Below, one piece after another: positions 1 through 33,567 of a stretch of 33,567 nucleotides of DNA (the first letter of the stretch is position 1; each line of letters begins with the position of its first letter). The notes under the pieces were generated by a model. That model was not told where the DNA came from, did not search any database, and saw only the letters and a list, made by a program, of their open reading frames with translations. The stretch covers positions 1 through 33,567 of the forward strand of contig CAYIZA010000005.1 of NCBI GenBank assembly GCA_964367965.1. The letters run 5' to 3'. The stretch comes from an uncultured Christensenella sp. GTDB taxonomy: Bacteria > Bacillota > Clostridia > Christensenellales > UBA1242. Made by a program: the position numbers and the translations under genes.

Positions 1-31
1 AAAAATCCACCCGGATAAGGGGCGGATTTTT
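1..31 (-). terminator. Rho-independent terminator after tuf
   Basis: The minus-strand RNA reads AUCCGCCCC-UUAUCC-GGGUGGAU followed by a U run that reaches the window edge. One stem position is a G-U pair on the minus strand but an A-C mismatch on the plus strand. It starts about 15 nt after the tuf stop (42-44). Confidence 0.7.
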
Positions 32-41
32 AAAAAGTAAA

Positions 42-1253
42 CTATTTAACAATTTTTGCAACTACACCGGAGCCAACTGTTCTGCCGCCCTCACGGATAG
101 CAAAACGAAGTCCTTCATCGATAGCGATTGGTGTAATAAGTTCAACAGTCATCTCAACATTGTCACCAGGCATAACGATTTCCACGCCAGCAGGCAACTC
201 AATTGAGCCAGTTACATCGGTAGTTCTGAAGTAGAACTGTGGACGGTAACCAGACACAAACGGTGTGGTGCGTCCGCCCTCTTCTTTTTTCAGGACATAC
301 ACATTTGCCTTGAAGGTGGTGTGCGGAGTAATAGACTTAGGTGCACAAATTACTTGGCCTCTCTGGATGTCCTTACGCTCAACTCCACGAAGCAGAACAC
401 CTATGTTGTCTCCTGCCTGAGCCTGGTCAAGAAGTTTCTTGAACATCTCAACGCCGGTGATAACAGTGGTCTTTGTAGGACCCATACCAACGATTTCCAC
501 AGTGTCGCCATTCTTTACAACACCTTTTTCCACACGACCGGTTGCAACAGTTCCACGACCAGTGATTGTAAATACATCCTCAACTGGCATCAGGAAAGGC
601 TTGTCGATTGCACGGATTGGGTCTTTAAAGAAGTTGTCAATTGCGTCAACAAGTTCAAATATGCACTTGCTGTCTTCGCTGTCGCCATTGCCTTTAACAG
701 CAGCGTCCAGCGCTTTAATTGCAGAACCAAAAATGATTGGAGTCTTATCTCCGTCAAATCCGTACTCGTTCAAAATGTCACGAAGTTCCATCTCAACGAG
801 TTCCAGCAACTCTGCTTTGTCAGCTGGTGGAAGTTGGTCAGTCTTGTTTACGAAAACCACGATAGAAGGTACGCCTACCTGACGAGCAAGCAGTATGTGC
901 TCACGGGTCTGAGGCATAACACCGTCGGTCGCAGCAACCACCAGGATTGCTCCGTCCATCTGTGCTGCACCGGTAATCATATTCTTTACATAGTCAGCGT
1001 GTCCTGGACAGTCTACGTGTGCGTAGTGTCTCTTTGCCGACTCGTACTCTACATGGCTGGTGTTGATGGTGATGCCTCGTTCACGCTCTTCCTTTGTGTT
1101 GTCAATGGAAGCGTAGTCACGAGCCTTTGCCCATCCCTTTAAAGCCAGTGTAGAAGTAATAGCGGCCGTCAATGTTGTTTTACCATGGTCAACATGTCCT
1201 ATTGTACCAAGGTTAAAGTGAGGTTTTGTTCTTTCGAACTTTGCTTTTGCCAT
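42..1253 (-). CDS. tuf: Elongation factor Tu
   Basis: 403-aa ORF starting [28 protein letters not shown]. It carries the [16 protein letters not shown] and NKTD GTPase motifs and is full length. It is the last gene in the rpsL-rpsG-fusA-tuf order. Confidence 0.97.
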
Positions 1254-1288
1254 AATCTTTAATCTCCTTATTTATTTTTCTAATTTAA

Positions 1289-3364
1289 TTAGGCATTTTT
1301 TGTGCGTTGTCCAACAATCTTGTCTGCGATGAATTTTGGCACTTCTTCATAGTGTGAAAGTTCCATGATGAAGATACCTCTGCCCTGTGTCAGACTGCGC
1401 AAGTCAGTCGCATAGCCAAACATCTCAGCAAGCGGGACAAGGGCGTTAATTGTCTGTTGACCTTCTTTGAGTTCCATATCACGAAGTTGTCCACGACGAC
1501 GGTTTATGTCTCCCATGACATCTCCTAGATATTCTTCCGGAACTTCCACCTGAACTTTCATCATCGGTTCAAGCAAAATTGGACTTGCATTCCTTGCGGC
1601 TTCCTTGAAAGCCATACTTCCTGCAATCTTGAACGCCATTTCACTGGAGTCAACATCGTGGAAACTACCATCAATCAAGGTTACTCGGAAGTCCACTGTT
1701 TCATAGCCAGCGATGACACCGTTCTGTTTTGCCTCACGAATTCCGTTGTCAATAGGCCCAATAAATTCTTTTGGAATCGCTCCGCCGACAATTTTGTCAA
1801 CAAACTCATATCCTTTGCCTGGTTCAAGCGGCTCAATCTCGATAACACAGTGACCGTATTGTCCTTTTCCACCAGATTGTTTGATGTACTTTCCTTCCTG
1901 TTTGCAGCGTCCCCGTATTGTTTCCCTATAGGCAACCTGAGGCTGTCCTACGGTCACATCTACATTGAACTCTCTCACCAGGCGGTCACGGTATATATCA
2001 AGGTGAAGCTCACCCATTCCAGCAATGATTGTCTGACCGGTCTCCTGGTCAGTATAGGTCTTAAATGACGGGTCCTCTTCTGAAAATCTCAGCAGTGATG
2101 CCATCATTTTTTCCTGGTCCTGTTTGGTCTTAGGCTCAATTGCAATTTTAATTACAGGGTCCGGGAAGTTGATGCTCTCAAGTAGTACAGGCGCTTTTTC
2201 GTCACAGAGGGTGTCGCCGGTAGTGGTATCTTTAAGACCCACAATAGCGGCAATATCTCCGGTGCGAACTTCGCTTATTTCCTGTCTTTCATTACTGTGC
2301 ATACGAATCAGGCGTGCAATCCTCTCTTTCTTTCCCTTACTGGAGTTGTAGACATAACTGCCACTCTCAATCTTTCCGCTGTACACTCTGAAGTAGGTCA
2401 GGCGACCATATGGGTCGGTAACCACTTTGAACGCAAGCGCACTAAATGGTTCGTCATCACTGGCTTTTCTCTCGGTAGGGGTGCCGTTCGGCAGTTCTCC
2501 CTTAATAGCCGGGATATCCAGTGGGCTCGGCATGTAGGCTACAATGGCATCCAGCAGTTTCTGAACTCCTTTGTTCTTGTAACTTGTTCCACATACCACC
2601 GGATTCAGTTTTAAACTCAAAGTGCCCTTACGAAGTCCGGTTTTTATTTCCTGAGTTGTAAACTCTTTACCATCCAGGAATTTCTCCAGCAACACATCAT
2701 CGGTTTCAGCGACTGCCTCAATCATGGCAGCACGGTACTTTTTCGCTTCAGCGAGCATATTCTCCGGAATCGCCACCACTTCCATATCTGTGCCTAGGTC
2801 GTTCTTGTACATAACAGCATTCATCTCCACCAAGTCGACGATTCCCTTGAACTCGTCAGCGTGGCCGATCGGAAGTTGAATAGGAACTGCATTTGCCCCT
2901 AGACGGTCTTTCATCATCTTGACTGCACGGTAGAAGTCTGCGCCATTCATGTCCATCTTGTTGATATACGCCATTCTGGGAACGCCGTACTTGTTCGCCT
3001 GACGCCATACTGTCTCACTCTGCGGCTGAACACCGCCTCGTGCACAGAAAACTGCCACAGCACCATCCAGCACCTTAAGACTACGCTCCACTTCAATAGT
3101 GAAGTCTACGTGTCCGGGGGTGTCTATAATGTTTATCTGGCAATCGCCCCACTGTGTAGTGGTTGCAGCGGAGGTTATGGTTATTCCACGCTCCTGCTCC
3201 TGAACCATCCAATCCATAGTGGCAGCGCCCTCATGTACCTCACCAATTTTGTGTGTCTTTCCGGTATAGTACAGAATTCGCTCAGTGGTGGTGGTCTTGC
3301 CGGCATCTATGTGCGCCATAATACCAATGTTTCGTATCTTTTCTAGCGCTATTGTTCTTGCCAT
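1289..3364 (-). CDS. fusA: Elongation factor G
   Basis: 691-aa ORF with [17 protein letters not shown] and NKMD motifs and a typical EF-G length. It sits between rpsG and tuf. Confidence 0.97.
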
Positions 3365-3394
3365 GGTTTATCTCCTTATCTCTCTTAGATTATC

Positions 3395-3865
3395 TTAATA
3401 TTTGTAGTGTGCAAAGGCCTTGTTTGCCTCTGCCATACGGTGAACATCATCTTTCTTCTTAATAGTTCCACCGGTGTTATTGAATGCATCCAGAAGTTCT
3501 CCTGCCAGCCTGTTTTCCATTCCTCGTTCTCCACGCTTCTCGGCAGACAATACCAGCCAGCGAACCGCCAGCGTCTGACGACGAACCGGACGAATTTCAA
3601 CTGGAATCTGGTAACTTGCACCGCCCACTTTGCGTGGTTTTGTCTCTACCAGCGGCATTACATTTTCAAAAACTTTCTCTAATGCTTCAATTGCACTCAT
3701 GTTAGACTTCTCAGCCAGTATCTCCAGTGCATTATATACAATGCTCTGAGCAGTTCCCTTCTTACCATCCAGCATAACCTGGTTGATAAGTTTTGCAACA
3801 ACAAGACTGTTATATTTTGGGTCTGGCAGAATCTTTCTAACATGTGCAGCATTGCGTCTTGACAT
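3395..3865 (-). CDS. rpsG: 30S ribosomal protein S7
   Basis: 156-aa ORF (MSRRNAAHVRKILPDPKYNS... to ...NKAFAHYKY) with typical S7 length and termini. It lies between rpsL and fusA. Confidence 0.95.
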   Translation of the reverse strand: MSRRNAAHVRKILPDPKYNSLVVAKLINQVMLDGKKGTAQSIVYNALEILAEKSNMSAIEALEKVFENVMPLVETKPRKVGGASYQIPVEIRPVRRQTLAVRWLVLSAEKRGERGMENRLAGELLDAFNNTGGTIKKKDDVHRMAEANKAFAHYKY

Positions 3866-3921
3866 AGTGTAAATTCTCCTTAATAAATTTTAGTTTGGTT
3901 TAGGGTAGTTTTAATTAAAAA

Positions 3922-4293
3922 CTATTTGGTTTTCTTAGTACCGTAAAGGCTACGACGCTGATTTCGCTTAGCAGTTCCTGCAGTGTCCAGCACTCCTCGT
4001 ACGATGTGATAACGCACACCAATGAGGTCAGGCACACGGCCGCCACGCACCAGCACTACAGAGTGTTCCTGAAGGTTGTGACCTATACCAGGAATATATA
4101 CTGTAGTTTCTTCGCCGTTGCTTAAACGCACCTTAGCAATCTTACGCAAAGCCGAGTTAGGCTTCTTTGGCGTAGTAGTGGTAACCGAAGTACAAACCCC
4201 ACGCTTCTGCGGACATCTTTCCAACAGCGGCGCTTTGGTCTTTCGGACCTTGCTCTTACGGCCTTTTTTTACTAGCTGATTTATAGTAGGCAT
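3922..4293 (-). CDS. rpsL: 30S ribosomal protein S12
   Basis: I trimmed the ORF-track frame 3922..4455 to the internal ATG at 4293 ([18 protein letters not shown]...). That gives 123 aa, the canonical S12 length and N-terminus. AAGGAGA lies just upstream, and the 54 codons above it look non-coding. Confidence 0.93.
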
Positions 4294-4462
4294 TCTTCTC
4301 TCCTTACTTAGTTTCTTATGGAATTCTAACAACCCTAAAGAATTTCCACCTTGTCTAAACACGCTTATATTATCGTATTGTAGACCTTCACGGATGCTGC
4401 CCCACACAACGCTTGAAGACAGATTCCGGTGAAGTTGTTTTACTTCCAGGCTCAAAACCTCT

Positions 4463-4493
4463 AAAATAAAACGCTACAAAGCCAATTTTGTAG
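4463..4493 (-). terminator. Terminator-like hairpin at the 5' end of the predicted rpsL leader
   Basis: The minus-strand RNA reads CUACAAA-AUUGGC-UUUGUAG (7-bp stem, 4474-4493) followed by CGUUUUAUUUU. It begins 1-2 nt after the predicted transcription start. Its function (attenuator, 5' stabiliser or upstream terminator) is unresolved. Confidence 0.3.
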
Positions 4494-4500
4494 TGTTGTG

Positions 4501-4529
4501 AGTTTATCAAATTTTTTTGCATATGTCAA
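4501..4529 (-). promoter_or_regulatory. Sigma-A type promoter of the str operon
   Basis: On the minus strand: TTGACA (4524-4529), a 17-nt spacer, then the extended -10 TGaTAAACT (-10 at 4501-4506). This implies a ~200-nt leader before the rpsL ATG at 4293. Confidence 0.55.
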
Positions 4530-4631
4530 TGATTTACAGCAACTTTTTTTATTTTTCCATGTTTTTAGGGCTTATTTATAATTATTCATAAAGAATTAGA
4601 ACAAAGGGGAGTGAACCTAGTGATAAGCCAG

Positions 4632-4778
4632 TTGTACACATAAATTATCAACTTATGCACATAGAATAATTATAAATCTTAGTGTATATTTATTAACTTT
4701 TTGTATATTTAAGCAAAAAATTGTATATTTACCCATAAAAAATTTAAGTTATCCACATTTTATGCAAAGTTATCCACA
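4632..4778 (+). promoter_or_regulatory. Cluster of DnaA boxes (two perfect, two near-consensus), all in the same orientation
   Basis: TTATCCACA occurs at 4749-4757 and 4770-4778, both perfect. TTATGCACA at 4653-4661 fits TTATNCACA. TTGTACACA at 4632-4640 has 2 mismatches. A weaker TTATCAACT lies at 4645-4653. The motif matches are certain; function is inferred. Confidence 0.6.
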
Positions 4779-4800
4779 GTGGGTAGAGTAAAATATACAA
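4683..4800. repeat. AT-rich 10-mer repeats (T)TGTATATTT(A): three direct copies plus one inverted
   Basis: Direct copies lie at 4683-4692, 4701-4711 and 4721-4731, spaced 18-20 bp. The inverted copy AAATATACAA is at 4791-4800. The last direct copy and the inverted copy bracket the two perfect DnaA boxes. Confidence 0.8.
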
Positions 4801-4806
4801 AAACAA

Positions 4807-5805
4807 CTAAATTCCTGACGCCAACACGATGTACACTATGTAACAGACTACCGGAACACCGGCAAAAATATAGTACGGCCAGCGTTTTTCCATAAAACTT
4901 AAGCGTTTGCGTTTAAATAGGTAAAGTGATAACAACATAGCAATTGCTATTATGCTGATTCCGGAAATAAGGCTGGCGGACAGGTCCTGCATAAAGACTG
5001 TTCCACCAAAACTGAGGATATCTGCCACTACCAGAATGGCAAGGTTGAACATATTGCTTCCGGCAATGTCGCCGAGCGCCAAATCGAAGTTGCCTCGTTT
5101 TATAAAGGTTACACAGGCGACTGCCTCAGGCAAACTGGTTCCGAAGCCCAGGAATAGCGCCCCGGCAAAGCCCTTATCCATCCCATAGGCTATGCTGATT
5201 GCATTTACCACATAGGTGGTGGCGATTGACACTCCTATAACAAGGAAACTGACCACTATAAATAGTATGATAATTGTACGCACCGACAGCCGGCTGGCAG
5301 TAAAGGGTCGGTTCTCTTCCCGGGTATCCTCTTTTTTGCGAGTGGATATAATACTGATTATATAGCATGCCAGAATTATGAAGGACAGGGTATTGATGTT
5401 GATAAAAGGTATCACCATAAAGTTTTCCGGCAGGAAGGTGTGGATAAACACCAGCACGGTGAGGATCAGACCCAGTGAGAGGAAAACTCCACTCGCTTTG
5501 CTGACCCTACGCTTGCGCACCAGTCTGGCGTAGAGCACTATAAATAAACAGAGTATAGCGACATTGAAGAAGTTGGAGCCCAGTATATTGTTGTAGGACA
5601 TAGCCGGCTCATTTAAAAGCAGAGTCGCTGAAATGGAGGTAAATAACTCCGGCAAAGAGGTTGCCGCCGCTAGTATAACACCGCTCAAAAGAGCGCCCGA
5701 CGCTTTGGTCCGACGCTCCAACTGCTCAATAAAGTTGGTAAGCACAATTGAAAGATATATAATTACGCCAATCAAGGTAACATAAAGTATCCACAACCAC
5801 CACAT
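4807..5805 (-). CDS. CaCA-family cation/Ca2+ antiporter (YrbG-like sodium/calcium exchanger membrane protein)
   Basis: 332-aa polytopic membrane protein with two alpha-repeat halves (ATSLPELFTSI...GSNFFNVAIL and GTSLPEAVACV...GSNMFNLAIL). It lies 31 nt downstream of the VanW gene and is probably co-transcribed with it. Confidence 0.8.
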   Translation of the reverse strand: MWWLWILYVTLIGVIIYLSIVLTNFIEQLERRTKASGALLSGVILAAATSLPELFTSISATLLLNEPAMSYNNILGSNFFNVAILCLFIVLYARLVRKRRVSKASGVFLSLGLILTVLVFIHTFLPENFMVIPFININTLSFIILACYIISIISTRKKEDTREENRPFTASRLSVRTIIILFIVVSFLVIGVSIATTYVVNAISIAYGMDKGFAGALFLGFGTSLPEAVACVTFIKRGNFDLALGDIAGSNMFNLAILVVADILSFGGTVFMQDLSASLISGISIIAIAMLLSLYLFKRKRLSFMEKRWPYYIFAGVPVVCYIVYIVLASGI

Positions 5806-5836
5806 AAGAAAAACTCCAGTTTACATGCTAATACTA

Positions 5837-7201
5837 TCAATAACCTTTGAAATAGTCAATAAAATTTTGATTGTTGTCATAAAAAATTTCAGGCTGAGGC
5901 ATTTGTGGTCTTATTTTGGTACCCTTGAGTAACACTCCCTGCACCGGTTTATATTTCTGCTGCCGAATCAATTTCTTTGTGAACAGGGTGCCGTCCTTCC
6001 AAAATTCCAGATAGGAATTCACCACACACCCCTCTTTAGGATAGGTCTGATAACTCTTCTCGTCTTCAAACAAACCGGCATCCTCCACCACCCGGTCGGC
6101 AGGCGGTGAAATCTTTTCCAGCACCATACTGGAGCGCTTAATCTTCAACTCGCCCGGCTTTGCCCGCCCAAACACCTCCACTCCGACAACTTCGCCGTTG
6201 GCATAGGTGCGCACATACATAGGCTCGCCCGAGGTGTTTTTCCACTTCAAATCACTGGAGCCGAAGTTGACCATAGCATCAAAACCGTTCAGCACATAGT
6301 TACTAACCAGAGTGTGCGGATGAACCTCTACAATCTCCAAACCCGCCAACAAAAGAGCGTTGTACAGTGTGGTGCTGGACTGGCAGACTCCTCCGCCCGG
6401 CGCCTCGACATATTCGCCGTTCACAATGATATTCGCCTCACGGTATCCCTTTTCAGTCGAACGCCTGCCGGTGATAGTGTTAAAAGAATAGACGGTATCG
6501 GGCTGGATTACCAGTCCGTTGAACTCGCTTATAGACCGTTTTATATTGCTCTTGCGGTTGGCATTACTGGTCTGGTAGTTGGTCTCAAAACTCGCTCTCA
6601 TATTTTGGAATTTCTCCAGGTAGGCACGGGTGATTTGAGGTTTTATAACCTTGGGCTGTATATCTATGCGCAGTTGCGGTTTTTCTTTCAGCGTTTCCCA
6701 TAGTTTTTGGTATAGCCTCTCCTTTTCTACCAAATAACCGGTGCGCTCATTAGTGAAGTGGAACCAAGGTTTGGTCTGTGGGTCAAAGGTGAGGGTAGCA
6801 TCCAGCATCTGGATATCTATGGTACGGCAGATTTCATCCACCAACTCCCGCAGCCCGAAAAAAGTGTAGTCGAAAGAGTCCTCCCAACTAAAGCCCAGGG
6901 CATGAACCCTTTTCACCAGCGCACTTCGCTGGAGGTGGCTGCCCAACTTGCCATGCTTTTGTGCCTGTGCGGAATGTGTGAAGATTTTGGTCTTTCCGGC
7001 GAGTTTTTTATCATCCCAGCGCCAGATTTTGCCTTTATAACAGAACTCCAGCACGACGGGCTCGAATTGTTCTTCGGCAGTGGTATCGGCCTGCACCGGA
7101 GCAGCACAGCATACCGATTGTGGCATGCCGAAAAGGCAAGCACACACCAGCATAGCCGCCAAAAGCAGAAAGACATTTAAAAACTTCGGTGAGGTCTTCA
7201 T
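5837..7201 (-). CDS. VanW-family secreted/membrane-anchored protein with a G5-like C-terminus
   Basis: 454 aa with an N-terminal signal/anchor (FLNVFLLLAAMLVCACLFG). The VanW core signature is GGGVCQSSTTLYNALLLAGLEIVEVHPHT. GAGGAG lies upstream of the ATG at 7201. Confidence 0.75.
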   Translation of the reverse strand: MKTSPKFLNVFLLLAAMLVCACLFGMPQSVCCAAPVQADTTAEEQFEPVVLEFCYKGKIWRWDDKKLAGKTKIFTHSAQAQKHGKLGSHLQRSALVKRVHALGFSWEDSFDYTFFGLRELVDEICRTIDIQMLDATLTFDPQTKPWFHFTNERTGYLVEKERLYQKLWETLKEKPQLRIDIQPKVIKPQITRAYLEKFQNMRASFETNYQTSNANRKSNIKRSISEFNGLVIQPDTVYSFNTITGRRSTEKGYREANIIVNGEYVEAPGGGVCQSSTTLYNALLLAGLEIVEVHPHTLVSNYVLNGFDAMVNFGSSDLKWKNTSGEPMYVRTYANGEVVGVEVFGRAKPGELKIKRSSMVLEKISPPADRVVEDAGLFEDEKSYQTYPKEGCVVNSYLEFWKDGTLFTKKLIRQQKYKPVQGVLLKGTKIRPQMPQPEIFYDNNQNFIDYFKGY

Positions 7202-7398
7202 TTACTCCTCTCTTGTTTTTGACTATTTTCTGCAGTTTTGTTATAAATATACACTATGGTGACTGTAACAAGACGAGAAAAAAGATTGATTCAGGCGGCT
7301 TTTTCCGGGAGAGAAGTGCGGAGTTGAGCGAGGATGAGAGGCGGTGTTTTTTGCTTAGGTCTGGAGAGTGGCAAGGCGCTTACGCACTGCGTGCACTG

Positions 7399-7422
7399 AA
7401 AAAAAAGGGAGTTATCCCTTTT
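7399..7422 (-). terminator. Weak terminator after the GLUG-repeat gene
   Basis: The minus-strand RNA reads AAAAGGGA-UAAC-UCCCUUUU followed by further U (an A8 run on the plus strand, 7399-7406). It lies about 45 nt after the stop at 7465. The GC core is short. Confidence 0.35.
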
Positions 7423-7464
7423 CTACTCTTTACAATGGAAAAAACCTTTAAAATTCAAACTGAA

Positions 7465-8613
7465 CTATATGATCGTCAACTCCATTGAATTAAAATACCT
7501 GATCGCCGGGTAGAACCCGTTTACCAGGTGCCATTGACCTGCGGTAAAGGATGTCATTCCACTTGGCAAACTACCGTTGGCTGTGCTTTTCATTTGAGCA
7601 GTGGAGAGACCCTGAGTGTTTGTAACTGTACCCCCAGGGAATGATCCCGCCGCTCTAGCCATGTCCCCTGTACATTTCGAACTATCAAAGTAGTTAGTGC
7701 TCACATAGGGATTAGTGCCGAAGACATACCCCACTATTCCCCCACGAAAGGCACTACCGATCCCCGTATTACCAAAATCCATTGAGCAGACACTAAAGCA
7801 TTGCTGTATTGTCCCTCCGTCAGTTGCACCAGCAATACCACCCGAATATTTGCTGTTCAGGGTACCTACTGTTCCGCTGTTCCAACAGTATTGGACTACA
7901 ACGCCAGTACGTATACATCCCACAATACCACCTATGTCTCCAGCGTTATTGCCTCCGCTGTTTATAGTTAGATTACCGGTGTTCCAGCATCTCTGTATTG
8001 TTCCATGCCCCACCTGCCCCGCTATGCCGCCCTGAAATTTATTCTTGCCTGCAATAGATGCATTGTTGCTACAGTAGTCAATAATAGCACCACCGTTCAC
8101 ATAGGCCACTAATCCGCCCATATTATACTCGCCAAAACTTCTGGTCTCGGTAACAGAGCCACTTGCAATATGTGTATCTCTAATATACCCACCGTCCAAA
8201 AAGCCAAAAAGCCCAACATGGACCCTACTTGAGGAGCTGATATATAGATTGCTGATTTTATATCCATCGCCGTTGTAATAATAAGAATATGCTTCCCCAG
8301 TATGGTTTATCGGCGTCCATGCCCGGCTGGCTAAATCGATATCCACAGTTTGTCTGTAATATTTGCCGCTCCCGGAGAACGGGTTGGCGCTGATCCAAGC
8401 AAGGTTGGCTGCGCTGGAAATTAAGTAGGGGCTCGCTTCAGTTCCGGCACCGCTAGGCATTGTATTAGTACCATCCCACACCGATGCGGCGGCAAGTCGA
8501 TTGCTGGACTTGTCCAGAGTTGTTAAAGTAGCCATCGGGAAAGCGACCGCCAGCACTGCTATAAGCAAAAGAGGTATAATAAAAGATATGAAGACTTTAA
8601 CTTTGGACTGCAT
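7465..8613 (-). CDS. Secreted GLUG-motif repeat protein (beta-helix/adhesin-like)
   Basis: I trimmed the frame to ATG 8613 (MQSKVKVFISFIIPLLLIAVLAVA, a signal peptide) with AGGAG 7 nt upstream. It has repeated GG(I/L)(A/V)G blocks (GGLVAYVNGG, GGIAGQVGHG, GGIVGCIRTG, GGIAGATDGG, GGIVGYVFG) and an N-terminal SPYLISSAANLAWIS...DIDL module typical of GLUG proteins. Confidence 0.55.
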   Translation of the reverse strand: MQSKVKVFISFIIPLLLIAVLAVAFPMATLTTLDKSSNRLAAASVWDGTNTMPSGAGTEASPYLISSAANLAWISANPFSGSGKYYRQTVDIDLASRAWTPINHTGEAYSYYYNGDGYKISNLYISSSSRVHVGLFGFLDGGYIRDTHIASGSVTETRSFGEYNMGGLVAYVNGGAIIDYCSNNASIAGKNKFQGGIAGQVGHGTIQRCWNTGNLTINSGGNNAGDIGGIVGCIRTGVVVQYCWNSGTVGTLNSKYSGGIAGATDGGTIQQCFSVCSMDFGNTGIGSAFRGGIVGYVFGTNPYVSTNYFDSSKCTGDMARAAGSFPGGTVTNTQGLSTAQMKSTANGSLPSGMTSFTAGQWHLVNGFYPAIRYFNSMELTII

Positions 8614-8631
8614 CCTTTTTCTCCTGTTATT

Positions 8632-8661
8632 AGTATAACAAAAATTCAAATAAAATAGCAA
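8632..8661 (-). promoter_or_regulatory. Sigma-A type promoter for the GLUG-repeat gene
   Basis: On the minus strand: TTGCTA (8656-8661), an 18-nt spacer, then the extended -10 TGtTATACT (-10 at 8632-8637), about 20 nt upstream of the start codon. Confidence 0.5.
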
Positions 8662-8698
8662 ACATTTAAAAGAAATTTTTTGGAAGTTGTTTTTTTAT

Positions 8699-8718
8699 AA
8701 AAAAGTGCAGAAATGCAC
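8699..8718 (-). terminator. Second small hairpin plus U run downstream of the 209-aa gene
   Basis: The hairpin is GTGCA-GAAA-TGCAC (8705-8718). On the minus strand it is followed by U6 (an A run at 8699-8704). Confidence 0.4.
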
Positions 8719-8772
8719 CCCTTTTTCCACACTTTAAGCAGTAAAATTGAAAAACTACCTCACTTTTTCAAC

Positions 8773-8801
8773 AAAAAAGCGTGTTTCCTCAGACACACGC
8801 C
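8773..8801 (-). terminator. Rho-independent terminator of the membrane/HicB-like/209-aa operon
   Basis: The minus-strand RNA reads GCGUGU-GUCUGAGGAA-ACACGC followed by UUUUUU (plus-strand hairpin 8779-8800, A run 8773-8778). It starts 12 nt after the stop at 8813. Confidence 0.6.
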
Positions 8802-8812
8802 TTTTATTTCGC

Positions 8813-9442
8813 TTAAGCGACTGACTGCCTTTTCTGCAACAGCAACTTCTGTTTTTTCTCTACCAATTCATCCTGATTTGCAGGCATAAGTGCAAGTTGT
8901 GCACGGGCAAAGTCCTCAGACACAATCTGCTGAGTGAGCAGTGTCATAATCTGCGTCTTTCTGAACTCCGCTATATCCAATTGAGTACTTATCGGCAGCA
9001 GAAACAACATATTCATTATAACAAAGTTATTCAAGCGGTTAAAGTCGGTCAGCGGGCTCACTAACAACTTTTTGCCCACCTCGCTATACCAACTATCCGC
9101 CACTTTTTCCATATCGCCGGACAGCACGAAGTCCGCTTTATAGTTGTCCAAAAAGTCCAGCATATTCTCCCGGTTTGTCCAGAATAACTCCAGTTTTCGG
9201 CGGGTTATTATAATGGTCTGCGGAATCTCCAGTGACTTAATGCCCTCCACTACATGGAAACTGCTGGTCTTAAAGTGCGACTCTGCACCAAACAGGTTGT
9301 GCGCGCTTTTATCTCTCATAAGAGATACCCTGTTTCCATAGAGCCCCTTGCCAAAGATAAATTTCTCAAAGGAGAAACCACATGTAATCGCATAGCCCAA
9401 GTGCGCCATTGCCTGCTCACTTGTAAACATTTTTTCAATCAT
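8813..9442 (-). CDS. Hypothetical protein, 209 aa, no family recognised
   Basis: The long ORF has ATG at 9442 preceded by AAGGGGTG (the ORF track starts one codon earlier, at GTG 9445). It is tightly spaced after the HicB-like gene and has a C-terminal K/Q-rich helical tail. I see no recognisable catalytic motif. Confidence 0.6.
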   Translation of the reverse strand: MIEKMFTSEQAMAHLGYAITCGFSFEKFIFGKGLYGNRVSLMRDKSAHNLFGAESHFKTSSFHVVEGIKSLEIPQTIIITRRKLELFWTNRENMLDFLDNYKADFVLSGDMEKVADSWYSEVGKKLLVSPLTDFNRLNNFVIMNMLFLLPISTQLDIAEFRKTQIMTLLTQQIVSEDFARAQLALMPANQDELVEKKQKLLLQKRQSVA

Positions 9443-9459
9443 CACTTCACCCCTTGAGT

Positions 9460-9759
9460 TTACAATTCCACGCTAAATCGTGACTCAGAAACAACATTAT
9501 CCCCGTTGTAGATTGCATCCACAAGAAGAACAATGTTTCCCTTACCTGCCACAACTTTCTCAAATTTAGTGGCGTCCTCGATTTCACCATTGTACTCCAA
9601 GGCGCAGCGGCAGTATACATCCAGGAATTCCTTTGCGCGGATGAAAGCATCCTCCACCGAAGTCCCCTCAGTGCAGATGTTCACATCCTCTAAAACAATG
9701 GTGTAACCCCTTCCCTCGGCATCCTTATACAAAACTGCCGGAAAAACAAACTGTTGCAT
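9460..9759 (-). CDS. HicB-like antitoxin-fold protein (N-terminal HicB domain only, no DNA-binding domain)
   Basis: 99 aa. The segment FVFPAVLYKDAEGRGYTIVLEDVNICTEGTSVEDAFIRAKEFLDVY follows the HicB-family pattern (YPAxFxxDEDGGYxVxFPDLPGCxTxGDTLEEAxxxAKEAL). There is no RHH/HTH tail, and no HicA-like ORF nearby. Confidence 0.6.
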   Translation of the reverse strand: MQQFVFPAVLYKDAEGRGYTIVLEDVNICTEGTSVEDAFIRAKEFLDVYCRCALEYNGEIEDATKFEKVVAGKGNIVLLVDAIYNGDNVVSESRFSVEL

Positions 9760-9772
9760 TCTCTAACCCCTT

Positions 9773-10141
9773 TTATCCTATCATTGCCTGTATTGAAATA
9801 ATACTATTTATGCAGAGCATAATTATAGCTAACAGCAACCACAAAATACAATATGCCCGAGCCATTCCTGCTACAGGAATCTTCTGGCGTATGGTTTTTG
9901 CAGCACGGCTGGCGACTATGGAATATACCAGCCCCACCAAACCGAGTGCAATTGCAAACAGCAACGGTATTCCAGCAAAGACACTGTTTCCCCAGCCCAG
10001 AACAAAAAGCAATATGACCGAGTGCAGCAGCATTCCCAAAGAACCTATACTGTACCAAAAGGCAATCACGCCTTTTTTCTCAGTTCCGCCCACCTCGTGA
10101 GTCTTTTCAACCGTTGCATCCAAGTAGTCGAAATATCCCAT
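9773..10141 (-). CDS. Small integral membrane protein (3-4 TM), first gene of a three-gene operon
   Basis: I trimmed the frame to ATG 10141 (MGYFDYLDATVEK...), which has AAAGGAGAG upstream. The product is 122 aa with three to four hydrophobic helices. Confidence 0.6.
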   Translation of the reverse strand: MGYFDYLDATVEKTHEVGGTEKKGVIAFWYSIGSLGMLLHSVILLFVLGWGNSVFAGIPLLFAIALGLVGLVYSIVASRAAKTIRQKIPVAGMARAYCILWLLLAIIMLCINSIISIQAMIG

Positions 10142-10160
10142 GACACCCTCTCCTTTTATG

Positions 10161-10189
10161 ATTATATAATTTTTAACCACTTTTGGCAA
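10161..10189 (-). promoter_or_regulatory. Sigma-A type promoter of the membrane/HicB-like/209-aa operon
   Basis: On the minus strand: TTGCCA (10184-10189), a 17-nt spacer, then TATAAT (10161-10166). This gives a very short leader into the RBS. Confidence 0.5.
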
Positions 10190-10324
10190 ATAAATTAGCC
10201 CATATTTTGAAAAGTGTCACAAAAAACCGTTTTTGCATAGTATGTAAGAGATTACAACTCCCTCTACATAGCCACCAGGTGCCCAACACCCGGGCTATGA
10301 AATATACGAACGGAGGGAAATATT

Positions 10325-10540
10325 ATGTGTCAAAACTCAAACTACGGATCTTGTAAATCCTGGGAAAACTACAGTTACCCAACTCAAAGCCGCTGCCACT
10401 GCCCATGTAACTGCCCATGCCATGACAACTGCCGTCATCAGCCAAAACCGCCACAGAAGATAAGCGGACACTGGTGCGTAGATATTAAGTTTGAAGCGCG
10501 TGAAATCCGAGATTGCAAACCTTCACGCCCTTGGTGTTAA
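10325..10540 (+). CDS. Cysteine/histidine-rich small protein (71 aa, 11 Cys)
   Basis: The ATG at 10325 has GGAGGG (10312-10317) 7 nt upstream. The product contains RCHCPCNCPCHDNCRH and ends PWC. Its stop overlaps the convergent rmuC stop within TTAA (10537-10540). Confidence 0.55.
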   Translation: MCQNSNYGSCKSWENYSYPTQSRCHCPCNCPCHDNCRHQPKPPQKISGHWCVDIKFEAREIRDCKPSRPWC

Positions 10541-11844
10541 TTGTCCTCATCAAAGTCAACAAGTTTCTTTTCCGCATTATCGGGAGCAAGCCCATCTACC
10601 GACCTCAGCTTGCGCTCAATAGTGCGGGTTTTTCTTGTAGCGTCCTGAATAGTATTGCTGGCTTCTGATAGTTTTTTCTCGGTCTTACTCAGCAGGTCGC
10701 AGAACTTTCCAAACTCGTTGCGGAAGAGCGACAGCAATGCCCAAACCTCACTGCTGCGCTTTTCTATTGCCAGTGTACGGAAGCCCATCTGCAGACTATT
10801 CAGCAATGCTGCCAGTGTGGTCGGCCCGCATACCATAATCCGCATATCTCGTTGCAGCATCTGAACCAGTTGAGAGTTTTTGATAACCTCAGCGTACAGC
10901 CCCTCAATCGGCAGATACATTATAGCAAAGTCGGTGGTTGCCGGAACTTTTATATACTTCTTGCTGATATCCTTGGCGTAATTCTTAATCTGTTTTTCAA
11001 TCTCTTTGGCACTTGTCTCTATGCTGGCAATGTCGCTGCGTTCGCTCGCCTCCACCAGCCGATGATAGTCCTCAATTGGGAATTTCGCATCGATAGGTAG
11101 CCATATCTGTTCGCCGTCACGCCCCGGCATAACCACTACAAAGTCCACTCGTTCGGTGCTGTTTTTGTCCAGCATAACCTGTTCCTGGAACTGCTCCGGA
11201 GAGAGCATCTGCTCCAGCAGGTTGCCCAACTGAACCTCGCCCCAGGTGCCTCGGGTTTTGATATTGGTCAGCACCTTTTTGAGGTCGCCGACATCGCCGG
11301 CAAGCGATTTCATCTCTCCCAGCCCTTTATAAACCTGTTCCAGACGCTCGCTGACCTGAGTAAAGGAACTGTTTATTCTCTTCTCCAGGGTATCCTGGAG
11401 TTTTTCATCCACAGTGAGCCGCATCTGCTCCAACTTTTTCTCATTACTTTCCTGCATATTTTTGATACTTTCCTGCAGGGTGGAGTTGATTTTCTCCAGC
11501 CGGGTATCGCTGACCTTGAGCAGTTCGTTGATTCGTTTTTCTATGCCATCCAACTGGTCGCTCTGCATACGATAGGTGTCGTTCAGCCCCTTGGCAACGG
11601 CATCATTGTAACTCTTGACATAGTCCAAAATGTTGTTGTTGGTTTCACGGATTATACGAACCATTGCCTCGCTGTCGTTACGCAACAGTGCCTGCATCTT
11701 CTCATTTTCCTGCCTGATAGCGTTGAGGATTCCCACGCCGTCCAACTGAGCGTCCTTATTCTTTCTGCGCTGATTTATAAACATCAAAATCAAACACAGA
11801 ATGCCTGTCGCCAACGCTGCAGCAATTAAAATTGTATTTATCAT
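10537..11844 (-). CDS. rmuC: DNA recombination protein RmuC
   Basis: 435 aa with an N-terminal TM, a long coiled-coil, then the RmuC nuclease-like core (TRGTWGEVQLGNLLEQML, DFVVVMPG, LPIDAKFP, AIMYLPIEGLYAEV). AAAGGAGG lies upstream. Confidence 0.85.
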   Translation of the reverse strand: MINTILIAAALATGILCLILMFINQRRKNKDAQLDGVGILNAIRQENEKMQALLRNDSEAMVRIIRETNNNILDYVKSYNDAVAKGLNDTYRMQSDQLDGIEKRINELLKVSDTRLEKINSTLQESIKNMQESNEKKLEQMRLTVDEKLQDTLEKRINSSFTQVSERLEQVYKGLGEMKSLAGDVGDLKKVLTNIKTRGTWGEVQLGNLLEQMLSPEQFQEQVMLDKNSTERVDFVVVMPGRDGEQIWLPIDAKFPIEDYHRLVEASERSDIASIETSAKEIEKQIKNYAKDISKKYIKVPATTDFAIMYLPIEGLYAEVIKNSQLVQMLQRDMRIMVCGPTTLAALLNSLQMGFRTLAIEKRSSEVWALLSLFRNEFGKFCDLLSKTEKKLSEASNTIQDATRKTRTIERKLRSVDGLAPDNAEKKLVDFDEDN

Positions 11845-11945
11845 ATACCTGCCTCCTTTGTCGCCCGATCCGGCGGATTTTTTGTTGAGTTTTGCTGTAG
11901 AATCGGGGTTTTGCTAAGTTTTTATGGTATACTCAGCAATATGAA

Positions 11946-12042
11946 TTTACTACCTTTGTATCGCTCCATTTTCGGTTACACAATTGAATGTAACCGCAAA
12001 ATATGACCTTACTCCCTTGCTGCCGCTCCATTTTAGGGGTTA
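11946..12042. repeat. ~32-nt direct repeat pair flanking an 8-bp hairpin, between cca and rmuC
   Basis: TTACTACCTTTGTATCGCTCCATTTTCGGTTA (11946-11977) resembles TTACTCCCTTGCTGCCGCTCCATTTTAGGGGTTA (12009-12042), sharing the core CGCTCCATTTT. Between them lies the hairpin CGGTTACA-CAATTGAA-TGTAACCG (11973-11996). Confidence 0.5.
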
Positions 12043-12075
12043 TTTCTCCGCAAGATGAAGTCAATTCCTTTAAAA

Positions 12076-13386
12076 TCACGCCCTTACTTCCTTAATTTCC
12101 TTTGCCACCCGTTCTAACAAGCGGCTTTTGGTGTTGAGTTCAGGCATCAGACAACACACTTTGAGTAGTTTTTCCAGAATTTCTCCATATCTTCGCTTTG
12201 GCAGAGTTGGGAAAAATTCCTCCAACTCGGTACCGCCGATTGCTAACTGTTTAAGATTCATAGGTACGCCGTCCACCACCATAAGACTGTGCAGCACTTC
12301 CAAATCTCCCGCCACACCAAAGATAGCGGCGAGGTCGGTCATCCGGGAGATAATGTCGCTGTTTGCCTGGATGAAGAGGCGTTTTTGCTCCTCCTCCATT
12401 GGTTTGGATATGGTAACCAGTCCGGTTATCAGCCGGGTCTGGAGGGTGACCTCCCGCCTGGAGAGCATCAGTCCTGCCGTGCCCAGCACCCGATTGATAT
12501 TGTCACCTGTTATATCCAGTCCGAGCGCCTGCAATAGTTCAAAGGTGAAAACGCTTACCCGGTGGATTGCCGGAGCCGTTTCAAATTGCTTCAGCCAGGG
12601 TTCCCGGAGTTTGGTGTCTATCTGTCTGGCACCGAGCATCAGCGAGAGTTCGCCGAAGATATAACACCACGCTCCCAGTTCGCTCAGCATTTTTATCCCC
12701 CGTGCAGGGGCGTGCGGATTCCGGATAGCGGCATATTTGTAGTCGGCAAACAGGATGGACACCACCTCTTTATTGAAGCGTTCCTGGGAGATGTCGGCAA
12801 GTTGGCTGACCATGTTTTTCGCCACCTCAAAGCAGTCCGGAGCAATACTGAAATCCAGTTCACTGCTCATACGAACTAATCGGAGTATCCTGAGTCCATC
12901 ACTGGAAAACACATGTTCCGGTGCTTCAACTGTGCGCAAAACTCGTGCAAGAGTGTCCTCAATTCCATGGTAGAAGTCAATGGCAGTCTGCGTTCTCACC
13001 TCATAGTACACAGCATTGCAAGTAAAGTCACGGCGGGAGGCATCCTCCCTGATATCCTGCACAAAAACCACCTTTTCCGGGGCGTGCGCTCCCCCCTTGG
13101 TATAGATCTCCTTGCGAAAGGTGGTGTACTCAAACTCGTCCTGGTTTGTCTTACTCTTTATCAGCAGAGTGCCCAACTTGGGGTTTACTACCTCGGCAGA
13201 AAAATTACTGCCATTGAGCATCTCCTGAACCTCTTTAAAATGCCGCACTCCGCAGATATCTAAATCGGTTTCACAAAACCCCAAAAGAGCATTTCGCACA
13301 AAGCCACCCACTATATAGAGTGGGCTTCCGTTCTGAGCAAAAATTTCATCCAAATCCAGCAGCGTTTGCGGTATTTTTATTTCCAT
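12076..13386 (-). CDS. cca: CCA-adding enzyme / tRNA nucleotidyltransferase (PolyA_pol family)
   Basis: 436 aa. The N-terminal head domain reads LYIVGGFVRNALLG...ETDLDI and is followed by the RRDFTCNA motif. I see no obvious RBS. Confidence 0.8.
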   Translation of the reverse strand: MEIKIPQTLLDLDEIFAQNGSPLYIVGGFVRNALLGFCETDLDICGVRHFKEVQEMLNGSNFSAEVVNPKLGTLLIKSKTNQDEFEYTTFRKEIYTKGGAHAPEKVVFVQDIREDASRRDFTCNAVYYEVRTQTAIDFYHGIEDTLARVLRTVEAPEHVFSSDGLRILRLVRMSSELDFSIAPDCFEVAKNMVSQLADISQERFNKEVVSILFADYKYAAIRNPHAPARGIKMLSELGAWCYIFGELSLMLGARQIDTKLREPWLKQFETAPAIHRVSVFTFELLQALGLDITGDNINRVLGTAGLMLSRREVTLQTRLITGLVTISKPMEEEQKRLFIQANSDIISRMTDLAAIFGVAGDLEVLHSLMVVDGVPMNLKQLAIGGTELEEFFPTLPKRRYGEILEKLLKVCCLMPELNTKSRLLERVAKEIKEVRA

Positions 13387-13410
13387 ATAAAAAGTATATC
13401 AAAATAAAAG

Positions 13411-13436
13411 AAAAAAGTCTGCTTTTTGAGCATACT
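13411..13436 (-). terminator. Probable terminator after the 167-aa gene
   Basis: The minus-strand RNA reads AGUAUGCU-CAAAA-AGCAGACU (7 pairs with one A-G mismatch) followed by UUUUUU (an A run at 13411-13416). Confidence 0.4.
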
Positions 13437-13447
13437 TTTTAAACTTT

Positions 13448-13951
13448 TTAGCATGATCGCCAGTTTGGGCGGAGAAATATGGAGTTCAGCGACTCCAGTC
13501 GGCGGCGGATAATCCGCTCCAGAAGAACTCGGGTCTCCGGTCTAGTTTCAGTAACATAAGTATTAAACAGCCCCTGGATTACCCCTATCTCATTGCGTGC
13601 CAGATTGCGGTTTATCAGCATCCTGCTAGTGGGTCGGCACACCCTTTCCGGATTGACACGGTCGAAGTCCCGGAGGCTATCATAGTTGGCTCGCAGGTCC
13701 TGCAGTTCAGCATCGTTGACATCAATCAACCGTTGCATATATTCCCGGTCGTCGCCAGCGGTGAGGTCTTGCAAAAATCCGAGATGGGTTCCGGTTCGTG
13801 CAATACCTCTCGCTACTTCGGGCATATCGGTAGCCGGGATTTCGGTCTGCAGCACCCGAGTGCGCTGTGTTCCCACTTTTGCATAATTTGCCTGCATCTG
13901 TGACACACTTTTATCATCAGCCAACTTTTCATCATCAAATTCAAAAGACAT
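13448..13951 (-). CDS. Hypothetical protein, 167 aa, no family recognised
   Basis: The ORF has GGGGGGAG upstream of the ATG at 13951. The product is acidic at the N-terminus, Arg-rich and helical at the C-terminus, and has no TM segment. Confidence 0.6.
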   Translation of the reverse strand: MSFEFDDEKLADDKSVSQMQANYAKVGTQRTRVLQTEIPATDMPEVARGIARTGTHLGFLQDLTAGDDREYMQRLIDVNDAELQDLRANYDSLRDFDRVNPERVCRPTSRMLINRNLARNEIGVIQGLFNTYVTETRPETRVLLERIIRRRLESLNSIFLRPNWRSC

Positions 13952-14017
13952 AGCGCTCCCCCCGATTTTGTAATTTATATGAGCAATTGATTTTTTTTGT
14001 TAAAAAAAGGAGTTTTT

Positions 14018-14191
14018 ATGAAGAGAAGTGAAGCAAAAATCGCTCTCCAGTTGGAATTTCTGCAAAGAGAGATATGCGATGCCGAGGCAGCGTTGCTGGT
14101 GCGGCACAATAAAAATATCGGGTATGATTTAAGACGATTGCTAAATAGCAAAAGAAAATTGGCAGATTTCCTGAAAAAAAAGAGCGATTAA
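14018..14191 (+). CDS. Hypothetical small helical protein, 57 aa
   Basis: I trimmed the frame to ATG 14018, which has AAAGGAG 7 nt upstream. The product MKRSEAKIALQLEFLQREI...KLADFLKKKSD looks like a genuine amphipathic-helix peptide. It is preferred over the overlapping antisense ORF 14016..14273. Confidence 0.4.
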   Translation: MKRSEAKIALQLEFLQREICDAEAALLVRHNKNIGYDLRRLLNSKRKLADFLKKKSD

Positions 14192-14409
14192 CTCTTTTTA
14201 ATAACTGATTCGGGCTACAAGTCGCGGGCTGTCTTCTTAATGACCTGCATTTGGAAAAGTATTTGTATTGCAAAGACTTTTCTGTTTAATACAGCCAGCC
14301 ACTCTCTGCCCTTTTTGATTCTTTCTCTCAACTTTCAAAGTTTTTGGCAGGTCAGCCGTTCAAAGGACTCAAGAGGCTTTTTAAATCTAATCAGCCCTTT
14401 GAAACTCGC

Positions 14410-15003
14410 TTAAATCTCTTTTCTGTCCTGAATAGCACGATTGAGGGTTAACTCATCGACATATTCCAAATCGCTGCCCAGCGAAATGCCCTGTGCAATA
14501 CGGGTTACCAGTATTTGAAAGGGCTTAAGTAGTTTGGCGATGTACATCGCTGTTGCCTCACCCTCTACCGTTGGGCTGGTCGCCATAATGACCTCAGTGA
14601 CCCCGTATTTCTGCACCCGTGCCAGCAGTTCTTTAATGCGTATGTCGTCCGGCCCTCTGCCCTCCATAGGGCTTAAAACGCCGTGCAGCACATGGTAGGT
14701 GCCGTTAAAATCCCTCACCTTTTCCAGCGCCAGAATGTCTTTGGGTTCGCTAACTACACAGACAATCTTCTGATTGCCCCGCTGACAAGTGGTGCAGATT
14801 TTGCCGTCGGTAAAATTACCGCAGATTTCACAGTAGTGAATTTTGTTCTTGGCATCAACAATGGCATCGGCAAAATCGCCGACCTTTTCGCTGTCCATAT
14901 TTATTATACGGTAGGCATAGCGCACCGCAGTCTTTCTTCCCACTCCGGGCAGACTGGAAAATTCCTTTATCAGTCGCTCAAGTGGCTCGATAAAATTTTT
15001 CAA
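14410..15003 (-). CDS. recR: Recombination protein RecR
   Basis: 197 aa with the helix-hairpin-helix LPGVGRKTAVRYAY, the zinc finger CEICGNFTDGKICTTC and a Toprim region. A TTG start directly abuts the ybaB stop, with GGGAGG 10 nt upstream. Confidence 0.93.
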   Translation of the reverse strand: MKNFIEPLERLIKEFSSLPGVGRKTAVRYAYRIINMDSEKVGDFADAIVDAKNKIHYCEICGNFTDGKICTTCQRGNQKIVCVVSEPKDILALEKVRDFNGTYHVLHGVLSPMEGRGPDDIRIKELLARVQKYGVTEVIMATSPTVEGEATAMYIAKLLKPFQILVTRIAQGISLGSDLEYVDELTLNRAIQDRKEI

Positions 15004-15336
15004 CTAGAAAAAACCTCCCGGAATTCCCGGCATATTCTCCGAAATCTTCTTATCTATCTGTGCATTTGCATCATTGACTGCTGCGGCAATCAAATCCTCC
15101 AGCATCTCGATATCATCTGGGTCGACCACTTCGGGCTTAATCTTCACCGCAACCAGTTCACGCTTGCCGTTCATCTTGACCTCTACCATGCCTCCGCCGC
15201 TGGTCGCTGAAAAAACGCTGGCTTCCAGTTCCTCTTTTTGCTTCTGCATCTTTTCCTGCATCTGCTGCGCCTGTTTCATAAGTTGCTGTACCTGCATACC
15301 TCCACCGCCGCCGCCAAAACCATTAAATCCTGCCAT
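15004..15336 (-). CDS. ybaB: Nucleoid-associated protein YbaB/EbfC
   Basis: 110 aa. A Gly-rich N-terminus is followed by QMQEKMQKQKEELE...SGGGMVEVKMNGKRELVAVKIKPEVVDPDDIEMLEDLIAAAVNDA. It sits in the conserved dnaX-ybaB-recR order. Confidence 0.9.
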   Translation of the reverse strand: MAGFNGFGGGGGGMQVQQLMKQAQQMQEKMQKQKEELEASVFSATSGGGMVEVKMNGKRELVAVKIKPEVVDPDDIEMLEDLIAAAVNDANAQIDKKISENMPGIPGGFF

Positions 15337-15396
15337 AATATCACTTCCTTTTTGTTTGTTTTTAATAAATTTTTATCGTTATCCATAACTACAGAT

Positions 15397-16995
15397 TTAC
15401 TTCTTATCGGACTTCCTAACCTCCACACCCAAGCGTTCGCTGATGAGTTGTGCTTTGTCCGGCTTGACTTTATCCGCCATAGATTTCTGTTGAATGTCTA
15501 TATAATAATTATAGCCAAGTTTTGTAAAACAAGCAACCAAATCACTGTAGTTTCGTGAATTTTTTAGCATATCATAAATACTATTACTGCCCACCGTTAC
15601 CTTGAAAGTGTTTTTTTCGATTTCCACCTCGCTCAGTTCACAACACGCTGAGTGCAACAGCACCAGTTTTTGGTCACGCATAGATAGAAGTACCTCACCC
15701 CAGATTGAACGAGCGTTTTTGATGCCCTCAAGCGGGCTTTCATCAGCGACTTTTTCAACTTTTTGTACCGCTTCCGGTGTCTCCTGAAATTCAGTTTCTA
15801 CTCTCCCGGTCGGGGCTTTTTTTGGATTCATCGCTGCTGGCTTTTTCAACTCTTGCTCTTTTTGGGGTTGAGGTGTTATCTGACCGCTCGCCGCCTCAAT
15901 CACCCGTTTTTTTTTACTGTCGCAGACCGCTATGGCTGCCACCTCCACCAGCAGTTGAGGGCTGGTAGCATATTTGAGTTCGGACTCAATCCTGCTGAAA
16001 GCCTGGAGTACCTCACTGAGTTTTTCATTAGAGAATTCCTGGCTCAGACCGAGCATTTTTTGCTGTTCCTCTTCCGGGAGGTTTACCAGTTCTTTGGTCT
16101 GCCCGCAAGCCTTGAGTACCAGCAAATCCCGGAAATATCGGGTTAAATCGCACGCCAGGGTTATGATGTTCTTGCCTGCCTTTGCCTCCCGATCTAACAC
16201 CTGTACAAACCCTGCAATATCGCCGTTCAGTACTGCAGCGGAGAGCGCACCCAGTACCTCACGGTCGCTGGCGCCCAGCACACTGAGCACATCCTGGTAT
16301 TTTATGTCATTGTTAGAAAAACTGGCACACATATCGGCTATGGAGAGAGTGTCACGCACACTGCCCTCGCCTGCACTGGCTATCAGGGTCAGTGCTTGCT
16401 CCTCCGCTTTTATGCCGCTCTGCTTAAATATTGTCCGTAGAAGACTTACGAGATTTTCCTGTCCAACCAGTTTGAAGTCGAATCTCAGCACCCGGGATAA
16501 TATGGTTGCAGGCAGTTTATGCGGCTCAGTGGTCGCCAGTATGAAGACTACATGCGCCGGCGGTTCTTCCAGGGTCTTCAACAGAGCATTGAAAGCGCTG
16601 TCGGTCAGCATATGCACCTCATCTATAATGTAGACCTTGTATTTGCCGTGCAGTGGCGGATACTTTACCTTGTCCCGTAGATCCCGGATTTCATCTACCC
16701 GGTTATTGCTGGCAGCATCAATTTCAATGATATCCATATTGTTCGACTGCGAGAGATTTTTGCAGACCTCACATTTTGTACACGGTGAACCGTTTTTGGG
16801 TGTCAGACAGTTTATGGCACGGGCGAATACCTTTGCCACGCTGGTCTTACCCGTTCCCCGGCTGCCGCAAAACAGATAGGCATGCCCCACCTGGTCGTGT
16901 TCAATCTGATTGGTCAGGGTGCGGACAATATGATCCTGCCCGACTATTTTATCAAAACTCTCCGGTCTGAATTTTCGGTATAGTGCTAAGTACAT
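15397..16995 (-). CDS. dnaX: DNA polymerase III subunit tau (gamma/tau)
   Basis: I trimmed the frame to ATG 16995 (MYLALYRKFRPESFDKIVGQ), which has GGAGG 5 nt upstream. It carries Walker A GSRGTGKTS, the zinc module CLTPKNGSPCTKCEVC, Walker B YIIDEVHML and SRC-like TILSRV. The product is 532 aa. Confidence 0.93.
   Translation of the reverse strand: MYLALYRKFRPESFDKIVGQDHIVRTLTNQIEHDQVGHAYLFCGSRGTGKTSVAKVFARAINCLTPKNGSPCTKCEVCKNLSQSNNMDIIEIDAASNNRVDEIRDLRDKVKYPPLHGKYKVYIIDEVHMLTDSAFNALLKTLEEPPAHVVFILATTEPHKLPATILSRVLRFDFKLVGQENLVSLLRTIFKQSGIKAEEQALTLIASAGEGSVRDTLSIADMCASFSNNDIKYQDVLSVLGASDREVLGALSAAVLNGDIAGFVQVLDREAKAGKNIITLACDLTRYFRDLLVLKACGQTKELVNLPEEEQQKMLGLSQEFSNEKLSEVLQAFSRIESELKYATSPQLLVEVAAIAVCDSKKKRVIEAASGQITPQPQKEQELKKPAAMNPKKAPTGRVETEFQETPEAVQKVEKVADESPLEGIKNARSIWGEVLLSMRDQKLVLLHSACCELSEVEIEKNTFKVTVGSNSIYDMLKNSRNYSDLVACFTKLGYNYYIDIQQKSMADKVKPDKAQLISERLGVEVRKSDKK
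15907..15915 (-). other. A9 homopolymer (slippery A AAA AAA) inside dnaX at the end of domain III
   Basis: The minus strand reads AGT AAA AAA AAA CGG GTG ATT GAG. Gain of one A, or a -1 shift, gives ACG GGT GAT TGA. Loss of one A gives AAC GGG TGA. See the findings. Confidence 0.4.
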
Positions 16996-17038
16996 TTTAT
17001 CCTCCAAATTTCCTCTTATGTTTTCACTGCTTTTAACC

Positions 17039-17047
17039 ATTTTATCA
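17039..17047 (-). promoter_or_regulatory. Possible extended -10 promoter for dnaX
   Basis: The minus strand reads TGaTAAAAT (-10 at 17039-17044), about 40 nt upstream of the dnaX ATG. The -35 is poor, and read-through from sigH is equally possible because no terminator follows sigH. Confidence 0.3.
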
Positions 17048-17103
17048 GATTTTGATAAAATTACCAGTTATTTTTCACTTTTTTTCACTTTTTCGCTCTT
17101 TTT

Positions 17104-17736
17104 TTACTGATTGGCAAAATTTCCAGATATATTTTCACCGAACAGGTCCTTCAATTTCATCCGCATCCGGGCTATAGCGTTTGCCACACTGCGGAGATCT
17201 ATATTCAACTTTTGCGAAATATCCACATGGGAAAAACCTTTCAGATAAAAACCCAGAACGCTGAATTCCAAATCGCTGAGTTGTTTTTTTATCAGAGCAC
17301 TCAACTCATGTTTGCTCTCCAGTTGCAGAAACTTTTCCTCCGGGGTCAAATCGCTACTGACCAGAAATATACTTACCCCGTCGCCCTCTTCGCTCAAGTC
17401 AATACTGCCCTGGTTGCTTATGGAAAGAAAGGCATTGGTGCTCTTTTTTCGTATGCCAGAGCGGATAGCAGTCTGCACCTGACGAACTATGCAGAGATAG
17501 GCAAAACTGGAAAAACTGGCACCTCCGGACTCTTTGAAACTCTGAACAGCCTTGTACAGCCCTATCATACCCTCCTGCACCAAATCTTCGTCATCGCCGT
17601 CCACTAAGAAATAGCCACGGGCTATACTGCTGACCATAGGCTTGAAGTTTTCAATCAGGTCATCCAGTGCTGTGGTGTCGCCCTTTCTCGCACGGGCGAG
17701 CAGCAGGGCAGTCTGTTCCGGAGTTAAAATTTTCAT
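17104..17736 (-). CDS. sigH: RNA polymerase sporulation-initiation sigma factor SigH
   Basis: 210 aa. The segment DLVQEGMIGLYKAVQSFKESGGASFSSFAYLCIVRQVQTAIRS closely parallels the B. subtilis SigH region 2, and a region 4 HTH lies at the C-terminus. It follows mrnC-rlmB as in Bacillus, with an ATGA overlap with rlmB. Confidence 0.85.
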   Translation of the reverse strand: MKILTPEQTALLLARARKGDTTALDDLIENFKPMVSSIARGYFLVDGDDEDLVQEGMIGLYKAVQSFKESGGASFSSFAYLCIVRQVQTAIRSGIRKKSTNAFLSISNQGSIDLSEEGDGVSIFLVSSDLTPEEKFLQLESKHELSALIKKQLSDLEFSVLGFYLKGFSHVDISQKLNIDLRSVANAIARMRMKLKDLFGENISGNFANQ

Positions 17737-18449
17737 CTGCCCTCCCTCTGCCGCAGCGATTCAAATACCGCTATGCCACACGCTACACTGGCGTTCAGTG
17801 AATTTACCTGACCTTTCATAGGCAGAGTCAGAACACCGTCACAGTTCTTTTTCAGGAGCGGACTCACGCCGTGCCCCTCGCTGCCGATTACCAGCGCAAG
17901 TGCGCCGGTCAGATTCTGGCTGTAGATATCCTGTCCTCCCAACTCAACTGCAAACACCCAAACACCTCTGGACTTTAGCATATCCACTGTCTGGTTCAAA
18001 TTTACAACCTTTGCCACACGCATATAAGACAGCGCTCCAGCACTGGTTTTTGCAACCGTTTCATTTATCTCACAGGCACGGTGTTTGGGGATTATAATCC
18101 CGTGCACACCTGCACATTCACACACACGGAGCACACTGCCCAGGTTGTGCGGGTCCTCTACTCCGTCCAGAATAACCAAAAACGGCTGCTGACCCCGGGA
18201 GTCCGCAAAGGACAGAATCTCCTCCACTGAGGAATAGGTGAAGTCCTCCACCTCAGCCACAAAGCCCTGGTGGCTGCCACCGTTAGCGAGTTCATCCAGT
18301 TTGTCCCGGGATACAAGTTGCGCCCTGAGATTAGATTTTCTCGCCAACGCCAGCAAATCGTTGTCTCGGTCATTTGCCGCCCATAGTTTATGAACCGCCT
18401 TGCCGGACTTCAGTGCCTCCATAATGGTGTTTTTTCCAAAAATTATCAT
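17733..18449 (-). CDS. rlmB: 23S rRNA (guanosine-2'-O-)-methyltransferase RlmB (SpoU/TrmH family)
   Basis: 238 aa. The N-terminal substrate-binding domain starts FGKNTIMEALKSG. SpoU motifs follow: LDGVEDPHNLGSVLRVCE, LVIGSEGHGV and SLNASVACGIA. Confidence 0.85.
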   Translation of the reverse strand: MIIFGKNTIMEALKSGKAVHKLWAANDRDNDLLALARKSNLRAQLVSRDKLDELANGGSHQGFVAEVEDFTYSSVEEILSFADSRGQQPFLVILDGVEDPHNLGSVLRVCECAGVHGIIIPKHRACEINETVAKTSAGALSYMRVAKVVNLNQTVDMLKSRGVWVFAVELGGQDIYSQNLTGALALVIGSEGHGVSPLLKKNCDGVLTLPMKGQVNSLNASVACGIAVFESLRQREGR

Positions 18450-18856
18450 AATTTCACCTCGCCCAGCGCTATTTCCAGTATCTTTTCCAACCTCTCATAT
18501 TCCTGGCACAAGAACAAAAAGCCCACCAGTGCCTCAAATCCAGTTGCTTTTTTATAGTCTGCAAGCCCGGCGTTTTTGCTCTTGCTCAGGGTGTGGGTAT
18601 TCCGGGCACGGCGCACAATATCACCCTCCTGCTCGGTCAGGTGAGGCAGCACCCGAACCAGGTACTCTCCCTGCGCCTTGGCATTTACACAATTATTCGC
18701 TTTGAGGTGAAGTTTGCCGGACTTCTCCCGTGGATTTAGCACCCGGGTTCGCACAAAAAGAGTAAAGAAAGCATCGCCCACAAAGGCAAGCGAAGTGGAC
18801 GGCATATTCTCAATGTCGCTTTTAACAAAGTTTAAGTGTGAGATTTTAAATTCCAT
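18446..18856 (-). CDS. mrnC: Mini-ribonuclease 3
   Basis: It carries the RNase III-like signature LAFVGDAFFTLFVR, plus NAKAQ and GFEALVGFLFL. Its position before rlmB-sigH matches Bacillus. The start is set to the first ATG (18856); the ORF track extends to TTG 18874. Neither start has a good RBS. Confidence 0.8.
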   Translation of the reverse strand: MEFKISHLNFVKSDIENMPSTSLAFVGDAFFTLFVRTRVLNPREKSGKLHLKANNCVNAKAQGEYLVRVLPHLTEQEGDIVRRARNTHTLSKSKNAGLADYKKATGFEALVGFLFLCQEYERLEKILEIALGEVKL

Positions 18857-18900
18857 GCCCTTATTGTACCACAAATTTTATATAAACACAACAAACAAAA

Positions 18901-19602
18901 CTAAAAATTTGTCAAATCAAAATACTGCACTATACCACAGAAAATCTGGTATGCCAGTCTGGTCTGGTACTCGTCGGTGACTAGCAGTGCCTCATCCTCG
19001 GGATTGGAGAGATAGCCGCCCTCTACCAAAATGCCGGCAGCCCTGGTGCTGGTCAGCACAAAAAAGTCGCCCTCGGCACAACTTTGCCGTGACTTGTGCA
19101 GATTTTTCACAAATAATTTTTGCATATTGACAGCAAGCGCATTGCTGGTTTCATCGCCGGGCTTATAGAACACCTGAGAGCCGTGTGCACTGCTGTCCGG
19201 GAAAAAATTCATATGCACACTTACCACCAGATTGGGATTTGCATCTTCGATAATCCGCTTGCGTTCAGCCATATCCCGTTTTTTAAAGCCGCTGGCAAAA
19301 ACGCCATACAGCCCGTCCTCGGTTTGCCGGGTCTGCACTACCCGAATATTCATAGTCCTAAGCAGCCCCTCAATCTTATTGGTGACTGCCAGATTTATAT
19401 CCCGCTCATAGGCTCCGGTGGATCTGCCGATACTACCGACATCTATACCTCCATGCCCGGCATCCAGCACCACACAAAAGTTCTGTCCTGGAATATCGGC
19501 AGTAGAGCTCTGGGGAGTCCAGTACAGACACCCCACCCCTAAAACCAAAGCACAAAACAGAAATATAGAAACAAAAAGCCTGCTCTTAACCACAATAAAC
19601 AT
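18901..19602 (-). CDS. cwlD: N-acetylmuramoyl-L-alanine amidase, CwlD-like (germination-specific, muramic-delta-lactam pathway)
   Basis: 233 aa with a single N-terminal TM then an Amidase_3 domain (LDAGHGGIDVG, VSVHMNFF, ILVEGGYLSNPEDEALL). Size and architecture match B. subtilis CwlD. Confidence 0.7.
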   Translation of the reverse strand: MFIVVKSRLFVSIFLFCALVLGVGCLYWTPQSSTADIPGQNFCVVLDAGHGGIDVGSIGRSTGAYERDINLAVTNKIEGLLRTMNIRVVQTRQTEDGLYGVFASGFKKRDMAERKRIIEDANPNLVVSVHMNFFPDSSAHGSQVFYKPGDETSNALAVNMQKLFVKNLHKSRQSCAEGDFFVLTSTRAAGILVEGGYLSNPEDEALLVTDEYQTRLAYQIFCGIVQYFDLTNF

Positions 19603-19730
19603 AGTTATGTATATGAAACAAAAAACAGTGATAATACACCCTTTTAATTTTTAACTGTGCTAGACTTAACGAGCAGCACCTTGTATTCAGGTATAGCGGG
19701 CTGTGTTGTGTTTTGTTATTAAAAAAGCAC

Positions 19731-19759
19731 AAAAAAACAGTGATAACACACTGTTTTTT
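19731..19759 (-). terminator. Bidirectional Rho-independent terminator after the DUF4097-like gene
   Basis: The perfect hairpin ACAGTG-ATAACA-CACTGT (19737-19754) is flanked by A7 and T5. It lies 10 nt below the stop at 19769. Confidence 0.7.
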
Positions 19760-19768
19760 ATAATTTAC

Positions 19769-21283
19769 TTAAGCAGTTTTCAGGGTAATCTTGCCGGTGC
19801 TGCTGATGACAGTAACTTTGTCGTCCTCACTTGCATCGCCGGTAAGGTTCACCTCTTGGAATTCACTGCCACTGTTTTTCGCAGCGCTTTCTAATCCGCC
19901 CAAAAGAATATCAGTGGCGCTCTGTGAAGACCATTTCAGATAAAAGGACTGGACAGGAAACACCACATTGACCGACCCGGTGTTGGACTCCAGTTTGCTG
20001 GTTCCATTGACTTCCGAGAAATTCCCTTTTATACTGCCCCCACCCGGTGAGGTAATGAGTGCATCCACTGTGCCTCTAAGGTTGGTGAATTCTATATCTC
20101 CGTGACGGTTCCTGAATTTCAGATTTATAGCCGGAGCAGTCTCTGCTAAGTTCACGGTGAGATCGCCATAAACCGATTCCAAATCGATGAGTTTAGTCGA
20201 TCCGACTTCCGAGGTGACATTTTTAAGCATTACCGAACCCCGTACTGTAACAGCGGTAACATTGCCGTTGGTTTCGTCAATGGTTATATCTCCGTCGGTT
20301 GCCTCCAGCGTTGCCTCACCGGTCAGTTTGCCGATATTCAGATATCCAGTGCCTCCGTCCAGATTTATACTGCCGCCGATATCACTCATCTTCATAACAC
20401 ACGATTTGACTTTGAGGTTTACATCACCGCTGATATTTCCGACTTCCAAAAGCCCCTTCTCTGCCTCGAAATCAAAATCTCCGTTGATATCACCCAACTG
20501 CAGGTGACAATTGCCTGCCTTTATACTTATCATGGCTGAGTTCGGGTCGGCGCCGGTGCCCAAGTCCTTCATAATAATGTTTCCGAAGCCCTTCACCTCT
20601 ATATCGGCAACGCCGTTGAGTGCTGTTTGGGTTTCAAAATGTCCGGACTGTTTGGTCACCGCCAGGTACTCCTGGATGTATGAATCTTTCAGAACCACCT
20701 TGCCGGTGTCTGAACTAATATTCAGATTTTTCATAGCAATCCGGTTGTTGTGTTCATTATTTATAGTTCCACCCAGCGTTATCTCGCCATGCGAGGTAAT
20801 CAGTTCCAGTGTCTTATCTGCCAGGGTGTTGGGAGCCACTATAAGATTTATTTTAGCATCACCACGCATAAGCCAGCCGTCCGGCTCTGCTATCTCAAAG
20901 GATATTACACTTTTGCCGCTCTCCTCAATAATATTACAGGAGTAAGTTGGACGATCCACCTCGCCCCACACAAAGCCGTTATACTTGTTGGAGTACACCA
21001 CAGTGAGATTGTTATTCACATCCACTAGTTCATCATCGGTATTAACCCGGACTACTATGTCATAGCCCTTGGTGGTTACCCGTATGGTATCGGCATTCTC
21101 ATAGTCTGAGGAAGTGAGTGCTATTTCATCACTGCGAGTCTTGCCATCTCCGTTTATATAGTGCAGCCCGAAATAGTTCACCCCGGGAAAAATCAACAGT
21201 ATAGCGCCCAGGATTATAGCAATCCCCAAAAGGGCGGTGGCAACAATCAAAATAAACTTTGTAATGGTTGCAAAAAATCCCAT
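19769..21283 (-). CDS. Membrane-anchored beta-strand-repeat protein (DUF4097 / putative adhesin-like)
   Basis: 504 aa with an N-terminal TM (FILIVATALLGIAIILGAILLIF). A long run of short G-D/N-(I/V) beta-repeats follows (GDINGDFDFE, GNISGDVNLKV, IGGSINLDGG, TDGDITIDE, VRGSVMLKN), ending in a HGDIEF-type segment. AAGGAG lies upstream. Confidence 0.5.
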   Translation of the reverse strand: MGFFATITKFILIVATALLGIAIILGAILLIFPGVNYFGLHYINGDGKTRSDEIALTSSDYENADTIRVTTKGYDIVVRVNTDDELVDVNNNLTVVYSNKYNGFVWGEVDRPTYSCNIIEESGKSVISFEIAEPDGWLMRGDAKINLIVAPNTLADKTLELITSHGEITLGGTINNEHNNRIAMKNLNISSDTGKVVLKDSYIQEYLAVTKQSGHFETQTALNGVADIEVKGFGNIIMKDLGTGADPNSAMISIKAGNCHLQLGDINGDFDFEAEKGLLEVGNISGDVNLKVKSCVMKMSDIGGSINLDGGTGYLNIGKLTGEATLEATDGDITIDETNGNVTAVTVRGSVMLKNVTSEVGSTKLIDLESVYGDLTVNLAETAPAINLKFRNRHGDIEFTNLRGTVDALITSPGGGSIKGNFSEVNGTSKLESNTGSVNVVFPVQSFYLKWSSQSATDILLGGLESAAKNSGSEFQEVNLTGDASEDDKVTVISSTGKITLKTA

Positions 21284-21311
21284 GCAAACTCCTTCATCTT
21301 TTCTGAACTCA

Positions 21312-21340
21312 ATTATACTATTAAAACACCGCTAAGTCAA
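21312..21340 (-). promoter_or_regulatory. Near-consensus sigma-A promoter for the DUF4097-like gene
   Basis: On the minus strand: TTGACT (21335-21340), a 17-nt spacer, then TATAAT (21312-21317). It sits immediately after the alaS stop. Confidence 0.65.
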
Positions 21341-21357
21341 CGAGTTTTTCCAATTCA

Positions 21358-23163
21358 TTATTTCAGAATCGCTTTTATTCGTCTGATGCCGCTGCTGCTG
21401 CTCTCCTCTTTCTGGATGACAAACTCTCCCAACTCTCCGGTACGCTTGGCGTGAGGTCCTCCGCATATCTCCCGACTGAATTCACCGACGGTGTACACCT
21501 TGACCTTGTCGCCATATTTGGACTCAAATATACCGATAGCGCCGCTCTCTTTTGCCTGCTGCAGTGTCATCTCCTGACACTCTATCTGAATATCCGCCGC
21601 TATAGCCTGATTGACTAGTTTCTCCACCTCAGCCAACTCCTCCGGGGTCATCTTGTGGTCACAGAGGAAATCAAAACGCAACCTCTCTGGGGTGATATTA
21701 CTTCCCCTTTGTTCTACCTTATCACCCAACACCTTTCGAAGTGCCGCATTCAGCAAGTGAGTGGCAGTGTGCAGTCTTGCGACTCGCTCCTGGTCTTCCT
21801 GGCTTTCAACCTGCCCGACTCCGCCCTTGAACATAGCGCCCGAGTTATCCCGGGACTTCTGCTGGTGTTCGCTCAACGCCTCATTAAAGCCCTTTTTATC
21901 CAATTTTATACCCTTTTCACAGCACAACTCGCAGGTCAATTCCACCGGAAATCCAAAGGTGTCAAACAGACGGAAGGCAGTCTTGCCGTCCATCATATCA
22001 CCCTTTTTCAGAGTGGATATACAGCGGTTGAACTCCTTGAGTCCACCCTCCAGAGCATGCTGGAACTTGACAATCTCTGCTGTCAGTTCATCGAGAATAA
22101 ACTGCTCTTTAACTCTAAAGTTCGGAAACTCTTCAGCATAGAAATCCAGAAAACACTTTGCCACTTCGGTGAGGCTTTCCGCTTGGATATTGAGCGCCCG
22201 AGCAGAGTTTACCGCACTGCGTATCAGTCGTCTCAACACATAGCCCTGACCAGTGTTGCTCGGAGTGGTCGGGTTTAGGTCGCCCAGCAGAAACACGCTG
22301 GCACGGAGGTGGTCACAGATTATAGCAAAGGGTCGGCTCTCCACTTTTTTGAAGTCGAATTTGGTGCCGCTCAACTTTTCCAGCAGCGCAATGGAGTCCT
22401 CAAAGCAGTCATTCTGATAGGTGCTCTCAAAACCGTTCAAGGTGCTTACAACCCGCTCCATACCCATACCGGTATCCACATTTTGCTGTGGCAGTTTGCG
22501 AAGGGGGCTGCCTGGTTGGTCTATGATAAATTCCATAAATACATTGTTCCAGATTTCCACCCATTTTCCACAGTCGCAGGAGGGGTCACAATGTTCGGAG
22601 CAAGCCGGTTTACCGGTGTCAAAAAAGATTTCGGTATCCGGTCCGCAGGGTCCTGTTCCGCCGCCGACCTCCCACCAGTTGTCCTTTTTGGGAAAGTAGA
22701 ATATCCTGTCAGCGTCCATACCGCAACTCTTCCAGATGCTGGCACTGTAGTCATCCCGAGGCACATCTTCATCGCCGGCAAATACTGTTACCGCCAGGCG
22801 ATTTTTAGGTATGCCCAGCCACTTGGCATCGGTCAAAAATTCCCAACTCCAGGTTATCGCCTCTTTCTTAAAGTAGTCGCCCAGACTCCAGTTGCCCAGC
22901 ATAAAAAACAGGGTGTGGTGACGGTTGTCGCCCACCTCTTCAATATCGTTCGTCCTCAAGCAAGGTTGGATATTAAAAAGTCGGGTGCCCATCGGGTGCG
23001 GCTTACCCAGCAGATATGGCACCAGCGGCTGCATTCCTGCGGTGGTGAAAAGAACGGAGTTATCCGCCGGAATAAGAGAGGCTCCCTCAATCTCAGTATG
23101 TTTTTTTTCGTTCCAGAACTGACGCCATAATTTCATCAGTTTTTTGCTTGTTAAATCTTTCAT
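21358..23163 (-). CDS. alaS: Alanine--tRNA ligase, short form (catalytic + tRNA-recognition + editing core; no C-Ala domain)
   Basis: The start is set to ATG 23163 (MKDLTSKKLMKLWRQFWNEKKH), which has AGGA 5 nt upstream. Class II AlaRS motifs are present: FTTAGMQP, NWSLGDYFK, WEVGGGTGPCGPDTEIF, EIWNNVFMEF and VDTGMGMERV. Editing-site motifs HTATH and CGGPH are also present. The ORF ends at GIRRIKAILK. Confidence 0.85.
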   Translation of the reverse strand: MKDLTSKKLMKLWRQFWNEKKHTEIEGASLIPADNSVLFTTAGMQPLVPYLLGKPHPMGTRLFNIQPCLRTNDIEEVGDNRHHTLFFMLGNWSLGDYFKKEAITWSWEFLTDAKWLGIPKNRLAVTVFAGDEDVPRDDYSASIWKSCGMDADRIFYFPKKDNWWEVGGGTGPCGPDTEIFFDTGKPACSEHCDPSCDCGKWVEIWNNVFMEFIIDQPGSPLRKLPQQNVDTGMGMERVVSTLNGFESTYQNDCFEDSIALLEKLSGTKFDFKKVESRPFAIICDHLRASVFLLGDLNPTTPSNTGQGYVLRRLIRSAVNSARALNIQAESLTEVAKCFLDFYAEEFPNFRVKEQFILDELTAEIVKFQHALEGGLKEFNRCISTLKKGDMMDGKTAFRLFDTFGFPVELTCELCCEKGIKLDKKGFNEALSEHQQKSRDNSGAMFKGGVGQVESQEDQERVARLHTATHLLNAALRKVLGDKVEQRGSNITPERLRFDFLCDHKMTPEELAEVEKLVNQAIAADIQIECQEMTLQQAKESGAIGIFESKYGDKVKVYTVGEFSREICGGPHAKRTGELGEFVIQKEESSSSGIRRIKAILK

Positions 23164-23297
23164 AATCATCCTATCTTTTAAGGCAATTTCCCTAAAGATC
23201 GAGCCGTTCCAGCCCCCTCATTCTCTTTGAGGTCGGGCGCATAAAACTATGCGCAAAACTATCAATTGTAGGGGTTTATTTCCTTTAATCGTTTATT

Positions 23298-23326
23298 ATT
23301 GTAACTAAAAGGCACCCTAAAGTCAA
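23298..23326 (-). promoter_or_regulatory. Sigma-A promoter of alaS
   Basis: On the minus strand: TTGACT (23321-23326), a 17-nt spacer, then TACAAT (23298-23303). This implies a ~128-nt leader. Confidence 0.65.
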
Positions 23327-23352
23327 GGACTTTCTACAAACTGGTTGTTTTT

Positions 23353-23381
23353 GCATAAAAATGTAAACTTTCTGCAAAATA
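23353..23381 (+). promoter_or_regulatory. Possible forespore (sigma-G type) promoter of the ger operon
   Basis: GCATA (23353-23357), a 17-nt spacer, then CAAAATA (23375-23381), compared with the sigma-G consensus GHATR / CATxHTA. There is one mismatch in the -10. It sits just upstream of the RBS AAGGAGGGG. Confidence 0.35.
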
Positions 23382-23398
23382 TCAGCAAGGAGGGGAAT

Positions 23399-24850
23399 AT
23401 GCTGACAAAATCGCTAAAAGAAAATGTTGAAACCTTTAAAAAGCTGTTCCACCAGTCTGAGGATTTGATTGTGCGGGAATTTATTTCATTTCAGAACACC
23501 CCGTCTGCACTACTCTATCTGGACAACACTATAGACAAACAGTTTCTCATCAGCGGACTGATTCGCCCGCTGCAGGAGATATCGGTACCCAAACCCGAGA
23601 ATCAGTGTGCTGCAAAATATGCTATGCAAAACATAGTCGGTTTTTCCAACCTATCGGTGGAAAGCGAGGAAACCCCACTGCTGGAGAAAATTACCAACGG
23701 CTATGGTATAGTTATGTTTGAAGGCTGTGATAATGCAATCTCTGTAGACTGTACCAAGTGGGTGATTAGGCTTCCCACTGAGCCGCCCACCAACGCTGTC
23801 CTCAACGGCCCCCGTGAGGGCTTTGTGGAGGATGTGGTCACTAATGTTGCCCTTATGCGAAAGCGGCTAAAAACGCCCGATGTAGTGTTTGACCGAATGG
23901 AGATTGGACGGCGTACCAAGTCACAAGTTCGAATTTGCTACATAAACGGTATTGCCGACCCCAAGATCGTTAAAAACATAAAGGATCGGCTGAAAAAAAT
24001 TGATATAGACGGGATTGTGGACTCCAACTATCTGGTGGATTTCCTAAACGACCGGCGCCATAGTATATTTCACCAGATTGGACGCACTGAAAAACCGGAT
24101 ATCGTCACCGCCAAAGTGCTGGAGGGGCGTGTCGCCATAATGGTGGACGGTTCCCCTATTGTGCTGACCCTGCCCTTTCTGCTGCTGGAGGACTTCCAGA
24201 GCAGTAATGACTACTACACCAGCCCCAGCCGTGCTACCTTTCTGCGTTGGCTTCGGTTCGGCGGCATAGCGCTGGCAACGCTGTTGCCTGGCTGCTATGT
24301 AGCGGTAATAATGTATCACTACAAAATAATCCCCATAAAACTGCTGACCAGCATCTCCAATAGTATTCAGGGAATTCCCTTTTCGCCATTTCTGGAAGTA
24401 CTGTTTATCATCTTTCTCTTTGAGATGCTCTATGAGGCAAGTCTGCGCATGCCCCGGTATCTGGGACTGGCACTCTCAGTCATCGGAGCGCTGATACTCG
24501 GGGACACCGCAGTTAAGTCCGGTCTAGTCAGTCCGCCAGCGGTTATGATAGTAGCCCTGACCGGAGTTATGAGTTACACTGTACCGGAACAGCACCCTCA
24601 GGTGTCATTCCTGAGGATTATATTTACCATAATAGGGGGAGTTCTGGGGCTCTATGGTATAATTATGAGTTCGCTGTTTTTGGTGGGATATCTGGTGAAC
24701 ATCCAGAGTTATGGCGCTCCCTATCTTGCACCGATCGGGCCCTATGTGCCCAGCGACCAGAAAGACGGCTTCATCAAGGGGAATGTCACCAACCAGATTA
24801 CCCGGCCTAAAAGTTTTCCGAACATAAATTCCAGGAGGCTTAAAAAATGA
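23399..24850 (+). CDS. Spore germination receptor subunit A (GerAA/GerKA family)
   Basis: I trimmed the frame to ATG 23399, which has AAGGAGGGG upstream. The product is 483 aa. A soluble N-domain with NGPREGFVEDVVTNVALMRKRLKTP is followed by a C-terminal membrane domain of about 5 TM. Confidence 0.9.
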   Translation: MLTKSLKENVETFKKLFHQSEDLIVREFISFQNTPSALLYLDNTIDKQFLISGLIRPLQEISVPKPENQCAAKYAMQNIVGFSNLSVESEETPLLEKITNGYGIVMFEGCDNAISVDCTKWVIRLPTEPPTNAVLNGPREGFVEDVVTNVALMRKRLKTPDVVFDRMEIGRRTKSQVRICYINGIADPKIVKNIKDRLKKIDIDGIVDSNYLVDFLNDRRHSIFHQIGRTEKPDIVTAKVLEGRVAIMVDGSPIVLTLPFLLLEDFQSSNDYYTSPSRATFLRWLRFGGIALATLLPGCYVAVIMYHYKIIPIKLLTSISNSIQGIPFSPFLEVLFIIFLFEMLYEASLRMPRYLGLALSVIGALILGDTAVKSGLVSPPAVMIVALTGVMSYTVPEQHPQVSFLRIIFTIIGGVLGLYGIIMSSLFLVGYLVNIQSYGAPYLAPIGPYVPSDQKDGFIKGNVTNQITRPKSFPNINSRRLKK

Positions 24851-25935
24851 AAACGCTGACCTCCCGTCAATTTATCCTGATATGGCTTTTCCTTTTTGTG
24901 GGCACCAAACTTCTGACGCTGCAGCCCTTTGTTCACGAAAGCGCAGGCAAGGATTCTATCTGGTCTATGGTGCTTTCTGTCGGGCTGGATTTATTGATTT
25001 TATTCTTCTGTGTTTGGCTGATGAAGCGCAATCCGCACACCACCTTTTTTCAACTTCTTAAAAGGTCGCTGGGCGAGGTTGTTTCCCGTGTGGTTTTGCT
25101 ACTGCTCTTCGTCTTTATATTACTGAAAGCGTTGATGCTCTACCAGGAGACATACTCGCTCTTCTTACAGTTGCTCTACGAGGATTTGCCAATACTGGTC
25201 TATGTGATGACGGCTTTTTTTGTGACCGGGTACTTCGCCATCCGGGGCATCCGGGTGATCGGCAGAACACTGGAGATTTTGTGGGTTTTTATATTGATTG
25301 GGGTTGTGACATGTGCTATAACGGCGCTCTCCAACCTGGATTTTAAGTACATTTTGCCCTTTTTCGAGGACGGCTTTACCCAGACCCTGGATGGAGTTAA
25401 AAACTCAATATTTTACTACGGAAACGGTATAATATTGCTCTGTTTTATGGGTCGAGTGGACTTTAATAAGAAATTTCATCTTAAACTATGGCTCAGCACT
25501 TTGGCAGGAACGGTTCTGGTGTTGGGGCTCAGCCTGCTATTCTTTGTTATCTACGGGCCGACTGTCGTTTATATTGAGTTCACTATCTCAGACCTGCCAC
25601 AGTATAGTTATATCGTTTCCGACCTGGGACGCCTCAACTGGCTGAGTGTGGTAGTCTGTACCATTGCACTGTTCCTGGTGAGTTGCATCTTTCTATATGC
25701 ACTGGGACTGCTGGGGCGCTGGATTACAGGATTCCGTAAACCCTTTTTTCCAGTAGGCGCATCGCTAGTGACCATTGCAGTCCTGGCTCTTATCAACGAG
25801 TTTAGCATTACACTTATGGAGGAACAGATAAACAACTCCTGGAACTTTATAATTGGTGGGGTTCTTATTCTATACACCCTGCTTTGTCTATGCTACCTCA
25901 TTTTTAAAAGGAGGAGAAAATGGATAACGCCATAA
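24847..25935 (+). CDS. Spore germination receptor subunit B (GerAB, spore permease/APC-like)
   Basis: 362-aa protein with about 10 TM segments. It has an ATGA overlap with subunit A, with AGGAGG upstream. Confidence 0.88.
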   Translation: MKTLTSRQFILIWLFLFVGTKLLTLQPFVHESAGKDSIWSMVLSVGLDLLILFFCVWLMKRNPHTTFFQLLKRSLGEVVSRVVLLLLFVFILLKALMLYQETYSLFLQLLYEDLPILVYVMTAFFVTGYFAIRGIRVIGRTLEILWVFILIGVVTCAITALSNLDFKYILPFFEDGFTQTLDGVKNSIFYYGNGIILLCFMGRVDFNKKFHLKLWLSTLAGTVLVLGLSLLFFVIYGPTVVYIEFTISDLPQYSYIVSDLGRLNWLSVVVCTIALFLVSCIFLYALGLLGRWITGFRKPFFPVGASLVTIAVLALINEFSITLMEEQINNSWNFIIGGVLILYTLLCLCYLIFKRRRKWITP

Positions 25936-27161
25936 AATATCGGATTGTAGTCTGGGTGGTGGTGATTTTTCTGCTGATATTTTTACCCTCGGCAGTCATC
26001 CGGGACAGCCAGGCTCAGACCGAGGGACTGGTCTCCGGACTGGGTATTGATGCCTCCCCGGAAGGGCTTGAGGTTTCAGTACAGTTGCTTATCCCCCAGC
26101 CCAGTACCGGCTATGCCCCGAGGACTATTATATCCTCTGCCGAGAGTTCCAGCATATTGGACTGCATCCGTTCCATTGAACTGAAGATTGGTCAGCGGCT
26201 GGGGTTGGCTCACTGCTATGTTGTAATTGTGGGCGACGAAATCTGCGACCGAAACCTAGCCGAGGTTTTAGACTTTCTGGTTCGCAGTAATATTATGGGA
26301 AACAACACCGCCCTGTTTCATACTGAGGGCACTGCCAAAGAACTGTTGGAGGTGACCTCGCAACTTAGTGCCGGCGATGTCAACAATTTGCAGAACCTCA
26401 CTAAGTACGACAAGGAAAACTATGCTGCTGCCAGTCTCAGCCTGATTGATTTCTATAAGCAATACCTCTCGCCGGCATCCTGTTCGGCTATAAACACAGT
26501 AGGAATCAACCAGACCGCTATGGAAAAAGGTCAGTCCGGTGGTGGTGGCGGTGGCAGTGAGGAGGACTCTTCTTCTGGGGCGAGTGACAGTGCGGGCTTA
26601 GGATATTCCGCCTCTGAGAATGTCCTGGATGACCGGGGCAAGGTGGCAATCTTTAAAAAGGGAGTTCGGGTGGAAATCCTGGAAAAAGAGGATGTGGAGA
26701 AGATATCACGATTAGACCCGACATCTCAGCGGACTTTTATCGACCTGGAAAACTTCACCGACCAAAAACTTAACAACGCAAAGATCAGCCTGGTTCAGAC
26801 TGGCAAAAACCTTTCCTTCAACCCAAAACTGGTGAACGGCATCCCCGTTTTGGAAGTTAATACAACTCTGATTACCCGAATTGAAAGCATAGAGAATGAT
26901 GACGGTTTCATCTACACCAGTCATAGCAATTACTACACCCCGGCATTTGTGGAGACAGTCCGGAACAAGGTCAAGCAGGATATCGCCGATGCTATCGCTA
27001 AGATGAAAGAGGGTAATTATGATATTATTGATGTTTATTCCCTCTTTAACATAAGTAACTCAGTAGGGTGGAAGCAGTTCCTGGCAACCCTGGAAAACAC
27101 TGAAGACTACCTGCAATGGCTGGAGGTCTATGTCAATGTCAGCGTGATAAATAGAGAGTAA
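25920..27161 (+). CDS. Spore germination receptor subunit C (Ger(x)C family), apparently without a lipobox Cys
   Basis: 413 aa overlapping subunit B by 16 nt, with AGGAGGAG upstream. The N-terminal hydrophobic anchor IVVWVVVIFLLIFLPSAVI contains no cysteine. GLGIDAS is the typical start of the GerC fold, and a GerAC-like C-terminal domain is present. There is a low-complexity insert, GQSGGGGGGSEEDSSSGASDSAG. Confidence 0.85.
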   Translation: MDNAIKYRIVVWVVVIFLLIFLPSAVIRDSQAQTEGLVSGLGIDASPEGLEVSVQLLIPQPSTGYAPRTIISSAESSSILDCIRSIELKIGQRLGLAHCYVVIVGDEICDRNLAEVLDFLVRSNIMGNNTALFHTEGTAKELLEVTSQLSAGDVNNLQNLTKYDKENYAAASLSLIDFYKQYLSPASCSAINTVGINQTAMEKGQSGGGGGGSEEDSSSGASDSAGLGYSASENVLDDRGKVAIFKKGVRVEILEKEDVEKISRLDPTSQRTFIDLENFTDQKLNNAKISLVQTGKNLSFNPKLVNGIPVLEVNTTLITRIESIENDDGFIYTSHSNYYTPAFVETVRNKVKQDIADAIAKMKEGNYDIIDVYSLFNISNSVGWKQFLATLENTEDYLQWLEVYVNVSVINRE

Positions 27162-27162
27162 A

Positions 27163-27190
27163 TAAAAAAAATCCTTGACGGTTCAAGGAT
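27163..27190 (-). terminator. Strong minus-strand terminator closing the repeat island (abuts the gerC stop)
   Basis: The hairpin is ATCCTTGA-CGGT-TCAAGGAT (27171-27190, 8-bp stem). On the minus strand it is followed by U8 (A run 27164-27171). On the plus strand no U run follows directly. Confidence 0.7.
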
Positions 27191-27232
27191 GCTCCGCTCT
27201 TTTAAAAGCATACTAAATAACTTCTTGGTGAG

Positions 27233-27328
27233 GATTATCTCCCCGCTACACAATCTCTGGCTTAGACTTTTATGAGGGAGTAAAAAATGAATAGATTATC
27301 TCGCTGCTACAAACTCTACGGCTTAGAT
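27233..27328. repeat. Two copies of a 35-nt repeat (period 61 nt)
   Basis: GATTATCTCCCCGCTACACAATCTCTGGCTTAGAC (27233-27267) and GATTATCTCGCTGCTACAAACTCTACGGCTTAGAT (27294-27328) share 28 of 35 positions. Confidence 0.8.
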
Positions 27329-27361
27329 CACTCCGGAGATTCCCGGGGCGGGTTCAGTATT

Positions 27362-27650
27362 AAAAAAACCTCATCAGCCAGGTGGAAAAGAAAGTTGAAC
27401 TGCCGTTGGCTCAGACCATAGGAAAATCAAAAAAACCTGGTCAGGCAAGTAAAAAAATGCTTGAATGATACCTGGTGCAGACCATTGGGAAGTTCAAACA
27501 CTGAATCATCAGACAAGTAAAAAAGAAAGTTGAACTGCCGTTGACTCAGACCATTGTGAAGTTCAAAAAACCTGGTCAGGCAGGTTAAAAAAGTTGAACT
27601 GCAATTTGCACAGACCATAGGAAAATCAAACACCACCTCATCAGACAAAT
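27362..27650. repeat. Tandem array, about 4.5 copies of a 64-69-nt unit
   Basis: The anchor CAGACCAT occurs at 27412, 27478, 27547 and 27611. GTTGAAC occurs at 27394, 27529 and 27593, with CTTGAAT at 27460. Each unit runs A-run / short palindrome / A-run / GTTGAACTGCCGTTGRCTCAGACCAT / WGGRAARTYC. The copies have diverged. Confidence 0.85.
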
Positions 27651-27678
27651 AAAAAAAGAGGGGCACACCCTCTTTTTT
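27651..27678 (-). terminator. Bidirectional terminator of the Rho-paralog gene
   Basis: The hairpin AGAGGG-GCACA-CCCTCT (27657-27673) is flanked by A7 and T6. On the minus strand it follows the stop codon (27677-27679) directly and is followed by U7. Confidence 0.75.
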
Positions 27679-29083
27679 ATATAATCTTATTGTAGATGCC
27701 GGCGATTTCCACCAGCGTTTTGTCTAAAGTTTCGGCTCGGATTTTCTGCCCTAGTTCCAGTTCCTTCTTTTCCAGCAGTGCTGCTGCGTTATCGGTGTGG
27801 CAGGTTGACAGCACAAAACATTTTGCACCGGAGATAAACAGTTGCCGATCCAGTGTTATGCGACAGTTGCAGAGGTCGCTGAGTTGGGATATTAGCCGTT
27901 TCTCATCTTCGCCCACATCATCCCGCACTGTGCCTATAAAAGTTATGCTGCCGGCAGTCTCGGTGTTTCTTGCAATTGCCATCATCTTTTTAAGCGCCAC
28001 AATAGCGGATACCTCAATGCCAAACTCCTGAGTGGTCTTAGGCAGGCAATAACTGTATGCCCGCACCACTGAAAAGAGGTCATCCACCATAAGTGCAACA
28101 TCCTCGCCCTTTTCGCAGAGCACCTTTGCCCTTTCTAGTGCAAGTTCCAGTATATACATCTGCCGAAACGGAATCATATCGAACGCTGAGAAAGCGTATT
28201 CCACCTCGGTGTTGCTGAAGTCCAGTTTGTCCTCAGGGCGCTTGTCCACTGCCACAAAGATGACCTTGACCTTTTCGCTGTCCAGTGTCTTTGCCATTTC
28301 ATACAGCAGAGTAGTCTTGCCGGAGCCTCTCTCCCCTCTCATAATCACTCGCTGACCTCTGCCGATAGGACACAGATATTTAGTAAATATCAGCATTGGG
28401 TTTTTCCAGAGCGGAAATGCCTGGTTTGGCGCTATACTCTCCAGGTCACTGAAGTTTTTCCGCTGCAGTTGTGTAGGCTCCACCCCGTTCAGGGTGACCA
28501 CTGCACTCAGAATCTCTATCTTTTCACATTGTGAAAAAGTACCGCGTACCAAATCCCCGGAACGCAAATTGTAGTGCTTGACCATACTTGGAGACACGGC
28601 AATTATGTTAGCATCATTTATCTTGTTTAAGCCGTCTATATGCAGAGTACCCCAGCCGTTTGGCTCAATCAGAACAATTCCCTCAGCACGGGGCAACGAT
28701 TCATCCACCACAAATTGCTGTTCCAGCACATATTCTGGCATACTTACTTTGAGCATACCGCCCAGCCCCTCAGGTTCTCGAACCGGTCGCACCCAACTGC
28801 CCTGCTCCCACGAAGTTGCCGCCTCGGACTTTTCCTCTTTCTCCAGATTTTGCTTATCCCAGGCTCCACTGTATCCGGTAAAAATCTTGGGCGGTCTGCC
28901 CTTTTTATTTTTCGGCACAAAAGGTTCCAGTTGTCCGCGAACTACCTGCAGAATCTTCTCAATCAAGTGGTTTTTTTTGTAGGTAGTAGGAAGATGCACC
29001 CCTACATTTCTGGCAATCTCACGAAGTTGAAAAATTCCATACCTTTGCAGTTTTTCCTCAGAGAATTCTTGAATGCTAAGCAT
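27677..29083 (-). CDS. Highly divergent Rho-family hexameric-helicase paralog
   Basis: 468 aa. It has a Rho_N-like N-terminus (FQLREIARNVGVHLPTTYKKNHLIEKIL). The OB/CSD segment GWGTLHIDG...IIAVSPSMVKHYNLRSGDLVRG parallels E. coli GFGFLR...[21 protein letters not shown]. The P-loop region CPIGRGQRVIMRGERGSGKTTLL parallels SPIGRGQRGLIVAPPKAGKTMLL. Further matches are VDKRPED (for IDERPEE), MVDDLFSVVRAYS and ARNTETAGSITFIGTV. Confidence 0.75.
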   Translation of the reverse strand: MLSIQEFSEEKLQRYGIFQLREIARNVGVHLPTTYKKNHLIEKILQVVRGQLEPFVPKNKKGRPPKIFTGYSGAWDKQNLEKEEKSEAATSWEQGSWVRPVREPEGLGGMLKVSMPEYVLEQQFVVDESLPRAEGIVLIEPNGWGTLHIDGLNKINDANIIAVSPSMVKHYNLRSGDLVRGTFSQCEKIEILSAVVTLNGVEPTQLQRKNFSDLESIAPNQAFPLWKNPMLIFTKYLCPIGRGQRVIMRGERGSGKTTLLYEMAKTLDSEKVKVIFVAVDKRPEDKLDFSNTEVEYAFSAFDMIPFRQMYILELALERAKVLCEKGEDVALMVDDLFSVVRAYSYCLPKTTQEFGIEVSAIVALKKMMAIARNTETAGSITFIGTVRDDVGEDEKRLISQLSDLCNCRITLDRQLFISGAKCFVLSTCHTDNAAALLEKKELELGQKIRAETLDKTLVEIAGIYNKII

Positions 29084-29113
29084 TATTTAACACCTCTTGG
29101 TTCTATTTTAAAA

Positions 29114-29142
29114 ATCATACCACAATATTTTAAAAAAGTAAA
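29114..29142 (-). promoter_or_regulatory. Own promoter of the Rho-paralog gene
   Basis: On the minus strand: TTTACT (29137-29142), a 17-nt spacer, then the extended -10 TGgTATGAT (-10 at 29114-29119). It lies downstream of the ypeB terminator hairpin. Confidence 0.45.
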
Positions 29143-29170
29143 CCATTTAGAGAAAATAAAATTAGACTAT

Positions 29171-29209
29171 TTTTCTAAATAAAGAACATAGAGCCTGAAG
29201 GCTCTATGT
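29171..29209 (-). terminator. Terminator after sleB-ypeB
   Basis: The perfect 10-bp hairpin ACATAGAGCC-TGAA-GGCTCTATGT (29186-29209) is followed on the minus strand by the U-rich UCUUUAUUU. It lies about 80 nt after the ypeB stop. Confidence 0.6.
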
Positions 29210-29287
29210 GGTAAACTGAGCAAAACTCAATGTTTGTCAACAGTTTACAGAGATAGTATATGCTGTTTTGACTAAATTATACTATGA

Positions 29288-30616
29288 TTACATAAGCATT
29301 TCGCCGTCGTCGGTGAGGATGACCTTCATCACATTGAGGTCTTCGCCGGTGTTGGCATCAATGTAGATGTAGTAGATATTGCCCTCTTTTATGCATTTGA
29401 ATTCCCAGGCAAGTTTTTCGCCGGAGTATTCGCCAGGAATAACGGTCAGTTTTTCAGACAACACATCGAGGAAGGAATCCAATCCGCTCTTTGCCACTGC
29501 CTGTTTAATACCTGGGGTCAGTTCGGTTCGGGTAGTATGGTTAAAAGCCCAACTGCGAGCCTCCCAGCCCACCACTGCTCCGTCTGCCCGTGAGATTTTA
29601 ACTTTAATCATATCCGGATAGATAATCACGCCGTCCTGCACATAGACCAAATTGCAGTACACAAAGCCCTCACAGTCGGTACTCCAGACTACTTTGGCAT
29701 CTTTAATGCCCACCAGGGTGGCAAATTCCTCAGCGAGTATCTCGCACTCCCTGATAGTCTTATTGCTGGCACCGGCATCTATTCCGCTCCCAAGTTGCAG
29801 CAACAGACCGCCCTGCTTAGTCACCTGCGCATAGGCATCATCGCCGTCCTTTTCCAGTATAAAGTTCCAGGTCTCAAAGTCGCCGCCGGCAGTTTCGCCG
29901 TTGGCGGTGATATCCCAGCCCTCAAACCACTTTTTTAACAACAGTTCTGCCTCAGTGGCGCTGACAGTGTTGGAGCCCAGACCTTTGATTGCTTTTTGTT
30001 CTAGCGACTCGCTGAACGGGCCGTCATATATCAGTTGTGGGTAGTCCACTATGTCGTTGGAAAAACTCTGCCACTCGCCGCTGAATTTGTTGGAGTTGGA
30101 AAGTGGGTCGCCGATATTATCCACAATTGAGTAGCCGGCATTTATCATATTAGCCATACGGTTCAGTTCAAATTTAACTTTGACACAGGAATCATAGAGT
30201 TCACTCAGTTGGTCGTATTCGTCCAGTGTAATGTCCTGACCATTTGCCATTTTTTCCCGCAGTGTGTGAGTGTAGCCGCCCAACTGGTTTACAAACTTCA
30301 GCGTCTTGTCTATGGAGTTATGTTCCAGCGGCAATGAGGACAGTTTGTCCTGGGCGCTGTTGCAGAGGTTTACCACCTCGGCAAGATATTTTTCCTTCAT
30401 AGTATTCTTGGTGACAACTGAAAACTTACTGAGTTTGTTTTCCATATTGTTGACATCGTCGGATAGCGCATAGAAACTGTTCTGATAGAGTGAATTCAAC
30501 TGCTGCCTATAGTCTGCTACTGTGGAATTGGTGAGTCCCACCACCATTCCGGTAACTGCCACGCTCACCGCAACAATAGCCGCACATATGACAATGGTTA
30601 AAGAAAATTTATTCAT
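29288..30616 (-). CDS. ypeB: Germination protein YpeB
   Basis: 442 aa with an N-terminal TM. It parallels B. subtilis YpeB at several blocks: YQNSFYALSDDVNNMENKL, NSAQDKLSSLPL, and the C-terminal PepSY-like blocks IYPDMIKVKISRADGAVVGWEARSW and LAWEFKCIKEGNIYYIYIDANTGE. It lies 12 nt after sleB, with GGGAGG upstream. Confidence 0.88.
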   Translation of the reverse strand: MNKFSLTIVICAAIVAVSVAVTGMVVGLTNSTVADYRQQLNSLYQNSFYALSDDVNNMENKLSKFSVVTKNTMKEKYLAEVVNLCNSAQDKLSSLPLEHNSIDKTLKFVNQLGGYTHTLREKMANGQDITLDEYDQLSELYDSCVKVKFELNRMANMINAGYSIVDNIGDPLSNSNKFSGEWQSFSNDIVDYPQLIYDGPFSESLEQKAIKGLGSNTVSATEAELLLKKWFEGWDITANGETAGGDFETWNFILEKDGDDAYAQVTKQGGLLLQLGSGIDAGASNKTIRECEILAEEFATLVGIKDAKVVWSTDCEGFVYCNLVYVQDGVIIYPDMIKVKISRADGAVVGWEARSWAFNHTTRTELTPGIKQAVAKSGLDSFLDVLSEKLTVIPGEYSGEKLAWEFKCIKEGNIYYIYIDANTGEDLNVMKVILTDDGEMLM

Positions 30617-30628
30617 TTTTGACCTCCC

Positions 30629-31300
30629 TTAAATTGCAAAGTTGTGTTTGCCGATTTTAACAACTATTTGCCTCGACCATATCCACGAACTGGTAGCCGT
30701 GGCTGGATTGTAGTAGTAGATTGCCCCATAGGAAGGGTCCCAGCCGTTCAGAGCATCTCGTGCGGCGTTGTAAGCGGTGGTGTTCGGCTCCAGATTTATC
30801 TGACCGTCACTGACCGCAGTAAAGGCATAGGGCTGATAGATTACCCCAGAAATGGTATTGGGAAATTTAGAACTTTTGACCCTGTTTAAGATTACAGCAC
30901 CCACTGCCACCTGACCGGCATATGGCTCACCCCGTGCCTCAGCGTGTATGCACTTTGCCAGCAAGTAGAGGTCGTTGTTAGTCTGAGAGGTCAGACTCAT
31001 CCCGAGCGCAGCGGCTGTCTTGCTTCCCACAATGCCGTCGGCAACCAACTTGTTTTTGCGCTGAAAGGCAACCACGGCGGCACGAGTCTTGGAACCATAA
31101 ATTCCATCGACAGCACCAGTGTAGTAACCCCAGTTTTTGAGTTTAGTCTGCACTGTGCGAGTCTGTGTGCTGGTAAGAGCAGCCTCTACTGAGACCTGCT
31201 CTTGATATGTAGTCTGTGCCGTAGTATTCCCCACCACTCCGAGTGAGGCGATTAGCATCAAACATAGCGAAAGTGTAACTATTTTCAATGATTTCTTCAC
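30629..31300 (-). CDS. sleB: Spore cortex-lytic enzyme SleB (PG_binding_1 + Hydrolase_2)
   Basis: I moved the start to GTG 31300 (VKKSLKIVTLSLCLMLIASLG, a clean signal peptide), which has AAGGGG 7 nt upstream and lies just past the spoIIR stop. The ORF-track TTG at 31342 would overlap spoIIR. It carries the PG-binding repeat KLKNWGYYTGAVDGIYGSKTRAAVVAFQ and the catalytic block CIHAEARGEPYAGQVAVGAVILNRV. Confidence 0.88.
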   Translation of the reverse strand: MKKSLKIVTLSLCLMLIASLGVVGNTTAQTTYQEQVSVEAALTSTQTRTVQTKLKNWGYYTGAVDGIYGSKTRAAVVAFQRKNKLVADGIVGSKTAAALGMSLTSQTNNDLYLLAKCIHAEARGEPYAGQVAVGAVILNRVKSSKFPNTISGVIYQPYAFTAVSDGQINLEPNTTAYNAARDALNGWDPSYGAIYYYNPATATSSWIWSRQIVVKIGKHNFAI

Positions 31301-31304
31301 TTTT

Positions 31305-31865
31305 TTACCCCTTATTAAAGAATTTTTTGATGATTTCTGCAAGTTGTGATTTGTATACTACCCCCTCTCCGCTGGAATCGGCAATGTTCACAAAGCACAT
31401 CGGAGGGTAGGCAATGCACCACCAGTTGTCTCCGGCTGCCGCCCCCAGGTTGATGATAAGAGCATCGTAGATATCCCCCTCCAGTGTCAGGTCGGCATAG
31501 TTGCGGGTGGGGAATTGTTCGCTGGTAATGCTAGCACTACTGGTATAGCCAAAACCGTTCTGAGCCAGCACCCGGTTGGCAGTTTCGGTCACCAGCGCCA
31601 AGTTGTTGTCCATAATTTCCATAGCCTTTTGCTTGGTGTCCGCCTCCGCAAAGAGTGGAGCAAGCACACTGACCACCTCGTCTTTAACCTTGAGTTTGAC
31701 CTGCTGGTCTGCCGATGAATTACTGTTTGCCCTGATATGTATTCTCAAAAAGTCATCGGCATGCAAGGCGTTGTTGTCCACTGCGGAGCCCGGCAGAAAA
31801 AGCAATCCCCCCAGGATAGCGAACGCTAAAATTACCACTGCAAACACACCCTTCCCGTTCTCCAT
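31305..31865 (-). CDS. spoIIR: Stage II sporulation protein R
   Basis: 186 aa with a signal/anchor segment. It shows LRIHIRANSNSSADQQVKLKVKDEV and GDNWWCIAYPPMCF, which are hallmark SpoIIR motifs. GAGGGGG lies upstream. Confidence 0.88.
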   Translation of the reverse strand: MENGKGVFAVVILAFAILGGLLFLPGSAVDNNALHADDFLRIHIRANSNSSADQQVKLKVKDEVVSVLAPLFAEADTKQKAMEIMDNNLALVTETANRVLAQNGFGYTSSASITSEQFPTRNYADLTLEGDIYDALIINLGAAAGDNWWCIAYPPMCFVNIADSSGEGVVYKSQLAEIIKKFFNKG

Positions 31866-31923
31866 AAGTCCCCCTCATCGTCGTTATTATCTACTCAAAT
31901 TTAGTTTCTAAACATAAAAAATG

Positions 31924-31962
31924 CAAAAAAAGCACCAAATTTTCATATTTTGATGCTTTTTT
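31924..31962 (-). terminator. Terminator after the SipL-like gene
   Basis: The imperfect hairpin GCACCAAAT-TTTCATA-TTTTGATGC (31932-31956) is flanked by A7 and T6. On the minus strand it is followed by U7. Confidence 0.55.
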
Positions 31963-31987
31963 ACCCGGTTTTTTTGCAAATTGGAAA

Positions 31988-33529
31988 TCAGCCTTTTAAA
32001 ATCTTCTGACGGTATACAACTACTTGAGTTGGTTTTGCGATTGGAAAAATCAGGTCGGGGTTCTGCAACAACAGCATATCCGGATTGACCGAAAGTGCCT
32101 TTGCTATATCCCAGAGTTCGTTAGCCTCGGACACCACATAGACGCCCATCGCTGCTCCCCTTGACTTGACTGGCTCGCCGAGAGTCACTCCGCTGACTAC
32201 CACATCCTCTCTTTCACGGGTTGCCGTCACCTGGATGTTCAGGTCTGCCAGAATGTCTATCTCCTTGGCTTTCTTGTTGCGTGCCTCCAGTTCTTTAACC
32301 ACCACATTGGCGCTGACCTGATCGCCATCTAGCAGCCCGTCACATTTGACATTTATCTCAAACGGAATCTCTGCCTGAATGGACTGCAAGGTCTGCTCTT
32401 CATCATCCAGCAGATAGACTACATTAGCCAACACTGTGCCTGTTGCGGTGACCGTTTCGTCTGCCGCAGTCACAGTACCGGGCAGCACAAAAGCGGAGGA
32501 TGTGGCAAGCACACGGTCTATCCTTGCAGTGTCCTGTGCCAGTACAATATTGCCGTCCACCTTTTCAGAAGCGAACTTTTGGCAGACCAGCGTCTGATTG
32601 TTAAAACTCTCCAGTTTCATCTTGATTTCATTGTCCGGACAGAAGGCATCCACCACCGTTTCGAATTCTCGCTCTGCCAACACATAGGCGTTAGCCCGGA
32701 ATTTATTCTTCAGTACCACCACTCCTTTGGAACTGTTTAACTCTCCGTGCACCTCAAAGTTATTACAGGAGGTATAGAGACTGGCTCGGACTTCCTGTCC
32801 GGCGGATACTCCAGTTGCTAAAATCTCCTGATTGAAGTCAGTGGTATAACTTTGGCTCTTAAGTTTCGGCTTTTCATCGCTGGTCAGATAGACCAGGTTA
32901 GTCACCACCTCACCCTTTAGGGTTATCAAATCAGTGGAGACCGAAGTTCCGGTCAGCACACCATAACTCTCGGTCAGCAAAATCTTCGATGCTGAAGACG
33001 GCGAGTCTATTTCGGTGGTCAGTTCAAATGTCTCTGAAACAGCACTGGTGATGTCACTGCACTTTACCACACCGAATTTTTGATTTGCGGGCGCTGCATT
33101 CTGTACAAACTTTATAGACTGCGGCACCAGCATAACATACTCCACCCCGATTAAACTTACCAGACTGATTCCGCTGTCGGTCAGCCCGATATTTTCCACG
33201 CCCAGGTTTTTTGCGGTGACAATAACCTTTGTTTCGGCAGTCAGCGAGGAGGAATTAAAACTGGTGGAAAAATTAGCCTGTCCGGTTATCGCCAGGATTT
33301 CCCCCTCTTCAGACAGCGCCAGTGCCTGCACGCAGACATGCCCCTCCGCTACCACACTGCCAGCATTTTGCACCACGCTTTCCACGCACGGCAAACCCTT
33401 CACCGACAGCACCTTAACCAGTTTTTCACCTGTTGAACTTGTCAGACTAATAGCAGTCTGCGTCTTCTCTTCCCCTATTTTAGTGGTGTACCTTGTTTGA
33501 ATTTCCTTTATTTGTGGTTCCAAAGCCAT
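31988..33529 (-). CDS. DUF3794-like repeat protein with a C-terminal LysM-like domain (SipL/SpoVID-like spore-coat morphogenesis candidate)
   Basis: 513 aa, beta-rich and repetitive. The C-terminus VYVVSEANELWDIAKALSVNPDMLLLQNPDLIFPIAKPTQVVVY looks like a LysM domain. Size and architecture match clostridial SipL. It sits next to spoIIR, with GGGAGGGGG upstream. Confidence 0.5.
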   Translation of the reverse strand: MALEPQIKEIQTRYTTKIGEEKTQTAISLTSSTGEKLVKVLSVKGLPCVESVVQNAGSVVAEGHVCVQALALSEEGEILAITGQANFSTSFNSSSLTAETKVIVTAKNLGVENIGLTDSGISLVSLIGVEYVMLVPQSIKFVQNAAPANQKFGVVKCSDITSAVSETFELTTEIDSPSSASKILLTESYGVLTGTSVSTDLITLKGEVVTNLVYLTSDEKPKLKSQSYTTDFNQEILATGVSAGQEVRASLYTSCNNFEVHGELNSSKGVVVLKNKFRANAYVLAEREFETVVDAFCPDNEIKMKLESFNNQTLVCQKFASEKVDGNIVLAQDTARIDRVLATSSAFVLPGTVTAADETVTATGTVLANVVYLLDDEEQTLQSIQAEIPFEINVKCDGLLDGDQVSANVVVKELEARNKKAKEIDILADLNIQVTATREREDVVVSGVTLGEPVKSRGAAMGVYVVSEANELWDIAKALSVNPDMLLLQNPDLIFPIAKPTQVVVYRQKILKG

Positions 33530-33567
33530 CTTCGCCCCCTCCCTGAGAATATTGATATATTCTATTT

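What the first reader, a model, noticed from the sequence alone, without database searches (positions are those of the whole stretch)
27677..29083. Stand-alone, highly diverged Rho paralog with altered catalytic and RNA-translocation motifs, embedded between sleB-ypeB and gerABC
The domain order is unmistakably Rho: Rho_N, OB/CSD with VSPSMVKHYNLRSGD, PIGRGQR, then a P-loop. Housekeeping Rho is normally very conserved, but here most functional signatures have drifted. The glutamate of the DERPEE motif aligns with Lys (DKRPED). The aromatic of IYVSPS aligns with Ala (IIAVSPS). The Q-loop region (SGKVLTGGVD in E. coli) reads KTTQEFGIEVS. The R-loop region (TGSKMD) reads DVGEDE. About 85 residues of K/E-rich insert separate Rho_N from the OB fold. 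The gene has its own extended -10 promoter and its own terminator, and is flanked by spore germination genes and by the repeat island. This suggests a specialised, possibly ATPase-impaired, RNA-binding paralog rather than the general termination factor.
Basis: partly seen in the sequence, partly recalled or inferred. Interest (0 to 1): 0.7.

Follow-up and report, generated by a model that had tools for sequence, protein, structure and literature searches.

The report
Motor-dead Rho in the ancestral rho slot
This gene descends from the bacterial transcription terminator Rho and keeps Rho's shape and its original chromosomal position, but it has lost the residues that drive the RNA motor, so in a group of uncultured gut Clostridia the Rho scaffold is probably kept for some other, non-motor job.

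Summary
ORF 27677-29083 (-) encodes a 468-aa protein with a confident Rho fold, but it scores far below the curated Rho cut-offs. The catalytic Glu is Lys, the Arg finger and RIFPAID are gone, the Q and R loops are unrecognisable, and the aromatic residues of the primary RNA site are replaced. It belongs to a small family (about 27 clusters at 90% identity) inside a larger single clade of degenerate Rho-like genes from uncultured Christensenellales-type Clostridia. The gene is under purifying selection (dN/dS 0.09-0.23). Constraint has moved from the motor to the N-terminal Rho_N helices and a KKGRPPK linker.

The "paralog recruited among germination genes" reading is not supported as stated. 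In related genomes the canonical housekeeping rho lies in the same block: veg-sipL-spoIIR-sleB-ypeB-prs-LactB3-rho-fbaA. The window gene therefore sits in the ancestral rho slot, and its neighbours are inherited. Its promoter is sigma-A-like and conserved.

I could not determine whether a canonical Rho also exists elsewhere in these genomes. My co-occurrence scan found none, but its sensitivity for canonical Rho was low. No such motor-dead Rho clade turned up in the literature I searched. I call it a new variant of a known kind.

The parts
27677..29083 (-). CDS of the degenerate Rho-fold protein (468 aa)
28961..29038 (-). Rho_N helix-hairpin core (GIFQLREIARNVGVHLPTTYKKNHLI, residues 16-41). 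One of the two most conserved parts of the family (Rho_N 0.73; basic linker 0.76).
28886..28924 (-). Invariant basic linker PFVPKNKKGRPPK (residues 54-66), a GRP motif that resembles an AT-hook. Also present as (R/K)RGRPPK in canonical Rho of related lineages.
28694..28885 (-). Poorly conserved, mostly disordered insert between the linker and the OB fold. Contains the conserved SW..G motif at 28799-28813.
28469..28693 (-). OB fold (Rho_RNA_bind) with primary RNA-site residues replaced: GWGTLH 28640-28657, IIAVSPS 28586-28606, CEKIEIL 28508-28528
28310..28369 (-). PIGRGQR (28349-28369) and an intact Walker A GERGSGKTT (28310-28336). Walker A is kept in only 11 of 27 family clusters.
28229..28249 (-). 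VDKRPED: the catalytic Glu (E. coli E211) is Lys; the Arg valve is kept
28154..28183 (-). Family-specific conserved motif FDMIPFRQMY
28007..28042 (-). Q-loop equivalent PKTTQEFGIEVS: not conserved, with indels (family identity 0.20 against 0.71 in canonical Rho)
27896..27919 (-). R-loop equivalent DVGEDEKR: not conserved (0.22 against 0.82)
27788..27838 (-). Region replacing KRVFPAID...SGTR: FISGAKCFVLSTCHTDN. The Arg finger and the adenine-stacking Phe are absent.
29114..29142 (-). Sigma-A-type promoter TTTACT-17-(TG)TATGAT, conserved in orthologous loci
27652..27678 (-). Intrinsic terminator of the gene
29186..29209 (-). Intrinsic terminator of ypeB, which separates the gene from the sleB-ypeB unit
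29288..33529 (-). Ancestral syntenic block upstream: sipL-like 31988-33529, spoIIR 31305-31865, sleB 30629-31342, ypeB 29288-30616
23345..27161 (+). Converging gerAA-gerAB-gerAC operon. It flanks the gene in the core family only, not in canonical relatives.

Best explanation
The gene is the positional descendant of the housekeeping rho gene in a clade of uncultured, spore-forming Christensenellales-type Clostridia. In the ancestor of that clade Rho stopped being selected as an ATP-driven RNA translocase. Different sublineages then lost different motor elements. The core family, including the window, lost the catalytic Glu, the Arg finger, the Q/R loops and the primary RNA-site aromatics, and in 16 of 27 clusters also Walker A.

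The protein keeps the Rho fold and is still under purifying selection. That selection is now strongest on the N-terminal Rho_N helix-hairpin and the adjacent KKGRPPK basic linker.

Shown: fold, motif loss, single clade, position, selection, promoter type.

Inferred: it works as a non-motor protein that binds nucleic acid (or RNA polymerase) through the N-terminal module, probably as an oligomer, since PIGxGQR and much of the RecA-like core are retained. In the window's subclade the intact P-loop suggests nucleotide binding without hydrolysis, as a conformational switch. Its neighbourhood with sleB-ypeB is inherited and says nothing about function. I lean (about 55:45) to it being the only Rho homologue in these genomes rather than one of two.
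For: - Fold.
- Below curated Rho cut-offs.
- Motif loss across the family.
- Single clade of all degenerate genes, nested among Christensenellales-type canonical Rho; no second Rho gene in any locus.
- Same slot as canonical rho. L101/L102/L103 read veg-sipL-ispE-spoIIR-sleB-ypeB-prs-LactB3-rho-fbaA, and L063 reads ypeB-prs-LactB3-rho. Orthology of the block to the window: SpoIIR 43%, SleB 53%, YpeB 30% identity.
- Position of degenerate genes. They follow sleB-ypeB in every core-family locus that extends upstream, and also in much more divergent subclades (YpeB 26-40% identical), or they follow spoIIR.
- Different subclades lost different elements.
- Purifying selection, dN/dS 0.09-0.23.
- Constraint is inverted relative to canonical Rho. 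Family against canonical identity: Rho_N 0.73 against 0.36, linker 0.76 against 0.19, Q loop 0.20 against 0.71, R loop 0.22 against 0.82.
- Conserved sigma-A-like promoter and own terminators.
- P0083, a Rho in the LactB3 housekeeping slot, already shows Arg finger R->M, so decay in place does happen in this group.
- No genome with both types among 46, and none by contig-length or accession matching.
Against: - The co-occurrence scan is weak. The N-terminal DNA signature recognises only 6 of 90 close canonical relatives, so a canonical copy could be present and unseen.
- A large canonical Rho group (P0040-like) sits at a third, non-ancestral locus (HI0933-rho-methylase-spoIIE). It is the nearest canonical group to the degenerate clade in the NJ tree. 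This is what a relocated, co-resident canonical copy would look like.
- prs and LactB3, which accompany canonical rho everywhere else, are missing next to the degenerate genes.
- The tree is a simple NJ tree with long branches.
- No biochemical data. Oligomeric state and ligand are inferred only.
- All genomes are MAGs.
Confidence: 0.6

Rival explanations
1. True paralog. The ancestor duplicated rho. A canonical copy, relocated (for example to the HI0933-rho-methylase locus or with prs-LactB3), still performs termination in the same genomes. The copy left in the old slot was freed to lose the motor and take on a new, N-terminus-centred role, possibly including mixed rings with, or antagonism of, the canonical Rho.
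For: - P0040-like canonical Rho lies at a non-ancestral, conserved locus in ruminant and gut 'Clostridia bacterium' MAGs.
- It is nearest to the degenerate clade in the tree.
- Its linker GKLKPCKPTNKGAPKK resembles the family's.
- prs-LactB3 are absent next to the degenerate genes.
- Duplication followed by a new function is the usual route to an inactive enzyme copy (general knowledge).
- The scan that found no co-occurrence is insensitive.
Against: - No genome, contig or accession range with both types was found in any test.
- The degenerate gene, not the canonical one, holds the ancestral slot.
- Rho in the LactB3 slot can itself start to decay (P0083).
- Published second Rho copies keep their catalytic residues and lack Rho_N, the opposite pattern (PMC11347177).
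Confidence: 0.35
2. Sporulation or germination specialist. The protein acts with SleB/YpeB or the GerA receptor, or controls their expression, in the spore.
For: - Adjacency to sleB-ypeB is kept across very divergent members.
- All hosts carry sporulation genes.
- Housekeeping Rho affects sporulation in B. subtilis (title and abstract of PMC11599450).
Against: - The adjacency is ancestral for canonical rho too.
- The gene is separated from ypeB by a terminator and has a conserved sigma-A-type promoter, with no sigma F/G/E/K-like elements seen.
- The P0026/P0027 subclade has left this context.
- gerA is adjacent only in the core family.
Confidence: 0.12
3. Still the working termination factor. 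This would be lineage-specific drift with compensating residues, so Rho-dependent termination persists with unusual chemistry.
For: - The window protein keeps Walker A, the Walker B Asp, the Arg valve and PIGRGQR.
- M. tuberculosis Rho functions despite poor NTPase and helicase activity (abstract of PMC8828861).
Against: - Catalytic Glu, Arg finger, adenine-stacking motif, Q and R loops and primary RNA-site aromatics are all missing.
- Walker A is dispensable in 16 of 27 family clusters.
- The Q and R loops evolve almost freely, identity 0.20-0.22.
Confidence: 0.05
4. A decaying relic with no function.
For: Massive loss of catalytic motifs; variable C-terminal truncations.
Against: - Intact ORFs across members only 28-54% identical.
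- dN/dS 0.09-0.23.
- 53 invariant positions, and an N-terminus more conserved than in canonical Rho.
- Conserved promoter.
Confidence: 0.03

Closest known systems
Transcription termination factor Rho (TIGR00767 / NF006886; E. coli, T. maritima and M. tuberculosis structures)
   Same: Domain order, fold (TM up to 0.85), PIGxGQR, the Walker B Asp, and an N-terminal insertion like other Clostridial and Actinobacterial Rho. It occupies the chromosomal slot of housekeeping rho in related genomes.
   Different: It scores half the equivalog cut-off or less. The catalytic Glu, Arg finger, RIFPAID, Q loop, R loop and primary RNA-site aromatics are lost, and Walker A is optional in the family. LactB3, the usual upstream partner, is absent. 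Conservation is concentrated in the N-terminus instead of the motor.
[quoted passage not shown]
   Same: Non-standard Rho-family proteins; hetero-oligomers have been proposed for them.
   Different: Those copies lack the N-terminal domain and keep the catalytic residues and the bicyclomycin pocket. This family does the reverse: it keeps and over-conserves Rho_N and loses the catalytic residues. Different phyla. The NF041509 score is 131.6 against a cut-off of 628.
Canonical Rho of Christensenellales (P0276/L101, L063; the 548-aa P0034 group)
   Same: Same N-terminal signature (G/S-I/L-F-Q/E-L-R...GV..PT..K..LI), same GE(I/V)xP...K(R/K)GRPPK linker, and the same veg-sipL-spoIIR-sleB-ypeB block upstream.
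   Different: These keep every motor motif (only D210G in GERPEE), are preceded by prs-LactB3 and followed by fbaA, carry longer N-rich inserts, and are about 33% identical to the window protein.
B. subtilis Rho as a regulator of sporulation (PMC11599450)
   Same: A Rho-family protein in a spore-former. From my own knowledge, rho lies in the chromosomal neighbourhood of spoIIR and fbaA in B. subtilis.
   Different: B. subtilis Rho is a canonical active motor. No inactive version has been described there.

Membership tests
Rho transcription termination factor | Rho_N + OB (Rho_RNA_bind) + RecA-type ATPase architecture and fold | tested here: met
   Pfam; AF2 model; top 50 PDB fold matches are all Rho
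Rho transcription termination factor | Score at or above the curated equivalog cut-off (NF006886 315 bits; TIGR00767 509 bits) | tested here: not met
   157.4 and 148.8 bits
Rho transcription termination factor | Walker A P-loop (GKT) | tested here: met
   GERGSGKTT in the window protein, but kept in only 11 of 27 family clusters
Rho transcription termination factor | Catalytic glutamate (E. coli E211 in DERPEE) | tested here: not met
   Lys (VDKRPED); Lys in 25 of 27 family clusters
Rho transcription termination factor | Arginine finger (R366, SGTR) and the KRVFPAID adenine-binding motif | tested here: not met
   The aligned region reads ...CFVLSTCHTDN; family consensus S.T(D/E)N
Rho transcription termination factor | Q loop and R loop (secondary RNA-binding and translocation site) | tested here: not met
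   PKTTQEFGIEVS and DVGEDEKR; family identity 0.20 and 0.22 against 0.71 and 0.82 in canonical Rho; indels
Rho transcription termination factor | Primary RNA-binding-site residues (F64, R66, Y80, Y110) | tested here: not met
   GWGTLH, AVSPS, EKI
Rho transcription termination factor | Orthologous genomic position | tested here: met
   Same slot downstream of sipL-spoIIR-sleB-ypeB as canonical rho in L101-L103 and L063
Rho transcription termination factor | RNA-dependent ATPase, helicase and termination activity; hexamer formation | not testable with these tools
   Needs biochemistry or multimer modelling
Short-form second Rho (NF041509 / 'Group B') | Lacks the N-terminal domain; catalytic residues conserved; score at least 628 bits | tested here: not met
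   Has a highly conserved Rho_N, the catalytic residues are lost, score 131.6 bits
Short-form second Rho (NF041509 / 'Group B') | Co-resident with a full canonical Rho in the same genome | tested here: inconclusive
   None found, but detection sensitivity is low

The most novel reading that the evidence does not exclude
A whole, anciently diverged clade of gut and rumen Christensenellales-type spore-formers has no working Rho. Its only rho gene, still in the ancestral slot, has been converted into an ATPase-dead protein. That protein is kept by strong selection on its N-terminal helix-hairpin and GRP basic linker. This would be a new, motor-independent function of the Rho scaffold (for example binding of nucleic acid or RNA polymerase), and a natural experiment in living without Rho-dependent termination.
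Probability: 0.4. Interest if true: 0.75.

Novelty: new variant of a known kind. Interest (0 to 1): 0.6.

Why it matters
Rho is regarded as one of the most conserved bacterial motors. Surveys of its diversity describe added domains and extra copies, but those keep the catalytic core (PMC11347177).

Here a clade of Rho-fold proteins under purifying selection has dismantled the motor and over-conserved the N-terminus. That points to a motor-independent activity of the Rho scaffold, which may also exist, hidden, in canonical Rho.

It also bears on annotation. Such genes are currently labelled 'hypothetical' or 'Rho_N domain protein' and could easily be mis-called Rho, which would wrongly imply Rho-dependent termination in abundant gut and rumen Christensenellales.

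Finally it is a cautionary case for guilt-by-association. The germination-gene neighbourhood is inherited from housekeeping rho, not acquired.

Tried and rejected
1. Co-residence of a canonical rho with the family.
- (a) I scanned genome contigs with a degenerate Rho_N DNA pattern that hits both types (validated on 21 loci). It gave 49 loci, 18 genomes with canonical only and about 28 with degenerate only, none with both. Calibration then showed the signature fits only 6 of 90 canonical relatives, so I do not use this as strong evidence.
- (b) The same pattern on JGI metagenome contigs: 23 loci, no contig with two Rho genes.
- (c) Homolog searches with the L063 Rho and with P0040, matching 'longest contig' lengths to known family-bearing contigs: no match.
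- (d) Accession-number proximity to MBR1925534.1 and MBQ8761851.1 for 20 canonical clusters: no match.
- (e) Look-ups of P0034, P0045, P0040, P0083 and P0462: different samples and assemblies.

2. Remnants of prs, LactB3, DUF1934, obg or fbaA in the window and the long family loci: none.

3. Exact look-up of the window protein's contig: not on record.

4. Rfam scan of the window: nothing.

5. Literature: no occurrence of 'Rho paralog', and no motor-dead Rho mentioned in the passages I retrieved from PMC11347177 and PMC12360218.

6. Sporulation-sigma promoter upstream: I looked by eye in five aligned orthologous upstream regions and saw only a sigma-A-type -35 / extended -10.

Full report
**1. 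Observation**

The ORF at 27677-29083 on the minus strand encodes 468 residues.

- Pfam finds ATP-synt_ab (2.4e-17), Rho_RNA_bind (29 bits, cut-off 27) and a sub-threshold Rho_N.
- NCBIfam places it nearest the Rho equivalogs but far below their cut-offs: 157 against 315 bits, and 149 against 509 bits.
- The best PDB sequence match is T. maritima Rho, 6e-35.
- An AlphaFold2 model built on 72 sequences is confident (pLDDT 87.8, pTM 0.78). Residues 60-84 and 104-118 are disordered.
- Its 50 best structural matches are all Rho, with TM up to 0.85 and rmsd about 2.5 A over about 355 columns.

**2. Motifs**

I aligned the protein with solved and canonical Rho proteins. My hand-typed E. coli sequence was used only as a ruler.

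| E. coli Rho feature | Window protein |
|---|---|
| DERPEE (catalytic Glu E211) | DKRPED, Glu -> Lys |
| Q loop | PKTTQEFGIEVS, with a 2-residue deletion |
| R loop | DVGEDEKR |
| KRVFPAID...SGTR (Arg finger R366) | ...CFVLSTCHTDN |
| GFGFLR | GWGTLH |
| YVSPS | AVSPS |
| ERY | EKI |

The window protein retains PIGRGQR, Walker A (GERGSGKTT), the Walker B Asp and the Arg valve.

**3. Family**

A search of 5.8 billion proteins found 27 clusters (P0001-P0027, 28-54% identical, 199 bits or more). Canonical Rho follows at about 150 bits and 30% identity. Where sources give a name, members are called 'hypothetical' or 'Rho_N domain-containing' and come from uncultured Clostridia MAGs.

- Lys replaces the catalytic Glu in 25 of 27 clusters.
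- The Arg finger and RIFPAID are missing in all.
- Walker A survives in only 11 of 27.
- Family-specific invariant motifs are GIFQLR..AR..GVHLPT, PFV..KKGRP.K, SW..G, FD..PF.Q.Y and CN.HI.

An exhaustive profile search of 1.84 billion representatives shows about 10 core clusters at 50% identity (681-334 bits). Below them is a tier of further degenerate Rho-like proteins, then the canonical plateau.

**4. Selection**

- dN/dS between moderately diverged orthologues is 0.09-0.23, so the gene is functional.
- Constraint is inverted relative to canonical Rho. The two sets differ in phylogenetic breadth, so only the within-set profiles should be compared.

| Region | Mean pairwise identity, family | Mean pairwise identity, canonical Rho |
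|---|---|---|
| Rho_N | 0.73 | 0.36 |
| Basic linker | 0.76 | 0.19 |
| P-loop region | 0.53 | 0.88 |
| Q loop | 0.20 | 0.71 |
| R loop | 0.22 | 0.82 |

**5. Context**

In the window and in members only 36-54% identical, the order is veg-sipL-spoIIR-sleB-ypeB-[gene]-(gerAC-gerAB-gerAA converging)-aaRS. A terminator follows ypeB. The gene then has a conserved sigma-A-type promoter (-35 TTTAC[AT], 17 bp, extended -10) and its own terminator. The most distant members (P0026) lie elsewhere.

**6. The slot is the housekeeping rho slot**

A degenerate DNA pattern for the shared Rho_N signature hit every family locus and every canonical P0034-type locus once. It returned 49 loci from GTDB species genomes and 23 from JGI metagenomes. 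I classified each gene and its neighbours.

- Canonical genes always follow a Lactamase_B_3 gene, in the module prs-(DUF1934)-LactB3-rho.
- Degenerate genes follow sleB-ypeB, in the core family and also in much more divergent subclades where YpeB is only 26-40% identical.
- A further degenerate group follows spoIIR directly.

In L063 the order is ypeB-prs-LactB3-canonical rho. In an 860-kb Christensenellales contig (L101), and independently in L102 and L103, it is spo0A-veg-sipL-ispE-spoIIR-sleB-ypeB-prs-LactB3-rho-fbaA-...-rpoBC. The block is orthologous to the window's: SpoIIR 43%, SleB 53%, YpeB 30% identity, and the canonical Rho is 33% identical to the window protein over 437 residues.

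So the window gene occupies the ancestral rho position. The germination-gene neighbourhood is inherited from housekeeping rho.

**7. Phylogeny**

An NJ tree on 438 columns places all degenerate genes in one long-branched clade, nested among the Christensenellales-type canonical Rhos. No locus contains a second Rho gene.

Subclades lost different elements:

- The core family lost the catalytic Glu and the Arg finger.
- The P0134-like group keeps DERPED and S.TRK but has no Walker A.
- The spoIIR-adjacent group lost almost everything.

This fits relaxation of motor selection at the base of the clade.

**8. Ortholog or paralog?**

No genome, contig or accession range with both a degenerate and a canonical Rho was found. 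However, the signature recognises only 6 of 90 close canonical relatives, so this negative result is weak.

Evidence pointing toward a co-resident canonical copy:

- A large canonical group (P0040-like) sits at a third conserved locus, gyrBA-ychF-argS-HAD-HI0933-rho-methylase-spoIIE.
- That group is the nearest canonical neighbour of the degenerate clade in the tree.

Evidence pointing toward decay in place:

- P0083, a Rho in the LactB3 slot, already has its Arg finger mutated.

I put the sole converted ortholog at about 55% and a true paralog at about 35-45%.

**9. Mechanism (inferred)**

A non-motor Rho scaffold. The over-conserved Rho_N helix-hairpin plus the KKGRPPK GRP motif is the likely binding surface for nucleic acid or RNA polymerase. 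The motif is also present in canonical relatives. The retained PIGxGQR and RecA-like core suggest oligomerisation. The conserved P-loop in the window's subclade suggests nucleotide binding without hydrolysis.

**10. Comparison with the literature**

The 2024 survey of Rho diversity reports extra copies in 116 of 2,730 genomes. [quoted passage not shown] That is the opposite pattern from this family. No paper in the library used the phrase 'Rho paralog', and neither Rho paper I searched by keyword (PMC11347177, PMC12360218) mentioned a motor-dead Rho in the passages retrieved. I therefore rate this a new variant of a known kind, of moderate to high interest.

Noticed in passing
window 27363-27656: Tandem array of about 4 copies of a 64-69-nt unit between the gene's terminator and the end of gerAC. 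The core is CAGACCAT..GAA..TCAAA plus GTTGAACTGCCGTTG. It has no Rfam match and is absent from all other fetched loci; orthologous intergenic regions are only about 40-90 bp. Nature unknown (small repeat element or sRNA array?).
   Followed up: partly
window 27233-27327: Two 34-nt direct copies (82% identical), GATTATCTC.C.GCTACA.A.TCT..GGCTTAGA, 61 nt apart, next to the tandem array.
   Followed up: no
L053, L078, L086, L087, L100 (P0134-like); L022, L029, L035, L050, L051, L097: Other degenerate Rho-like subclades in the same slot. One keeps DERPED and the Arg finger but has no Walker A at all. Another (377-413 aa, directly after spoIIR) has lost nearly every Rho motif.
   Followed up: partly
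L054, L056, L066 (MAGs CAKVHQ01, CATZIR01, CATKXA01): Small ORFs of 97-183 aa that carry only the Rho_N signature, co-resident with a degenerate Rho-like gene in the same MAG. They may be stand-alone Rho_N proteins.
   Followed up: no
L006-L018, L023, L028, L030, L031, L043, L048, L055, L063, L067, L068, L072-L076, L081, L085, L088, L091, L098, L101-L103: A Lactamase_B_3 (MBL-fold) gene immediately precedes canonical rho in these Clostridial loci, often with prs and DUF1934 upstream. This conserved LactB3-rho pairing has unknown meaning.
   Followed up: partly
L072-L077 (P0083, 39 member sequences): A Rho in the LactB3-rho-obg housekeeping slot with its Arg finger changed (SGTMK) and GIFPATD in place of RIFPAID. 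It looks like an early stage of motor decay in place.
   Followed up: no
L063, L101-L103 (P0273, P0276): Otherwise canonical Rho proteins that read GERPEE instead of DERPEE (D210G, a bicyclomycin-pocket residue).
   Followed up: no
window 19769-21283 (-) and 7465-8661 (-): Two long ORFs (504 and 398 aa) with no Pfam match. The 504-aa ORF is syntenic with a weakly DUF4097-like gene in related loci.
   Followed up: no
window 26537-26559 (in gerAC): A short GGT/GGC repeat encodes a Gly/Ser-rich insert (GQSGGGGGGSEEDSSSGASDSAGLG) in GerAC.
   Followed up: no
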